Positions 1 through 64,000 of a stretch of DNA of 64,000 nucleotides are shown in pieces. Numbering within the stretch: the first letter of the stretch is position 1; the number at the start of each line of letters is the position of its first letter. Source of the stretch: Terriglobia bacterium (GTDB lineage: Bacteria > Acidobacteriota > Terriglobia > 20CM-2-55-15); assembly GCA_965198225.1 (NCBI GenBank), contig CBDAOY010000008.1:864001-928000 (forward strand). The letters are read 5' to 3'. The position numbers and the translations under genes are program-made. Below the pieces are notes generated by a model. The model was not told the DNA's origin. It ran no database searches and saw nothing but the letters and a program-made list of their open reading frames with translations.

Positions 1-126
1 CGGCCCTATCGCGTTGCCGTTCTCGAAATACGTGACGAGAATTTCCTCCTCGTCGGTTGTATCGGGGGGCGGGCCACACGCACTCAGGGCGAGTAGGAAG
101 AGGACCAAAAGCGAGACACGATTCAT
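1..126 (-). CDS. Lipoprotein, partial (5' end only; runs off window)
   Basis: ATG at 126 preceded by AGGAG; MNRVSLLVLFLLALSACGPPP has a hydrophobic signal and LSAC lipobox. Confidence 0.65.
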   Translation of the reverse strand, partial: MNRVSLLVLFLLALSACGPPPDTTDEEEILVTYFENGNAIGP

Positions 127-291
127 TCCATGCAACTCCTTGAGATGGGGTGTCAAAAAAGGTTTTAAAGTATAGCATACGCTTGACATCCCGGAACCCG
201 CGGTTGCAACTTTGATACAGTCTGTAGTCCTGTCCTCACAACTTGGAGCCGGATTTCGCGAGCATCCCGGGACGGTGAAGGGAGTGGGTCC

Positions 292-1278
292 GTGCGCAGC
301 AGGGTATACGTCACTCGGCGCATATTTGATGAGGCCATCGTCTTTCTCGCCGAGCAGGTCGAGGTTGTCGGGAACGCCACGGACCGCATCCTCGATCCGG
401 GCGAACTGCGGGACTCGCTCCAGGGGATGGATGGGGTTCTCTGCCTGCTGACCGATCGGATCGACGCCCCCCTGATGGATTTCTGCCCAAACCTCCGCGT
501 TGTGGCTGATGTTGCCGTGGGCTTCAACAACATCGATCTCGAGGCTGCGACCGAACGGGGCATTCTCGTCACAAACACGCCCGGGGTACTGACCGAAACG
601 ACGGCCGACTTCGCCTGGAGCCTGTTGATGGCCGCCGCGCGGCGGGTGGTCGAGGCGGATCGTTATGTTCGGGCGGGAAAATTCAAAGCCTGGGGTCCGA
701 AGCTGCTGCTCGGCCAGGACCTTCACGGGAGGGTCCTGGGCGTGATCGGCCTCGGACGGATCGGCCAGGCCGTCGCGCGCCGGGCAGCGGGGTTCGACAT
801 GGAAGTTCTGTTCTTCGATCCCCAGGAGATCGCCGAAGGCGTCGTTCGCGAGTTGGGAGTTCATAGAGCGTCGCTCGAGGAAATCTTCCGAAACGCGGAC
901 TTCATAAGCCTTCACGTCCCTCTCGTGGAAGAGACCCTACACCTGCTCGACGACGATGCATTTCGTTTGATGAAACCCAACTGCGTAGTGGTAAACACCT
1001 CGCGCGGCGCAGTGATCGACGAGAAGGCGCTGGTCCGTGCACTCCAGGAGGGTGCGATCGCGGGTGCGGGGCTCGACGTTTACGAGCGGGAACCCGACAT
1101 CGAACGGTCGCTCCTGGACCTGGAAAGCGTGGTCCTCGCACCCCACATCGCGAGCGCGTCACGGGAAACCCGGTTAAGGATGTGTATGATGGCTGCTGAG
1201 AACCTCCTCGCCGGTCTGCGCGGCGAACGCCCGGAAAACCTCGTCAACACGGACGCATGGGACAGACCACGCCGATAA
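292..1278 (+). CDS. D-isomer 2-hydroxyacid dehydrogenase (glyoxylate reductase/D-glycerate dehydrogenase)
   Basis: TNTPGVLTETTAD, GLGRIG Rossmann motif, NTSRG, GLDVYERE, APHIAS. Confidence 0.9.
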   Translation: MRSRVYVTRRIFDEAIVFLAEQVEVVGNATDRILDPGELRDSLQGMDGVLCLLTDRIDAPLMDFCPNLRVVADVAVGFNNIDLEAATERGILVTNTPGVLTETTADFAWSLLMAAARRVVEADRYVRAGKFKAWGPKLLLGQDLHGRVLGVIGLGRIGQAVARRAAGFDMEVLFFDPQEIAEGVVRELGVHRASLEEIFRNADFISLHVPLVEETLHLLDDDAFRLMKPNCVVVNTSRGAVIDEKALVRALQEGAIAGAGLDVYEREPDIERSLLDLESVVLAPHIASASRETRLRMCMMAAENLLAGLRGERPENLVNTDAWDRPRR

Positions 1279-2204
1279 CCACGATCAAGCCACCTGCCCT
1301 GAAGACGGGCGACACCATTGGCGTCGTCGCCCCGTCCAGCAACATCAGGCGGGACAAGCTGGCGGCGGGCTGCCGCGAGTTGGAGAGTCTCGGCTTCAAG
1401 GTCCGCTACCGCGAGGACATACATTCCGAGCATCGGTACCTTGCCGGCGGGGTGCATCGGCGCGTCGAGGAGTTCCGGGAGATGCTCGAAGATCCCGGTG
1501 TCGCCGCTATATTCTGCGCTCGCGGCGGCTACGGAAGCGGCCATCTGCTCGAACACTTCTCCAGCGATGAAATCCTGAGGAATCCGAAAATCCTGTGCGG
1601 GGCCAGTGACATCACCATGCTCCTGAACGTCTTCGTGAACGCCGGAGTGGTCGGGTTTCACGGTCCGATGGTCGCGACAGTGCTCAACCAGGGGCCCGAG
1701 GCATACGACCGCGACGTTCTCCTGGGCATGCTGGTCGACGGAGACAAGACGCGTTTCCCGACCCTCGGGACGAAGATCGTGCGCGAGGGCGAAGCCGAAG
1801 GCCGGCTGCTGGGTGGCTGCCTGTCGCTGCTGGTTTCGACGCTGGGCACCGACTGGGAGATCGACACCGCCGAGGGGCTCCTGTTCCTGGAAGATGTGGA
1901 TGCCAAACCGTACCAGGTCGACCGGATGCTGACTCACCTGAAACAGGCCGGCAAACTCGACCAGATCTGCGGTCTTGTATTCGGGGAAATGTTGGGTTGC
2001 CGCCAGCATCCGAATCAGGGGTACGAGCTCGAGGAACTCGTGAGCGACTTCTTCGCCCCCTGGGGAGTGCCTGTCCTGTTCGGGTTCCCGAGTGGACACA
2101 CATCGCGGCCCAATGTCGTTCTGCCCTTTGGGGTTCGCGCCCGTCTTGCCCTGGGCGAAACAAGCGTTTTCGAACTGGTTGAGCCCGCTGTCGAAACTGC
2201 CTAG
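1257..2204 (+). CDS. ldcA: LD-carboxypeptidase (peptidase S66)
   Basis: ARGGYG, GASDIT, FHGPM, GGCLS, LEDV, SGH motifs; next to mpl. Confidence 0.88.
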   Translation: MGQTTPITTIKPPALKTGDTIGVVAPSSNIRRDKLAAGCRELESLGFKVRYREDIHSEHRYLAGGVHRRVEEFREMLEDPGVAAIFCARGGYGSGHLLEHFSSDEILRNPKILCGASDITMLLNVFVNAGVVGFHGPMVATVLNQGPEAYDRDVLLGMLVDGDKTRFPTLGTKIVREGEAEGRLLGGCLSLLVSTLGTDWEIDTAEGLLFLEDVDAKPYQVDRMLTHLKQAGKLDQICGLVFGEMLGCRQHPNQGYELEELVSDFFAPWGVPVLFGFPSGHTSRPNVVLPFGVRARLALGETSVFELVEPAVETA

Positions 2205-2214
2205 CCTTGCAGCC

Positions 2215-3654
2215 GTGGATAAGACCATCAAACACATCTATCTTGCTGGGATTTGTGGCACCGCGATGGCCTCCCTTGCCGGGATGCTGAAGGAAGCGGG
2301 CTATGAAGTTTCGGGCTCGGACTCGGCGGTCTACCCCCCGATGTCTGCTTTTCTTCAGGGTCTTGATATCCCAGTCTATGAGGGTTTTAGTGAGGATAAC
2401 CTAAAGCGACACGTCCCAGATCTTGTGGTCATCGGGAATGTCCTCTCGCGGGGTAACCCGGAAGTCGAGTATGTCCTGAATGAGGACTTGCGGTACCGCT
2501 CGATGCCGGAAACGCTGAAGGAACTCTTCATCCGGGGACGGCGTTCTGTCGTCGTGACGGGAACTCACGGTAAGACCAGGACTACCGCCATGCTTGCCTG
2601 GATGCTGACCTTTGCGGGCCGGGACCCGTCTTTTCTGCTGGGCGGTATCGCCGAGAACTTCCAGAGCAGCTTCCAGATGGGCGGCGGCGCCGATTTCGTG
2701 GTTGAAGGAGACGAGTACGATACGGCCTTCTTCGATAAAGCGCCGAAGTTTCTCCACTACATGCCGCGAATCGCCGTGGTGAAGAACATCGAGTTCGACC
2801 ATGCCGACATCTATCCCGACCTGGAGGCGATCAAGCTGGCTTTTAGACGCTTCGTAAATATCGTTCCCAGCGACGGCCTGCTCATAGCCGGCGTGGACAG
2901 CCCGGCCGTTCGGGAAGTCCTCGCCCACGCTCAATCCAGGGTGGCGACTTACGGACTTGAGAACGGCGACTGGAGGGCGGAGGAATTGGAGGCGACCCAC
3001 CGAGGGATGGCCTTTGCTGTTGTGCTTCGGGATGAGCTCTGGTATCGCTTTCGCATCCCCTTGCCGGGTGAGTTCAACGTGCGGAACGCGTTGAGCGCGA
3101 TCGTCGCCGGCGACGAATTGGGGCTGTCGGCCGTTGAGATGCAGGAGGCGCTTTCCAGGTTCCGGAATGTTCGAAGGCGCCTTGAACTGCGTGGGGAAGT
3201 GGCCGGCGTCCGAATTTACGATGATTTCGCTCATCATCCGACGGCGGTGAGAGAGACCCTGAAGGGAATTCGCGCCCAGTTTCCCGGCAGGAGGATCTGG
3301 GCGGTGTTCGAGCCTCGGTCTCAGACTTCTCGCCGATCTCTGCTCGAGCAGGAGTTCGGCGCGGCGCTGGGTTTGGCCGACATTGCGATCGTCGCTCCGG
3401 TCCACCGGCCGTCTGGTCTGGATCCAGCCGAGCGACTGTCGCCCGAACGGATCGTGCAGGCCCTGGAGCGGAGTGGGTGCCGAGCCCACACGTTCGACAC
3501 GACAGACGAAATAGTGCAGTTCGTGGCCGCAGAGGCGGCCGACGGGGACCAGGTGGTCATCATGTCGAATGGGAGATTCGACAACATCCATGAACGACTC
3601 CTCGAGCTGTTGAACCACACCTGCGCGAGCCTTGGTGGGCAGGGGGACTCTTGA
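2215..3654 (+). CDS. mpl: Murein tripeptide ligase Mpl
   Basis: GICGTAMASLA, YPPMS, GTHGKT, EGDEYDTAFFDK, EFDHAD, DDFAHHPT, FEPRS; GTG start inferred at 2215. Confidence 0.9.
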   Translation: MDKTIKHIYLAGICGTAMASLAGMLKEAGYEVSGSDSAVYPPMSAFLQGLDIPVYEGFSEDNLKRHVPDLVVIGNVLSRGNPEVEYVLNEDLRYRSMPETLKELFIRGRRSVVVTGTHGKTRTTAMLAWMLTFAGRDPSFLLGGIAENFQSSFQMGGGADFVVEGDEYDTAFFDKAPKFLHYMPRIAVVKNIEFDHADIYPDLEAIKLAFRRFVNIVPSDGLLIAGVDSPAVREVLAHAQSRVATYGLENGDWRAEELEATHRGMAFAVVLRDELWYRFRIPLPGEFNVRNALSAIVAGDELGLSAVEMQEALSRFRNVRRRLELRGEVAGVRIYDDFAHHPTAVRETLKGIRAQFPGRRIWAVFEPRSQTSRRSLLEQEFGAALGLADIAIVAPVHRPSGLDPAERLSPERIVQALERSGCRAHTFDTTDEIVQFVAAEAADGDQVVIMSNGRFDNIHERLLELLNHTCASLGGQGDS

Positions 3655-3655
3655 C

Positions 3656-5158
3656 ATGGGAAGATTGGTACTGACTACGCTGATCTGGGCAATTCCGGCT
3701 TTCTCTCAATCAGTCCACTATCGGGTAGCGATGCCCGATCCCGGCAGCCACCTGTTTCACATCGAGATTGAGATCGAGAACCCCGGCGGCGAATCCATGG
3801 AGCTGGGGTTGCCGGCTTGGAATGCGACGTATGTGATTCGGAACTTTGCCCAGTTCCTTCAGGGCTTCGACGCCAACGTCCCCGCGAGGCGGATTGACAA
3901 GCAGACGTGGCGCATTGAACCCGGAACGGAAACGTCGGTGCGGGTCCGGTACACGATCTACGCGAACCAGAAGAGCCCTTTCTCGAGCGAGCTCAACGAG
4001 CAACATGCCTTCTTCAACAGCGCCAACCTCCTGCTGCTCTGGAAGCAGCAACGGGATCTTGCAGTGACGCTGGAGATCGAGCCACCTCGGGGTTGGACGA
4101 TCGCAACCAGCCTCCCGCCGACAGCCCGGGAGAACTTATTTCAAGCGGACAATTACGACCATCTGGTCGATAGTCCCGTCGATGTCGGCATCCTCGACCG
4201 GCACAGCTTCACTGTCCGGGGAGTTCCCGTGTACGTCATCGTGGACGGAGCTCACAGGGACTACGACGCCGACGAACTCGTGTCGGTTCTGGAGCGCATG
4301 GTGGCGGGCCATGTCGATCTCATGGGGGACGTCCCGTTCGACCACTATTACTTCCTCTACCACTTCACGAGAGAACGGAGCGGCGGAGGGATGGAACATC
4401 GGGACTCGACCGCCATTCACCGGACGTTCGCACCCGACGAGAGATCGGTACAGGGGGTTGTCGGCGTCAGTTCCCACGAGTTCTTCCACCTGTGGAACGT
4501 CAAACGAATCCGGCCGCAGAACATGGAACCGATCGACTACTTCCAGGAAGACTACAGCACGGCCCTCTGGTTCAGCGAAGGGTTTACCAGCTACTACGGC
4601 GGCCTCGTCCTGACACGGACCGAGCTTCAGAGCCGCCGGCAGTACTACCGGTCGCTGGCCCGCCAGATTCGGACGCTCCAGTCCCGGCCGGGAAGGCGGA
4701 AGCTGTCAGCGGCCCACTCCAGCCTGTTGACCTGGTTCGACGATCGAACTTTCTTCAACACGGCTGAAAACAGCTTTTCCTACTACAACAAGGGACTGTT
4801 GATTGGGTTGTTGCTCGACCTGAAGATTCGTGACGCCAGTGACAACCGGTTCACGCTCGATGACGTAGTGAGACATCTCAACGAAGACTACGCGAAGAAA
4901 GGACGCTACTTCGAGGACGACTACGGCGTCGCCCGTGCGATCACAGAAGTTACGGGTCTGGACCTGGACGAGATCTATACCGATTTCGTGCATCGCACCG
5001 CCGAGCTCCCGTACGCGGAATACCTCGGATACGCGGGGCTCGAACTGGTCGAGGGGACCGGTCAGGGGGGGGCGGCCGGCTACGAGATCCACGAGACGGA
5101 AAACACCAGCCCGAAGCAGCTCGCAATTCGCGAGTCCTGGCTAAGCGGAGGAGGTTGA
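3656..5158 (+). CDS. Secreted M61 family metallopeptidase
   Basis: Signal peptide, GGGMEH, HEFFHLWNVKRIRP, WFSEGFTSYY, SYYNKG. Confidence 0.88.
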   Translation: MGRLVLTTLIWAIPAFSQSVHYRVAMPDPGSHLFHIEIEIENPGGESMELGLPAWNATYVIRNFAQFLQGFDANVPARRIDKQTWRIEPGTETSVRVRYTIYANQKSPFSSELNEQHAFFNSANLLLLWKQQRDLAVTLEIEPPRGWTIATSLPPTARENLFQADNYDHLVDSPVDVGILDRHSFTVRGVPVYVIVDGAHRDYDADELVSVLERMVAGHVDLMGDVPFDHYYFLYHFTRERSGGGMEHRDSTAIHRTFAPDERSVQGVVGVSSHEFFHLWNVKRIRPQNMEPIDYFQEDYSTALWFSEGFTSYYGGLVLTRTELQSRRQYYRSLARQIRTLQSRPGRRKLSAAHSSLLTWFDDRTFFNTAENSFSYYNKGLLIGLLLDLKIRDASDNRFTLDDVVRHLNEDYAKKGRYFEDDYGVARAITEVTGLDLDEIYTDFVHRTAELPYAEYLGYAGLELVEGTGQGGAAGYEIHETENTSPKQLAIRESWLSGGG

Positions 5159-5159
5159 G

Positions 5160-5561
5160 TTGGGGACCGCGAAACTGATGTATTCGCTGATCTGCGACGA
5201 CGTCCGACTGGAGGTCGGGAACAAGCTGTCGTTGATGGGCGTCTTCCAGAACGTTTTCCTTGCGACCTTTCCGTCCGCGGTGGTGAAGTTCGCCGTCGTC
5301 AATCACTGGGAGGGAAACGGCGAGTTCGAGACGCAGGTCAAGATCCTGAACCCTGCGCGCGAGGAAACCGTGTCTTCGGTATCGGCCTCCTTCGCGATCT
5401 CGGGCCAGGGCCATGCCGACAACATCACTTTCTTCGCGAACGTCACATTCGATCGGCCCGGTACCTACACCCTCCAGGTCTTTCTGTCCGGGGACCTCGT
5501 TAAAGAGAGTCCCCTGCATGTTCGGCAAGTCCAGACTGCGCCGTCGGGTCCGGTTAATTAG
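5160..5561 (+). CDS. Hypothetical protein (DUF6941-like)
   Basis: GGAGG RBS; CDDVRLEVGNKLSLMGVF N-terminus, beta-rich. Confidence 0.65.
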   Translation: MGTAKLMYSLICDDVRLEVGNKLSLMGVFQNVFLATFPSAVVKFAVVNHWEGNGEFETQVKILNPAREETVSSVSASFAISGQGHADNITFFANVTFDRPGTYTLQVFLSGDLVKESPLHVRQVQTAPSGPVN

Positions 5562-5613
5562 GGGAAAGTAGGCCGTTGTCCGTAGGCCGTTGTTCGTTTG
5601 AAGAGGAGGGAGG

Positions 5614-6837
5614 GTGGCAAGTGACGAGCCGGAGGCGCTTCCCCGCGAAATGACTGAGCGGCTCTACTACAACGATCCCTATCTTCTCGAGTTTGATGCG
5701 GAGATTGTCGACCGGTTTCCAGTCGACGCCCGACACGGTCTTGTCTTGGATAGGACCGCTTTCTACCCCACATCGGGAGGACAACCCAACGACACAGGGA
5801 CGATCGCCGGCGGCTCCGTGGTGGACTGCTATGAGGAAGACTCCGGACGGGTTGTTCATGTGCTTGACGAACCGGTTGAAGGCGATCGGGTGCACGCGAT
5901 CGTCGATCGGGAGCGGCGAATCGACCATATGCAACAGCACTCGGGCCAGCATGTTCTATCACAGGCCTTCGTCGAGTTGTTCGGGTGGGGAACCGTGGGC
6001 TTTCACCTCGGCGCGGTTGCTTCAACCATTGATGTGGACGTGGCGGCAGCTTCCGCAGACCAGATCGTGGCTGCGGAGGCATTGGCGAACAGGACCGTGC
6101 TTGGGGACGCTCGGGTCGCCGTGGAATATGTCGAGAATGAGGACCTGGCCGAAGCGGGCCTCCGGAAACCGACCGAACGTACAGGTCGGGTCCGCGTGAT
6201 CGACATCGAAGGGTTCGATCGTTCAGCCTGCGGCGGGACCCATGTCAGGGCGACCGGGCAGATCGGGCCGATCCTGATCACGCGGACCGAACGCGTACGA
6301 AAACAGGTCCGCGTGGAGTTCCTGTGCGGCTACCGTGCGGTGCGACATGGCCGCAACGCGAACAGAGTCCTCAATGAAATCGCGCAGATCACGTCCGCTC
6401 CCGCCCTGCAATCCGTTACCGCCGTGCAGTCGATGAAGGACGAGCTGTTACGTCGGATGAAGACGATCGAGGAACTCCAGACCCGGCTGATAGAACACGA
6501 AGCGGCGTCTTTCCCGCTCGAGGATGGGTTCGCCGTCGCCGTCTGCGAGGATCGAACACCGGATCAGCTCCGGGAGCTCGCGCGGAAGATATGTGTGAAG
6601 CAATCCGCGGTGGTCCTGTTCGCGACGCGGACCGATCCCGCGAGCGTCGTGTTCGCTGCGTCGGAGGATCGATCCGTGGACGTAGGGGCCCTGCTCAAGA
6701 AGGTGATTGCCGTGTTCGGGGGACGTGGTGGCGGGCGGCGAACGCTGGCCCAGGGCGGCATACCCGGTTTGAGCGATCCCTCGATGTTGCTGGAATTCGC
6801 GCGGAAAGCGGCTCTCACCGACGCCGCGGCGACGTGA
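5614..6837 (+). CDS. Alanyl-tRNA editing protein AlaX-L with DHHA1 domain
   Basis: TAFYPTSGGQPND, HMQQHSGQH, CGGTHV, GGRGGG...AQGG; start may be 5650. Confidence 0.88.
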   Translation: MASDEPEALPREMTERLYYNDPYLLEFDAEIVDRFPVDARHGLVLDRTAFYPTSGGQPNDTGTIAGGSVVDCYEEDSGRVVHVLDEPVEGDRVHAIVDRERRIDHMQQHSGQHVLSQAFVELFGWGTVGFHLGAVASTIDVDVAAASADQIVAAEALANRTVLGDARVAVEYVENEDLAEAGLRKPTERTGRVRVIDIEGFDRSACGGTHVRATGQIGPILITRTERVRKQVRVEFLCGYRAVRHGRNANRVLNEIAQITSAPALQSVTAVQSMKDELLRRMKTIEELQTRLIEHEAASFPLEDGFAVAVCEDRTPDQLRELARKICVKQSAVVLFATRTDPASVVFAASEDRSVDVGALLKKVIAVFGGRGGGRRTLAQGGIPGLSDPSMLLEFARKAALTDAAAT

Positions 6838-7374
6838 TCACCTGAGCGCCGCCACGATTGCCTCGGAAAAAGGGCCGGCCTGCGTCGGGCCCTCGGCCAT
6901 GATCAGCTTCCCGTCCACGATGAGTTTCTCGCCGACGTAGGTTGCCCCCGCCTTCTTCAGCTCCTCGATGGCCTCGGGCAGGAAGTAGACTGTCGCGTTC
7001 CTCCCTTCCAGCAGGTTTGCTTTGGCCAGAACCACTGTCGAGAGGGATATTGCCGCCACCAGCTTGCCGGCCTCGGCCATAGCCGCGAGTAATTCGGCGA
7101 GCATCTTATCCTTCCAGAAAAGTTCCGGCACAGAGCTTCCGCCCGACAGGACGGCGGCATCGTAGTCCTCCGCGCTGACATCGGCGATGGCGACGGCGGC
7201 CTCGATCATACCCTCCCGCATGCCGCGGCAGGTTCGCGCCTCTCCGGAAGCAACTACGACGTGAGCGCCCTGCTTTTCCAGTATTCGTTTGGGTTCGAAG
7301 ACCTCTTCTTCGCGAAACTGGGTCTGGGGAATTATCAGAAGTACCTTCCTGCCGTCGAGCTTAGTTTCGGCCAT
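6838..7374 (-). CDS. DJ-1/PfpI family protein
   Basis: FREEE, YDAAVLSGG, VAAISLS, LLEGRNATV. Confidence 0.8.
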   Translation of the reverse strand: MAETKLDGRKVLLIIPQTQFREEEVFEPKRILEKQGAHVVVASGEARTCRGMREGMIEAAVAIADVSAEDYDAAVLSGGSSVPELFWKDKMLAELLAAMAEAGKLVAAISLSTVVLAKANLLEGRNATVYFLPEAIEELKKAGATYVGEKLIVDGKLIMAEGPTQAGPFSEAIVAALR

Positions 7375-7450
7375 CAGCGATCTCCTCCGTTGTAGCGGAC
7401 GATTATACCCTGTTAGAATCGAGGAGCTTCAGGAGAGGAGAGAGTCACGG

Positions 7451-8200
7451 ATGATTCAGCTGAAAAGCCCACAGGAAATCGACAGGATGAGGACTCCGGC
7501 GCGGATCGACGCGGAAGTTCTGTCGATCGTGCGTGAGAACTGCGTGGAAGGCGTTTCCACCTACGATCTTGATCGAATCGCAGAGGAGGAAACCCTCAAG
7601 CGGGGCGGAAAGCCGACCTTCAAGGGTTACCGGGGCTTTCCGGCGTCACTGTGCACCTCCATCAACCAGGAAGTCGTACACGGCATCCCGTCGAAGAAAA
7701 GGATTCTGAAGTCGGGCGATATCCTGGGCATCGATTTCGGTGTGACATTCGACGGTTTCATCGGCGACCATGCCATGACCGTTCCCATCGGGGAGGTCTC
7801 CGATGAGATCGAGCAACTGCTCCGGGTCACCGAGGAGTCGCTCCACAACGGCATCGAAGCAGCCAGACCAGGCAATTTCCTTGCCGACATTTCTGCCGCA
7901 ATCCAGGGGACGACCGAGCCGTACCAATACGGAATCGTTCGCGAGTTCTGCGGCCACGGTATCGGCCGCGCCCTCCACGAGGATCCGCCGGTCCTCAATT
8001 ATGTCCACAACGGACGGGGTCCGAAAATCAAACCAGGCTTATGCGTCGCGTTGGAACCGATGATCAACCTCGGTACCGACAAGGTCCGCATCCTGGACGA
8101 CGGCTGGACTGTCATCACCGAAGACGCCAAGCCCTCCGCCCATTTCGAACACACGGTCGCCGTTACTCCCGACGGACCGGAGATTCTGACCAAACTGTAG
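7451..8200 (+). CDS. map: Type I methionine aminopeptidase
   Basis: CTSINQEVVHGIP, GHGIG..LHEDP, EPMIN, SAHFEHT. Confidence 0.95.
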   Translation: MIQLKSPQEIDRMRTPARIDAEVLSIVRENCVEGVSTYDLDRIAEEETLKRGGKPTFKGYRGFPASLCTSINQEVVHGIPSKKRILKSGDILGIDFGVTFDGFIGDHAMTVPIGEVSDEIEQLLRVTEESLHNGIEAARPGNFLADISAAIQGTTEPYQYGIVREFCGHGIGRALHEDPPVLNYVHNGRGPKIKPGLCVALEPMINLGTDKVRILDDGWTVITEDAKPSAHFEHTVAVTPDGPEILTKL

Positions 8201-8342
8201 CGGCAAAGCCGCTCCAGGTTGGTCGCGTAGGCCGTTGTCCGTAGGCCGTTGTCGACCCTCCCCCTGTCACCCCATTCAACGCCAGCGTTGGTTTGCCCCC
8301 CGCGGCGCAGCCGCGAACGGCCTACGGCCTACGCGCAACGGC

Positions 8343-9239
8343 CTACGGTCCCGGCGAATAGTACCCGTGCCGATAGTTCGTCTTGTAGCGCGGGGTTTCC
8401 GGAGGGGTCCGGACCTGGATGCGGACCGAACGCCAGGTTCCGTCGCGTCGCGCGTTCGACGGGGCGTAGCCGAGAGTGTAGAGTTCCCGGAGTTCCCGGG
8501 CGATTCGTTCGGTGAGCGCGGGGATTTCGTCGACGCTTTGTGGGAAGAATGCGCGCCCTCCGCTCAAGTCGGCCATCTCTGACAGCGCTGCCCGGGCCCC
8601 GCGGCCCGCCAGCGAGTTGTTCAGGATGCCGATGGGATAGACGGGTACGCCGGAGGATCGGACCTTTTCCAGAACATCGGCAAGCGCGGCAACGCTGGCG
8701 TTGTCGGCGCCGTCAGTGACCAGGAGGATGGCCTTCTGGTCGTACCTGCCTTCCGCCATCTTGCCCAGGCCCTCGATGATGGCGTCGTACAGCGCCGTCT
8801 GGCCGTAGGGGCTGATCGAAGCCAGGGTCTGTTCCAGAAGGAATATGTCGGCGGTGAAGTCGTTCGCCAACCGGACCGTGTCGTCGAAATGGAGAAGAAA
8901 GGCCTCGTCCTGCGGGTTGCTGAGTCGGACGAAGGACACGGCCGCGGCGTCGACCCGATCCTTCCTGCGCTCCATACTCCGGCTGTTGTCGATGATCAGG
9001 CCCAGGCTGACCGGCCGGTCGTCATGGCGGAACAGCTGGATCTGCTGCTCAATTCTATCTTCGAAGATCCGGAAGTCGAGTTCTGTGAGGTTGGGAACGT
9101 TCCGGTCTCCCTCGTCGAGAACCGTCACCTGCAGTTCGACCAGATCGACATTGACGTTGAGGGTGAAGTCGGGGTCCTGCGCCGCCAGGGAGCCGCATAG
9201 ACATAGGAGTAGCACGAGCAGGCCGAGGGTGCGGATCAT
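8343..9239 (-). CDS. Secreted VWA-domain protein (Acidobacterial type)
   Basis: Signal peptide, DNSRSM MIDAS, TALYDA, VTDGADN, YTLGY. Confidence 0.85.
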   Translation of the reverse strand: MIRTLGLLVLLLCLCGSLAAQDPDFTLNVNVDLVELQVTVLDEGDRNVPNLTELDFRIFEDRIEQQIQLFRHDDRPVSLGLIIDNSRSMERRKDRVDAAAVSFVRLSNPQDEAFLLHFDDTVRLANDFTADIFLLEQTLASISPYGQTALYDAIIEGLGKMAEGRYDQKAILLVTDGADNASVAALADVLEKVRSSGVPVYPIGILNNSLAGRGARAALSEMADLSGGRAFFPQSVDEIPALTERIARELRELYTLGYAPSNARRDGTWRSVRIQVRTPPETPRYKTNYRHGYYSPGP

Positions 9240-9330
9240 GACGACTCGAATGTGCCACCGGCGGCGTCCAGTACTGGTCCGGTGCTGGAAACGAGCGTGG
9301 TCCTCGAGGACCACCCGTCTCCGAGTCCGG

Positions 9331-10596
9331 CTATTGGTTGGGGCCGGGTCTGTTGGAGAACTTCTCGTAGAGCTCCGTATGCTTGCTGTCCAGATCGACG
9401 GGTTTACCCGCGATGAACAGATGCCGCAGGTTCGTGGTGACTTCCATTGGATCGCCCTCGGTCAGGATGATGTTGGCGACCTTGCCTTCCTCCAGACTGC
9501 CAAGCTGATCGCCGACGCCAAGAATCTCCGCCGGATTGATCGTGATCGCCTTCAGGGCTTCCTCCTTCGACAGGCCGAAGGCAACGGCCATACCGGCGAG
9601 GAAGGGGAGGTCCCGTGCGTGAGCCGAGTCGCGGGTGGTGAAAGCAAACCGGATTCCCGCCTCGGCCATCTGGCCAGCGATCGAAAAGACCGCGTCGTAA
9701 GGATCGGCGTCGTTGTCGGGCAGGTCCGTGATGGGTCCCAGGAAGACAGAAGCCCCTGACTCCGCGATAAGGTCGATGGAATCCCGGGCCTGGGTACATC
9801 CGCTGAGTACCGTTTCGAGCCCGAACTCCTCGGCGATCTCCAGCGCCTCTTGAACCTCCTGGTTGGTCTGGACCGTAAAGACCGCAGCCATATCGCCTTT
9901 CACGACCGGAACGAGAGCACGCTGGATGAAATTCTCGCTGGAGTCGACACCCGCATCGATCAGTTTCGCGAACGACTGAGCTTCCCTCAACGTCGTCCGC
10001 AGAAGATCGAGTTCTTCTTCTCGAGCCTCCTCGCGGCGTCGCCGCTGTTGTTGCGGCGTATCCGCGCTGAATTTCAGTTCCGAGGGGAAGTTGATGATCA
10101 TCGCGGCTCCGTCCCGGACGAGCATCTCCTCGGTGACCCACCCGTTCAGGTTGATGATCGCGCCCTGCCCGCCGAACAGCCCACCGCCGGGCGCCGACAT
10201 CACGGTCGTGATCCCGTTGACCCGGGTGACCGGGATGTGCTCGCTGTGCGGACTGATGGCCCCCGATGCCATCATGTGCGGGTTGAGGTCTCCGATTTCG
10301 CTCGTGTCGAGAGTCGCCGCGACCGAGCCGATCTCTCTCAGGCCGACCGACGTATGGGGATCGATCAGCCCGGGATACGCGGTCAGGCCACGTCCGTCGA
10401 TGGTTTCCGTTCGTCGGGGAATCGAGATGTCTTCGCCGATCGCCGCGATTCGTCCGTCCTGAATCAGGATATTCCCCCTGGGAATCGTTTCGCCGGCGCC
10501 GCTGACGATCCCGACATCCCGGATCGCGTAGGTCTGGGCAAGGGCGAGGTGCGGAGTGGCCATTAGCAGGATTGTCAGAAGGAAGCGATTAGTCAT
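9331..10596 (-). CDS. Secreted amidohydrolase family protein
   Basis: PGLIDPH, GITT, AITINPAEILG, GSLEEGKVAN. Confidence 0.85.
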   Translation of the reverse strand: MTNRFLLTILLMATPHLALAQTYAIRDVGIVSGAGETIPRGNILIQDGRIAAIGEDISIPRRTETIDGRGLTAYPGLIDPHTSVGLREIGSVAATLDTSEIGDLNPHMMASGAISPHSEHIPVTRVNGITTVMSAPGGGLFGGQGAIINLNGWVTEEMLVRDGAAMIINFPSELKFSADTPQQQRRRREEAREEELDLLRTTLREAQSFAKLIDAGVDSSENFIQRALVPVVKGDMAAVFTVQTNQEVQEALEIAEEFGLETVLSGCTQARDSIDLIAESGASVFLGPITDLPDNDADPYDAVFSIAGQMAEAGIRFAFTTRDSAHARDLPFLAGMAVAFGLSKEEALKAITINPAEILGVGDQLGSLEEGKVANIILTEGDPMEVTTNLRHLFIAGKPVDLDSKHTELYEKFSNRPGPNQ

Positions 10597-13270
10597 TGTC
10601 CACCTCCTCGGTCCTGGACGCGATGTCCTTCTCCCGGTCGAAGAAGACCTGGCCTTCGATCAACGTCATCTCGACCCGGGCAAAGTTGCTCAGCGGATGC
10701 GCGTTGAAGACTGCGACGTCCCCGTCCTTGCCGACCTCGATGCTTCCGACCCGGTCGTCGATTCCCAGTTGCCAGGCGGGATTGATGGTGATCATCTCGA
10801 GCGCTTCATTCTCTGCGACGTCGCCGTACCGAACCACTTTCGCCGCCTCCTGGTAGAGCCGCCGCACCCGCTCGTTGCTGTCGGAGTTCAGCGAAACGTT
10901 CACGCCGTACTGCGCCATGATCGCCGGGTTGTATGGAATCGCGTCCCAGGCTTCCATCTTGTAGCTCCAGTTGTCGACGAAAGTCGATCCCGCGGCGCCG
11001 TGAGCGGCAATCTCCTGGGCCACCTTGTACCCCTCCAGGACGTGCTGGAGGGTCCGGATCTTGAAACCGAACTCATCGGCGATGTTGAGCAGCATCACGA
11101 TCTCGTCCGCGCGATAGCAATGTGCATGCACGAAAATGTTGCCCCGCAGGATTTCGGCGAGGGTTTCCAGTTTCAGGTCACGCCGTGGGGCGAGGGGGTT
11201 CTCGCCGGCCTGACGGGCATTCTCATAGTCGTCCCATCGCTTCATATACTCCCGGGCGAGCATAAACGATTCACGGAGAGCGTGTTGCACACCCATCCGG
11301 GTGGCAGGGAAGCGGCGAACAGCCTGGCCGGCCGCCCGGGACCGTTTGGGGTTTTCGCCGAGAGCAAACTTGATCCCGGGAGGAGCCCCGAACAGAAGCT
11401 CCTCGGCGGGTCTGCGCCACTTCATTTTCAGGACGGCATTCGTTCCCCCGATGACGTTGGCACTGCCGTGGAGGACGTTCACGATCGTCGTCCCTCCGGC
11501 CAGGGCTCTGTAGATGGCCACGTCGTCGTCCCGTATCACATCACTGATCCGCACGTTGGGAGTGATGGGCGAGGCTCCTTCGTTGCCGCCTCCCTCGATC
11601 GCCATGTGCGAATGGGCGTCGATAATTCCAGGCATGACGAACTTGCCGGTCGCATCGATGACTCGCGCGCCCGTGGGGGTCGCCAGTCCTGGACCCACCG
11701 CGGCGATCTTGCCGTCTCGAATCAGGACATCGCCGTTCTCGATAGTCCCGTTCGTGATCGTCAGGATCGTGCCGTTCTTGATGAGGGTCTGGGACGGAGC
11801 TTCGGTGATGTAGCCGCCGGGCTTGACGATGGCCTCTCGTTCCGTTGCGGATCCGCGTCCTCCGCGCGAATTTCCGCCACGCGGACGATTTCCACCCTGC
11901 GGACGGTTCCCGGCCGTCGTCGTTTCAGGAATGTTGTAGAGCTTCCCGTCCACGAAAACATGCTGCAACACCGTATCTTCGGCGAACGGGTCACCGGTCG
12001 CGACGACGACGTTGGCGATCTTTCCTTCCTCCAGGCTGCCCAGGGCATCGGCGACGCCGAGGATTTCAGCAGCCGACAGCGTCGTCGCGCGGAGGGCCTC
12101 TTCCATCGGAAGGCCTTTCTCGATGGTAGTCCGGATGTTGGAAATGAAGTTCGTGGGCTGGTCTGCGAAACCGGATTGAAGCGCGAAACGAACGCCGGCG
12201 TCCGCCAGAATGGACGGATTCGACTGGAAACTAGCCAACTCATTGGCATCGTAATCAGCGTCCCCGCTGGAACGTCCGAAGCCCGGCTTGGGCTTTCGGC
12301 TGTCGTAGTTCACGCTGACCAGGACCGGGATGTCCTTGTCCTGGAGGATCGCCGCGACGTTGAAGGCTTCCATCCCGCCGGCGAGGATGGGCTGAAGGCC
12401 GAGTTCGTCCGACAGAGCCACCGCCCGTTTCAGTTCGTTGGTCCAGTCGGCGTGAATGATGGCAGGCATGGACTGCTGGACGACCGGGACGATCGCGGCC
12501 AGGACGGGATCGTAGGCAGGCCGGCTCATCCCTCGCGGGTTCGTGTCGAATCGATTCCAGGCGTTGCTGTACCATTCGGCGTCGGCCGCGGCCTGCCGCA
12601 GTACGGCGAAGGCGCCCATCAAAGTCGTCGGATACCCGCCGTTGGCCCGCTGGGGGCTGATGTGCAACCCCACCGGGGTCTTGACGACGAGGTTCTCTTC
12701 ACCGGTGTTGATCAGGACGCTCTGACCTGTCACGATGCCGTCGCGGGAAACGACCAGGGCGCTGGTAATGCCGACGTTGCGGGCCTCTTCTACGTTCTTT
12801 CCAGTCGCGCTCACCTGCGTCGCGAGCTGTCGGTCCGCATGAAGCCCGATAGGCTTCTGGAAGATTGCCTCCAGGGCGTCCTGCGGCGGCTGTTGTTGGT
12901 TCCCGCCCCCGCCTCGTCCACCCCGTCCGCCACGTCCTCCGCGCCCGCCGGCACCGGCAGTCGGTGCCGCTTCGGCAGTCCCGATGTCGGTGAAGCTGTC
13001 GATCAGACCCGGGAAAACGGTCAGGCCCGCCCCATCGATCACGGTGGCCTCGGGCGGTATCATCACAGCGGCGCCGACGGCTTCGATCAATCCATCGCGG
13101 ATGACGACGCTTCCGCTCGCGATCATTGGGCCGGAAACCGGATAGATTCGCGCGTCACGGATGGCATACACGCTCTGGTTTTGAGCGATCAGCGTCGCCG
13201 AACCCGCGGTCAACAGAATCAGCGCGGCGACGATCGCGATGCCTGTGGTTCGAAGGTGATGACTTCGCAT
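10589..13270 (-). CDS. Secreted tandem two-domain amidohydrolase
   Basis: Two amidohydrolase repeats (PGLIDSFT; PGIIDAHSH), KFALGENPK, HCYRADE, RGG-rich linkers. Confidence 0.85.
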   Translation of the reverse strand: MRSHHLRTTGIAIVAALILLTAGSATLIAQNQSVYAIRDARIYPVSGPMIASGSVVIRDGLIEAVGAAVMIPPEATVIDGAGLTVFPGLIDSFTDIGTAEAAPTAGAGGRGGRGGRGGRGGGGNQQQPPQDALEAIFQKPIGLHADRQLATQVSATGKNVEEARNVGITSALVVSRDGIVTGQSVLINTGEENLVVKTPVGLHISPQRANGGYPTTLMGAFAVLRQAAADAEWYSNAWNRFDTNPRGMSRPAYDPVLAAIVPVVQQSMPAIIHADWTNELKRAVALSDELGLQPILAGGMEAFNVAAILQDKDIPVLVSVNYDSRKPKPGFGRSSGDADYDANELASFQSNPSILADAGVRFALQSGFADQPTNFISNIRTTIEKGLPMEEALRATTLSAAEILGVADALGSLEEGKIANVVVATGDPFAEDTVLQHVFVDGKLYNIPETTTAGNRPQGGNRPRGGNSRGGRGSATEREAIVKPGGYITEAPSQTLIKNGTILTITNGTIENGDVLIRDGKIAAVGPGLATPTGARVIDATGKFVMPGIIDAHSHMAIEGGGNEGASPITPNVRISDVIRDDDVAIYRALAGGTTIVNVLHGSANVIGGTNAVLKMKWRRPAEELLFGAPPGIKFALGENPKRSRAAGQAVRRFPATRMGVQHALRESFMLAREYMKRWDDYENARQAGENPLAPRRDLKLETLAEILRGNIFVHAHCYRADEIVMLLNIADEFGFKIRTLQHVLEGYKVAQEIAAHGAAGSTFVDNWSYKMEAWDAIPYNPAIMAQYGVNVSLNSDSNERVRRLYQEAAKVVRYGDVAENEALEMITINPAWQLGIDDRVGSIEVGKDGDVAVFNAHPLSNFARVEMTLIEGQVFFDREKDIASRTEEVDND

Positions 13271-13341
13271 GGCGGACCCTCCTGTGGTCCTTCCTCTTTT
13301 CTGGAGCGGTGGATGCCACCTTGGGCCGGCGAGAGCAGCTA

Positions 13342-13442
13342 CTCCTCCTTATCAAGGAGGAGAGAGGTGCCGACGGGGTGATTCCTTTTGGCTCAACACC
13401 ACCCCGGCGCTTCGCGCCACCCCTCCTCATCTGAGGAGGGGA
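13342..13442. repeat. REP-like inverted doublet (CTCCT..AGGAG hairpin family)
   Basis: CTCCTCCTT-ATC-AAGGAGGAG...GGGGTGA and inverted copy CACCACCCCGGCGCTTCGCGCCA-CCCCTCCTCA-TC-TGAGGAGGGG. Confidence 0.65.
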
Positions 13443-13552
13443 AAAGGTGGCAACGAATGTAGCACAGGGCAGTCGGGGTGACGCTGGGAAAGAGGAGTCC
13501 GCGAACACCCGCCGGCGTCGCCAGACTCAATGCAGCTTACCGGTAGGGTAAA

Positions 13553-13582
13553 TTGACAGGGGCTGAAGGCTAGTGCTTTAAT
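13553..13582 (+). promoter_or_regulatory. sigma70 promoter for tRNA-Ala
   Basis: TTGACA-18 nt-TTTAAT with TG extension, 25 nt upstream of the tRNA. Confidence 0.6.
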
Positions 13583-13607
13583 TCACCGAGAGCCTTTTGG
13601 CTATCCC

Positions 13608-13680
13608 GGGCGGTTAGCTCAGATGGGAGAGCGCGGCGTTCGCAATGCCGAGGTCGAGGGTTCGATCCCCTTACCGTCCA
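13608..13680 (+). tRNA. tRNA-Ala (anticodon CGC)
   Basis: Acceptor GGGCGGT/ACCGTCC with G3:U70, anticodon stem CGGCG/TGCCG loop TTCGCAA, GTTCGA T-loop; CCA not encoded. Confidence 0.96.
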
Positions 13681-13834
13681 CTCTTCTAGACGCTTGATCC
13701 TTTGGGTTTGGGAATGCTCTGGAGGTTCTTCGGCTCAAGCGTGGTGTCAGTGATCAGCCTTCAGCCATTTGTTCCCAAAAGGGGACGATAGTCCCCTCCG
13801 ATTGAGCTGACAGCTGAATGCTGATAGCTGAACC

Positions 13835-14182
13835 CTACTCCGACCTGCCGATCAAGCTCTCGACCCGGCTCTTGCCTTCCTCCACGCGCTGCTTCGCGTC
13901 GTCAAACACACCGAGAACGCGCTCGCGGCCTGAGAGTGTGAGCCGTTTTCCCCTGTTGAGACCGTCATCGAGCGTTTCGGCGACGTCCTCGACCCAGCCG
14001 TTGACCTGGGAGCGAATGTCGTCCTGCAGGTCGTCGAGCTGTTCGATCTTACGTCGCGCGTATCTCCGGATCTGTTTCCGGGTCCGGACACCGCTGGTGG
14101 GGGCGTACAGGACTGCAAAAGCAGCGCCGGCCAGCACTCCGGCTATGAAGAGTCCGAGGCTTTCTGCCTTGTTGTCTCGCAT
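13835..14182 (-). CDS. YtxH domain protein
   Basis: FIAGVLAGAAFAVLYAPTSGVRTR. Confidence 0.85.
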   Translation of the reverse strand: MRDNKAESLGLFIAGVLAGAAFAVLYAPTSGVRTRKQIRRYARRKIEQLDDLQDDIRSQVNGWVEDVAETLDDGLNRGKRLTLSGRERVLGVFDDAKQRVEEGKSRVESLIGRSE

Positions 14183-14345
14183 GACTGGGCCTCCGTATCA
14201 AGAAGATGAGTAATATGGTACCACCAGGACGGCATGATGGGGCTCATCCGGCATCCATTGGACCTCCCGCCGAACCCTGCCCTCGGATGACAACAGAGTG
14301 CAAAAGCGGTATCGTATTTTTAGAAAAGCCGGAGAACTGTGCGCT

Positions 14346-15281
14346 ATGAGCAAGCAAACCAAGCTTTTGGCCGGAGTCGCGACTTCCGTGGTGGTGGTGG
14401 TGCTGGCATTCGGGTTCCAACGCGGGGAAACTGGTTCCCCTCGATCGACCTCGGCGCAGGATCTGCCGTTCGACGCCGATCGCGCCTGGGGTGACCTTGA
14501 AACCGTGGTGGGATTCGGCCCTCGCCCTGCCGGAAGTGAGAACCTTCAGAAGACGCGAGAGTACATCGTTGCGGAGTTGCGGGACGCCGGACTCGAACCG
14601 CTGTTGGACGAGTTCGTGGCGGCCACCCCGACTGGCGCGATCGAAATGGCCAACATCCGCGCTATCGTTCCCGGCCGGAAAGTGGAAAGCATCGCGGTGG
14701 CCGGGCACTACGACACGAAGCGTTTCGATGTCAGTTTCGTTGGCGCTAACGACGGAGGCTCCAGCACTGCCGTGGTATTGGAGCTCGCGCGAATCAGCGC
14801 CGGACTCGATCTGGAGCACACCCTGGAGTTCATCTTCTTCGACGGTGAGGAGGCCGTCGTCGAATGGAATGCGGACGACAGCGTCTATGGGAGCCGGCAT
14901 GACGTCGATCGCCGTTACGAGGAAGGTACCCTCCGCCGACTGAAAGCCCTGGTTCTTGTCGACATGGTCGGGGACCGGGATCTTGGCGTTCTCGACGAAA
15001 CCTCTTCGACCGACTGGCTGAAGGAAGTGATCTGGGAGACCGCAGCGAGGATCGGATACTCGGGCTACTTCAGGAACGACGGATACGCGATCGAGGACGA
15101 CCACATCCCCTACCTCAATGCCGGAATCGACGCCGTCGACCTGATCGATCTGGACTACCCCTTCTGGCACACCCCCGCAGACACGATCGACAAGACCAGC
15201 GCCGAGAGTTTGAAGGTGGTCGGCGACGTGGTGTACCGCGCCTTGCCCGCCATCGATCAGCGTCTGAATTCGGCCCAATGA
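14346..15281 (+). CDS. M28 family peptidase (glutaminyl cyclase-like)
   Basis: GHYDTK, GANDGGSS, FDGEE, DMVG, EDDHIP, WHT. Confidence 0.88.
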   Translation: MSKQTKLLAGVATSVVVVVLAFGFQRGETGSPRSTSAQDLPFDADRAWGDLETVVGFGPRPAGSENLQKTREYIVAELRDAGLEPLLDEFVAATPTGAIEMANIRAIVPGRKVESIAVAGHYDTKRFDVSFVGANDGGSSTAVVLELARISAGLDLEHTLEFIFFDGEEAVVEWNADDSVYGSRHDVDRRYEEGTLRRLKALVLVDMVGDRDLGVLDETSSTDWLKEVIWETAARIGYSGYFRNDGYAIEDDHIPYLNAGIDAVDLIDLDYPFWHTPADTIDKTSAESLKVVGDVVYRALPAIDQRLNSAQ

Positions 15282-15290
15282 AGAAGTGAC

Positions 15291-15358
15291 TGTAGGTGCG
15301 CTCTATGAGCGCACATCGTTTCGGCTCGAACAATGTGCGGGCATAGACCGCACCTACA
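15291..15358. repeat. GTAG-family REP doublet (REPIN)
   Basis: GTAG-GTGCGCTC-TAT-GAGCGCAC-AT and inverted copy (reverse complement GTAGGTGCGGTCTATGCCCGCACAT) between convergent genes. Confidence 0.8.
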
Positions 15359-15359
15359 C

Positions 15360-16121
15360 CTACCGCCTCTTGCCGAACACGAAAGCAACCCCAACGCCCA
15401 CCAGGTACAGCAGAATCATCGGGCCCGCCATGATCATCATGTTCGGAATGTCCGCCGTCGGGGTGATGATCGCGGCGATGACGAAAGCGATCAACACGGC
15501 ATACTTCGTGTTGCGCAGGAGGAAACCTGGCGTAACGAGACCGATTCGGCTGAAGACGAATATGATGGGAGGAATCTGAAACACGATAGCCAGTCCGACC
15601 ATAATCGTCAGGAAGAAATCGAAATAGCGCGTTGCATCGATCATCGCCTGCAGGTTCGCGGACTCTCCCCAGCTGATCAGGAAGTCCAGGGCAAAGGGGA
15701 AGGCGATGAAGTACCCGAAAGCCACGCCGCATCCGGCGAGAATCGTCGTCGACATGACGAAGGGGACGGCGTAGCGACGCTCGCGTTTGTAGAGTCCGGG
15801 CGCGATGAAGAGCCAGACTTGGGCAAGAATGAAAGGAAACGAGAGCAGAAGCGCAGCGATGAAAGCGACTTTGATGAACAAGTTAAAAGGCTGCGTCGGC
15901 GAGATGAAGACGAGGGGCTGATCCCCCAGGGCCTCCTGGATCGGACCGGCGACAATCAGGTAGAGCTCTTGCACGAATCCCCAGCAGACCAGGAAGGTCA
16001 CACCCACGACGATCAGTGCGCGGATTATCCGCGTCCGGAGTTCCTCGAGGTGGTCGAGGAACGACATCTGTCCAACGACCAGTTCTTCTTTCGGAGACTG
16101 GACTGGGGGCTCGACGGCCAT
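15360..16121 (-). CDS. tatC: Twin-arginine translocase TatC
   Basis: MSFLDHLEELRTR, FIAPGLY, AIITPT. Confidence 0.95.
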   Translation of the reverse strand: MAVEPPVQSPKEELVVGQMSFLDHLEELRTRIIRALIVVGVTFLVCWGFVQELYLIVAGPIQEALGDQPLVFISPTQPFNLFIKVAFIAALLLSFPFILAQVWLFIAPGLYKRERRYAVPFVMSTTILAGCGVAFGYFIAFPFALDFLISWGESANLQAMIDATRYFDFFLTIMVGLAIVFQIPPIIFVFSRIGLVTPGFLLRNTKYAVLIAFVIAAIITPTADIPNMMIMAGPMILLYLVGVGVAFVFGKRR

Positions 16122-16454
16122 TTACGAAGGCTTCTCGGTTTGGGTAGAGTTCTCCGAGGTAGAGTCCTGCTGGGAGGGGCCTTGTGAAGCGTAAAACTCG
16201 GCCTTCGGGTCCTTGTCGAGGTCTTCCTTCAGGTCCTTTTCGAGATCTTTCAAGTCTTTGGTCGTGTCGGTGAGATCCTTTTCGACGTCCCGGACCTGCT
16301 CCTCCCAACTGGACTTGATGTCGTTGGTGGCCCGCTTGAATTCTTTCAGGCCTTTTCCGAGGGATTTCCCGAGTTCGGGGAGCTTCTTCGGCCCGAAAAC
16401 GAGGAGCGCGACCACAAAAATAAGTAACAGCTCCTGAAAGCCAAGCTGACCCAT
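16122..16454 (-). CDS. tatA: Twin-arginine translocase TatA/B
   Basis: ELLLIFVVALLVFGPKKLPELGKSLGKGLKEFK. Confidence 0.9.
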   Translation of the reverse strand: MGQLGFQELLLIFVVALLVFGPKKLPELGKSLGKGLKEFKRATNDIKSSWEEQVRDVEKDLTDTTKDLKDLEKDLKEDLDKDPKAEFYASQGPSQQDSTSENSTQTEKPS

Positions 16455-16633
16455 CAGAACCTCCCTAAAGTTTCGATGCCTTCAATCATAGCGGCCCGAG
16501 CGAAATTGCGTCAACGGAAAGTCCCTCTAGCAACCTTTTCTATCAAGGTCTTCGAGCGATCGCAAGCCGGTATTTCCGGCAAGTTGGTAACCCTTTTGTT
16601 ATAATACCGTCACTTGTTGCGAAAGGGGTTTAC

Positions 16634-18217
16634 ATGAAGCTTAGTCCGTCCCGCGCGCTACTGTTCTGGGTTGTCCTGCTGACCGCCGCCGTTCTGTTCG
16701 GGGGCTTGTACGGCACTCAGGCTCAGGCGACTACCGGCGCCGAAGAAGATCTTGACGCATCTCTGAAGACTTTCACCGCTCTGTTGAGCATGGTTGAACG
16801 CAACCACGCTACCGCTGTCGACCCGGCAAAGGCGGTCTATGGGGCCATCGACGGCATGCTCCGGACGCTCGACCCGCACTCGAAGTTCTTCAGTCCCGAA
16901 GATTTCCGACGGCTGCGCGAGGACCAGCGCGGAAAGTATTACGGACTTGGGATTACCGTGACGAGCCGTTTCGGCAAGGTCACGGTGGTGTCGCCGCCGT
17001 TCCCGGGCGCTCCCGCCGAAAAAGTGGGCTTGCGCGTCGGCGACGTGCTGAGCCATGTCAACGGCGAACCAACCGAGGGAGTGGACCTCAACACGGTGGT
17101 CGGCCAGTTGAAGGGACCGAAGGGGACTCCGGTCAACGTCACCGTCACGCGCCCCGGTGTCGATGAGCCTTTCGAGGTCACCATCATCCGCGACGAGATC
17201 TCGAAGTTCACGATCAGCAACGCCTTCGAAATCCGTGAGGGTATCGGATACATCAAGATCGACAACTTCGCCGAGACAACCGGCGCAGAACTGCGCGAAG
17301 CTCTTCGGGAGTTGGACGGCGACAACCTCAAGGGACTGGTCCTGGACCTTCGGGGCAACCCCGGCGGCCTGTTGCAGGAGGCCATAGAGGTGTCTTCGAT
17401 GTTCCTCCAGAAGGGACAGCTCATCGTCGAGACCCGCGGCCGAACACGGGGATCAAATCGTCCGTATGCCTCGCAGCGCGTGAATAATGACAACCTCTAC
17501 CCGCTTGTTGTCGTGATCAACAAGCAGAGTGCCAGTGCTTCGGAGATCGTAGCCGGCGCCGTCCAGGATCACGACCGGGGTTTGATCGTCGGGGAGACCA
17601 GCTTCGGCAAGGGCCTCGTGCAATCAGTTTATCCTTTGAGCAAGCGCGCCGGTCTGGCGCTGACGACTCAGAAATGGCACACCCCGAGCGGCCGGTTGAT
17701 TCAGCGAGATTACTCCGCGATCTCTCAGTTCGACTATTACAACCAGCGAGACGGCGACTCGGAGCCCGAGCAGGCGGAGATCACGTACTCGGACCTGGGC
17801 CGGAAAGTTTACGGTGGGGGCGGTATCACGCCGGACGAGAACGTTCCGACGCCGGGGCTGAACGAGTTCGAAGATCTGCTGACCAAGCGCTTCGCTGTCT
17901 ACACCTTCGTACGGGACTTCCTGGCCGATAATCCCACCGTCACGTCGGAATTCGAAGTTTCAGATGAAATGCTGCAGGAGTTCGCAGGCCATCTGGTCGA
18001 ACGCGACATCGAGTTGAGCGAGAATGCTCTGGCCGACAACGCGGAATTCGTGAAGCGGATGATCAAGTATGAGGTGTTCTACAATCGTCTGGGCGTGTCC
18101 GACGCGGCTAAGGTACTGCTCAACGGCGACCGTCAAATTCTGCGGGCGCTGGAGCTTCTGCCCGAGGCCGGGGAACTCTCGATGCGGGCACGCAGCGCGA
18201 TGGCCCGGCGGCAGTAG
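16634..18217 (+). CDS. ctpA: Carboxy-terminal processing protease (S41A)
   Basis: LDPHS, PDZ domain, DLRGNPGG, SASASEIVAG, FGKGLVQ. Confidence 0.92.
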   Translation: MKLSPSRALLFWVVLLTAAVLFGGLYGTQAQATTGAEEDLDASLKTFTALLSMVERNHATAVDPAKAVYGAIDGMLRTLDPHSKFFSPEDFRRLREDQRGKYYGLGITVTSRFGKVTVVSPPFPGAPAEKVGLRVGDVLSHVNGEPTEGVDLNTVVGQLKGPKGTPVNVTVTRPGVDEPFEVTIIRDEISKFTISNAFEIREGIGYIKIDNFAETTGAELREALRELDGDNLKGLVLDLRGNPGGLLQEAIEVSSMFLQKGQLIVETRGRTRGSNRPYASQRVNNDNLYPLVVVINKQSASASEIVAGAVQDHDRGLIVGETSFGKGLVQSVYPLSKRAGLALTTQKWHTPSGRLIQRDYSAISQFDYYNQRDGDSEPEQAEITYSDLGRKVYGGGGITPDENVPTPGLNEFEDLLTKRFAVYTFVRDFLADNPTVTSEFEVSDEMLQEFAGHLVERDIELSENALADNAEFVKRMIKYEVFYNRLGVSDAAKVLLNGDRQILRALELLPEAGELSMRARSAMARRQ

Positions 18218-18247
18218 GCGAACGGGACCGTACACCCAGGTTATCGA

Positions 18248-18281
18248 AGACGGGCGGCCAATTCGGCCGCCCGTTTCTTTT
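18248..18281 (+). terminator. Rho-independent terminator (target of the class C intron)
   Basis: ACGGGCGGCC-AATTC-GGCCGCCCGT hairpin followed by TTCTTTT. Confidence 0.85.
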
Positions 18282-18282
18282 G

Positions 18283-20208
18283 GTGCGCCAGGCATGGCGC
18301 GCAGCGCCATGAATTGGCGCTGGATAACCGGGGAGCGAAAGCGAACCGGGAAGTGACTAGGAGGTGAGAGTCCTCTGGGGGCCTTGATGACAGGAACCCT
18401 TAGCCGATGTGGCAACTGCGTCCGAGCAATCGGGGGTGGGAAGGAAGCCATAGGCAAAACTCTGGCCCGAGGCACACGAACCGCATAAGAGGCAGGCGTC
18501 AGGTGGGCGAAGAGGCCAACAGATCGGAAGCCCAATGTCATCCGGACCGGGCGTTTGTAGATGCGGCGGGTAGATGGAGTGAAAGTCACGTGCCTTACCC
18601 TGGGAGATCCGTTGTCTTGCTGGGAACAGCTAGAGTCGTCGAGAGGCGGCGCGATGGGGCGGCGGAAGTCAGCCACGGTCATAGTAGCCCGGCGGAGCCG
18701 GGGTGAAGGACCACACATGGAGAAGAGACCGACACGGAGCGTTCGATGCGAAACGGAGACGCAGACAAGAGGGCTGAGAAGCCGGAACCGAACCGGAAGG
18801 ATAGCGGCGGAACCGTGACAGATACGGATGAGGGGCGTCAAACTCGCACGGCACGTCACGAGCAAGTCGGGATCGAGGAGGGAATGCTACTGGAGAAGGT
18901 GCTGGAACGGGAAAACGTTCTGGCCGCATACCGACGCGTCAAGGCCAATAGCGGGGCGGCGGGAATCGACGGGATGACCGTTGAGGACCTGATGCCGCAC
19001 TGTCAGATGCACTGGACGCGAGTCCGTCAAGAACTGCTCGACGAGACGTACCGCCCCCAACCGGTGAGGAAAGTCGATATTCTGAAACCGGACGGAGGGA
19101 TACGGACGCTGGGCATTCCGACCGTGATGGACCGGATGATTCAACAGGCTCTGCTTCAGGTTCTCCAACCCCTATGGGATCGGACGTTCTCGGAAGATAG
19201 CTACGGCTACCGACCGGGACGAAGCGCCCAAAAGGCGGTGGTGCGTGCCCGGGAACACATTCGAGCCGGACATCGCTGGGTGGTGGACCTGGACATCGAG
19301 AAGTTCTTTGATCGCGTCAACCATGACGTGCTGATGGCACGCGTGGCGCGACGAATCAAAGACAAACGGGTGCTTCGATTGATTCGGCGCTATCTACAGG
19401 CCGGACTGATGGAGGGCGGGCTGGTGTCGCCCCGGGCAGAAGGGACGCCGCAAGGCGGCCCCCTCTCGCCTCTGCTGTCGAACCTGTTGCTGGATGAACT
19501 GGATCGGGAGTTGGGGAAACGTGGGCACCGCTTCGTTCGTTATGCCGACGATGTGAATGTGTACATTCGCTCCGAGGCAGCGGGTCAGCGGGTCATGGCA
19601 TCGCTGGAATGTTTTCTGGACAGGAGACTCCGGCTGAAGGTGAACCGGGCCAAAAGCGCCGTGGCGCGGCCGTGGAAGCGAAAGTTCCTCGGGTACAGTT
19701 TCACGGCGCATCGCGAGGCCAAACTGAAGGTTTCGGATTCGTCGTTAAAACGACTGAAAATGAGACTTCGGGAGATCACGCGAGCCGGGCGAGGCCGAAG
19801 CCTCGCTCGCACGATCGGAACACTCATTCCCATCATTCGGGGTTGGGTGGCTTACTATCGCTTGGCGGAGGTTCGAGGCAGCTTCGAGCGACTGGATCAG
19901 TGGTTGCGCCGCCGGCTGCGGTCGATCTTGTGGCAGCAGTGGAAGCGGAACCGAACACGATTCCGGGAACTCACTCGACGCGGTATTGCGACCGCTCGGG
20001 CTCGGACCTCGGTTTCCAACGGGCGCGGGCCTTGGTGGAATGCGGGCGCCAGCCATATGAATCAGGCTGTCCCCGCCTCTGCCTTCCGTCGCCTGGGTTT
20101 GCAATCCTTCTCCGAGGTGCATTCCCGACTTCAATCTTTATGAACCGCCGTATACGGAACCGTACGTACGGTGGTGTGGGAGGCGGGCGTTAAGCCCGCC
20201 TACCCGAT
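18283..20208 (+). mobile_element. Group II intron, class C (IIC), full length
   Basis: 5' GTGCGCC directly after terminator; short DV with CGC triad (AACCGCCGTATACGGAACCGTACGTACGGTGGT); DVI ending CCTACCCGAT; EBS1 CAAAA (18455-18459) pairs with TTTTG (18278-18282). Confidence 0.93.
18884..20143 (+). CDS. ltrA: Group II intron reverse transcriptase/maturase (no endonuclease domain)
   Basis: RTLGIPT, SYGYRPGR, DIEKFFD, GTPQGGPLSPLL, RYADD, FLGY, RGWVAYY; GAGGAGG RBS before 18884 (alternative start 18746). Confidence 0.95.
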   Translation: MLLEKVLERENVLAAYRRVKANSGAAGIDGMTVEDLMPHCQMHWTRVRQELLDETYRPQPVRKVDILKPDGGIRTLGIPTVMDRMIQQALLQVLQPLWDRTFSEDSYGYRPGRSAQKAVVRAREHIRAGHRWVVDLDIEKFFDRVNHDVLMARVARRIKDKRVLRLIRRYLQAGLMEGGLVSPRAEGTPQGGPLSPLLSNLLLDELDRELGKRGHRFVRYADDVNVYIRSEAAGQRVMASLECFLDRRLRLKVNRAKSAVARPWKRKFLGYSFTAHREAKLKVSDSSLKRLKMRLREITRAGRGRSLARTIGTLIPIIRGWVAYYRLAEVRGSFERLDQWLRRRLRSILWQQWKRNRTRFRELTRRGIATARARTSVSNGRGPWWNAGASHMNQAVPASAFRRLGLQSFSEVHSRLQSL

Positions 20209-20212
20209 GCCG

Positions 20213-21286
20213 ATGCAGCAGATCAAGCTGAACGTTTCGGAGACCTCCACTGAAATCCTCGTCGGTGGAGGTGCGTTCGGCGCCCTGCGAGAACACATGT
20301 CCGCTGCCGGGTTGAACGGATCGAGCCTGGTCGTCTCCCAGCCTCGTGTTCTCAAAGCGATCGAGCGTCGAGATCTGGGGCGCCTCCCGCTCGTAACGAT
20401 CCCGGACGGGGAGCGCGCGAAGACGATGGGCACTGTGAGCCGCCTGATCGACCGGATGGTGTCACACGGGCTGACACGCCAGTCCGCTATCGTGGCCGTC
20501 GGTGGTGGTGTCGTCGGAGATGTCGCTGCATTTGCGGCCTCGATTTATTTGAGGGGAATAGCAGTTGTGCAGGTTCCGACGACCCTATTGGCTCAGGTCG
20601 ACTCGAGCGTGGGCGGCAAGACTGGCGTGAATCATCGGGCGGCTAAAAACCTGATCGGAAGCTTCCATCAGCCTCGGCTCGTCGTCGTGGACCCGTCGCT
20701 ACTGGCTTCACTGCCACGAAGGCAGTATTCGAGCGGTCTCTACGAAGCACTAAAGTATGGGATCATCAGAGATCGTGCGTTGTTCCTTCGTTTCGGGCGA
20801 AATCGTGAGGCGATACTGGAACGCGAAGTCCAGGCGCTTGAAGAGTTGATTTCAGACTGTCTGCGCATCAAGGTCGCAGTCGTCGGCGCCGACGAGCGCG
20901 AAGGCGATCTGCGACGCATCCTCAACTTCGGCCACACGATCGGCCACGCTCTGGAGACGGCGGCAGGATACCGGCGCATCCTGCACGGCGAGGCGGTCGG
21001 TTACGGAATGCTCGCGGCCACCTGGATCGCCAGGGAAATGAGAAGGATCTCCGCTCCCCAGGCTGGGCGGATCGAGGAAGCGGTGCTCGGAATCGCTAGG
21101 TTGCCGCGCCTGAAGGGTGTATCTACGCCAGCGGTGATGGAGGCGATCGGTCATGACAAGAAGGTCCGGGACGGATCCGTCCACTTTGTCCTGCCCAGAA
21201 GGATCGGTCGGGTGGAGATCACTCCGGACGTTCCGAGGGGGCTGGTTCGGAGAATCGTGGCTGAGATTCTGAAGTTCCGTCTATGA
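20213..21286 (+). CDS. aroB: 3-dehydroquinate synthase
   Basis: GGGVVGD, PTTLLAQVDSSVGGKTG, LNFGHTIGHALE, HGEAV. Confidence 0.95.
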   Translation: MQQIKLNVSETSTEILVGGGAFGALREHMSAAGLNGSSLVVSQPRVLKAIERRDLGRLPLVTIPDGERAKTMGTVSRLIDRMVSHGLTRQSAIVAVGGGVVGDVAAFAASIYLRGIAVVQVPTTLLAQVDSSVGGKTGVNHRAAKNLIGSFHQPRLVVVDPSLLASLPRRQYSSGLYEALKYGIIRDRALFLRFGRNREAILEREVQALEELISDCLRIKVAVVGADEREGDLRRILNFGHTIGHALETAAGYRRILHGEAVGYGMLAATWIAREMRRISAPQAGRIEEAVLGIARLPRLKGVSTPAVMEAIGHDKKVRDGSVHFVLPRRIGRVEITPDVPRGLVRRIVAEILKFRL

Positions 21287-22026
21287 GAGAGACGGCCAAG
21301 AACCGAGCGCCATCTCAGGGACCGGATCCTCTTGTGGTTCGGCAGATGTTTGCCGACATTGCGCCAAGCTACGACTTCCTGAACCACTTCCTCTCCCTGT
21401 CGATCGACCGCCGATGGAGACGTCGGGCGGTCGGCTTCATCGCGTCCTCGGATCCCGACCCTGCCGACGTGTGCCTGGATCTGTGCAGCGGTACCGGCGA
21501 CCTTTCGATCGAACTGCACAGGCAGCTCAACCTGCGGGTCGTCAGCTCGGATTTTTGTCATCCGATGCTCTTCGAATCCCGCAAGAAACTACGATCCGCC
21601 GGATTTGGCGATGCCATCCACCTCGCCGAGGCGGACGCCCTCGAGCTGCCGTTTGCGGATGGAAGCTTCGCCTTCGTGACGATCGCGTTCGGACTTCGGA
21701 ATCTCGAAAGCATCGAGCGGGGCCTCCGGGAGATGCGGCGGGTTCTCCAGCCGGGCGGCCCTCTGGTTGTCCTTGAATTCTCCCGGCCGGTCTTACCGCT
21801 GTTCCGAGAGGTTTTCGGGTTCTACTTCAGGCACATTCTTCCCAGGCTGGGGGCAATGATTTCGGGCAGGGAAGGGCCCTACCAATACTTGCCTTCATCG
21901 GTCGGTCGGTTTCCACCGCAGCGTGAGCTGGCCGCTTTGATCTCCTCGTCCGGCTTCTCCGACGTTGGGTTCCGGAACCTGACCGCCGGCGTCGCAGCCC
22001 TGCACTGGGGACGGAAGCCCGGCTAA
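21283..22026 (+). CDS. ubiE: UbiE/MenG quinone biosynthesis methyltransferase
   Basis: YDFLNH, LDLCSGTGD, FGLRN, LEFS, YQYLPSS. Confidence 0.88.
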   Translation: MRETAKNRAPSQGPDPLVVRQMFADIAPSYDFLNHFLSLSIDRRWRRRAVGFIASSDPDPADVCLDLCSGTGDLSIELHRQLNLRVVSSDFCHPMLFESRKKLRSAGFGDAIHLAEADALELPFADGSFAFVTIAFGLRNLESIERGLREMRRVLQPGGPLVVLEFSRPVLPLFREVFGFYFRHILPRLGAMISGREGPYQYLPSSVGRFPPQRELAALISSSGFSDVGFRNLTAGVAALHWGRKPG

Positions 22027-22584
22027 GAAGCATTTGAAAATTGGAGATTGGAGATTGATCGATTTGTCATCCGAAGATTTCGAATGAAGCAATTTCCGAT
22101 GAAACAATCTCCAATAGCTCCGTTACAGGCCACTAGGACGGGGGGCGGGCTCCGGAATTGCGCCCGTCCCGGAGGCTCATGCTTCAGGCTCTTGGAACCT
22201 TCAAATCAAGCCTCCGGGCGTTGGCCACAGTGGAGGTCCATCGATCGGACGCAACCCGCGGGAGACGCGGGCGAACAAAAGGAGTTGCAAGGTGCGGAAC
22301 GATCGCCACCGCGGTGTCCTGGATCCTCGCCGTTCCGGCATTCCCTTCGCCGGTGCCGTGGTGCTCACAGGGTTGTTCGCCCCTTGTCGACGACCGGGTC
22401 AGGCCAGGGCCGGCGGAGTTTCTAGAACGGTGCTGAGCGTCGCTCACCCCCTTCGATATGCAAGCGCGCTACCATGCCATAACTACTTGATGGGATGTTG
22501 GATAATCGAGAACCTGAGCCGAGGTTACAAAAAGTTACAAAAGATGGCGAACGATTCCGTTTGGAGCCGTCGAGAGCCAGAAGA

Positions 22585-22991
22585 CGCCCGACCCCATCGG
22601 TTTGCCCCCTCGCGTTCGTGATCGGAGAAAGGTTGACGCCGATACGCTTGACCGCGGCCGCACCCCCGCCCACATTGAACTCTTTGCGAGTGAAGGTCTC
22701 GGCCGTCGTCAGGCAACGATCGAGGAGGGTATGGAACTCGCTCGCTTCCACGACGAGGTCGGCGAACCGCTTCCCGGTGCCCATTGCGTAACCGAAGATG
22801 CGCTGGCTGGCCGGGTTGTGACCCGTGATGTATCCCCGGGAGTCGACCATCACCAGCCCGCTGGGCATGTTGTTGGTGATGTACTCGCTCAGGACCCGGC
22901 TGCGGCTCTCGGCTCGGATGCGGGTGTATAGAAGCGATGAAGCGGCGATGACAGCCGCCAGGGCGATCGCCAGGACGAGAGTCGTGTTCAT
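22585..22991 (-). pseudogene. Truncated membrane-anchored PAS sensor (probable histidine kinase N-terminus)
   Basis: TM helix plus PAS (NNMPSGLVMVD..GHNPASQRIFG..IGVNLSPI); similarity stops near 22585 and the ORF runs through scar sequence to 22422; no HisKA domain. Confidence 0.6.
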
Positions 22992-23824
22992 GCCGGAGCC
23001 GGGAATGCGTAATCCATGTACAGGCGGATGATGTCGTTGCCGTACAGGACCGCGACTACGGCGCCCAAGCCCAGAAACGTCCCGAAAGGCAGTTCATAGT
23101 TGCGTGATTTTCCGAACAGCTGGATCACGGCCAGGCCGATGACCGAGCCCCCGAGGGAACCGATAAGAATCGTCAGCAAGGTCAAGGGAAGTCCGAGAAA
23201 TGCGCCCACCATCGCCATCATCTTGACATCACCGAAACCCATCCCTTCGATCCCTCGGATTCGAAAGAAGGCTTCGCGGACGGACCAGAGAAGGCCGCCG
23301 CCAAAAACGAGACCGACAACGCTCGCGGTCAGGGCGACAACGCGAGCCTCGGTCAACTCCACGCCGATGAGCTGATATAGGCGGAGCACGAAAGGACTCG
23401 GCAGGGCCAGGTACAGGCTCACGGCGACACCAATCCATATCCCGTTGAGCGTGATGACGTCAGGCAGGATGCGGTGATCGAGATCGATCAGCACCAGAAC
23501 GATCATGGCCGCGCAGAAAGCCAGGTACAGAAACCACTGCACGGTCAGGCCGTACTGGAGGGCGAGCAGCCCGCTCAAGACCCCGGTCAACGCTTCGACC
23601 GCAGGATAGCGGGCCGAGATCTCCGCGTTGCAATGTCGGCACCGTGCGCCGAGCATCAAGTAGCTCAGTATCGGTACGTTGTCGAACCAGGCGATCATTC
23701 GCCTGCATTTTGGACAACGGGAACGAGGCTTGACGACCGACTGATCCAGTGGGAGGCGCGCGATACAGACGTTCAGGAAGCTACCGATGGTCAGGCCGAC
23801 CAAAAGCGCAAGGATCAGCTCCAT
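22988..23824 (-). CDS. pilD: Prepilin peptidase
   Basis: GSFLNVCIARLP, CPKC/CRHC, IDLD, GMGFGDVK, PFG. Confidence 0.93.
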   Translation of the reverse strand: MELILALLVGLTIGSFLNVCIARLPLDQSVVKPRSRCPKCRRMIAWFDNVPILSYLMLGARCRHCNAEISARYPAVEALTGVLSGLLALQYGLTVQWFLYLAFCAAMIVLVLIDLDHRILPDVITLNGIWIGVAVSLYLALPSPFVLRLYQLIGVELTEARVVALTASVVGLVFGGGLLWSVREAFFRIRGIEGMGFGDVKMMAMVGAFLGLPLTLLTILIGSLGGSVIGLAVIQLFGKSRNYELPFGTFLGLGAVVAVLYGNDIIRLYMDYAFPAPA

Positions 23825-24564
23825 CAGCGCAGTATACGGAACTCCTTGAGGAATGCATAGCGGGCCCCCATCGACGCGATCTTCAGGCCCGCCCGCCCGT
23901 CGAGGAAGCCGCGTTGGAGCAAAAACGTCTTGAGGAAGAACAGCGGCGGGGACAGCAGCAGGCGCAGGGGGTTAAAATGCCGGCCGGCTTTTTTCGCCCT
24001 CGCGGCAGCAAGCCGGGTGTAGTTGTCGATCCGGCTGGCGTGGTCATCGAGCGACCGGTAGGGGAAATGCAGAAGGTCGCCATGCAGCTTGCGGACAGCG
24101 CCTTCGACGCTCAGCCCCTCGTGAACGAAGTCTCCTTCCCAGCGTGCGGCCCGCCGGTCGTACACGCGTACCTTGCGGTCGGGGTACCATCCCGAATGAG
24201 AGATCCAGCGGCCGAGGTAGAAAGCACGCCGGGGCATGGAGAGGCCCCCGACGCCATCCGACAGTCCGTTTTGCTTCCATCGACGGACTTCGGCGGCCAA
24301 CTCGATGCTCGGTCGTTCGTCGGCATCGACGCTGAAGACCCAATCGTTCGACGCTTCGGCAGCCGCGTAGTTTTTCTGGTCGGAATATCCCTTCCATTTG
24401 CGCGTGAGAACCCGTGCGCCGGCCTCGATCGCGATCTCACGGGTGCGGTCGATACTGTGCGCGTCAACGACGAGTATCTCGTCACAGAAGGAAAGACTCG
24501 AGATAGTTTCCCTGATGCGGTCTGCTTCGTTGAACGAGATGATAATCGCACTGATGGGAATCAT
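23824..24564 (-). CDS. Glycosyltransferase family 2 (WaaE/KdtX-like)
   Basis: NEADRI, VDAHSIDRT, QKNYA, VDADE, WYPD, VHE, GFLDG. Confidence 0.88.
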   Translation of the reverse strand: MIPISAIIISFNEADRIRETISSLSFCDEILVVDAHSIDRTREIAIEAGARVLTRKWKGYSDQKNYAAAEASNDWVFSVDADERPSIELAAEVRRWKQNGLSDGVGGLSMPRRAFYLGRWISHSGWYPDRKVRVYDRRAARWEGDFVHEGLSVEGAVRKLHGDLLHFPYRSLDDHASRIDNYTRLAAARAKKAGRHFNPLRLLLSPPLFFLKTFLLQRGFLDGRAGLKIASMGARYAFLKEFRILR

Positions 24565-24653
24565 GGGAAACGGGCGTGGCCGATGGCAATCAGCTCCAAT
24601 CCAAGGGATCAAGCGTCCAAAATCATTATGGTATAGTTCGTCGCCGTGATCCA

Positions 24654-25388
24654 ATGCGGAATCTGAAGTTGACGCTCGCCTACGACGGCAACCCGTTTCG
24701 CGGCTGGCAGTTTCAGCCGGACCTTCCCACCGTACAAGGCGAACTCGAGCGGGCGCTCGAACAGATTCTGAACCACGAGGTGACGACTCACGGCTCGGGA
24801 AGAACCGATGCGGGAGTCCACGCCCACGGTCAGGTCGCCAGCTTCCAAACGGACCGCTCGATCGACATCGATGCCCTAATGGCAGGAGTGAACGGCCTGC
24901 TGCCGACAGAAATCCGGGTTCTGTCAGTCGAGGAGGTCCCTCTGGACTTTCACGCCCGGCTTTCCGCGAGGGCCAAGACCTATGAGTATCATCTCTGGAG
25001 GTTAGCGGTCGTACCTCCGTTCCGGCATCGCTACGTTGCGGCCATCGGTCACTTTCTCGATCCGGATGCAGTCGATCGAGCAACGCGAGAATTCTGTGGC
25101 ACTCATGATTTCACTTCCTTCTGCTCGGCCTCTACCGAAGCGGTGGACCGGGTCCGAACCGTCCATGAAGCCGTATGGGAGCGTGACGATCAGGAATGGG
25201 TCCTGAGCATCCGTGCCGACGGGTTCCTGCAGTACATGGTGCGCACAATCGTCGGCACGCTGGTCGAAGTCGGTCGTGACCGAATCTCTGCGGCGCATGT
25301 CCCCGAGATCATCGCCGCGAAGGACCGGACCCTGGCCGGCCCTTCAGCCCCGGCCCAGGGCCTGCATCTGGTCCGGGTGGATTACTGA
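24654..25388 (+). CDS. truA: tRNA pseudouridine synthase A
   Basis: YDG..F.GWQ, GRTDAGVHA, FHAR, FLQYMVR. Confidence 0.95.
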   Translation: MRNLKLTLAYDGNPFRGWQFQPDLPTVQGELERALEQILNHEVTTHGSGRTDAGVHAHGQVASFQTDRSIDIDALMAGVNGLLPTEIRVLSVEEVPLDFHARLSARAKTYEYHLWRLAVVPPFRHRYVAAIGHFLDPDAVDRATREFCGTHDFTSFCSASTEAVDRVRTVHEAVWERDDQEWVLSIRADGFLQYMVRTIVGTLVEVGRDRISAAHVPEIIAAKDRTLAGPSAPAQGLHLVRVDY

Positions 25389-25565
25389 CCGTTGGAAATT
25401 GGAGATTGGAGATTGCAAATCGAAGATTGGAATCAAGATCCGAGATTGTCGGACATCCGCTGCCCACCCGATAGGAAATGTCGAATCCGCAATTCCCAAT
25501 CTCCGATGCACAACCACTGTGGATACATTAACTTTTCGATATAAAGTGGTAAGATATCCCCCATC

Positions 25566-26330
25566 ATGTCGAGCGCGGAACAAGAGCTCACCCGCCTGAT
25601 CGATCCGAAGTCGCTGCCGGTACATATCGCAGTGATCATGGACGGTAACGGGCGCTGGGCGCGCAAACGCAAGCTCCCGCGCGTCGCCGGACACCGAGCC
25701 GGGATCCAGGCGGTCAGGGAAATTGTGGAAGCATCGGCCGAACTCGGAGTCCATGTGCTGACCCTCTACGCATTCTCGACGGAGAACTGGAAACGCCCGC
25801 GGCGAGAGATCCAGACGTTGATGGAATTACTGCGGGAGTACCTGGGCAAAGAGCTGGACAACATCCACCGCAACAACATCCGATTCGGTACGATCGGTGA
25901 CACTCCGCAGCTTGGCCCGGCAGTACAGCAGGAACTGGACCGGGCCATTGAACGGACCCAATTCAACGACGGGTTGCGATTCAACGTAGCGTTGAACTAC
26001 AGCGGTCGCAACGAACTCGTACACGCCGTGAACGAACTCCTAGACGAAGCTAAGGAGAACCCGCGCCTGCTCGAAGGGGTTACCGAAGAAGACCTTTCGA
26101 AACATCTCTACACCCGGGACCTGCCGGATCCCGATCTGCTGATCCGCACGAGCGGCGAGCTCCGTGTCAGCAATTTCCTTCTCTGGCAGATTGCGTATTC
26201 TGAAATCTGGGTCACTGACACGCTCTGGCCCGATTTCCGAAAACGCCATCTCTACGAGGCGATCATCGGGTTCCAGAAGAGGGAGCGCCGATACGGAGGC
26301 CTGATTCCCGCCCTGGTCCGCTCACGATGA
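25566..26330 (+). CDS. uppS: Undecaprenyl diphosphate synthase
   Basis: HIAVIMDGNGRWA, FSTENWKRP, IRTSGE.RVSNFLLWQ. Confidence 0.96.
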   Translation: MSSAEQELTRLIDPKSLPVHIAVIMDGNGRWARKRKLPRVAGHRAGIQAVREIVEASAELGVHVLTLYAFSTENWKRPRREIQTLMELLREYLGKELDNIHRNNIRFGTIGDTPQLGPAVQQELDRAIERTQFNDGLRFNVALNYSGRNELVHAVNELLDEAKENPRLLEGVTEEDLSKHLYTRDLPDPDLLIRTSGELRVSNFLLWQIAYSEIWVTDTLWPDFRKRHLYEAIIGFQKRERRYGGLIPALVRSR

Positions 26331-27088
26331 GCCGAGTCCTGACCGCCGCTCTGGCGATCCCCCTGGTCCTGTCCATCACCTACTGGGCCCCTCCCTGGCT
26401 GTTCAGCCTGGTTGTGGCCGCGGTCGCTACCCTCGCCCTCGATGAATTCTTCGGTCTGGCCGCCGGCTGGGGTCTCGCCCGCCCCTCCCGATGGGCTCTC
26501 ATAGTAGGAGCCGCGGTCACGCTGTCGTTCTACGGGGGCGTCGGTTGGACGCTGGGAACCCTCGTCGGGGCGCTGCTGCTATTGATGACGGTGTCGCTCG
26601 TCGACGGGGAGGTTGGAACCTCTCCCCAGCGGGTCATGGTCGGCGTGACCGGCATTTTCTACGTATGCGGTCTGGCCGGCTTTCTGATTCTGATGCCGCG
26701 ATTTGCTGTATTCGTACTGTTCGGGATCATCTGGCTCGGGGATTCGACGGCGTACTACGGCGGCCGCGCATTCGGCACGCATCGGCTGGCCCCGCGGATC
26801 AGTCCGGGCAAGACGGTGGAAGGGGCGATCGCCGGTGCGGTAGCGAGTGTCGGCCTGGGGACTTTCCTGGGCCACGAGTTGCTGGGGCTGTCCTACTCCT
26901 GGCTCCTGACGGTCTCATTGATAACCGCCGGGGCAGGGCAAATCGGAGACCTGGCCGAATCGGCCTTGAAACGTGGCGCGGATGTGAAAGACTCCGGTGC
27001 CACGTTGCCAGGTCACGGCGGTTTTCTCGACCGAATCGACAGCCTTCTGTTTGCCGCTCCGGTGTTCTACGCTTTGCTGCGCGCATGA
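26327..27088 (+). CDS. cdsA: Phosphatidate cytidylyltransferase
   Basis: SPGKTVEG, GDLAESALKR, KDSG.TLPGHGGFLDRID. Confidence 0.94.
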   Translation: MSRVLTAALAIPLVLSITYWAPPWLFSLVVAAVATLALDEFFGLAAGWGLARPSRWALIVGAAVTLSFYGGVGWTLGTLVGALLLLMTVSLVDGEVGTSPQRVMVGVTGIFYVCGLAGFLILMPRFAVFVLFGIIWLGDSTAYYGGRAFGTHRLAPRISPGKTVEGAIAGAVASVGLGTFLGHELLGLSYSWLLTVSLITAGAGQIGDLAESALKRGADVKDSGATLPGHGGFLDRIDSLLFAAPVFYALLRA

Positions 27089-28248
27089 AGAGATTGAGCA
27101 TCATCGGTTCGACCGGCTCGGTCGGAACCAACACGCTTCGGGTGGTCGAGCATCTGTCCGATCAATTCGATGTCTTTGCGCTCTCGGCCCGAGCCAGCGT
27201 CGAAAAGCTCGCCCGACAGACGGAGGCCTTCAAACCGAGCCTCGTCGCGATCGCCGATCCGTCTAAAGTCGACCCCTTTGTCGAGGAATGCCGTCGCCTG
27301 GAAGTCCCCGTCCCGGAAGTCCTCCATGGAGACCCGGGTCTGTGCCAGATCGCCCGAGCCCCCGAAGTGGACATCGTGGTGGCTGCGGCCGTCGGTGCTG
27401 CCGGGTTGGAATCCACCCACGCAGCGCTCGCAGCCGGCAAGCGCGTGGCGCTGGCCAACAAGGAAGCCATGGTTCTCGCTGGGGAGCTGCTGCTCAACAC
27501 CGCTCGGAACGCCGGCGGACTCATCATTCCGGTCGACAGCGAACACAACGCGATCGACCAGTGCCTGAGGTCCGGGCGACGTCATGAGGTCGGGCGCCTG
27601 ATTCTCACGGCTTCAGGAGGGCCTTTCCTGAACACCCCGATCCGTGAATTCTCCTCGATCACTCCGGCGGCGGCGCTGAAGCATCCGACCTGGAAGATGG
27701 GACCACGGATCACGATCGACTCGGCAACGCTGATGAACAAGGGCTTCGAAGTCATCGAGGCGCGATGGCTTTTCGAGGTCCCGGCCGGCGCGATCGATAT
27801 CGTCGTCCATCCCCAGTCAATCGTCCATTCAATGGTCGAATTCGTCGACGGTTCGATCGTCGCCCAGCTCGGTACGGCGGACATGAGGCAGCCCATACAG
27901 TACGCGCTGACGTATCCCGAAAGACTTCCCTCGTCGGTCCCGGCGCTGGATTGGACCGAGATCCAGTCCCTGGAATTTGACCTGCCTGACCGCGACAAGT
28001 TTCCCTGTATCGGAATGGCCTATCGCGCGATCGAGATGGGTGGGACCACCCCTGCCGTGCTGAATGCGGCCGACGAGGTCGGCGTGGCTGCATTCCTGGA
28101 TCAAAGCATTGCCTTCACCGACATCTCGCAGATCATCGCAAAGACTCTCGATGCTCACGAAGTCATGCCCGCCGATACCGTCGGTGCGATCCTCGAGGCG
28201 GACCGTTGGGCTCGGGAATTCGCCATGGCCGCTGGTTCCCGCACTTGA
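27085..28248 (+). CDS. dxr: 1-deoxy-D-xylulose 5-phosphate reductoisomerase
   Basis: GSTGSVG, ANKE, PVDSEH, TASGGPF, HPTWKMG, DSATLMNKG. Confidence 0.96.
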   Translation: MKRLSIIGSTGSVGTNTLRVVEHLSDQFDVFALSARASVEKLARQTEAFKPSLVAIADPSKVDPFVEECRRLEVPVPEVLHGDPGLCQIARAPEVDIVVAAAVGAAGLESTHAALAAGKRVALANKEAMVLAGELLLNTARNAGGLIIPVDSEHNAIDQCLRSGRRHEVGRLILTASGGPFLNTPIREFSSITPAAALKHPTWKMGPRITIDSATLMNKGFEVIEARWLFEVPAGAIDIVVHPQSIVHSMVEFVDGSIVAQLGTADMRQPIQYALTYPERLPSSVPALDWTEIQSLEFDLPDRDKFPCIGMAYRAIEMGGTTPAVLNAADEVGVAAFLDQSIAFTDISQIIAKTLDAHEVMPADTVGAILEADRWAREFAMAAGSRT

Positions 28249-28361
28249 GAGACGACGCTGTAACCCTTTGTAGGAGGCACCGTCCAAGGTTTCAAGGCGG
28301 AAAACGGTAAACGCTTCCATGGTAGTATTGGGAGAACTGACCCCATAAATAGAGGAGAAGG

Positions 28362-29690
28362 ATGATAGGCACGGTTATCTCGAACATCTTCGTCGCACTG
28401 CTGGTACTGGGTGTGATTATCGTCATCCACGAACTCGGCCACTTTCTCGTCGCAAAGTTCTTCCGTATCCGGGTCGAGACCTTCTCGGTCGGCTTCGGCC
28501 CTCGATTAATCGGCTACAAGTACGGTGACACCGACTACCGGATCAGCGCGTTTCCGCTGGGTGGCTACGTCAAGATGTCGGGAGAAAACCCCACCGACGA
28601 GGTTACCGGCGACGAACACGAGTTTACGTCGAAGCCGAAGTGGCAGCGCTTCCTCGTCGCGTTCGCGGGTCCTGCGATGAACGTCGTGCTGGCGGTCGTC
28701 GTCCTGACAGGTCTCTACATGTACGGTAGCGAGGTACCCGAGGTGCTTCAAGGCGAAGCACGGGTCGGTATCGTCCAAGAAGGGTCTCCGGCGAGCCTGG
28801 CCGGTGTGCTACCAGGCGACATCATAGTCGAACTCGCAGGCACACCAAACCCGAATTGGCAACAGGTCGAAACCGAGATTCTGATAAGCCCGGAAGGGGC
28901 GATCCCGATCGTCCTCGATCGAGACGGGCAGGCGATCGAAACGACCATCACGCCGGAAACCTACGGGCCGTCCGAGGTTGGATATAGCGGGATGGGACCC
29001 CATGTTCGGGTCGTTGTGGCCAACTACTCGAGACCGGATTCTCCGGCTGAGAGGGCGGGAATCCTTCCGGGCGACGAGATAATCGCCGTCGGGGAAACAG
29101 ACCTGCGCCTGTCTGGGTCGTCGATCCAGGAAATCCTGCAGGGCGTGCCTTACGACATCGTTCCGATCACAGTGCTCCGGGGAGGCGAGACGCTTCAGCT
29201 CGAGGTCGAGCCCGAGATGGTTGACGGACAGCGTATGATCGGGATCTCGATTCCGATACCCACAGTCATGATCAAACTCGGCTTCGTCGATGCCGTCGGT
29301 CGATCGATCCGTACCAACACCGCCAACGCGATGCTGATTCTCGACGTCCTCGGCAGACTATTCACGCGTCAAGTCTCGATGCGGTCGCTGGACGGCCCGA
29401 TCGGAATCGTTGCAGTTTCCGGTCAGGCGGCACAGGCAGGCCTGACATCGCTACTGAGCCTCACGGCACTGATCAGCCTCAACCTGGGGCTCCTGAACCT
29501 CCTGCCTATTCCCATCCTCGATGGCGGGGTCATGCTGCTTCTGCTGATCGAGGGGGCTATCCGACAGGATCTGAGTCTGGCGCTCAAGGAACGGATCGTG
29601 CAGGTGAGTTTCGTGTTCCTGCTCATGCTTACGGTGGTGGTTCTCTACAACGACATCGTCAAACGGTTGCCCTCCAACCTCTCCCCCTAG
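28362..29690 (+). CDS. rseP: RIP metalloprotease RseP
   Basis: HELGH, PLGGYVKM, two PDZ domains, NLLPIPILDGG. Confidence 0.94.
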   Translation: MIGTVISNIFVALLVLGVIIVIHELGHFLVAKFFRIRVETFSVGFGPRLIGYKYGDTDYRISAFPLGGYVKMSGENPTDEVTGDEHEFTSKPKWQRFLVAFAGPAMNVVLAVVVLTGLYMYGSEVPEVLQGEARVGIVQEGSPASLAGVLPGDIIVELAGTPNPNWQQVETEILISPEGAIPIVLDRDGQAIETTITPETYGPSEVGYSGMGPHVRVVVANYSRPDSPAERAGILPGDEIIAVGETDLRLSGSSIQEILQGVPYDIVPITVLRGGETLQLEVEPEMVDGQRMIGISIPIPTVMIKLGFVDAVGRSIRTNTANAMLILDVLGRLFTRQVSMRSLDGPIGIVAVSGQAAQAGLTSLLSLTALISLNLGLLNLLPIPILDGGVMLLLLIEGAIRQDLSLALKERIVQVSFVFLLMLTVVVLYNDIVKRLPSNLSP

Positions 29691-29707
29691 CAGCCCGTGG
29701 CAGAACG

Positions 29708-30145
29708 ATGAGGAAGATCTCGCCGGAAATGCAGGTGTTCACCGAATACTTGGAGCAGAAGCGGTTAAAGCGTACGCCGCACCGCAAGCTCGTACTCGAA
29801 ACCTTTGTCGAGGGAGAGGGCCATCGCAGTGTCGAGGACATTTACCGTGAGGTCCGGGACCGGGACTCCCGCATCGGTTATACGACGGTCTACCGTGCGA
29901 TGAAGCTGCTGGCCGAGTGCGGCCTCGCCCGGGAGATCGATCTGGCCGACGGCGTCACGCGCTACGAACACCTGTACAACCACAGCCACCACGACCACCT
30001 GGTGTGCACCGAGTGCGGGGATTCGATCGAGTTCTTCAATGCCGAAATCGAGAAGGCCCAGGATGCGGCTTCCGAGCACCTCGGCTTCAAGGTGCTCGAC
30101 CACCGTCTCCAGATCTACGGGCTCTGCGAGAACTGTCGAGATTAG
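29708..30145 (+). CDS. fur: Fur family transcriptional regulator
   Basis: TTVYR, HHDHLVCTECG, CENC. Confidence 0.88.
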   Translation: MRKISPEMQVFTEYLEQKRLKRTPHRKLVLETFVEGEGHRSVEDIYREVRDRDSRIGYTTVYRAMKLLAECGLAREIDLADGVTRYEHLYNHSHHDHLVCTECGDSIEFFNAEIEKAQDAASEHLGFKVLDHRLQIYGLCENCRD

Positions 30146-30335
30146 CCCGCAACTTCATCAGACCTCCGGTGTTCCGTCTCAAGCACGAGAACTTCTTTTG
30201 CATCAATCGTTTATGCCGGTTCCTGCCAGGAAGGCATGGGTGGTTGCACCAAAACGGGGCCTGATCCTAGAACGGTTCACAAACTACTGATACATTTGGC
30301 GTTATACCGGAACAACAAAGGGGGCAAAAAGGCGG

Positions 30336-31304
30336 CTAGAGCAACCTCGAGGACAACTCGAGGGCGGTTCGCAAGGCGGTTTCCATCCCATCCGCATCTG
30401 CGGTTCCGTGACCCGCGATCGCGAAAGCGGTGCCGTGATCGGGCGACGTTCGCACGTAGGGCAGGCCCAGCGTCACATTTGCAGCCTTGTGGTGGGCAAC
30501 CAGCTTGACGGGAATCAAGCCCTGGTCGTGGTAGGGGGCGACGACGACATCGAATTCACCTGCATGGGCTCTGGCATAGATACTGTCTGCCGGATACGGC
30601 CCGGAAACTTCGATCCCCTCAGCGCGACATTTCCGCGCTGCCGGACCCAGGATCTCTTGCTCTTCGGACCCGAACTGCCCATTCTCTCCAGCGTGCGGGT
30701 TGAGCGCGGCGAGCGCGATGCGCGGTGGTGGGTTCCCCATGCGTCCGAGCTCCGACGCGGTCAGTCGAATCAGATCCACGTACAGGGAGACGCTGAGCGC
30801 GCCAACGGCCTCGATGAGCGCCATGTGCCTCGTGGCAAGTACTACCTTGAGCGTCGGAGTGAAGAATGCCATCGCGAAAGCTTCGGCGCCGGCCCGTCTG
30901 GCGAGAAACTCCGTCTGGCCCAGGAAGTCACGCCCGATGCACTGCTTGCTGAGGGGGGCGGTCACCAGGGCGTCGATCCGTTTCTCCAGGGCTGCGTCAC
31001 TGGCGGCTTCCAGCGACGCCAGAGCGCGACTCCCGCTTTCGGGCGATCCCCGGCCCCACTCGGGTGGGGTCTCCTGTCCAGGCAGCGGAGATAATGTCAG
31101 TCCGGGGCCCGTCTCGACGGTGGAGGCATCGAAGGCGGTCCAATCGAGGGCGGTGCTGAAGCGTTGGTGGCTGCGTTCGAAGGCTGCGCGATCGGAAAAG
31201 AGGATCCAACTTGCCTCAGACAGGAGTGGCGGAAGGGCCTTCAGCGTTACCTCGAGGCCGATTCCCGCGGGGTCTCCCGCACTGATCCCAATGGTCGGTT
31301 TCAT
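30336..31304 (-). CDS. pdxA: 4-hydroxythreonine-4-phosphate dehydrogenase
   Basis: GDPAGIG, LNPHAGE, YHDQGL, RTSPDHGTAF. Confidence 0.93.
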   Translation of the reverse strand: MKPTIGISAGDPAGIGLEVTLKALPPLLSEASWILFSDRAAFERSHQRFSTALDWTAFDASTVETGPGLTLSPLPGQETPPEWGRGSPESGSRALASLEAASDAALEKRIDALVTAPLSKQCIGRDFLGQTEFLARRAGAEAFAMAFFTPTLKVVLATRHMALIEAVGALSVSLYVDLIRLTASELGRMGNPPPRIALAALNPHAGENGQFGSEEQEILGPAARKCRAEGIEVSGPYPADSIYARAHAGEFDVVVAPYHDQGLIPVKLVAHHKAANVTLGLPYVRTSPDHGTAFAIAGHGTADADGMETALRTALELSSRLL

Positions 31305-31312
31305 AGACGAGT

Positions 31313-31615
31313 CTAGTGGCCGTTCTCGTCTTCCTTGTACATGTACTTGATGTTGTGTTTAAGGACGAGCAAGTTGGGTCCCGATGTACGGTTGACCTTG
31401 ATGCAGTTCTTGTCGTACCACTCGATGACGCCGTGGAGCTGCTCGCCATCCTTGAGGACGAGCACCATCGGGGTCCTGTTCTGCATCTGCTTGACGTAGT
31501 AGAAATTTTCGGCGTTGGTTTGATCGGTTGGAGCCGCCTTCCTGCGGGTCTGTCGGACTGTCATCTCTTCTTTGAGGTCCGACAAACTGGGCCGAATCAA
31601 CTTCCTGTTTGACAT
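31313..31615 (-). CDS. hfq: Hfq-like RNA chaperone
   Basis: Sm fold pattern [15 protein letters not shown]...[10 protein letters not shown]. Confidence 0.75.
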
Positions 31616-31697
31616 TTCTTCCTCTCTGCAGAATCTCAGAAACTAAATATCGCCTTGCGTGTCACGCGTCGGGCGAGTCTATCCACGCAGAAGACCC

Positions 31698-32461
31698 GAG
31701 GTTCCGTCAATAAGTGTGTAAATAGACATCAGGCGGCTTTCTCCTCGGTGACTTGGTTGACTGGAACTCCATTGACATATTGGGCGCCTTGGTAGACATC
31801 CTTCATCAAGTGCGGAGCCTTCAAACGGCGAAATCTTTTCTCAGCGACCAGCAGCATCTTCCAGATGACAGCCCGTGCGTGGCAACATCTGCGGACTACC
31901 AATCCAGTGGAGTCTCCCTTCTCTGCTCTGCGACTGCGAACCGATGCCGCTCGAAGGTTCAAGAAAGTGGCCCCTCTTAAGGCCAGATCGAAATCCCCCT
32001 CGGCCAGACCATGCAAATAGAGTTCTGGAATCAAGTCTCGTACCTCTTGCGTCCGCTTGGCAAACAGCGGCAAGACCCGGCTCTCAAAACGCTCTTCCAG
32101 ATCCCGCACTCGGGGACGCCGCAGCTTGATCGTTCCGCAACTCAGCGTCAGTCGCCGCTCCTTACCGTAGCCGTTGCGATAGCCCCCGGGTGCGTCCACT
32201 TCTCGGCGACGCTCATTCTTTCTTCGTCCCAGCAGCTGTGTCACTTCATCCTCCAACAGTTCCTGTACGTAAAACTGGATCTGCTCTCGCACCCACTCTT
32301 CCAGCTGTTCAAAGCAGACTCTTGACTCCACACTTCGATCAATGTTCTTCTTGCTCATGGCGGTGTGACTCCTTCCTTTCGGGCTCTTCCGCCCGGGTTT
32401 TTATTTCACCCGGAAGGATAATCACCGCCTATGCTATTTACACACCTTTTGAGGGTAGCTC
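31698..32461 (-). mobile_element. Internally deleted and rearranged IS256-family element
   Basis: 28-bp imperfect TIRs (GAG..GTGTGTAAATAG) and 8-bp target duplication GAAGACCC at 31690-31697 and 32462-32469; only 764 bp long. Confidence 0.9.
31729..32358 (-). pseudogene. IS256 transposase remnant
   Basis: YRNGY, RPRVRD, YLHGL N-terminus joined to the C-terminus; central DDE region missing; one segment inverted. Confidence 0.85.
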
Positions 32462-32601
32462 GAAGACCCCGCTCACGAATGCCGCGGGAGTTCGTTCGAC
32501 TCCGAATCCAAGATGCTAGGTCAGACGGTTTTCGCTGCTAGTTATTCTGGATTTAGAAAACACCGAGGTGTGTGTTCCGCGTTAATTAACCCCATTTTAG
32601 C

Positions 32602-33618
32602 TCAAATCCAGGGATTCTTACTCAGTATTTTGGCGGTCGTTTCGTTGAGAGTGAGGGCGAGAACGTCGGCCATTAGCTGTTTGTTCAGGTAGTACTTCAG
32701 GTTCGCCTCGATGAACTTGAGACAATCCGCGATCTGTATCAAACGGTCGATCGTAACCCGGGATGCCGACTCCCGGAGTCGGACCTCTATGTCGACGTTC
32801 ACAAGGCGGTCGTCGAGTCCTTCCGAGAGAAAGATCAAGTCTGAGACGAGGACCCCCAGAATGCGCAGGCGCTCCTTGTAATCCTCTTTCGCACGACCCA
32901 GTTCAGCACTGAGGGTCAGCAGACCGGCAAGTTCTGCCTCCCGAGCGGTCATCGCCGTCTCCAGAAACTCCAGCATCGCCGTTCGGCTTTCTCGGAGCGA
33001 GTCCGCATCGGTTCGAAGGGCGCGGCCGATGCTGCCCTGGGACCAGCGGACGACGAGTTCATCCTCGACGCCGCATCGACGAATCTCATCCAGCGTAAGG
33101 GGGGAGAAGTGATAGATCTGACTTCGGGACCGGATCGTCGGCAGCAGATCGTGCGCATTCTGGGTAATCAGGATGAAGTAGGTTCGCGGCGGAGGCTCTT
33201 CCAGCGCTTTCAGAAGGGCATTCGAGGCTCCGGGGCCCATCCGCTCCGCCGGGTCGATCAGGAAGAGTTTCGCCGCCCCTTCCAATGGCTCCAGGTTCAA
33301 CATCGGCAGGAGATTACGCACCTGTTCGATCTTGATCTGACTCGCATCGGCCGCGACGCTGATCGCAAACACGTCGGGGTGCGACCCGGCATCGACCTTG
33401 TGGCACGGCCGACAACGGCCACACGGAGCGACGCCCCCCTCTTCGCAGTTCAGCATTCTGGCGATGCGCAGAGCGCAAGTTCGTTTGCCGATTCCTTCCG
33501 GTCCGGAAAATATCATCGCGTGGGGCAGCCTCCCCGCCTCGAGCTTGGCCTCAAGACGATCGAGGACGTTGGCGTTGCCTACGAAGCCGAGACCTGTCCC
33601 GGGCGGAAGATCAGGCAT
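32602..33618 (-). CDS. holB: DNA polymerase III delta' subunit
   Basis: GPEGIGK, CGRCRPC, HPD, NALLKALEEPP, LPTIRSR. Confidence 0.92.
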   Translation of the reverse strand: MPDLPPGTGLGFVGNANVLDRLEAKLEAGRLPHAMIFSGPEGIGKRTCALRIARMLNCEEGGVAPCGRCRPCHKVDAGSHPDVFAISVAADASQIKIEQVRNLLPMLNLEPLEGAAKLFLIDPAERMGPGASNALLKALEEPPPRTYFILITQNAHDLLPTIRSRSQIYHFSPLTLDEIRRCGVEDELVVRWSQGSIGRALRTDADSLRESRTAMLEFLETAMTAREAELAGLLTLSAELGRAKEDYKERLRILGVLVSDLIFLSEGLDDRLVNVDIEVRLRESASRVTIDRLIQIADCLKFIEANLKYYLNKQLMADVLALTLNETTAKILSKNPWI

Positions 33619-34252
33619 TGGAGTCGAGCTCCAGCAGTCTCGCGATATCGTCGGCGACCTCTTCGATGGAACCGCCGGCCGGTATCACCCGGATTCGATC
33701 AGGATTTCGTTCGGCCAACTCCAGGTATCCCTGTCGAATACGGCCGTAAAAGGAGAGATCTTCACCTTCGAATCGTCCTTCGTCCTCAACCTGGCCGCTG
33801 TTCCGGGCACGAGCCCGCGTCAAGCCGGTCTCAGGATCGACGTCGAGCAGGATGGTTACATCAGGTCGATACTCGGCACACACCAGATCGGTCAGCTTCT
33901 CGATGAATTCCAACGGAAGCCCACGACCGTATCCCTGGTAGGCCATCGACGCGTCGTAGTATCGGTCGCAGATGACCATCTCGCCCCGCTTCAGGGCAGG
34001 CACGATCTTCTCGTGGATGTTCTGGCTGCGCGACGCATAGAAGAGCAGGAGCTCGGCCGCCGCAGTGAGGCTGATCGTTTCGGAATTCAGGAGAATCTTG
34101 CGGATACCTTCGCCGACAGCCGTTCCTCCCGGCTCCCGGGTGACGGTGTGAGGGAGGGATCGTTCATCCAGCAGGGCTGAAAGCTTCAAGATCTGTGTCG
34201 TCTTGCCACAGCCCTCAATCCCCTCAAAGCTGACGAACAGACCCGGCCTCAT
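33611..34252 (-). CDS. tmk: Thymidylate kinase
   Basis: FEGIEGCGKTTQ, REPGGT, DRYYDAS.AYQG. Confidence 0.95.
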   Translation of the reverse strand: MRPGLFVSFEGIEGCGKTTQILKLSALLDERSLPHTVTREPGGTAVGEGIRKILLNSETISLTAAAELLLFYASRSQNIHEKIVPALKRGEMVICDRYYDASMAYQGYGRGLPLEFIEKLTDLVCAEYRPDVTILLDVDPETGLTRARARNSGQVEDEGRFEGEDLSFYGRIRQGYLELAERNPDRIRVIPAGGSIEEVADDIARLLELDSNA

Positions 34253-35414
34253 AGGCCGGGTATTGTACCAGAACCTCGGCGGTCTCCAGGGCGCGCTGGA
34301 ACTCCTCAGACACATCCAGTCTCTGCTCTACATCCTCTATTTTATTGAGGTTAGCGCGAGTTTCAGGATGCTTCGGGACGAACATCGAGCAGCAATCCTG
34401 ATCGGGAAGAATCGAAATCTCATAGCTGCCGATCCGGCGTCCGACGGAAACGATTTCCTCCTTGTCCGTGCCCACGAGAGGCCGCAGGACCGGCATGGCC
34501 ACCGCTCGGGTAATGACGTCAATGTTTTCCAGCGTTTGCGAGGCCACCTGACCCAGACTGTCTCCCGTCACAAGAACTCGCGCTTTCTCCCTGAAGGCGA
34601 TCTTCTCGGCCAGGCGCATCATGTAGCGCCGGTACAGGATCACGCGGGTTTCCAACGGCGTTTCGACCATGATCTTCCTCTGGATATCCGCAAAGGGAAC
34701 CAGATAAATGCGGGATCGCAGTTGGTTGTGTGCCAGGAGCGTCGCAACCTGCTTCGCCTTTTCCTGCGATTCTTTGTTCGTGTACGGAAAACTGTGAAAG
34801 TGGACGAACGTGGCGGTGCATCCGCGCCGAATCATCTTCCACGCGGCGACAGGGGAATCGATTCCTCCAGAGAGGAGGACGACGATCTTGCCGCCGGTGT
34901 GCGCCGGCAACCCTCCCGGACCTTCGAGCCTGTCGAAGAAAATCAAGGCCCGTCCCTCGACCAGCTCGATGCGGCAACAGAGTTCGGCATTCTCCAGATC
35001 GACCCTGGCTCGGGAACGATCGTTGACGTAGGCGCCTACCGCCTGGTTGACTTCCATCGAGTTCATCCCGAAGCGCTTGTCCGAACGACGAGTGTCGATG
35101 CGGAAGGATGCGAAAGAGATCGGCTCCAACAGCCGCCAGACAGACCGGCACAGAACGCCGATCTCCCAATCCACCGACCAGGCCTCGGCGTAGTAGGCGA
35201 TTCCGACAACCTTCCGAAGTCGGCGTTTGACCTCGGAAGCGTCGATGTCGCCCTCGAGTTCGAGAAGGAACCGGCCAGAGATTCGACGAACCCGCGCCAC
35301 GCCGCATCCTTCCAGAGTGGCGTCGACATTACGACAGAGGCGTTTCTCGAAGTAGTCGCGGTTACCCTTTTTGAGCCCCAGTTCACTGTAATGAATGACG
35401 ATGAGGCGACGCAT
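34224..35414 (-). CDS. thiI: tRNA 4-thiouridine synthase ThiI
   Basis: ELGLKKGNR, THUMP domain, SGGIDSPVA, GQVASQT, DCC. Confidence 0.93.
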   Translation of the reverse strand: MRRLIVIHYSELGLKKGNRDYFEKRLCRNVDATLEGCGVARVRRISGRFLLELEGDIDASEVKRRLRKVVGIAYYAEAWSVDWEIGVLCRSVWRLLEPISFASFRIDTRRSDKRFGMNSMEVNQAVGAYVNDRSRARVDLENAELCCRIELVEGRALIFFDRLEGPGGLPAHTGGKIVVLLSGGIDSPVAAWKMIRRGCTATFVHFHSFPYTNKESQEKAKQVATLLAHNQLRSRIYLVPFADIQRKIMVETPLETRVILYRRYMMRLAEKIAFREKARVLVTGDSLGQVASQTLENIDVITRAVAMPVLRPLVGTDKEEIVSVGRRIGSYEISILPDQDCCSMFVPKHPETRANLNKIEDVEQRLDVSEEFQRALETAEVLVQYPAYEAGSVRQL

Positions 35415-35555
35415 TACTGGAGAATTATGCACCAAATGTGGTAAGAAAGTTAATCAGCGTACGTGCATATGGGGGTTTGCGCTGAAGATCTGAGGTAGGT
35501 CCTCCCGTCCCCCTTCCAATCCCAGGCGCGTGCACAAGGAGAGGTCCCAAACGCC

Positions 35556-36419
35556 ATGAGAGCCATCTGGAAGGGTAACATCAGCTTTGCGCTGGTGACG
35601 ATCCCCATTTCGATCTTCAGTGCCACACGTTCGAGCGACGTTTCGTTCAAGTACCTGCACAAGAAGGATCTCAGCAAGGTCTCCTACAAACGATTCTGTG
35701 AGGCGGAGGACAAGGAAGTCGCCTGGGAGGAGATCACGCGGGGATACGAGTACGAGAAGGGTCGCTTCGTCGAGATTAGTGACGAAGAGCTGAAGCAGGT
35801 CAACGTTGAACTCACACGAACGATCCAGATCATCGAGTTCGTCGATGAAAAAGAGATCGATCCCCTGTATTTCGACAAGCCGTATTATCTGGAGCCCCAG
35901 AAGGGGGGGGAACGGGCGTACGCTCTAATGCGGGACGCACTCGCCAGGGCGGGGAAGATCGGTGTGGCCCGCGTGGTCCTCAAGTCAAAGGAGCACCTGG
36001 CCGCCGTCAAGCCCGTCGGCAAGATGATCACGATGCAGACGATGCGTTTCGCGCACGAGATCGTCGACACGTCTGAATTGAACCTGCCGGACGTCAAAAA
36101 TGTGTCCAAGAAAGAGATGTCTCTGGCGAATACTCTGATCGACACGATGTGCGACACCTTCGACCCGGAGAAATACAAGGACGAATACCGGGGCCAGTTG
36201 CTGGACATCATTCAGAAGAAGGTCGACGGCGTCGCGCCGGCAGTCGCGGTGACGACGCGCCGGACCCCCGGGAAAGTGGTCGATCTGATGGAAGTGTTGA
36301 AGCAGAGCCTGGAGGAAAAGAAGAAAGCTCCACGACGCTCGGCGAAAGAGAAAACTGTCGCGGCGCGTGCCCGGACCGGCCGCACAAAGACCAAAGCGAA
36401 AGCCAAGTCGAAGAAGTGA
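35556..36419 (+). CDS. ku: NHEJ protein Ku
   Basis: MRAIWKGNISFALV, GYEYEKG, YFDKPYYL, VVDLMEVLKQSL, basic tail. Confidence 0.95.
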   Translation: MRAIWKGNISFALVTIPISIFSATRSSDVSFKYLHKKDLSKVSYKRFCEAEDKEVAWEEITRGYEYEKGRFVEISDEELKQVNVELTRTIQIIEFVDEKEIDPLYFDKPYYLEPQKGGERAYALMRDALARAGKIGVARVVLKSKEHLAAVKPVGKMITMQTMRFAHEIVDTSELNLPDVKNVSKKEMSLANTLIDTMCDTFDPEKYKDEYRGQLLDIIQKKVDGVAPAVAVTTRRTPGKVVDLMEVLKQSLEEKKKAPRRSAKEKTVAARARTGRTKTKAKAKSKK

Positions 36420-37075
36420 GTCAGGTTCGAGAGAATTACCGACGCCTCCTCGATCGGATCGGGGAGGCGTCGCTGCGTTCAGGAAGGAAACCGGAAGCCG
36501 TTCGCCTGATCGGAGTAAGTAAACGGGTGACCGTCGAGCGAGTTCGCGAGGCGGTCGAAGCGGGTTTGACGAACATCGGTGAGAATCGCGTTCAGGAGGC
36601 CCAGGAAAAATTTTCGCTCATGTCGGATCTCTCCGTCACCCGACACCTTATCGGCCATCTTCAATCCAACAAAGCCAGGAGCGCCCTACAGCTGTTCAGC
36701 TGGATCCAGTCTCTCGACAGCAGGTCGCTTGCCCGACGCCTCGATCGGCTGGCACCGGAGCCAACACCTGTCCTGATCCAGGTCAAGCTTGCTTCCGAGA
36801 ACACCAAGGCGGGCGCTGAAGAGTCCGATCTGGCGGGCCTTGTCGAGACCGTTCGTTCAGCGGAGAATCTCCAACTGCGGGGTTTGATGGCGATTCCGCC
36901 TTTCTTCCCCGATGGCGAGCAGATGCGGCCGTATTTTGCCCGGCTGCGAGGCCTAGCCGAGCGATACGGCGTGGTTGAAATCTCGATGGGCATGAGCCAC
37001 GATTTCGAGATCGCCATCGAAGAAGGTGCGACCATGGTTCGTGTCGGCACGGCGCTTTTCGGAGAGCGGGCGTGA
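36416..37075 (+). CDS. yggS: PLP homeostasis protein YggS
   Basis: VSK, GENRVQE, IGHLQSNK, SMGMS.D, GATMVRVG. Confidence 0.93.
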   Translation: MSQVRENYRRLLDRIGEASLRSGRKPEAVRLIGVSKRVTVERVREAVEAGLTNIGENRVQEAQEKFSLMSDLSVTRHLIGHLQSNKARSALQLFSWIQSLDSRSLARRLDRLAPEPTPVLIQVKLASENTKAGAEESDLAGLVETVRSAENLQLRGLMAIPPFFPDGEQMRPYFARLRGLAERYGVVEISMGMSHDFEIAIEEGATMVRVGTALFGERA

Positions 37076-37350
37076 GACTCCTCGTTCGGGTGATTCCGAA
37101 CGCCCCGAAGACCGCGATCACAGGGACGCGGGGAGGCGAGATGGTCTTGCGGGTCAACGCCCCGGCCTCCGGCGGCAAAGCGAATCGGGCGGCAAGCCGG
37201 TTTCTCGCCCGCATGCTCGGGGTCTCTGCGTCTTCGATCCATCTGGTTTCGGGAGAAAAGAGTAGACACAAAAAATTCGAGATTGTAGGCTTGGAACCCG
37301 GCGAAATCAGGGAGAAACTCACCGATCTCCTCGGCTCGAATCCCTTGTAG
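37072..37350 (+). CDS. DUF167 (YggU-like) protein
   Basis: VRVIPNA, APASGGKAN, SGEKSRHK. Confidence 0.85.
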   Translation: MRLLVRVIPNAPKTAITGTRGGEMVLRVNAPASGGKANRAASRFLARMLGVSASSIHLVSGEKSRHKKFEIVGLEPGEIREKLTDLLGSNPL

Positions 37351-37362
37351 ATAAAGCAGTTA

Positions 37363-37803
37363 ATGGCAAACGAACCACCACCCAAGGCCGAACCCCCTGC
37401 ACCGGTAGAACCCCCGACGCCTCGAAAGCCGATGAATCTGGCGCCCACGCTGGCGATCTGCGCCTCGGGGTGGCTGTTGCCGGGGATCGGACACATCGTC
37501 CTGCGTCGCTGGGCCCGGGGCACGCTCTTCATGCTGGCCGTGATGGTGATGTTCGCTCTTGGCGTCGCGATGCAGGGGAAACTCTACGACCCCACCCCGG
37601 AACAACCCCTCCACATCTTCGCTTTCATCGCGAACCTGGGGGTCGGCATGCCTTACATCGTCGCTCAACGCCTCGGCTACGGAGCGGGCTTGATTTCTGC
37701 TCCGAGCTACGATTATGGAAGCACCTACCTTTGGGTGTCGGGCCTGCTCAACTACCTCATCGTGCTCGACGTGTTCGACGTGGCCCGGGGGCGGAAGCCA
37801 TGA
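37363..37803 (+). CDS. Membrane protein (DUF6677-like)
   Basis: WLLPGIGH, YDYG..Y.WVSGLLN.LIVLD. Confidence 0.7.
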   Translation: MANEPPPKAEPPAPVEPPTPRKPMNLAPTLAICASGWLLPGIGHIVLRRWARGTLFMLAVMVMFALGVAMQGKLYDPTPEQPLHIFAFIANLGVGMPYIVAQRLGYGAGLISAPSYDYGSTYLWVSGLLNYLIVLDVFDVARGRKP

Positions 37804-37976
37804 ACCTCTCGCACTTCGAGGCGCTGTTCATCTTTGCGTTGATCGTCTCGGTTGTCTTCGCTCTGATCAACAAGACGACTCCGATCGAGCAGCTCAAATA
37901 CGGGGCGCTGGTATTCCTTTCCTTCGTCGGTGTCGGTTTCTTCGTCGGCTGGTTTATGTTTCCCTTTCCATTCTGA
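37800..37976 (+). CDS. Small membrane protein
   Basis: ATGA overlap with upstream gene; two TM helices; SHFEA...WFMFPFP. Confidence 0.65.
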   Translation: MNLSHFEALFIFALIVSVVFALINKTTPIEQLKYGALVFLSFVGVGFFVGWFMFPFPF

Positions 37977-38216
37977 GCGGTGGTTCGATGAGCAAGTGTT
38001 TACTGTCATACACCGCCCTGTACGGGTTAGATGAATCGGTGGGTCCTGCAGAAGTCCGCGCCGCGTCAATTCCGATCAACGCTAGGGATTTATTCGGGAC
38101 TTGAGAATCATTTTCGAGGCTGTTCAGGTAAAGAAACTCGCGTATCGCGGTAGGAATGCCAGTCTCCCGGCACCACCCGCGCAGATCCGGACGTGCGGAA
38201 TTCCCGCATCCGGCTC

Positions 38217-38386
38217 CTACCTCGGATGGTTGGCGGCAAAGCGGCGATCCGGATAAGGATGTAAGACACGGGGTTCAGGAATCCAGCGGTCTGAGATCCG
38301 GAGCATCCGAGTCCACGTCACGTGCCCGCGCTGGCTACGACGATACAAGTTCAATCGCTCCGCACAGCGCTCAGTCCCTGAGACAC
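38217..38386 (-). pseudogene. RT/maturase remnant of intron A
   Basis: N-terminal VSQGLSAVR followed directly by C-terminal RRSQRGHVTWTRMLRISDRWIPEPRVLHPYP..HPR; whole RT core deleted. Confidence 0.75.
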
Positions 38387-38507
38387 GAATATCTCCTGCT
38401 CTGTGTCGGGCTCGTGTGAGACCCGAGCGATGTTCTCCTTGGTCCGCGTCCTTCCCTCCCCAATCTCCGCCGAGTACGGGTCCTCTTTGTTCGGCTGGTT
38501 CACAGGT

Positions 38508-39484
38508 GTAGAGTCGAAAGTGGTCGGGCCGCAATCGGCCCTTCCACCGTCCGCTCAATCAAACGGCTCGTGCGGTTTTCCCGCAAGCCGCTTTCCTCAG
38601 TTGCTCCTCGTTCGGAATTCGCTGTGTGACCGGGGGCGGCAGGTGGCGGCTTCGTTCGTACCGCGTTTGGGTCTTTCGCTAAGGGAACTATCCAAGTTCA
38701 CGATATCTCCGCGTTTCCCATCGCTCGCACATTCACGACTGAGTACGGGGACTTCCCCCTCCAACGGGCCTTTTGGACCCGCCAGCGCCGCTGCTCGAAG
38801 CAACGATCCGAGACCTTATGTTTGCCGTCTCGTTCCTGAGTACTATTCCCCGATCCGATTCCTGAGCACCGCGTCGGCCGGAATTTCGCTCTCGCTTATA
38901 TCCGCACCTACCGCGCCAGGGCTCTAGGTCGATGTTTGTCTTCTCGGTTGCCCGCCCTTTCGTCTGCACCTACCGCGCAGGGCTCTAGGTCGATGTTTGT
39001 CTTCTCGGTTGCCCGCCCTTTCGTCTGCGGGTGCCACATCATCTCGACCTTACCTTCCGCCCGGACGATACCAGGCCTCCCTGGGTCACTCGCGTCTCTT
39101 CTCCACCGTGTCGCCCGCACACACCTTGGTGCGATGGGGTGGAACCAAATGCGCCTTCGCCCCCATAGTGCGGGCTCGACCATTCCCCATCTTTGGCCGA
39201 CCGGTTCATCCTCGGGATCGCTCCCTTCGATTACGACCCGGTGGTTCTCCTCATGCCCTTCAGACCCCACCTCGCGGTGGGCGCCCTGCCCTCCAAAGTT
39301 TCCGTAGGTGGCTCCAGCTCTGCCTTGTCCGTTTCCGGCTTTCGCCTTCGTGCCCGTTTAGGCATCTGCCATACCTGCCTACACTCCGGCCAGTGAGGCA
39401 TTACCCCCACTTGTTGGATATCGACCCGTGGCCTCGGGCCGAGCGGGACTTTAACCCGCCGGAAACGCGTGCTGCCAGGCACGC
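38508..39484 (-). mobile_element. Group II intron B, ORF-less, nested in intron A
   Basis: 5' GCGTGCCTGGCAGC; DV AAGCGGCTTGCGGGAAAACCGCACGAGCCGTTT; ends CGACTCTAC; EBS1 ACTATG (39164-39169) complementary to 5' exon CATAGT; removing it restores CATAGT|ACCTGTGAA. Confidence 0.82.
38904..39026. repeat. Tandem duplication of about 62 bp inside intron B
   Basis: 38904-38965 and 38966-39026 are identical except for one C indel. Confidence 0.9.
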
Positions 39485-40095
39485 ACTATGACGCGGTCTG
39501 ATCCCTCCAGAGCGTTCATGCCCGCATTGTGGCCTTGGCCTTTTCGGGCCGGCCTCGGTTTCGACTTCACCGAGGCACTTCGGAGGTCTCCCGGTTCTCG
39601 TGTATGTTGTTTCTCAGCGTGCGCGGGGTCTTAGACTACGCAGGACCGACAAGCCACTTGCGTTTAACGCAGCCCATCGTGTTGCCTTCCGCGACCGTAA
39701 AAGCGTCGGCATCCTGATCTCGTACCCTTTTCGAAGCTCAATAGCCCAGCCCACTGATACCTCTGTCTACGCTTCAAGCGCCACCTCACGATGACAGCCC
39801 GCAAGACTCGAGGCCAGGATGGATTCGCTATCCCCTTTCCTGTACGACTCTTTCATTCGCGACAACATACCGGTTTATCCTGGCGTACTACGGCACCGGC
39901 ACCGTTCCTTCAGTTCTTCAAACCAGCCGTGCCCTAGTTTCGCAAGACTCGGCCGAGCGCTTCAATCTCAGCGAGGCCCCGCATCGCTGCCAGCGTTACC
40001 TTCGCCCTTGAATGCAGCAGAAATATTCCGTCCCTTTGCCATTCGCGTAAGGTCTGCTCATCTGTGCGGAGACCATTTGAGAATGCCGTCTGAAT

Positions 40096-40914
40096 CTACC
40101 TCCGACTTTTGGAAATCGCTGTAGAAGTCGGCGAACGCAACTCCCGAACGATCCCGAACAGACTCAGGATCCTCAAGACGTAGTACGTTATGTCAATCTC
40201 CCACCATCGCAAACCGTGCCGGGCACTATACATAAACCGGTGGTGATTGTTATGCCAGCCGTCTCCCAGTGTGATCAGCGCGACGAAGCGATTGTTCCGA
40301 CTTTGGTCTCCCGTTTCAAACGGCCTGGATCCCCAGACATGCGCGAGGGAATTAATTGAAAACGTGGAGTGCCACAGCACAACAGTCGAAACAACAAATC
40401 CCCAGAGGAAAACGGGATAGCCTCCCGCCGCAAACACGGCAGCACCAAACAAGAGAGCAGGGACACTGTGGTATCTGTTCAAGAGCCTGAGTTCCGGAAA
40501 CTTTTCGAAATCCTGCATGATGCGGCTGTCATATCCACTGGACTCACCGGAAAGAAGCCATCCGATATGCGACCACCAAAGGCTACCGCGTACTGGAGAA
40601 TGGATATCTTCCTCGGAATCCGAGTAGCGATGGTGCACGCGATGATGTGCCGCCCACCACAACACGCCCCTTTGCCCGCCGGTCTGGGCGAGGAAGGCTA
40701 AAACAAACTGAGAAAGGCGATTGAGCCTGAAGGCACGATGGCTGAAGTACCGATGATAACCGGCCGTGATTGCGAACATTCGAATGCCATAGCTGATGGC
40801 GAACCAGCCAAGGTAAGACCACTTGAACGGCGTCCACAACAAAAGCAGGCACGCGGCATGCATCGGGACAAAGGAAACAATTGCATCGAAATGAAATCGT
40901 CTAACTCGCGTCAT
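40096..40914 (-). CDS. Acyl-CoA/acyl-lipid delta-9 type fatty acid desaturase
   Basis: His boxes HRYFSH, HRVHH, WHNNHH; INSLAH; lower GC than flanks. Confidence 0.9.
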   Translation of the reverse strand: MTRVRRFHFDAIVSFVPMHAACLLLLWTPFKWSYLGWFAISYGIRMFAITAGYHRYFSHRAFRLNRLSQFVLAFLAQTGGQRGVLWWAAHHRVHHRYSDSEEDIHSPVRGSLWWSHIGWLLSGESSGYDSRIMQDFEKFPELRLLNRYHSVPALLFGAAVFAAGGYPVFLWGFVVSTVVLWHSTFSINSLAHVWGSRPFETGDQSRNNRFVALITLGDGWHNNHHRFMYSARHGLRWWEIDITYYVLRILSLFGIVRELRSPTSTAISKSRR

Positions 40915-40996
40915 ATTTAGGCCCGATTGGGAACCGCGTACCGACACCGATTGAGCTTGAACCGTAAGAAACTGCCCATTCTCCTTGATTTCGCGG

Positions 40997-41251
40997 TCAC
41001 AACTCACAAAATTGGACCTTAACAGAGTCGGGAATCTCCACTCCATTGATGCAAGCCTCCACAAAAGCCATTTGCACCACATTTGCCACTTCAACGACCC
41101 TACGAGTGGCGCGATACGCCGAGGGACTCTCGGCGTGGACATCCCCAATAACGGGAATGTGGTGTTGAATGCCATGTCGGGTAGGGTTGCAAGTCTCGAC
41201 TACGTTGATGTCGGAAGTGAAAGGCCCTTTGTGCTCCGTTTGGTGCGTCAC
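40997..41251 (-). CDS. Small hypothetical protein (weakly HicB-like)
   Basis: 84-aa ORF upstream of the desaturase; IPVIGDVHAES...EACINGVEIP pattern. Confidence 0.3.
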   Translation of the reverse strand: MTHQTEHKGPFTSDINVVETCNPTRHGIQHHIPVIGDVHAESPSAYRATRRVVEVANVVQMAFVEACINGVEIPDSVKVQFCEL

Positions 41252-41405
41252 TAACTGAACCGCGAAAATCTGGCTAAATATAACTACAGGTGGGATTTAT
41301 AAGCAAGAAAAGTCTCAACTCCCGTTCAGACGGCGTAATTCGCCCAATTCTCAAATGACAACAAGGGGATTTATCGGGAGCTGACCCTCCAAAACGAGGG
41401 AGCCC

Positions 41406-41497
41406 TTCGCGGCAGGGACACCGGTCGCCCGGCCCCCGCACAGATTCCGTACGAGCGGAACTACTTCATACGGCTCCTGCCTCGGATGGATTGCGGC
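41406..41497 (-). mobile_element. Group II intron 3' remnant (RT tail, DV, DVI), paralog of intron A
   Basis: CCATCCGAGGCAGGAGCCGTATGAAGTAGTTCCGCTCGTACGGAATCTGTGCGGG...CCCTGCCGCGA aligns with the 3' end of intron A. Confidence 0.75.
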
Positions 41498-41599
41498 ACA
41501 CACTACGTACCGCACACCGCAGAATTCCCGTGACACGTCTACCTCCCGCAGTTGTGTGCGTGAAGTCTGCAAAATTCGGATTCGGCATCTCCGTTGGCT

Positions 41600-42069
41600 T
41601 TAGGCTGGCCGCCTGAAACGCGAACGCCTACTGACAACTGAGTACTGATTACCTCCCGTACCACCAAGCCAGCGCAGAATCGTGTCCGTAACGAAATCCG
41701 CCACGTCCCGGTGGACGAAGTGTCCGGCGCCGGGGACCGTGACCAGGGTCAGGTCCCGCTCCAGCCAGTCCCACGTGCCGCTCAGGGCGTCGGCGAGTAC
41801 ATACCGGTCCTCCAGCCCGTGAATCAGGAGCACCGGGGCCTGTACCTTGACGAGGGGCGAGGTGTGTTCGGGTAGGGCTCACGCGGATAGTTCGCTTTGT
41901 AATCATCACGACGAGCGGCCCGTCGCCGAGCGTGACGTAGTGAATCGGGACGTCGGCGTTCCCGGCGAAGTGACGCTCGACTTCTTCGAAGAGGTCAGGT
42001 CCCCGGGGCGGGGGAATGCGGTGGTGCCGCCAAAAAAACGGCCGCCAGCAGGCCGGAGCGCAACCGCAT
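41600..42069 (-). pseudogene. Alpha/beta (epoxide hydrolase-like) hydrolase pseudogene
   Basis: Signal peptide, IHYVTLGDGPLVVMI jumps to [10 protein letters not shown], then frameshift to PVLLIHG..GAGHFVH; nucleophile region deleted. Confidence 0.8.
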
Positions 42070-42082
42070 CGATGGACCCCGG

Positions 42083-42799
42083 TTAACGCCCAAGCGCATT
42101 CGAGAGCCGACCCGGTTCGTGGCACGACCCGCAGACCAGCTTCGCTCTCAGCGTGACTGAACTCGGGTCGGAGAGCCAGGTCTCGGCACGTCTGGCGTAG
42201 GCTGTTCCGGGCATCGTTTCGACGATTCGTTTCATGAAGACGTCCGCCCGTTCACGATTGTCGAGCCTGTACTCCGACTCGGCAACGCCGGCCAGGACTT
42301 CGCCCCTGTGGTGAAGGGGCATGTTGTCCAACTGCGCCTGCTGTTCTTCGTAGAGAACGTTGTAGGCGTCCCTGGCCTTCTCGAGCGCCCGTTGCCGGTG
42401 CTGGGTCGGCATTCGTCCCTGGTTCATGAGCATCGTGCCGCCGTAGACGGCGTTGACTCCGATCCCCCTTGGGTCGATGTTCAAGGCCAAGTCCAACAGG
42501 CGGAGCGCTTCGCCGTACTGGCGTTCGAAGCCCTCCGAATCTCCACTCTCGTGCGCCAGGACGGCCAGATGGGCGACACCCATGGCCTTCAACGCCATCG
42601 CATCGGGATCCTTCGGGTTTTCCTTGAGGATCTCTGCGAGTTTCTCCATGCCGACATTCATTCTGTTCAGATCGTTGCCAAGCGGTCCGGCAAATATATC
42701 TTCGCGGGCCCAGGTGTAGACACTCAGACCGTCGGGTCGCTGGGCAAAGGCGCCAGCTGCCATCAACAGCAGCAAGACAGCGCTCACTCGAATACGCAT
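42083..42799 (-). CDS. Secreted helical-repeat protein with C-terminal CxxCH (putative monoheme c-type cytochrome)
   Basis: AFA signal peptide, TPR-like helices, CGSCH near the C-terminus. Confidence 0.7.
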   Translation of the reverse strand: MRIRVSAVLLLLMAAGAFAQRPDGLSVYTWAREDIFAGPLGNDLNRMNVGMEKLAEILKENPKDPDAMALKAMGVAHLAVLAHESGDSEGFERQYGEALRLLDLALNIDPRGIGVNAVYGGTMLMNQGRMPTQHRQRALEKARDAYNVLYEEQQAQLDNMPLHHRGEVLAGVAESEYRLDNRERADVFMKRIVETMPGTAYARRAETWLSDPSSVTLRAKLVCGSCHEPGRLSNALGR

Positions 42800-42929
42800 C
42801 AGAAACCTCCTCTCCGGATGTGGCCCGCACGATCATGCGTCGGGTCAGAACCGGTGCAGCCATTGGGAAAGCCTACGACTCGCGAGAAATGATAAGCGAG
42901 GGCACGGTGGGGGTCAATCCGTGCTCGAG

Positions 42930-43988
42930 CTACACGACAAGGCGGCCGTCCTTCACCACGGGCGTGCCGCTCGCGGGGACCGTCGCGTTCGTGATGAAGT
43001 TCCAGTAGACACCGCCCCCCCGGTTGGCTCCGCCCATCTCGAGGTTGTCCCCAAGGCTCAAACGGACCACACCGGCGCCGTATCCGTAGTAGCCGATGTA
43101 TGGTTCGTCCGGGCTGATCTCGAGGACCCGATTGCAGCCGATGCCGAGTTCCCGGAACGTTTTCGCCGCTCCGCCGGCCTTGCTCAACGCACTGTCGACC
43201 GCAGCGGCGTTGTTCCCCTGGATGTCGACGACCTGACCGTCGACGAAACGCAAGAGGAGCTCGCCGGCCTCGATGCCGAGATGCTGCCAGGTAGACAGAA
43301 AAAGGGTTCCGTTGGCGGACGTCTCGATCGGGGCGACACGCAGGACGCCGGAAGGCATTTCCACGTCGCGATCGATCCGGAGCGTCCATGCCGTCGCCGC
43401 GTCGGGACTCGCGTCCCCGGTTTGTCTCGAAAAGGTTCGATTTCCCACCACAAAAGTCATGTCCGTCCCTTCCGGCGTCGCAATCCGCACCGGCCCCGAA
43501 CGAAGGACCTCGATCGCTCGATCATGTGTTGCTTCCAGTTCATCCGGAGAGACATCGAGTGCTTCGAGATAGTGCCGATCGACGATGTTGGGAACCGGAG
43601 GCGTGGTGCCCGGTACGGCGAAGGTACCACTGGCCCAGTGGAAATGCACCGAGCGTCCCCGCTTGCTGTCGAGCCACTCATCCAACGCTTGGCGGACGGC
43701 GGGAGTGTTGCCCTGATGCACTTCCGGAAGCCAGATGAATACATCGGCGTCATCAAAGAGCCGTTGGATCGAGGCAAGCTCGTCCTCGGAAGTCTCTGCA
43801 GTCTCCTCGGAGAGTATGGTCCCGGAAACAAAAGCGCCGGCGTTTCGAATCTCTTTCCGGAGAGGGCCGACGATTTCAGTGAAGACCCGGACGTCGACTT
43901 TCAGCAGGACGCTCTCACCTTCCTGAAAGCACAGAGCTTCGGCGATCTTGCGGGCGCACTTTTCGTAGTCGGCGGTCGTGAGGCTCAT
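42930..43988 (-). CDS. Aminopeptidase (M29/thermophilic metalloprotease-like)
   Basis: TPEGTDMTF, EMPSG..VAP, ELGIGCN, SLGDN..GG. Confidence 0.7.
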   Translation of the reverse strand: MSLTTADYEKCARKIAEALCFQEGESVLLKVDVRVFTEIVGPLRKEIRNAGAFVSGTILSEETAETSEDELASIQRLFDDADVFIWLPEVHQGNTPAVRQALDEWLDSKRGRSVHFHWASGTFAVPGTTPPVPNIVDRHYLEALDVSPDELEATHDRAIEVLRSGPVRIATPEGTDMTFVVGNRTFSRQTGDASPDAATAWTLRIDRDVEMPSGVLRVAPIETSANGTLFLSTWQHLGIEAGELLLRFVDGQVVDIQGNNAAAVDSALSKAGGAAKTFRELGIGCNRVLEISPDEPYIGYYGYGAGVVRLSLGDNLEMGGANRGGGVYWNFITNATVPASGTPVVKDGRLVV

Positions 43989-44755
43989 CGATCTCTTTCG
44001 TTCGTGTTGTCGAAATAACGATCGATCGCCAAGACCAGATCGGGAATGGTCGCACTCGATGCCTGGATGTCGGCCCGCAGCCCGACTTGGGCAGCGCAGT
44101 CTCGGGTGACCGGCCCGATGACCGCCACGGCGATTCCTTTCAGGAGTTCAGATAGGTCGGCGGTCCCGAGCATGTCGACGAGGTTCTGCGCTGTGGCGCC
44201 GCTGGTCAGGGTGATGCAGTCGATCTTTTCCTCGCCGAGCGATCGGCACAACCGGGAAGCGCCTTCCAGCGGCCGTTGCGTGCGGTAGACGGTCACGACG
44301 TCCACCTGGGCTCCCCTGGCGCGCAGGGTGTCGGGAAGGTGTTCCCGCGCCGCCTCCGCTCGTGGAAGCAGGATGCGCTGACCGGACAGGTTTTCCGGGA
44401 GCGCCTCGATGAGGCCTTCCGCACGGAAGTCGTCCGGGATGAGGGCTGGAGAGAGTCCCCGTTCCTCGAGATTTCTTGCCGTCTGGGAGCCGACGACGGC
44501 AATCGGCGGAATGCCCGCATGATCGTCCAGACGGTCCAGAAAGCATCGAACGGCGTTCGCACTGGTCAGAATCAACCAGTCGTAGTCGGCAAGACCAGCG
44601 ATCGCGGCATCGACTGGCGCCCAGGATTCTGGAGGTACGATTTCGATGGTCGGGATCTCCAGGACTCGGGCACCGAGTTGTTCGAGCCGCTCGCGCAACG
44701 GAGCAGACTGGCCCTTTGCCCGTGTCGTCAGGATCGTTCGGCCCTCAAGTCCCAT
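43985..44755 (-). CDS. hemD: Uroporphyrinogen-III synthase
   Basis: ILTTRA, LTSANAV, VYRT, TLTSG, IGPVT. Confidence 0.9.
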   Translation of the reverse strand: MGLEGRTILTTRAKGQSAPLRERLEQLGARVLEIPTIEIVPPESWAPVDAAIAGLADYDWLILTSANAVRCFLDRLDDHAGIPPIAVVGSQTARNLEERGLSPALIPDDFRAEGLIEALPENLSGQRILLPRAEAAREHLPDTLRARGAQVDVVTVYRTQRPLEGASRLCRSLGEEKIDCITLTSGATAQNLVDMLGTADLSELLKGIAVAVIGPVTRDCAAQVGLRADIQASSATIPDLVLAIDRYFDNTNERDR

Positions 44756-45674
44756 TGCGAATGATTTCTTCAAGCACGGCCCGGCCGCCCGAAGCCAGCA
44801 GCCGCCGGCCCAGTTCCGCACCGATCTCTCCGGCCCGGGCAGTGTCGCCCTTGGCGCGGTCGGTGATCAGATCTGTCCCGTCGAGGCTCGCGATCAGACC
44901 GCAAAGGACGATGACATCTCCCTCGACCCGCGCGTGTCCGCCGATCGGGACCTGACAGCTCCCTTCAAGACTCGCCAGCAGCGCACGCTCGGCCAGGATG
45001 GCCGCGCGTGTGGCCTCGTGGTCCAACCGGAGCAGGGAAGCCTGCGTTTCGCTGTCCCCGCGGCGGCAAACGATCGCCAGGGCTCCCTGTCCGACAGCCG
45101 ACAACATCACCTCCGATTCGAGGTATTCGGTGATGCGGTCAGAGTGTCCCAGTCGATTCAGACCTGCGGCAGCCAGTACTATTCCGTCATACTCCCCTGT
45201 GTCGAGCTTACGCAGCCTTGTGTCTACGTTGCCTCTGAGGGGAACGACATCGAGTTCGGGAAAACGATGTCGGAGCTGCACCTGCCTCCGAAGGCTGCTC
45301 GTGCCGATACGGGCGCCGGGGAGCATCTCTCCGAGCTTCCTTCCGTCCGATACGAGGACGTCGCGATGATCTTCGCGTTCCGTGATCGCGACGAGTCGGA
45401 TGCCGTCGGGGAGATCGAATGGAAGATCCTTCATGCTGTGAACCGCGAAATCGATCCGCCCGTCGAGAAGGGCTTCGTCGAGTTCCTTCGTGAAAAGCCC
45501 TTTCCCTCCAATCTGGGCCAGGGGAACATCCAGGATGCTGTCGCCCGTCGTCTTGATGATGACGATTTCGACAGAGAGGCTGTCGAAGATACTTTCGAGT
45601 TCGGTCTTGGCCCAGTTCGCCTGCCGCAGCGCGAGCTGGCTTCCGCGCGAACCGAGCTTGAGCGTGCGACTCAC
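44745..45674 (-). CDS. hemC: Hydroxymethylbilane synthase
   Basis: GSRGSQLA, GGKGLFTKE, VHSMKD, GTSSLRR, LRGNVDTR, GSCQVPIG. Confidence 0.96.
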   Translation of the reverse strand: MSRTLKLGSRGSQLALRQANWAKTELESIFDSLSVEIVIIKTTGDSILDVPLAQIGGKGLFTKELDEALLDGRIDFAVHSMKDLPFDLPDGIRLVAITEREDHRDVLVSDGRKLGEMLPGARIGTSSLRRQVQLRHRFPELDVVPLRGNVDTRLRKLDTGEYDGIVLAAAGLNRLGHSDRITEYLESEVMLSAVGQGALAIVCRRGDSETQASLLRLDHEATRAAILAERALLASLEGSCQVPIGGHARVEGDVIVLCGLIASLDGTDLITDRAKGDTARAGEIGAELGRRLLASGGRAVLEEIIRNGT

Positions 45675-45686
45675 CGAACGGCCTCG

Positions 45687-46943
45687 CTACTTCTGTTTGA
45701 CATTAAAGATTCTACGAACCACGTCGAGATACTCCGGCCCTTTCGGGTCGTGAGCCATGTCTTTCAGCTGGGAAATCGGGTGATGGAGGATCTTGTTGAT
45801 GAGCGCCTGCGTGATCCGGTCGACAGCCTGCTGCTGCTGCTCATCGAGGGCGCCCAGGTGCTTCCGGTTGCGCTCGATCTCGTCACGTCGCAGCTTCTCC
45901 AGGGTTTCTCTCAGGCCTACGATCGTCGGGACAACCTCGCGGGTCTGCATCTTCGAGCAGAACGCCTGAACCTCCTGGTCCACGATCTCCTCGGCCCGGC
46001 CGGCCTCCTTCATCCGTTCCCGAACGTTTTCATCGACAACCTGCTGCAGGTCATCGATGTCGTACAGGAAGATGTTGTCGATGTCGTTGACGGCGGGGTC
46101 GATGTCACGCGGAACGGCGATATCGATGAAGAACATCGGGCGGTTTTTCCTGCGGCGGATGATCTGTTCGGCAATCGGCTTGGCGATGACGAAATGAGGG
46201 GCTCCCGTCGAACTGATGACGATGTCGGCCCGGTCGATGTGGTCGTGGAGGTGTTCGAACTGGATTGCGGCGCCTTCGAACACGCGGGCCATCTCGACGG
46301 CGCGCTCGAAAGTCCGGTTGGTCACCATCACCATCGAGACGCCGCTTCGCTTCAAGTGCTTGGCGGCCAGCTCTCCCATCTTGCTGGCGCCGATTATCAT
46401 GACGCTCTTGGCCGAGAGGTCGCCGAAGATCTTCCGGGCCAGCTCGACGGCCGCGTAGCTGACCGAAACGGCGGATTGGGCAATGCCGGTCTCGGTTCGT
46501 ATCTTCTTGGCGACGACGAACGCGCGATTCATGAGCGAGCCGAGGTGCAGGCCCACGGTCCCGGCGTCGCTGGCGACGCGGTAGGCTTCCTTCACCTGGC
46601 CCAGGATCTGGGGTTCTCCCACCACCATCGAGTCCAGGCTCGAGGCCACCCTGAAGATGTGACGGATCACGTCGTTGTCGTTCAGCGTGTACAGGTAGTC
46701 GGTGATGCTATCGCTCGGAATCCGGTGGTAGGAGCAAAGGAACTGGCGGACCAGATCGTCACCGGGAGCCTCGGCGACGACCTCGACACGGTTGCACGTG
46801 GAGAGGATCATCGCCTCGGAAACACCGTCGTAGCGGACGAGCGCCCGCAGTGCTTCCCGGATGTCCATGTTGTCGAAGGCCAGCCGCTCGCGGATTTCGA
46901 CCGGTGCGGTCTTATGGCTCAGGCCAACTAGAGCTAACTGCAT
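45687..46943 (-). CDS. hemA: Glutamyl-tRNA reductase
   Basis: SHKTAPVEIRE, STCNRVE, SLDSMVVGEPQILGQ, DIAVPRD. Confidence 0.96.
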   Translation of the reverse strand: MQLALVGLSHKTAPVEIRERLAFDNMDIREALRALVRYDGVSEAMILSTCNRVEVVAEAPGDDLVRQFLCSYHRIPSDSITDYLYTLNDNDVIRHIFRVASSLDSMVVGEPQILGQVKEAYRVASDAGTVGLHLGSLMNRAFVVAKKIRTETGIAQSAVSVSYAAVELARKIFGDLSAKSVMIIGASKMGELAAKHLKRSGVSMVMVTNRTFERAVEMARVFEGAAIQFEHLHDHIDRADIVISSTGAPHFVIAKPIAEQIIRRRKNRPMFFIDIAVPRDIDPAVNDIDNIFLYDIDDLQQVVDENVRERMKEAGRAEEIVDQEVQAFCSKMQTREVVPTIVGLRETLEKLRRDEIERNRKHLGALDEQQQQAVDRITQALINKILHHPISQLKDMAHDPKGPEYLDVVRRIFNVKQK

Positions 46944-46947
46944 ATCC

Positions 46948-47763
46948 TCACTGCGTAAACGTGTGGAGCCCTCCAAAGTAGTTGGCTCCCAGGAACGAAA
47001 CGAGCACGCTGATGAAACCGACGATGGCCAGGTATGCGGCCTTCTTTCCGCGCCATCCGCCAATCAGGCGGTAGTTGATCAACAGCAGGTAGATGACCCA
47101 GGTGAAGAGCGACAACAGAATCTTCAGATCGCCGCCCCAAACCGTTCCCCAGGCCGACTGGGCCCACAGTGCTCCGGAGATGATGCCGAGCGTGATCAAG
47201 GGAAATCCGATCGCGAGCGATTTATACGACAGGTCGTCGCAGACCTCCAGCGACGGCAATCGATGAAAGTACGCCGAATGGTGTTTCGACTTGAGCTCCC
47301 GCTCCTGGATCAGGTACATGATCGCGCCCGCGAAGCTGATGAACAGCGCCGCATATCCAAGGAAAATCAACGGTGTATGGATGTAAATCCAGTTGCTCTG
47401 CAAGGCCGGCGGAATCGAGCTGGACGGGTCATACGCCAGGTTTGCGATGAACGTGACGATGAAGATCAACGGGAACACGAAGACGCTGAGCGAGTCGATC
47501 CGGTACTTCGTATAAGCAATCAGGAAACCCAGGACCCCCAGAGCTGCAAAGAAGGAGAATGCCTCGTAGCGCTGAGTCAAGGGCATGTACTGCAGCTCGA
47601 CCGCCCGCAGGATGATCGACGCCGAGTGGCAGATGAAGCCGACGATGATAGAGAAAAGACTGAGGCGGAACAGGGAGTATTTTCGGTTCAGAACCGTGAG
47701 TACCGAGTGCAGCAAACCCACTGAATACAAAGCCAGTGCCACCCTCAGAAGCACGACGTGCAT
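46948..47763 (-). CDS. ccsA: Cytochrome c biogenesis protein CcsA/HemX family
   Basis: Multi-TM; YIH, GIISGALWA...WGGDLK, GWRG, GLH. Confidence 0.85.
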   Translation of the reverse strand: MHVVLLRVALALYSVGLLHSVLTVLNRKYSLFRLSLFSIIVGFICHSASIILRAVELQYMPLTQRYEAFSFFAALGVLGFLIAYTKYRIDSLSVFVFPLIFIVTFIANLAYDPSSSIPPALQSNWIYIHTPLIFLGYAALFISFAGAIMYLIQERELKSKHHSAYFHRLPSLEVCDDLSYKSLAIGFPLITLGIISGALWAQSAWGTVWGGDLKILLSLFTWVIYLLLINYRLIGGWRGKKAAYLAIVGFISVLVSFLGANYFGGLHTFTQ

Positions 47764-47833
47764 GGGCGGATTATAGCACAGCGCTTGCCTCCGCCCGGGC
47801 GTGCCCGGTGCAGTGTGCTAGCATGGTAAGTCT

Positions 47834-48526
47834 ATGGGTATAGACGTCTTTCAGGTCGTTTCCTTATTCATCGCGCTGTTGCTTTCCCTCAGCGTTCACG
47901 AGTCGGCGCACGCCTGGACGGCCGATCGTCTCGGGGATCCTACGGCACGCGACCTGGGCCGCATCTCGATGAATCCGCTGGTGCATGCCGACCTGTTCGG
48001 GACCTTTCTTTTTCCCCTGATCGGCTTATTCAGCAGTTTCGTCTTCGGCATTAGTGTCATCTTCGGCTGGGCGAAACCGGTGCCAGTCAACACTGCGCGA
48101 TTGCGCCACCCGAAGCGGGACTACATGCTGGTCGCGGCGGCTGGGCCGGCAAGCAACGTGTTGATGGCGGGCGGCTTGCTGGCCGTGCTGCTGGTTCTGA
48201 AGGCTTCTTCGCCTTCCATGGGCCTCCTGATCAACCAGGTAGCCCGGGGGGTTGCGACCGGGGACTCGATTCTCGTGCCGATGCTCTCGATGGCGTATCT
48301 TGGGGTGATGATCAACCTGATCCTGGCGATCTTCAACATGATTCCGGTCGCTCCGCTCGACGGCGCCGCCGTGTTGTCCGGCCTGCTGCCGGATAGCCTG
48401 TCGCCGCTTTACGCCCAGATTCAGAATTACGGATTCTTCATCTTGATCGGCTTGCTCTACCTGGGGGTGCCCTGGTACCTGTTCAGTCCGGTTATCGGTG
48501 CAGTCCGATCCGTCCTCGTGTACTGA
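47834..48526 (+). CDS. Site-2 protease family (M50)
   Basis: HESAH, LGDPT, GWAKPVPV, AGPASN, NMIPVAPLDG. Confidence 0.9.
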   Translation: MGIDVFQVVSLFIALLLSLSVHESAHAWTADRLGDPTARDLGRISMNPLVHADLFGTFLFPLIGLFSSFVFGISVIFGWAKPVPVNTARLRHPKRDYMLVAAAGPASNVLMAGGLLAVLLVLKASSPSMGLLINQVARGVATGDSILVPMLSMAYLGVMINLILAIFNMIPVAPLDGAAVLSGLLPDSLSPLYAQIQNYGFFILIGLLYLGVPWYLFSPVIGAVRSVLVY

Positions 48527-48539
48527 CAGACTCGTATCG

Positions 48540-49523
48540 ATGGCTAAGAAACGAATCCTCAGCGGGATGAGGCCGACCGGCCGACTGCACCTGGGCAATT
48601 ACGTCGGTGCTCTGGAGAACTGGGCGCGTCTCCAGCACGAGTACGACAGCTTCCACTTCGTCGCCGACTGGCACGCCCTTACGACGGACTACGACAGCGG
48701 TCTGGACATTCGCGACGACAGTATCGAAGTCGCAACCGATTACCTCGCCGCGGGGCTGGATCCCGAGCGGGTGACGATATTCGTCCAGTCCAGCGTCCCG
48801 GAACATGCCGAGCTGCACCTACTCTTCTCGATGGTCACGCCCCTGGGATGGTTGGAGCGGGTTCCCTCCTACAAGGAAATGCAGGAGAACCTCGATCACG
48901 ACATCAACACGTACGGCTTTCTCGGTTACCCAGTGCTCCAGTCGGCCGACATCCTGATGTACAAGGCCGCCGCCGTCCCGGTCGGAGAAGATCAGGTGGC
49001 GCACGTGGAGCTGACGCGGGAGATCGCCCGGCGCTTCAATCGGATCTACAACACCGACATCTTTCCCGAACCCCAGGCTCTGCTCACTGCGACGCCCAAG
49101 CTTCCGGGCACCGATGGCCGCAAGATGAGCAAGAGCTACGGGAACACGATCGCGATCGGCGACTCACCCGAGGATGTGCGGGCTTCGATGATGACCATGA
49201 TGACCGACCCTGCGCGCAAGCGCCGGGTCGATCCTGGTAACCCCGACGTGTGTCCCGTTTTCGACTACCACAAGGTGTTTTCCAGCCCGGAAACGATCGC
49301 CGAGGTGGACCAAGGTTGTCGCTCCGCCGGAATAGGCTGTGTCGAGTGCAAGGGTTGGCTTTTCGACAGCCATCAGAACAAGTTGGGCCCGATCTACGAG
49401 CGACGCCTCCATTACGAGAAAAACAGGCGGGAGGTCATCGACGTACTGGACGGCGGAGCCAAGCGAGCGCAGAGTTTCGCTCGGGAGACCACGTCCCAGG
49501 TTCGGGACGTAATGAAGCTGTGA
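48540..49523 (+). CDS. trpS: Tryptophanyl-tRNA synthetase
   Basis: SGMRPTG.LHLGN, YPVLQSADI, VPVGEDQ, KMSKS. Confidence 0.96.
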   Translation: MAKKRILSGMRPTGRLHLGNYVGALENWARLQHEYDSFHFVADWHALTTDYDSGLDIRDDSIEVATDYLAAGLDPERVTIFVQSSVPEHAELHLLFSMVTPLGWLERVPSYKEMQENLDHDINTYGFLGYPVLQSADILMYKAAAVPVGEDQVAHVELTREIARRFNRIYNTDIFPEPQALLTATPKLPGTDGRKMSKSYGNTIAIGDSPEDVRASMMTMMTDPARKRRVDPGNPDVCPVFDYHKVFSSPETIAEVDQGCRSAGIGCVECKGWLFDSHQNKLGPIYERRLHYEKNRREVIDVLDGGAKRAQSFARETTSQVRDVMKL

Positions 49524-49540
49524 GTTCGGCTCCGCAGTTA

Positions 49541-49774
49541 GCCCGTTATGCCTGTCGACACTAGAACCTTTGTACGCGTCACCTGCATAACGGGCCAGGC
49601 GCCAAAGGCGCCGCCGCGAGGAAGCGGCGCGCGGCTGGCAGCGCCACGCAAGCGAACGAGCCGGGGTCCGGGGCAGAGCCCCGGCTAGGAAGAAACCGAA
49701 GGCGCCGCTGTCGCGAGGAAGAATCAACGGCTGACGAGCCATCGCAAGCTGAACGAGTTGGGTCCGGTTGCAGA
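49541..49774. repeat. Intergenic repeat cluster: 11-bp inverted repeat plus two degenerate direct repeats of about 75 bp
   Basis: GCCCGTTATGC/GCATAACGGGC (49541-49595); AAGGCGCCGC..CGCGAGGAAG..CGCAAGC.GAACGAG..GGGTCCGG..GCAGA at 49605-49677 and 49699-49774. Confidence 0.7.
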
Positions 49775-49812
49775 CTTCTTAGCCCCAGGCTCCTAGTCAG
49801 TTCCGGAAGACC

Positions 49813-50562
49813 ATGGCCGATGAGCTAAGGATAACGTTGCCGCTCTACGAAGGGCCACTCGACCTGCTGCTGGACATGATCCGGAAGCAGAAGATCGACA
49901 TTTACGACATCCCGATCGCGGAAGTCACAGCACAGTACCTGGACTTCCTGCACCTGATGAAGGAGATGAACGTCGATCTGGCCTCGGAGTTTCTTCTGAC
50001 GGCCGCGCAACTCATCTACATCAAGTCCCGCATGCTGCTGCCTTCCGATCCCGACGCGGACCCGGAGGAAGACGAGGATCCCCGGGCCGAGCTCGTTCGT
50101 CGCCTGCTTGAGTACGAGAAGTTCAAGAATGCCGCCGAGATGCTCTACCAGAAGGAGATGATCGAACGAGCGATCTGGACCCGGCCGGGCAGTCTGGACT
50201 CTGGCGGCCAGGAACCCGAGCACCAGGTAACGGCGACTCTCTTTGACATGCTGTCGGTGTTTCGCGACGTCCTGAAGCGCTTCGAGGAGCGCCCGCCCCT
50301 GGATATTGCGCGAGAGGAGTTTTCCGTCGAGCAGATGATGAAGTTCGTGCTCGGTGAGGTCCGCAGCGCACCGAACGCTGTGGGCTTCTTGAAACTTCTG
50401 GAAAACTTCTCGACGCGAGGCGCCCTGATTACGGTCTTCCTGGCCTTGCTCGAACTGGCTCGAATTCGTGCGATCAGTATTTCGCAGAAGGGAGCCCTCT
50501 CCGACATTCAGCTCACAGCCAACCCGAACTATGAGCGATCCGAAACTTTCAGCATTGCTTGA
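49813..50562 (+). CDS. scpA: Segregation and condensation protein A
   Basis: YEGPLDLLL, IKSRMLLP, DPRAELVRRLLEY, FLALLEL. Confidence 0.94.
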   Translation: MADELRITLPLYEGPLDLLLDMIRKQKIDIYDIPIAEVTAQYLDFLHLMKEMNVDLASEFLLTAAQLIYIKSRMLLPSDPDADPEEDEDPRAELVRRLLEYEKFKNAAEMLYQKEMIERAIWTRPGSLDSGGQEPEHQVTATLFDMLSVFRDVLKRFEERPPLDIAREEFSVEQMMKFVLGEVRSAPNAVGFLKLLENFSTRGALITVFLALLELARIRAISISQKGALSDIQLTANPNYERSETFSIA

Positions 50563-51172
50563 GGCCATCATCTATCTGGCCGAAGAACCGGTGCGCATCG
50601 GACAGATCACCCGGGCGCTCAAAGATGTGTCCCGCAAAGAGGTGACGGCCGGCATCGGGGAGCTCATCGATAAATACCAGGCTCCAGAACACGGAGTTGA
50701 GATCCGTGAAATCGCAGGAGGGTATCTCTTCTCGACAAAAGCGGAGCATCACGAAATCCTGAAGAGGTTCGCCAAGAGCCTGGTGCCACCGACACGCCTC
50801 TCCCTTGCGGCACTCGAAACGCTTGCCGTGATCGCCTACCGCCAACCCATGACCGTGCCCGAGATTCAGGAGATCCGCGGGGTACAGGCCAGCGGTGTGA
50901 TCAAGACGCTGCTGGACCGCAAACTCGTCACGGCAGCCGGTCGTAAAGAAGTCATCGGCAGACCGATTCTCTACAAGACCACTCGAGATTTCCTGATCCA
51001 CTTCGGCCTCAAAAGCCTTGACGAACTGCCAAGCATGGAGGAGTTTGAAGAGTTGATCAAGAGCGAGCACTCCGTCGGGCAGGCCGAGCTCCCATTAGAC
51101 GATCCGGAAGGGAATCAGGCGGACGATCAGGGGACGACCGACGGGGGGGCCGACATCCCGCCGGACGCCTAA
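50531..51172 (+). CDS. scpB: Segregation and condensation protein B
   Basis: LSLAALETLAVIAYRQP, IRGV, GRPILY.TT..FL. Confidence 0.94.
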   Translation: MSDPKLSALLEAIIYLAEEPVRIGQITRALKDVSRKEVTAGIGELIDKYQAPEHGVEIREIAGGYLFSTKAEHHEILKRFAKSLVPPTRLSLAALETLAVIAYRQPMTVPEIQEIRGVQASGVIKTLLDRKLVTAAGRKEVIGRPILYKTTRDFLIHFGLKSLDELPSMEEFEELIKSEHSVGQAELPLDDPEGNQADDQGTTDGGADIPPDA

Positions 51173-51208
51173 CGCCGGTAATCGCCACATCCTCTTCAGA
51201 ACCAATCG

Positions 51209-52024
51209 ATGGACGAACGTCTACAGAAGATCCTGGCCCACGCCGGCGTCGCGTCTCGCCGAGCGGCTGAGGAGATGATCGTTGCCGGCCGGGTTTCGGT
51301 GAACGGCAACGTCGTGCGGAAGATGGGCGTCCGCGCAAACCCGTTCCGTGACATCATTGCCGTCGACGGAGATCGGATTCCCAAGGCAGGCAAGCCGGTC
51401 TACGTGCTGCTCAACAAACCCCGCAGCGTCGTTTCGACGCTGGAAGATCCCGAAAAAAGACAAACGGTCGTCGATCTGATTCGACCCAAGATCCACGAAC
51501 GTGTGTATCCCGTCGGTCGGCTCGATTTCGCATCCGAGGGACTCCTGATCCTCACCAACGACGGAGAGTTCACGCGATTCATGACGAGGGGAGGCCACGT
51601 CCCCAAGGTATACCGGGTGAAGGTTTCCCGAACCCCGGCCGAGGAAGAACTGGGACGACTTCGCCGAGGCCTGCGGGCAGGGGGTATCCGCTACGCCGCA
51701 TGCAAAATCCACCTCGTCAAACCGGGGACGAACCCATGGTATGAGATCACCCTGCTGCAGGGCCGAAACCGTCAGATCCGCCGGATGATCGAGGCCATCG
51801 GGCATCGTGTCCTCAAACTGCGACGGACGCGAATCGGCTTCCTGGAGGACCCGCGGCTGAAACCCGGAGAATGGCGCCTCCTGCAAGCGTCCGAAATCAA
51901 GAAATTCTATGATCGTTACTCGAACCAGGAGGCAACCGAGCCCGGTCACTCCCGGCCGGTCGGGATCCGCAAGACGAAGGCTCCCCGGGCCTTCAAGAAC
52001 AAGACGAAGCGGAGAAGACTATGA
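51209..52024 (+). CDS. rluB: rRNA pseudouridine synthase (RluB/RsuA family)
   Basis: S4 domain RLQKILA..GVASRR, GRLD, QGRNRQIRRM. Confidence 0.88.
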   Translation: MDERLQKILAHAGVASRRAAEEMIVAGRVSVNGNVVRKMGVRANPFRDIIAVDGDRIPKAGKPVYVLLNKPRSVVSTLEDPEKRQTVVDLIRPKIHERVYPVGRLDFASEGLLILTNDGEFTRFMTRGGHVPKVYRVKVSRTPAEEELGRLRRGLRAGGIRYAACKIHLVKPGTNPWYEITLLQGRNRQIRRMIEAIGHRVLKLRRTRIGFLEDPRLKPGEWRLLQASEIKKFYDRYSNQEATEPGHSRPVGIRKTKAPRAFKNKTKRRRL

Positions 52025-53109
52025 AATTCATGGACATCGTACCGGAGCACATCCGCGCCATCCAGCCATACAAGCCCGGCAAACCGGTTGAAGAAGTCGA
52101 GCGCGAACTCGGCATTTCGGCCATCAAGCTCGCGTCGAACGAGAACCCCTGGGGACCCTCGCCAAAAGCAGTGGCGGCGGTGCGGGAGTATCTCGAGGAC
52201 GCGGGCCGATATCCGGAAGATACGGGCTTTTACCTTCGCCGCCGTCTCGCGGAGAAGCACGGTGTTGACATGAACGACATTATCGTTGGTGCGGGTTCGA
52301 GTGAAATTCTCGCGATGGCGTTTCACTCCTTGATCGGGCCCGGTGACGAGGTGCTGACTTCCGAAGGGTCGTTCGTCCTCTACTACCTGCTCACCCAGGG
52401 CATGGGGGGGAGACTCGTTGCGATGCCCCTGCGGGACTACCGCTTCGATCTGGATGCCATGTCGGAGCGAATCGGGGAAAAGACCCGGCTGATTCTCATC
52501 GCTAATCCGAACAACCCGACCGGTACGATGGTGGGACGTTCCGAGGTTGGGCGTTTCATGGAAAAAGTGCCTGAACACGCACTGGTCGTGTTTGACGAGG
52601 CTTACTTCGAGTATGTCCAGGACGACGACTACCCTGATTCGTTCGAATACCTTTCGTCCGGTCGGGGCGTGTTGATTCTGCGGACCTTTTCCAAGGCGTA
52701 CGGCCTGGCCGGCTTCCGTGTCGGTTACGGCATAGGGCAGCCGGACGTCGTGGAGATCCTGCACAAGGTGCGCCCTCCGTTCAACACACCCAGCGTTGCC
52801 CAGGTCGCGGCGCTGGCCGCTTCGGACGACCAGGATCATGTCCGCAGAAGCGTGGGCGAAAACCGCAAGGAGTTGGACTTCCTTGCTGCTGAATTCGAAG
52901 CGCGAAACATGCCCGCTGTCGGGTCGGTGGCGAATTTTGTCCTGGTCGATGTCGGGATTCCGGCGGGAGAAGCTTTCGAGAGGCTCATGCGGCTCGGAGT
53001 GATCGTACGCCCGATGCATGGCGCCGGCTTTCCGACCATGGTGCGCGTTTCAGTGGGCACCCACGACGAGAACGAACAGTTCCTGAGTGCCCTGGACCAG
53101 GTTCGATGA
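52021..53109 (+). CDS. hisC: Histidinol-phosphate aminotransferase
   Basis: KLASNENP, NPNNPTG, DEAY, RTFSKAYGLAG.RVG. Confidence 0.92.
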   Translation: MKFMDIVPEHIRAIQPYKPGKPVEEVERELGISAIKLASNENPWGPSPKAVAAVREYLEDAGRYPEDTGFYLRRRLAEKHGVDMNDIIVGAGSSEILAMAFHSLIGPGDEVLTSEGSFVLYYLLTQGMGGRLVAMPLRDYRFDLDAMSERIGEKTRLILIANPNNPTGTMVGRSEVGRFMEKVPEHALVVFDEAYFEYVQDDDYPDSFEYLSSGRGVLILRTFSKAYGLAGFRVGYGIGQPDVVEILHKVRPPFNTPSVAQVAALAASDDQDHVRRSVGENRKELDFLAAEFEARNMPAVGSVANFVLVDVGIPAGEAFERLMRLGVIVRPMHGAGFPTMVRVSVGTHDENEQFLSALDQVR

Positions 53110-53495
53110 ACATCGCACAGATTCTCCAGACCTACCGCACGATCGCCGTCGTCGGGCTCTCCTCCAGCCCCTGGAGGCCGAGCCACTCGGTCTCGAAATA
53201 CATGCAGGGCCACGGATATCGCATCATTCCGGTCAACCCGAACGAAGACTCGGTACTGGGTGAGCTCGCGTATCCCCGCCTGGAGGATGTCCCTGAAGCG
53301 GTGGAGATCGTGGATGTTTTCCGGCGTTCCGAATACGTGCCGGACATCGTGGAATCGGCGATTCGGATCGGGGCAAGGGTCGCATGGCTACAGGAAGGTG
53401 TGTTTCACGAAGCAGCCGCGGCACGGGGGCGCGAAGCCGGACTGGATGTCGTCATGGACCGCTGCATCCTGAAAGAACACGCGGCCACCCGGTGA
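53106..53495 (+). CDS. CoA-binding protein (YccU-like)
   Basis: IAVVGLS, IPVNP, VDVFRR, WLQEG, MDRC. Confidence 0.9.
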   Translation: MNIAQILQTYRTIAVVGLSSSPWRPSHSVSKYMQGHGYRIIPVNPNEDSVLGELAYPRLEDVPEAVEIVDVFRRSEYVPDIVESAIRIGARVAWLQEGVFHEAAAARGREAGLDVVMDRCILKEHAATR

Positions 53496-53550
53496 TCGAG
53501 CGACAGCGCCCAGTCTCAAGAATGCGAACCGAGGCCCTGCTGTCCCTGAA

Positions 53551-54855
53551 TTACCGTTTTCTGTTCCGCTTCTTCTCGATCTCTTCCAACCTCTGCTTGA
53601 CCCGCGCCTCGACCCCGACGTCCGTGGGGCGGTAGAAGCGCTGACCGAGGAGGCTTTCAGGCAGGCAATGCATGTCGGCAACCTGATCCTCGGTGTCGTG
53701 GGCGTACTCGTAGCCTTCTCCGTAGTGGAGTTTCTTCATCAAGCGGGTCGACGCATTACGAAGGTGCAACGGCACGGGTTCTGCCCGGCTGTAGCGGGCC
53801 TTCTCCAACGCAGCCGAATAGGCCGTGTAGACCGAAGTCGATTTCGGCGCCGCCGCCAGGTAGATGGCGCATTGGGCCAGCGCCAGTGCTCCCTCCGGCA
53901 TCCCGATGAAGGCCACCGAATCCTTGGCGTTCAACGCGACTCGAAGGGCGGTGGGATCCGCCAGGCCCACGTCTTCCGACGCAAAACGAACCAGACGGCG
54001 GGCTACGTAGAGGGGATCCTCACCGGCATCGAGCATGCGCGCGAGCCAGTAGAGTCCGGCATCGACGTCCGAGTTCCGGATGGACTTGTGCAGGGCCGAG
54101 ATGATGTTGTAGTGCTCCTCGCCGGACTTGTCGTAGAGAAGCACCTTCTGCTGCGCGACCTCTTGGATGATGTCTCTGTTTATCTCCTGGTGCGATTCGA
54201 TCGACTGGGACGCCATTTCGAGTATGTTGTATCCCGCCCGAGCGTCCCCGTTGGCCAGGTCGACGATGGTCCGAGTGGCTTCGGCACCGAGGTCATAGTT
54301 GAACCTGGCGGCCGCCCGCTCGATCAGGGTGTGGATTTCGTCATCGGTCAAAGCTTCCAGGACAAAGACGCGGACGCGTGACAAAAGCGCCGCGATCACT
54401 TCGAAGGAAGGATTCTCGGTCGTCGCGCCAATCAGCGTAATACTCCCTTTTTCCACGTAAGGCAGGAAAGCATCCTGCTGCGCTTTGTTGAAGCGGTGAA
54501 TCTCGTCAATGAAGAGGATCGTCCGGCGGCCCAGGTGGTGGGAGCGTTCGGATACCGCCATGATGTCCTTGATCTCTTTGATACCGGACAGAACGGCGCT
54601 GAAGGTCAGGAACTGCGACTTCGTCATGTGCGCGATGATCTGGGCCAGCGTGGTCTTGCCAACGCCGGGCGGGCCCCACAGGACCATCGAGGGAACCTGG
54701 TCATGTTCGATCGCGACCCGCAACGCCTTGCCGGGACCGAGAAGGTGCGCCTGACCGATGAACCCATCGAGTGCTTCGGGGCGCATACGTTCGGCGAGTG
54801 GTGCGGCCTCGGGTTCACCAGGCGGTTTCGGTTCTTCAAACAGTGAATCCATCAT
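53551..54855 (-). CDS. rarA: Replication-associated recombination protein A
   Basis: PLAERMRP, WGPPGVGKTT, DEIHRFNKAQQD, GATTENP, SALHKS. Confidence 0.95.
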   Translation of the reverse strand: MMDSLFEEPKPPGEPEAAPLAERMRPEALDGFIGQAHLLGPGKALRVAIEHDQVPSMVLWGPPGVGKTTLAQIIAHMTKSQFLTFSAVLSGIKEIKDIMAVSERSHHLGRRTILFIDEIHRFNKAQQDAFLPYVEKGSITLIGATTENPSFEVIAALLSRVRVFVLEALTDDEIHTLIERAAARFNYDLGAEATRTIVDLANGDARAGYNILEMASQSIESHQEINRDIIQEVAQQKVLLYDKSGEEHYNIISALHKSIRNSDVDAGLYWLARMLDAGEDPLYVARRLVRFASEDVGLADPTALRVALNAKDSVAFIGMPEGALALAQCAIYLAAAPKSTSVYTAYSAALEKARYSRAEPVPLHLRNASTRLMKKLHYGEGYEYAHDTEDQVADMHCLPESLLGQRFYRPTDVGVEARVKQRLEEIEKKRNRKR

Positions 54856-55637
54856 CTCTGCGCATCAAGCCCACGCCGTCGTGCCGCTTCGTAGAGGACG
54901 ATACCCGCTACGACTGCCGCATTCAAGGACTCGACGGCGTCTTGGTGCGGTACCCGGAACAGTCGATCACACATGTCCTTCTCCTCCGTCGAGAGTCCGC
55001 CACCTTCGTTACCGAACAGGACTGCGGCAGGCTGCTCCCAGGAGAATTCGCCAAGCGGCTGCGGCGCGTCCGTAGCGGTTCCGAGCAGATGGATTCGGGC
55101 CGAACGCAACCGTTGGGCGAGGGCCCCGAGGTCTAGATCCCAGCAAAGTGGCAGGCGGAACAAACTGCCCGCGCTAGCTCGGACGAGCTTATCGTTGTAA
55201 AGGCTCACGGTCCCGAGGGTCGCGAGGCACCCGGCAGCGCCGAAGGCTTCCGCCACCCGCAGGATGGTTCCGGCGTTGCCGGGGTCCTGAATTCGGCAAA
55301 GAACGACAAGGACTTGCGGATCAGTTTCGAGGACGTCAGCGAGGGTGAACGTTCGGGGACGGACCAGGGCGATCGCTCCCTGAGAGTGTCGCGTCGCCTG
55401 TATCGACCGGAAGACCTGGCCTGCCAGTGTGTAAGTCGGCGGGGAGACCGGCGGCGTGTAGGTAGTGTGCTGCTCGAGAAACAGTTCGACGATCTCCACG
55501 CCGCTCCGATGCGCTTCCTCGATCAGAGTCGGTCCTTCCACCGGCAGCAGGCCGTCAGCGGTGAGGGACCCGCGAGAGATGGACTTCCGGATTTCCTTCA
55601 GACGCGGGTTGTGCCTGCCGATCGTCTCGGGCGTCAT
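54852..55637 (-). CDS. TrmH/SpoU family RNA methyltransferase
   Basis: IQDPGNAGTILR, FGNEGGG, ESLNAA. Confidence 0.9.
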   Translation of the reverse strand: MTPETIGRHNPRLKEIRKSISRGSLTADGLLPVEGPTLIEEAHRSGVEIVELFLEQHTTYTPPVSPPTYTLAGQVFRSIQATRHSQGAIALVRPRTFTLADVLETDPQVLVVLCRIQDPGNAGTILRVAEAFGAAGCLATLGTVSLYNDKLVRASAGSLFRLPLCWDLDLGALAQRLRSARIHLLGTATDAPQPLGEFSWEQPAAVLFGNEGGGLSTEEKDMCDRLFRVPHQDAVESLNAAVVAGIVLYEAARRRGLDAQR

Positions 55638-55810
55638 GACCGTCATTATCGCAGCAGCTGTGGCCTCCATCCGTAAGAAACGTATGACACGGATAGGATT
55701 CAACGGATATTCTGACGAAATGGAATCTGTTAAATCCGTGGCACACCGATTGAGGTGATGGCTGAACACCCAGCGAAACAATCCAAATATTTTTTGGTAG
55801 TCTTGATCCC

Positions 55811-56455
55811 ATGAGGGTGGTCGACGCCGGACGACACTCGGGGGAAGCAGTTGACGCGGTTATCGATGTCGTCGCCAGCGGCGGAGTGATCTGCTTTCCC
55901 ACCGACACCGCCTATGGTCTCGGCGTCGACCCGGGTAACACCTCGGCCCTGGATCGCCTGTTCACGATCAAGGGCCGGGCTGCGAACAAGCCGATACTGC
56001 TGTTGGTCGACTCGATCGATATGGCACGGACACTGTCGAGAGAGACCGCTCTGTTTGAGCACCTGGTCGGGGAATTCTGGCCCGGCCCCATCACGCTCGT
56101 TGTCTCGGCGGCGCCGGGTCTGTCGGAGCGTGTGACCGCCGGTAGCGGTACCGTGGGCATTCGTTGGCCGCAAGCACCGCTCGCGACCAGGCTGGTCGGC
56201 CGCCTCGGCCACCCCTTGACGGGGACCAGCGCAAACCTGAGCGGAGAGGCTCCAGCCCGCTCTGCGACCGAGGCCGTCGAGCAACTCGGGGATCGGGTAG
56301 ATCTGGTCGTCGATGGCGGCGCGTCTCCGGACACGCCGCCGTCGACCCTGCTCGATCTGACGAAGGATCCACCCCGGCTTCTGCGCGAAGGCTCGATCAC
56401 ATACGATGATCTGGCGAGTTTGCTTAATGGGCGTCTGCGAAAGGTTTCGTCATGA
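55811..56455 (+). CDS. tsaC: L-threonylcarbamoyladenylate synthase
   Basis: PTDTAYGL, KGR..NKP, WPGP, TSANLSG, PST. Confidence 0.92.
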   Translation: MRVVDAGRHSGEAVDAVIDVVASGGVICFPTDTAYGLGVDPGNTSALDRLFTIKGRAANKPILLLVDSIDMARTLSRETALFEHLVGEFWPGPITLVVSAAPGLSERVTAGSGTVGIRWPQAPLATRLVGRLGHPLTGTSANLSGEAPARSATEAVEQLGDRVDLVVDGGASPDTPPSTLLDLTKDPPRLLREGSITYDDLASLLNGRLRKVSS

Positions 56456-57060
56456 TCCGTCGTTTGCTCAAAGTTGCGGTTCTGCTCATCGTTGTCATCA
56501 CCCTTTTCGGGTTCGCGTACGGGGCCGTGATGTTCTCCCGCATCCGGACCTCCGCCGGACACGACCAGGCCCAACGCGTCGACGCAATCATCGTCATGGG
56601 AGCGGCGCAGTACAACGGACAACCCTCGCCGGTGCTGAAAGCCCGGCTGGACCACGCGCACGACCTCTTCGATCGGGGCTTTGCGAACATCATCATCACC
56701 ACCGGTGGCTTCGGTCCGGACCCCAACTTCTCCGAGGCACACGTCAGCGCCCGGTACCTTTCCGAACAGGGAATAGATCCGTCGCAGATCGTGACCGAGC
56801 AGGGAAGCGGCACCACTTACGACACGGTTCAAGCCGCGTCCCGTCTGATGCATTCCAATGGTTGGAAGAAAGCCCTGGTTGTCAGTGATGGGTTCCATCT
56901 CTACCGCGTGAAAGAGATCTTCGCTGACAGCCGCGTGGACGCGCTGACTTCGCCTGCGCCGGCCAGTCCGATCGAGGTGGCATCGACCTCCCGCATCTGG
57001 TTCACCGTGAGGGAGATCGTTTTGCTGTCCGCGTATCGTCTTGTCCGTTTGGTGGGATAG
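56452..57060 (+). CDS. YdcF/DUF218 family protein
   Basis: IVMGAA, L.ARLD, TGG, SEA, VSDGFH. Confidence 0.85.
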   Translation: MIRRLLKVAVLLIVVITLFGFAYGAVMFSRIRTSAGHDQAQRVDAIIVMGAAQYNGQPSPVLKARLDHAHDLFDRGFANIIITTGGFGPDPNFSEAHVSARYLSEQGIDPSQIVTEQGSGTTYDTVQAASRLMHSNGWKKALVVSDGFHLYRVKEIFADSRVDALTSPAPASPIEVASTSRIWFTVREIVLLSAYRLVRLVG

Positions 57061-57073
57061 GGCGATCAGCCGT

Positions 57074-57098
57074 CTAGTGACCTGTTGCAGGCCACTAG
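57074..57098. repeat. CTAG-bounded palindrome (collapsed TIR-like element)
   Basis: CTAGTGACCTG-TTG-CAGGCCACTAG; right arm recurs at 22123-22137. Confidence 0.55.
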
Positions 57099-58603
57099 GA
57101 TGGATCAATCCAGATTTCGTTCAGGAATTCGTACTCGCCAGCCGGGTAGAGCTTCATGCCCTGGACGCGCCTGTTGTACACGCACACGTTGTCGATGTAC
57201 CAGAGGCTCACGTAGGGCAACTCCTCGGAGACCGTCTTCTGGACCAGCTCGTAGTATTCCTTCCTCTTCTCGGTGTCGGTCTCGCTTTGGGCCGCATCGA
57301 CCCAGCGGTCCACGTCTTCGTTCGCATAGTGGCCGCGGTTGGCGCCGTTTGGCGGAACCATTTCGGAGTGAAAGATCAAGTTGAAGATATCCGGATCGTT
57401 GTTTCCCCCGATCCACCGCAGGGAGTACATCTGGAAGTTGCCTTTGATGACATCGTCATAGAAGGTGGCGAATTCGTTGGAGCGTATTTCCATGTCGATC
57501 CCGATGCTCCGGAGCTGTTGCTGCAAGACCTCCGCGACCAGGCGCCCTGTTTCGTCCGTGGAGGTCCGGTATGTGAAGGCCAGGTCGGTGTAGCCCGCCT
57601 CGGCGAGGATCGCGCGAGCGTGTTCCGGGTCGTATTCGTAACGTGTCACGCCATCAAAATAGGCCCAGTTCGTGGGCGGAAGAACCGAATCGGCGACCCG
57701 GACCTGGTTTCTCCAAACGTTCTGGATGATGCCTTCACGATCGATCGCATGGGCGACGGCCTGGCGAACGCGGAGGTCGCCGAATAGTGGGTCGTCAAGG
57801 TTGAAGGCCAGATACTGGTAGTTGGTGCCTTCGGCCGTCATCACGTCCAGTGCCGGTTCGGAAACCAGCGCCTCGATCATGTCGGCGGGGAGGACGTTCA
57901 GCGCAATATCGACGGTTCCCTTGCGCAGTTCCAGGCCTCGGACGACGGCCTCTGGAATGATCTTGAAACGTACCGCGTCGAGCTTCGGCGTCGGCCCGAA
58001 GTAGTCCTGGTTTGCCTGGAGCAGAACCTCGCCGTCACGGATGTAGTGTTCGAAGCGAAACGGACCGGAACCGATCGGGTGGTCGAAAAAATCGGGGCCT
58101 GAGCCCTCGGGCACGATGCCGATTGCGCCGCGAGCCAGGTTCCACAGGAATGGAGCGAACGGCTCGCTCAGGCGGAAGACGACGGTGTGGTCGTCCAGGG
58201 CCTCGACCTCGTCCAGCAGGCGGTACGTTCCGGCTTTTGCCGTACGAATCGACCCGTCCATGACCGTCTGGAACGTGTACACAACATCCCGGGCCGTCAG
58301 CGGCCGACCATCGTGAAACCTTACCCCCTCGCGGAGACGAAACACGTATGTCGTCGGATCGGGAATCTCCCAGCTTTCGGCCAGGTCCGGGACGATCGAT
58401 GCCGCCTCATCCTTCCGGACCAGTGAGTTGAAGATCAGTTGGACTAGTCTCTCCGACGAAGCATCGGTCCCGATGCGCGGGTCCAGGTTCGTCGGCGGCA
58501 CGTCCAGCGCCAGCGTGACGATGTTCTCCGAGGTTGGTGCGGGTCCGCAGCCCGACAAAGCCGCCAGCAAAAGCAGGGGTGCGACCCATGAACGAAAGCT
58601 CAT
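57095..58603 (-). CDS. ABC transporter peptide-binding lipoprotein (SBP family 5)
   Basis: LSGC lipobox, PDLAESW, FHDG.PLTA.DV, GSGPF, VRQAVAHAIDR. Confidence 0.9.
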   Translation of the reverse strand: MSFRSWVAPLLLLAALSGCGPAPTSENIVTLALDVPPTNLDPRIGTDASSERLVQLIFNSLVRKDEAASIVPDLAESWEIPDPTTYVFRLREGVRFHDGRPLTARDVVYTFQTVMDGSIRTAKAGTYRLLDEVEALDDHTVVFRLSEPFAPFLWNLARGAIGIVPEGSGPDFFDHPIGSGPFRFEHYIRDGEVLLQANQDYFGPTPKLDAVRFKIIPEAVVRGLELRKGTVDIALNVLPADMIEALVSEPALDVMTAEGTNYQYLAFNLDDPLFGDLRVRQAVAHAIDREGIIQNVWRNQVRVADSVLPPTNWAYFDGVTRYEYDPEHARAILAEAGYTDLAFTYRTSTDETGRLVAEVLQQQLRSIGIDMEIRSNEFATFYDDVIKGNFQMYSLRWIGGNNDPDIFNLIFHSEMVPPNGANRGHYANEDVDRWVDAAQSETDTEKRKEYYELVQKTVSEELPYVSLWYIDNVCVYNRRVQGMKLYPAGEYEFLNEIWIDPS

Positions 58604-58769
58604 AATCGATCATGTTAGCCCCTTCCGGGTCACAACGGGGGATCATTGCCTACGGAATAAGATCAACAACACCTAGAGCGCGGTGGAGGCGCCGCAGGCG
58701 TATGAATAATACGCCGAGGACGGACGTGCGAGCGTGACAACGCCCAGGTGGATGCATCCGCCGCGCGAT

Positions 58770-58809
58770 GGTAGCAGCCCGTGGCAGAACTCTGCCACGG
58801 GCTGCTACC
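58770..58809. repeat. Perfect 19-bp-arm palindrome overlapping the nagZ stop codon
   Basis: GGTAGCAGCCCGTGGCAGA-AC-TCTGCCACGGGCTGCTACC; one arm recurs at 29688-29706. Confidence 0.75.
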
Positions 58810-59899
58810 GCACCCGGACTTTTTCGACTGTTGGAATCGACTGTTTCAGCTTCTCGATCTGTCGGGTCAGGCGGACCTTCACGTGCGGGCGGTAACGTAG
58901 AGGGACGAATTCGATCTTCTGTTTGCACTCGAAGATGCGTTCGACCGAAGCGTCGATCCGGAGCCGGAGTTTCTTGTCGGCCCGGGCCGTCTCCAGGATG
59001 AACCAGAACGCCTCTTCGAGGAGCGGCGTGGTCTGCGAGAACAGAAACATGTCGTTCCCGGCCTCAAGCGCTCGGAGGAAGATCTTAGGGGTGAGACCGA
59101 TTGATGTGACGGCCCCCATCGTCAGGTCGTCGGTGAGCACAATCCCTTCAAAACCGACCGTCTCGCGCAACAGACCGTCGATCACGCGGTGCGACAGCGA
59201 CGCGGGCAGGGGACGGATGTCTCCCAGAGACGGATAGTGCCCATGAGAGACCATGATCATGTCGACGTCGTTGGAAAGAGCATCGAAGGGGACGACATCT
59301 TCCACGATCAATTCGCGACGGCTGCGATCGATGCGGGGTAAGGCGAAGTGAGGGTCTCGGTGAGCGCCCCCAAGGCCGGGGAAGTGTCGGGCACAGGTAA
59401 AGATCTTCTTCTTGGCGAACTCTTCCACGACGACACGACCAAGACGGGCCACTTCGCCCGCGGCTGCCGCCAGTGTCCGCTCGCGCACGATCGAGTCTGG
59501 GAGTCCCAGGTCCAGGACCGGAGCCAGGTTGGTGTTGAGACCGGCCGCCTCGACTTCGGAAGCCAGGATCCGGGCTCCTGCGCGGACTGCGCTGGTTCCC
59601 AGGTCCGCCAGGTCGGCAAGGGAGGGAACCGGTGCGATGACGTGCCTCAGGCGGTCGACCGCCCCGCCTTCCTGATTGATCGCCAGGAAGAGGGGGACAT
59701 TGGCGTTGCGCTGCAATTCGAGGCTGAGGTCGTAGACCTGGTCGAGGCTCTCGAGATTGCGCTGCGAACAGACGATACCTCCCGGGCGCACCCTTTCCAG
59801 CACCCCGGCGGCATCGGGCGTGAGTTCGCTTCCCTGGAAGCCGACAAAGAAAAGCTGACCGACCCGCTCTTCCAATGTCAGCCGTGCGGAGTCTCTCAT
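58805..59899 (-). CDS. nagZ: Beta-N-acetylhexosaminidase (GH3)
   Basis: QEGGAVDR, APVLD, RHFPGLG...DPH, TDDLTMGA. Confidence 0.82.
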   Translation of the reverse strand: MRDSARLTLEERVGQLFFVGFQGSELTPDAAGVLERVRPGGIVCSQRNLESLDQVYDLSLELQRNANVPLFLAINQEGGAVDRLRHVIAPVPSLADLADLGTSAVRAGARILASEVEAAGLNTNLAPVLDLGLPDSIVRERTLAAAAGEVARLGRVVVEEFAKKKIFTCARHFPGLGGAHRDPHFALPRIDRSRRELIVEDVVPFDALSNDVDMIMVSHGHYPSLGDIRPLPASLSHRVIDGLLRETVGFEGIVLTDDLTMGAVTSIGLTPKIFLRALEAGNDMFLFSQTTPLLEEAFWFILETARADKKLRLRIDASVERIFECKQKIEFVPLRYRPHVKVRLTRQIEKLKQSIPTVEKVRVR

Positions 59900-60016
59900 A
59901 CGTTCTGAAACTGGAAAACCGTCTGCGATTCGTGGACGAAAACGCGAACCACTCACAAAACGAGGCGAGGCGAAGGCGAATTCCTCAGGAAATTCAGTCT
60001 CCGTCCCCGAATTCCC

Positions 60017-62653
60017 TTAGCTCTCGTCTGCCTTGTCCTTCAAATCAGCCAGTATCTGCAGGGCGTCGATCGGCTTGACCTGATCCAAATCCAGGTCGCG
60101 CACACGTGCCCGAAGCTCTTCCTCCTCTGGGGAAAAGAGCGCTAGCTGATTGATAACGATACGTTTCTTCCGTCTGGCACGGACCGTCAGATTATCCGAC
60201 AATTCATGCTCGGTTTCCTCATGTTTTTTCAATATTTCTCGGGCACGTCTGATGACTGAAGGAGGGATGCCTGCCAACCGGGCCACTTCTATGCCATAAC
60301 TCCGGTCTGCGGCCCCGGCGGCGACCTTTCGCAGGAAAATGATCCGATTCTCGGTTTCTTTGACCGTCAGGTGGAAGTTCCGGATGCCCGGCAGGAGATC
60401 CGCCAGTTCCGTGAGTTCATGGTAATGCGTTGCAAATAAGGTTTTTGCGTGTATGTGTGCCTGAATGTGTTCCACGACGGCCCAGGCGATGGACAGCCCG
60501 TCAAAGGTGGCTGTGCCACGCCCGACCTCGTCGAGGATGATCAGACTCCGGGCGGTTGCCGAGTTCAGAATGATAGCCGCCTCGGTCATCTCGACCATGA
60601 AAGTCGAGCGTCCTCGGGCGAGATTGTCGGAGGCCCCGATTCGAGTAAAGACCCGGTCGATGATCGGCAACCTGGCGAACTGCGCCGGCACGAACGACCC
60701 CATTTGGGCCAGGATCACGATCAGCGCGTTCTGTCGGAGGTAAGTCGATTTACCGCCCATGTTGGGTCCGGTGATGATCTGGATTCGGCTGTCGCCCTCG
60801 TCCATGAACAGATCGTTCGGGACGAACCTTTCGGCGCGATGGTCCTCGGCCAGAGATTCGAGAACCGCGTGCCGACCGTTCCGAACGAGCAGGGACTCGT
60901 CGACGGCTGGTTCCGGACGCGAATAGGAAAAGCGTCGGGCCAGCAGGGCCAGTCCGGACAGGACATCCAGCTGCGCGACGACCGCCGCAGAGGCGCGAAT
61001 GCGAACCGACGCGGCGCCCAGCCGGTTCCGGACCTGCCCGAACAGCTCTTTTTCCAGGGCAACGAGCCGTTCTTCCGCGTTGAGAATCTTTTCCTCGTAC
61101 TCCTTCAGTTCCTGGGTGATGTAGCGCTCATGACCGACCAGCGTCTGCTTCCGAACATAGTCGTCCGGAACAAGATGCAGATTGGCCCTAGAGACCTCGA
61201 TGTAGTAGCCGAAGACCTTGTTGAATCGAACCTTCAGAGATCCGATGCCGGTCTGCTTCTTCTCTCTCTGTTCGAGGCTCGCGAGGTAGGCCTTGCTGTG
61301 GAGCGAGACGCCCCGAAGTTCATCCAGGGTCGAATCGTAACCATCTCGGATCACACCACCATCGGCGAGAGTAACGGAAGGTTCGTCTTTGATCGATCGT
61401 TCCAGCAGCTGGCGCATGTCCTCGAGCTGGTCCATCCGGCCGGCGAGGGCTCCGAACCGCGGCGCCTTGAGCCTGCTCATCACACTGGCCAGCCCAGGCA
61501 GGAGCCCGAAAGCGGCTCTGAGCGCCACGAGTTCACGCGGGGTCGTGGTACCGACGGTAACCTTGCTCAGAAGCCGTTCGACGTCGGCCATCCCATCGAG
61601 CCCGTTCCGGAGCTCCTCGAGCAGTGCACTCGCGCCGATCAGCTCCTCGACCGCATCCAGGCGGTGTGTGATCTCCTCGCGCTCGATTGAGGGGCGCAGT
61701 AGCCAGATTCGGATGAGCCTCGCCCCCATCCCGGTTGCCGTGTGATCGATGACTCCGAGCAGGGTCTCGCTGCGGTCCCCGCCTGTGGAAGATTCGAGTA
61801 GCTCGAGGTTCCTTATGGAAGAGGCGTCCAGCACCATGTAGTCGGACGATTCCTCGCAGGTCAGTCCGCTGATGTGTTCGAGTCCCGCCTTCTGCGTCTG
61901 ACGCGCGTAGTGCACCAGGGCACCGGCTGCTCCGATCGCCAGCGGTTTGTCCTGACATCCGAAACCGTCCAGGCTGGCTGTGGCAAACTGATCTCGAAGC
62001 AGGCGTGAGGCGGATTCCTCGTCGAAGAGCCAGTCGTCGAGGGGCGTACGTACGCAGCCGTCCAGAGCAGGCAGCTTCCCTTCATCGGACCGGGGAAAAA
62101 CCACTTCACGCGGTTTGAAGTGTTCTACGTCGAGCAAGAGCTGGTCCCGGCCTGAGCGGGCCTCAGACTCGCGTACCCGAAACTCGCCGGTCGATACGTC
62201 GATGAAGGCCGTCCCTAGCTGTCCTCCCCGTTCGAGGAACGCGAGAAGAAAGTTGTTTTCGCCTGATTGCAACACGTGCAAGTCCGTGATCGTGCCGGGA
62301 GTGACCACGCGCGTGACCTTGCGTGCCACGAGCTTGACGCCCTTCCTTGGCGGTTCCGTCTGATCACAGATCGCGACCTTATATCCCTTCCGGAGAAGAC
62401 GTGCGATGTACCCTTCGGCGGCATGATAGGGCACGCCGCACATGGGGATTCCCGAGCCTCGTTCCTTCTGACGTGCGGTGAGCGTGATGCCCAGCTCGCG
62501 CGATGCCGTGACGGCGTCGTCGAAGAAGAGTTCGTAGAAATCGCCCAGTCGAAACAGCAGGAGCGTGTCCGGCACTTCCTCCTTGATGGCATGGTACTGG
62601 CGCATCATAGGGGTCATCCCAGACCGGGAAGTCGGATCGGACTGGCTCGGCAT
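60017..62653 (-). CDS. mutS: DNA mismatch repair protein MutS
   Basis: TPMMRQY, GDFYELF, TGPNMGGKSTY, STFMVEM, DEVGRGT. Confidence 0.97.
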   Translation of the reverse strand: MPSQSDPTSRSGMTPMMRQYHAIKEEVPDTLLLFRLGDFYELFFDDAVTASRELGITLTARQKERGSGIPMCGVPYHAAEGYIARLLRKGYKVAICDQTEPPRKGVKLVARKVTRVVTPGTITDLHVLQSGENNFLLAFLERGGQLGTAFIDVSTGEFRVRESEARSGRDQLLLDVEHFKPREVVFPRSDEGKLPALDGCVRTPLDDWLFDEESASRLLRDQFATASLDGFGCQDKPLAIGAAGALVHYARQTQKAGLEHISGLTCEESSDYMVLDASSIRNLELLESSTGGDRSETLLGVIDHTATGMGARLIRIWLLRPSIEREEITHRLDAVEELIGASALLEELRNGLDGMADVERLLSKVTVGTTTPRELVALRAAFGLLPGLASVMSRLKAPRFGALAGRMDQLEDMRQLLERSIKDEPSVTLADGGVIRDGYDSTLDELRGVSLHSKAYLASLEQREKKQTGIGSLKVRFNKVFGYYIEVSRANLHLVPDDYVRKQTLVGHERYITQELKEYEEKILNAEERLVALEKELFGQVRNRLGAASVRIRASAAVVAQLDVLSGLALLARRFSYSRPEPAVDESLLVRNGRHAVLESLAEDHRAERFVPNDLFMDEGDSRIQIITGPNMGGKSTYLRQNALIVILAQMGSFVPAQFARLPIIDRVFTRIGASDNLARGRSTFMVEMTEAAIILNSATARSLIILDEVGRGTATFDGLSIAWAVVEHIQAHIHAKTLFATHYHELTELADLLPGIRNFHLTVKETENRIIFLRKVAAGAADRSYGIEVARLAGIPPSVIRRAREILKKHEETEHELSDNLTVRARRKKRIVINQLALFSPEEEELRARVRDLDLDQVKPIDALQILADLKDKADES

Positions 62654-62755
62654 CGAGGATCCTTCCCTTGCAGGTTTACTGGAGATCGGCCGCCGCCACC
62701 GGCGGCCAGCCAGCAGTTTATAATATGGCATGCCTATCCGAGGTCCCGGAGGCCC

Positions 62756-63421
62756 ATGAACGTCCTGGCGGTCGACACCAGTTCCGAAAGGGGAAGCGTC
62801 GCCATCATCGGCGATGGACAAGTCCTGGGTGAGGTCCGCCTCGTTTCCTCGATTCAGCACTCCGAACGGTTGTTCCGGTCGATCGATTTCCTATTCGACC
62901 ACGTCGAAATCACGCTCGAAGACATCGACGTCTTCGCGGCCGCCCGTGGACCGGGTTCTTTTACGGGGTTGAGAGTCGGTCTGGCCGCGATGGAGGGGTT
63001 CGCTTTCGCAAACGACAAGCCCGCCGTCGGCGTTTCCACGCTGGCGGCAATGGCATGGCAGGTCGAGGAGCCGAACACCCCGTTGGCGCCGATGCTGGAC
63101 GCCAGGCGCGGGGAGGTCTACGGCGCATTGTTCGAGAGGCACGGGGAGGAACTCGTTGAACTGCGACATGCGGTCGTGCTACAACCCGCCGAGTGGTTTT
63201 CCTGTTTGACGGAGAGCCGGGTTCTTTTTTGCGTGGGGGACACCTCAGACGCTAAGCTTCCGACGGAGCATCCCAGGGATTGGGAAGTGGTGCCGATCGA
63301 CCCATATCTGTCCGTCACGATCGCTGGGATGGCATCGACGTCGAATCGGGAGCCTCTCGAACCTCTCTACGTCCGAAAACCCGACGCCGAGGTCAAGCGG
63401 AATGAAAGCGGTCCCCGTTAG
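62756..63421 (+). CDS. tsaB: tRNA t6A biosynthesis protein TsaB
   Basis: LAVDTS, GPGSFTGLRVG, DARRGEVY, PLYVR. Confidence 0.93.
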   Translation: MNVLAVDTSSERGSVAIIGDGQVLGEVRLVSSIQHSERLFRSIDFLFDHVEITLEDIDVFAAARGPGSFTGLRVGLAAMEGFAFANDKPAVGVSTLAAMAWQVEEPNTPLAPMLDARRGEVYGALFERHGEELVELRHAVVLQPAEWFSCLTESRVLFCVGDTSDAKLPTEHPRDWEVVPIDPYLSVTIAGMASTSNREPLEPLYVRKPDAEVKRNESGPR

Positions 63422-63878
63422 GGTGCGCTCGGCACGCGCCGGCGACATCGACCGAATCATCGAGATTGAACGTTCCTGGGTGCACCTGTCGCACTGGTCC
63501 GTCGATGCCTACCAGCGGTTGCTGAACGAGGACAATTTCACGTCGAGTTTCGTCGGTGAAATCGAGACCGGAGAAGAGGAGCCTGCGATCGTCGGGTTCG
63601 TCATCTTTCACGTCGCCGATCGCATTTCCGAAATCTATAACATCGCCGTCGACCGAACCTATGCGCGGGATGGAGTCGGAACTTACATGATGAACGCCGT
63701 GATCGAAGCGTCCCGCCAGGAGGGAGCCCGGAAGCTGATGCTGGAGGTCCGGAAGTCGAATTCGGGCGCCATCAAGTTCTACAGCCGGTTCCAGTTCTCG
63801 ATCGCCGGAGAACGACACAACTACTACTCAAGCCCGGTCGAAGACGCGTATGTCATGGAGCGGGACCTGCGGTTCTGA
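63402..63878 (+). CDS. rimI: Ribosomal protein N-acetyltransferase RimI
   Basis: NIAV, LEVRKSN.GA..FY, RHNYY..P.EDA. Confidence 0.9.
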   Translation: MKAVPVRVRSARAGDIDRIIEIERSWVHLSHWSVDAYQRLLNEDNFTSSFVGEIETGEEEPAIVGFVIFHVADRISEIYNIAVDRTYARDGVGTYMMNAVIEASRQEGARKLMLEVRKSNSGAIKFYSRFQFSIAGERHNYYSSPVEDAYVMERDLRF

Positions 63879-64000
63879 CAGGAGTTGGTCCGGGAAGAAG
63901 AAGGAGCGGTGTTCTTAAAGTGTTGATTCATTGGAGCGTAAATTGTGTTTCCGTTGAATCGGAATCGTGCGTATGGTACGGTGACGCGGGATTGTTCCGG

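Follow-up and report, generated by a model that had tools for sequence, protein, structure and literature searches.

An ORF-less group II intron inserted in domain III of an ORF-deleted group II intron in a Terriglobia bacterium

The locus examined here lies on the minus strand of a 64,000-nt stretch of Terriglobia contig CBDAOY010000008.1, referred to below as the window, and consists of one group II intron within another. The outer intron, A, extends over positions 38144–39888 and is split by the inner intron, B, which is ORF-less, 977 nt long and occupies positions 38508–39484. The locus is in an intergenic region, and a desaturase-like ORF on the same strand ends 208 nt before it. As no terminator-like site was found between the two, read-through transcription from the desaturase-like ORF is possible; a scan for promoters and terminators gave results at chance level. 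Because the element lies between genes, host gene expression would be independent of its splicing. The 5' exon of A (39889–39926, minus strand) is a degenerate member of a multi-copy sequence motif (CTGGTTTGAAGAACTGAAGGAACGGGTGCCGGTGCC...), which at other places can be read as the C-terminus ...NWFEELKERVPVP*. This motif has 24 further matches in the genome (blastn-short), and many short matches were found in two genomes of the same genus (G002 and G003).

Intron A begins with GTACG at 39888 and ends with CCTACCGCGAT at 38144. Its 5' segment (39485–39888, minus strand), defined using RF02005 and the alignment of relatives, includes the GTACG end, domain I (DI), DII and the 5' strand of DIII, with DI matching the full length of RF02005 (1–225) at 39626–39851 on the minus strand with a score of 166.3 bits. 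The 3' segment (38144–38507, minus strand) contains the remainder of DIII, DIV with ORF remnants, DV and DVI. The match of DV and DVI to RF00029 (38144–38218, minus strand) scored 40.2 bits, with a gathering score of 40; the AGC triad of DV is retained and DVI has a bulged A near the 3' end. The 3' strand of DV, GGAUC, is unusual, yet common to the RT-encoding relatives of A. EBS1 of A, TACGGT (39694–39699, minus strand), was placed by the RF02005 alignment in a stem-loop directly before GGAAGGCAACA, and the UACGGU of the RNA pairs with GCCGUA in the 5' exon (GCCGTA, 39889–39894) with one G-U. The 5' end, GUACG, departs from GUGYG by one substitution (G3-to-A), whereas three relatives of A found in other genomes (L047, L048 and L050) have GUGCG. 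Intron A is single-copy in the genome.

Only remnants of an intron-encoded RT/maturase are found in DIV of A, which is an ORF-deleted derivative. One is a C-terminal remnant of about 40 codons (38220–38342, minus strand; ...RWIPEPRVLHPYPDRRFAANHPR*), matching the RT C-termini of L047 and L048 (...RWVPVPRLQHPYPEQRFAKLHPR*). The other, recognised by alignment with L047, L048 and L050, is a Shine-Dalgarno-like AAGGAG with about 25 N-terminal codons (38354–38430, minus strand) and no start codon; the start region of the relatives' RTs is AAGGAGAACATC-ATG..., and the ATG is missing from the equivalent region of A. As both its start region and its C-terminus match the RTs of relatives, A has lost about 1.2 kb of ORF. 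A sequence-only reading of the window, made before this analysis, had counted 41 C-terminal codons, in line with what was found here, and 9 N-terminal codons, which was too few. It had also concluded that neither intron encodes an RT, and none of the nine ORFs of 68–174 aa on either strand of the locus region had a Pfam match at E≤0.01. No cognate RT for A was found in this genome, where the nearest RT is 42% identical to the lost one, and a comparison of the remnants with the genome's own RTs gave nothing below E 0.003. The remnants are recognisable only against the RTs of relatives from other genomes.

Intron B runs from GCGTG at 39484 to GACTCTAC at 38508, and these ends are common to the other copies in the genome. 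The 5' end GCGUG, seen in all of the copies here and in a sister Terriglobia genome, departs from GUGYG, with which relatives of B in other phyla begin (GUGUG or GUGCG). DV and DVI are at 38508–38595 on the minus strand; DV has the AGC triad, and the bulged A of DVI is 7 nt from the 3' end. The Rfam comparison that the sequence-only reading had suggested, which supported A, gave scores for B that were under gathering for both models, with a weak DI match to RF02001 (39174–39281, minus strand, 24.6 bits) and 36.4 bits for RF00029 (gathering score 40; E 5.9e-5 in a 2.2-kb search). DV of three relatives of B passed gathering for RF00029 (L095, 41.4 bits; L097, 40.3 bits; L100, 40.2 bits). EBS1 of B, ACTATG (39164–39169, minus strand), is in the loop GCACTATGG, and this loop (GCACUAUGG) precedes GAAGGC as in the model of A. 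It is complementary to IBS1, CATAGT (39485–39490, minus strand), and ACUAUG and CAUAGU pair at 6/6 positions. A candidate EBS2 (GUCUGA in B versus UCAGAC in the host J2/3) was rejected because the stretch is a conserved RF02001 DI motif without covariation with the hosts. All of the coordinates, ends and EBS1 positions previously proposed agree with direct reading of the minus strand, and the two EBS1-IBS1 pairings and the AGC triads in both DV domains were also correctly identified.

At 977 nt, B in the window is longer than the canonical copies of 904–909 nt because of a tandem duplication of 61–62 nt in the DII region (38904–39028, minus strand; Tandem Repeats Finder period 61, 2.0 copies, 98% matches) and a 7-nt insertion, both private to this copy. 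The domain III of B itself contains the motif AATAGT|A (38841–38847, minus strand), an unoccupied homing site for B. Alignment with an RT-encoding form found in the same genome, B-RT, located an ORF-deletion junction (...CACACAGCGA / ATTCCGAA / CGAGGAGCAAC...) at 38611–38619 on the minus strand, where B-RT carries an ORF of about 1.25 kb. A probable GTG start, with GGAG before it, and about 22 leader codons of the parent ORF are retained. Thus, the earlier description of B as having no trace of an RT is correct for RT motifs, and traces of the ORF are nevertheless present.

That the locus is a twintron, as had been claimed, was established using relatives of A. Relatives of the A 5' segment were found in 20 of 60 related genomes, the genome studied included. 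L047, L048 and L050 align with positions 1–404 of A (1–403 for L048) with 73–75% identity, and pass uninterrupted from sequence of the A 5' segment into sequence of the A 3' segment. The RT frame is unbroken, at about 480 codons, in L047 and L048 and fragmented in L050. In all three, examination by eye showed that the 5' exon is complementary to the same EBS1 loop, the loop and exon sequences being GGACAG/CUGUCC in L047, UUGUAA/UUACGA in L048 and AGGCUG/CAGCCU in L050. At the site of B the uninterrupted relatives read ...GGCATAGTACC..., i.e. ...GGCATAG(A)TACCgATGAA..., and the window reads CATAGT / B / ACCTGTGAA. As the RT-encoding relatives read straight across the site, B is a true insertion and its removal restores conserved sequence of the outer intron. 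The boundaries of B cannot be shifted, since the bases flanking its two junctions differ.

B is inserted between the U and the A of AUAGU|A in the internal loop of domain III of A. In the RF01998 consensus, which matches another intron on the plus strand of the window, DIII consists of a 3-bp helix GcC, the loop AUAGUA, a hairpin, the loop GAAG and the helix GgC. This model, which contains DIII, gives no match on A-type relatives, and DIII of A was therefore placed by RNAalifold of six A-type sequences, from which inner introns were removed beforehand. The A-type consensus has a 7-bp basal helix with an unpaired AUAGUA directly after it and GAAG on the return strand, and together with RF01998 supports the domain III location initially suggested. 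In A, the 5' strand of the basal helix is CCGCGTC (39490–39496, minus strand), followed by the loop ATAGT, and the 3' strand is GACGCGG (38444–38450, minus strand). Relative to CCGCGUC/GACGCGG in A, both sides are changed in L047 (CUGCGGC/GCCGCAG) and L048 (CAGCGGC/GCCGCUG), and compensatory changes are also found in the host intron at L095 (CAUCGGC/GCCGGUG). The two strands in A pair at 7/7 positions across B, which indicates that the two halves belong together.

B belongs to a family of 97–99% identical copies, and a BLAST search of the genome located 20 5' ends and 21 3' ends. RTAGT precedes 18 of the 20 5' ends (15 ATAGT and 3 GTAGT), the others being preceded by GTAAT and ATGGC, and the base following the 3' end is A in all 21 cases (18 AC, 2 AG and 1 AA). 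At least 15 of the 20 5' junctions fall within domain III of another group II intron, as defined by a same-strand Rfam DI match no more than 250 nt upstream (11 cases) or by location in the DIII of B itself (4 cases). In the first set, the junction is 92–243 nt downstream of a DI belonging to RF02005 (8) or RF02001 (3). The four B-in-B nests hold a further B exactly in their own DIII, at GGGGAATAGT|ACTCAGG. The remaining five contexts are unclassified. In one host family (RF02005, 137 bits), the RT frame is preceded in all six RT-bearing copies, at a distance of 73 nt, by the 3' end of a B. In two of these six loci the 5' and 3' flanks of B come from different hosts, which suggests recombination between B copies. 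In the family of the plus-strand intron in the window, the site is occupied in one of nine copies; in the window's own member of this family the DIII site is at 18685|18686. The sequence-only reading had missed this family of about 20 copies with a fixed homing site in the domain III of other introns.

Two copies of B-RT, 2153 and 2154 nt long, are present in the genome (C5:501714-503866 and C6:343788-345941). Identity is 99.3% between the two and 93–94% with B over the shared RNA. Each has an unbroken frame of 479 codons, at C5:501825-503261 in the first copy, with RVT_1 (2.8e-33) and GIIM (1.5e-19) matches, and the best match of the protein to a solved structure was to a group II RT (5.1e-65). 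On alignment, B is evidently a deletion derivative of the 2.15-kb B-RT, from which about 1.25 kb has been removed. A genome search for full-length RT-encoding relatives, proposed in the sequence-only reading, thus succeeded for B and found for A nothing closer than the RT with 42% identity. The term protein-free applied there is appropriate for the locus and not for the genome.

B was also found with 96–99% identity in three genomes (G020, G024 and G027) that represent two further genera of the family, and was not found in the three genomes of the same genus that were searched. In a phylum-wide sample, a B-RT-like protein was detected at E≤1e-100 in 2 of 401 genomes, one of them the genome studied. 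Relatives of the B-RT protein in public records come from a Terriglobia MAG (90% identity), from delta-proteobacterial and Desulfobacterales MAGs (77%) and, at 53–58%, from MAGs labelled Gammaproteobacteria, Nitrospinota, Neomarinimicrobiota and Ignavibacteriaceae as well as a Desulforhopalus isolate and Sedimenticola isolates. TAGT precedes the intron in all 17 B-lineage loci with readable upstream sequence, and likewise in L100. The EBS1 sequence ACTAT (ACUAU) is invariant in the 13 B-lineage members that were aligned, which span several phyla. In this 13-sequence alignment, RNAalifold predicted 101 pairs in DI, 33 of them with compensatory changes on both sides. No alignment giving a DII–DIII consensus was obtained over the entire lineage, and in a seven-sequence subgroup only 5 of 67 pairs covary. 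When the relatives' loci were searched with Rfam at the gathering threshold, 13 of 20 had a host-intron DI (RF02005, RF02001 or RF01999) upstream in the same orientation, and 9 of 20 had a further DV downstream of the inner intron.

The anatomy, insertion, site, copy family and parent element described above lead us to interpret the locus as a nest of non-autonomous group II retroelements, made up of an RT-deleted A and an ORF-deleted form of B-RT inserted at the AUAGU|A of A, a reading to which we give a probability of roughly 85%. On this reading, A, an RF02005-type intron, would have homed via EBS1-IBS1 pairing into a fragment of the multi-copy motif, and a deletion of about 1.2 kb in its RT gene would have come later. 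B would have entered the DNA of A by reverse splicing at AUAGU|A, a motif matching the B EBS1 ACUAUG. The RNP of B-RT, or B RNA with B-RT protein made elsewhere, is proposed to reverse-splice at (Y)RUAGU|A by EBS1 pairing, and both the pairing and the use of such sites by B are directly evident. Domain III of most group II classes would offer this sequence.

The B-RT protein may serve B in trans, in splicing as well as in mobility, as B has kept DIVa, the start region, DV and DVI. The copy number of about 20 and the 97–99% identity of the copies also suggest that the protein acts on B in trans. Of the two possibilities raised in the sequence-only reading, self-splicing or borrowing a maturase in trans, the second is favoured by the presence of two B-RT copies in the genome. 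As 0.9 kb separates the loop and flanking helix of A's domain III, this domain should form properly only after B has left, and the position of B in a conserved DIII loop makes it reasonable to infer an inner-first order, with B splicing before A folds. A itself is perhaps a relic with little or no activity, given that it has no cognate RT here and an altered 5' end.

A broader reading, which we advance tentatively and at somewhat less than even odds, is that B and its RT-encoding kin are an intron-parasitising lineage in which a fixed EBS1, ACUAU, reads the AUAGU|A of domain III across phyla and gates the activity of the host. Conservation of the DIII motif across intron classes would allow one lineage to invade at least three Rfam DI types as well as itself, and because the insertion splits domain III of the host, splicing of the inner intron would gate the activity of the host intron.

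The distribution might instead reflect survival rather than targeting, with B entering any (Y)RUAGU|A and only the copies in harmless places persisting. This is a serious contender, though on balance we doubt it. RTAGTA occurs 1672 times in the genome, which is consistent with broad entry and also means that the occupied sites are strongly concentrated in introns. The IBS2 region varies between hosts, and in the sister genome G027 the three B-RT copies examined lie inside open frames or at their margin; these frames have 660, 329 and 198 codons, the junctions being 407, 15 and 23 codons into the frame. No group II match was found near four B-RT loci in G027, and the B lineage is thus not confined to introns. 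Survival alone accounts less well for an EBS1 that is the same in every aligned member of the lineage, for host-intron DIs of three Rfam types just upstream in most of the relatives' loci, or for a host family occupied in every RT-bearing copy.

It is less likely that the nested pair is an inert fossil, a dead insertion scar that does not splice and persists because it is intergenic. The position 208 nt past the desaturase-like ORF, the single-copy A with its G3-to-A change and no cognate RT, and the private 62-nt duplication in B would all fit a scar. Sequencing-run data, available as assembled contigs of low depth from three RNA libraries (X9, X12 and X13) and one run of unknown kind (X1), are also compatible with it. 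No spliced joint (38507/39485 or 38143/39889) was seen in the low-depth RNA-run contigs, which does not imply that such joints are absent. Canonical B in other hosts is present in the run contigs, as are exact low-depth pieces of the A 5' segment, one of which ends exactly at the first base of A, and the RNA-run contigs omit 62 nt at the tandem duplication of B. However, DI of A scores on a par with that of its RT-encoding relatives (166 versus 170–176 bits), the DIII basal helix pairs perfectly across B, and B, which is 98.5% identical to a canonical copy, has an intact EBS1, DV and DVI.

It is highly improbable that the pair is a self-sufficient two-tier ribozyme free of protein, with each intron self-splicing in the absence of a maturase. 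Both have retained DI, the AGC triad of DV and the bulged A of DVI, neither encodes a protein, and protein-independent group II reactions are known, in the account consulted, for one organellar intron (bioRxiv 10.1101/2024.08.31.610620). Against this, there are 31 GIIM matches in the genome, including the RT of the parent of B, and ORF-less introns in bacteria are described as nearly always found beside related IEP-encoding introns, which may act in trans (PMC4424553). An assembly artefact, in which a repeat-induced misjoin placed a copy of B between unrelated intron halves, is hardly credible even though B is a repeat of about 0.9 kb with about 20 copies and no contig among the same low-depth run contigs bridges the A/B junctions (short-read contigs break at B edges), as the halves of A are halves of one intron in its relatives and their DIII strands pair, the unique flanks on either side have equal depth (about 11–12, run X1), and B in DIII is found again at over 10 loci and outside this genome.

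The twintron is genuine, and its arrangement is one that is already known. Twintrons and ORF-less introns served in trans are textbook variants, and the locus alone is therefore ordinary. The sequence-only reading had treated twintrons and ORF-less introns as known separately, and this was incorrect, as an ORF-less inner intron, TeI3 inside TeI4, has been described in Thermosynechococcus elongatus (Mohr, Ghanem, Lambowitz 2010, PMC2882425). As reported there, TeI3 resembles B in being multi-copy, in deriving, through ORF deletion, from a relative that encodes an IEP and shares its genome, and in occupying one conserved site in another intron. B, like TeI3, shares its genome with a near relative that encodes an IEP, namely B-RT. 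Splicing and mobility in trans by the IEP of the relative were demonstrated for TeI3 (PMC2882425), where for B we infer them. TeI3 is inserted in DIV, between the first and second ATG of the TeI4 ORF, rather than in a DIII internal loop, and TeI4 keeps its ORF while A is ORF-less (PMC2882425). Unlike in the TeI3/TeI4 case as presented in that report, the hosts of B come from several Rfam DI types and copies of B are found within B (PMC2882425).

Nests of up to five group II introns, without coding exons and with deletions due to recombination between copies, are described in Methanosarcina acetivorans, where repeated site-specific homing into other group II introns resembles the behaviour of B (PMC4424553). 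To judge by the title of Dai and Zimmerly (2003), homing there is into the ORFs of related introns, whereas B enters a ribozyme domain across classes. For a bacterial twintron in Trichodesmium erythraeum Tery_4732, sequential inner-first splicing has been shown in vivo; unlike A and B, both introns are reported to encode IEPs, the inner one occupies domain I and the twintron lies in a conserved protein gene (PMC4649490). In the chloroplast twintrons of Euglena the inner intron often has to be removed before the outer can fold, as proposed here, but these are organellar, degenerate group II/III introns in essential genes (PMC4424553, PMC4476101). An inner intron at a DIV site has also been described (PMC4476101). 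P.li.LSU.I2 indicates that a group II RNA with no ORF does not, in principle, need a protein to act; that intron is organellar and was tested in vitro, while A and B are known here from sequence (bioRxiv 10.1101/2024.08.31.610620).

The added value of the locus is in the homing site, a structural motif of the ribozyme core that is common to different intron classes. In the other intron-in-intron cases covered by the literature consulted, the site is lineage-specific sequence of a DIV ORF or domain I. No description of homing into domain III was found in the literature searched, and an earlier record may exist. The whole B family scores under the Rfam gathering thresholds, and pipelines that use the distance between RT and DV are described as missing nested hosts (PMC8919778), so such elements are probably under-counted. 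What merits pursuit is the habit of the B lineage of homing into domain III. If the specificity for domain III is real, it would explain how a non-autonomous element of 0.9 kb has reached about 20 copies, and would also explain the deep nests and recombinant host introns. The lineage would then be a natural system in which the splicing of one ribozyme controls the folding of another.

A repeated motif occurs in degenerate form as the 5′ exon of the outer ORF-less intron A (window 39889–39926, minus strand) and is found in 24 other places in the genome; its intact copies read ...NWFEELKERVPVP followed by a stop. This resembles a conserved C-terminus shared within a multi-copy gene family, and the motif appears to be the homing target of A-type introns. 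In the same-genus genome G002, a partial 5′ end of A adjoins a copy of this motif. When assembled contigs of three metatranscriptome runs (X9, X12 and X13) were compared with window 37900–40100, the contigs were found to contain exact, low-depth pieces of the 5′ segment of A, together with canonical B, the inner ORF-less intron, in other host introns. One contig stops precisely at the first base of A (39888), but this is a hint only because contigs cannot show RNA ends.

The window includes another group II intron, which encodes a reverse transcriptase (RT), at about 18200–20208 on the plus strand. It comprises matches to the DI model RF02001 (18420–18594) and the DIII-containing model RF01998 (18630–18711), an RT frame of 478 codons (18707–20140) and a match to the DV/DVI model RF00029 (20143–20208). 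Its DIII carries an empty B site, GGTCATAGT/AGCCC, at 18685/18686, and B is present in a member of the same intron family at C7:81384. The genome contains eight RF02001 matches belonging to this family, all scoring 114.9 bits. A tRNA gene (RF00005, 59.3 bits) was also found on the plus strand of the window, at 13608–13680.

The entire B family was missed at Rfam gathering thresholds. The window copy of B (38508–39484) scored 36.4 against a gathering score of 40 for DV and 24.6 against 32 for DI, and zero group II matches were reported for the loci in G027 that hold the full-length, RT-encoding form of B.

Multi-intron nests were found at C5:810500–819000 and in similar places on C4, C5 and C6, in a genome with 32 RF00029 and 31 GIIM matches in total. 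In these nests, an RF02005-type intron has its DI no more than about 20 nt downstream of the DV of an RT-encoding intron. The DIII of this RF02005-type intron holds either a single B or a B-in-B nest; next come the RT and DV of the same intron, and after them a further intron. At C5:889958 and C4:150750 the hosts of B are chimeric, with a 5′ flank (...GGGGCGGAATGGCCCGTAGT) from one intron type and a 3′ flank (ACTCCGAGGTCGGGAGAGCC...) from another, as expected for recombination between B copies.

In a Desulfobacterales MAG (L085), a B-lineage intron that encodes an RT lies inside a host intron whose DV is only 145 nt past the 3′ end of the inner intron. The outer intron is therefore ORF-less and the inner one ORF-bearing, the opposite of the T. 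elongatus arrangement. Closer to the genome studied here, B was found at 96–99% identity in three genomes from two other genera of the family (G020, G024 and G027), but no copy turned up in the three genomes searched from the same genus as the studied one (G001–G003), a pattern that points to recent horizontal spread of B.
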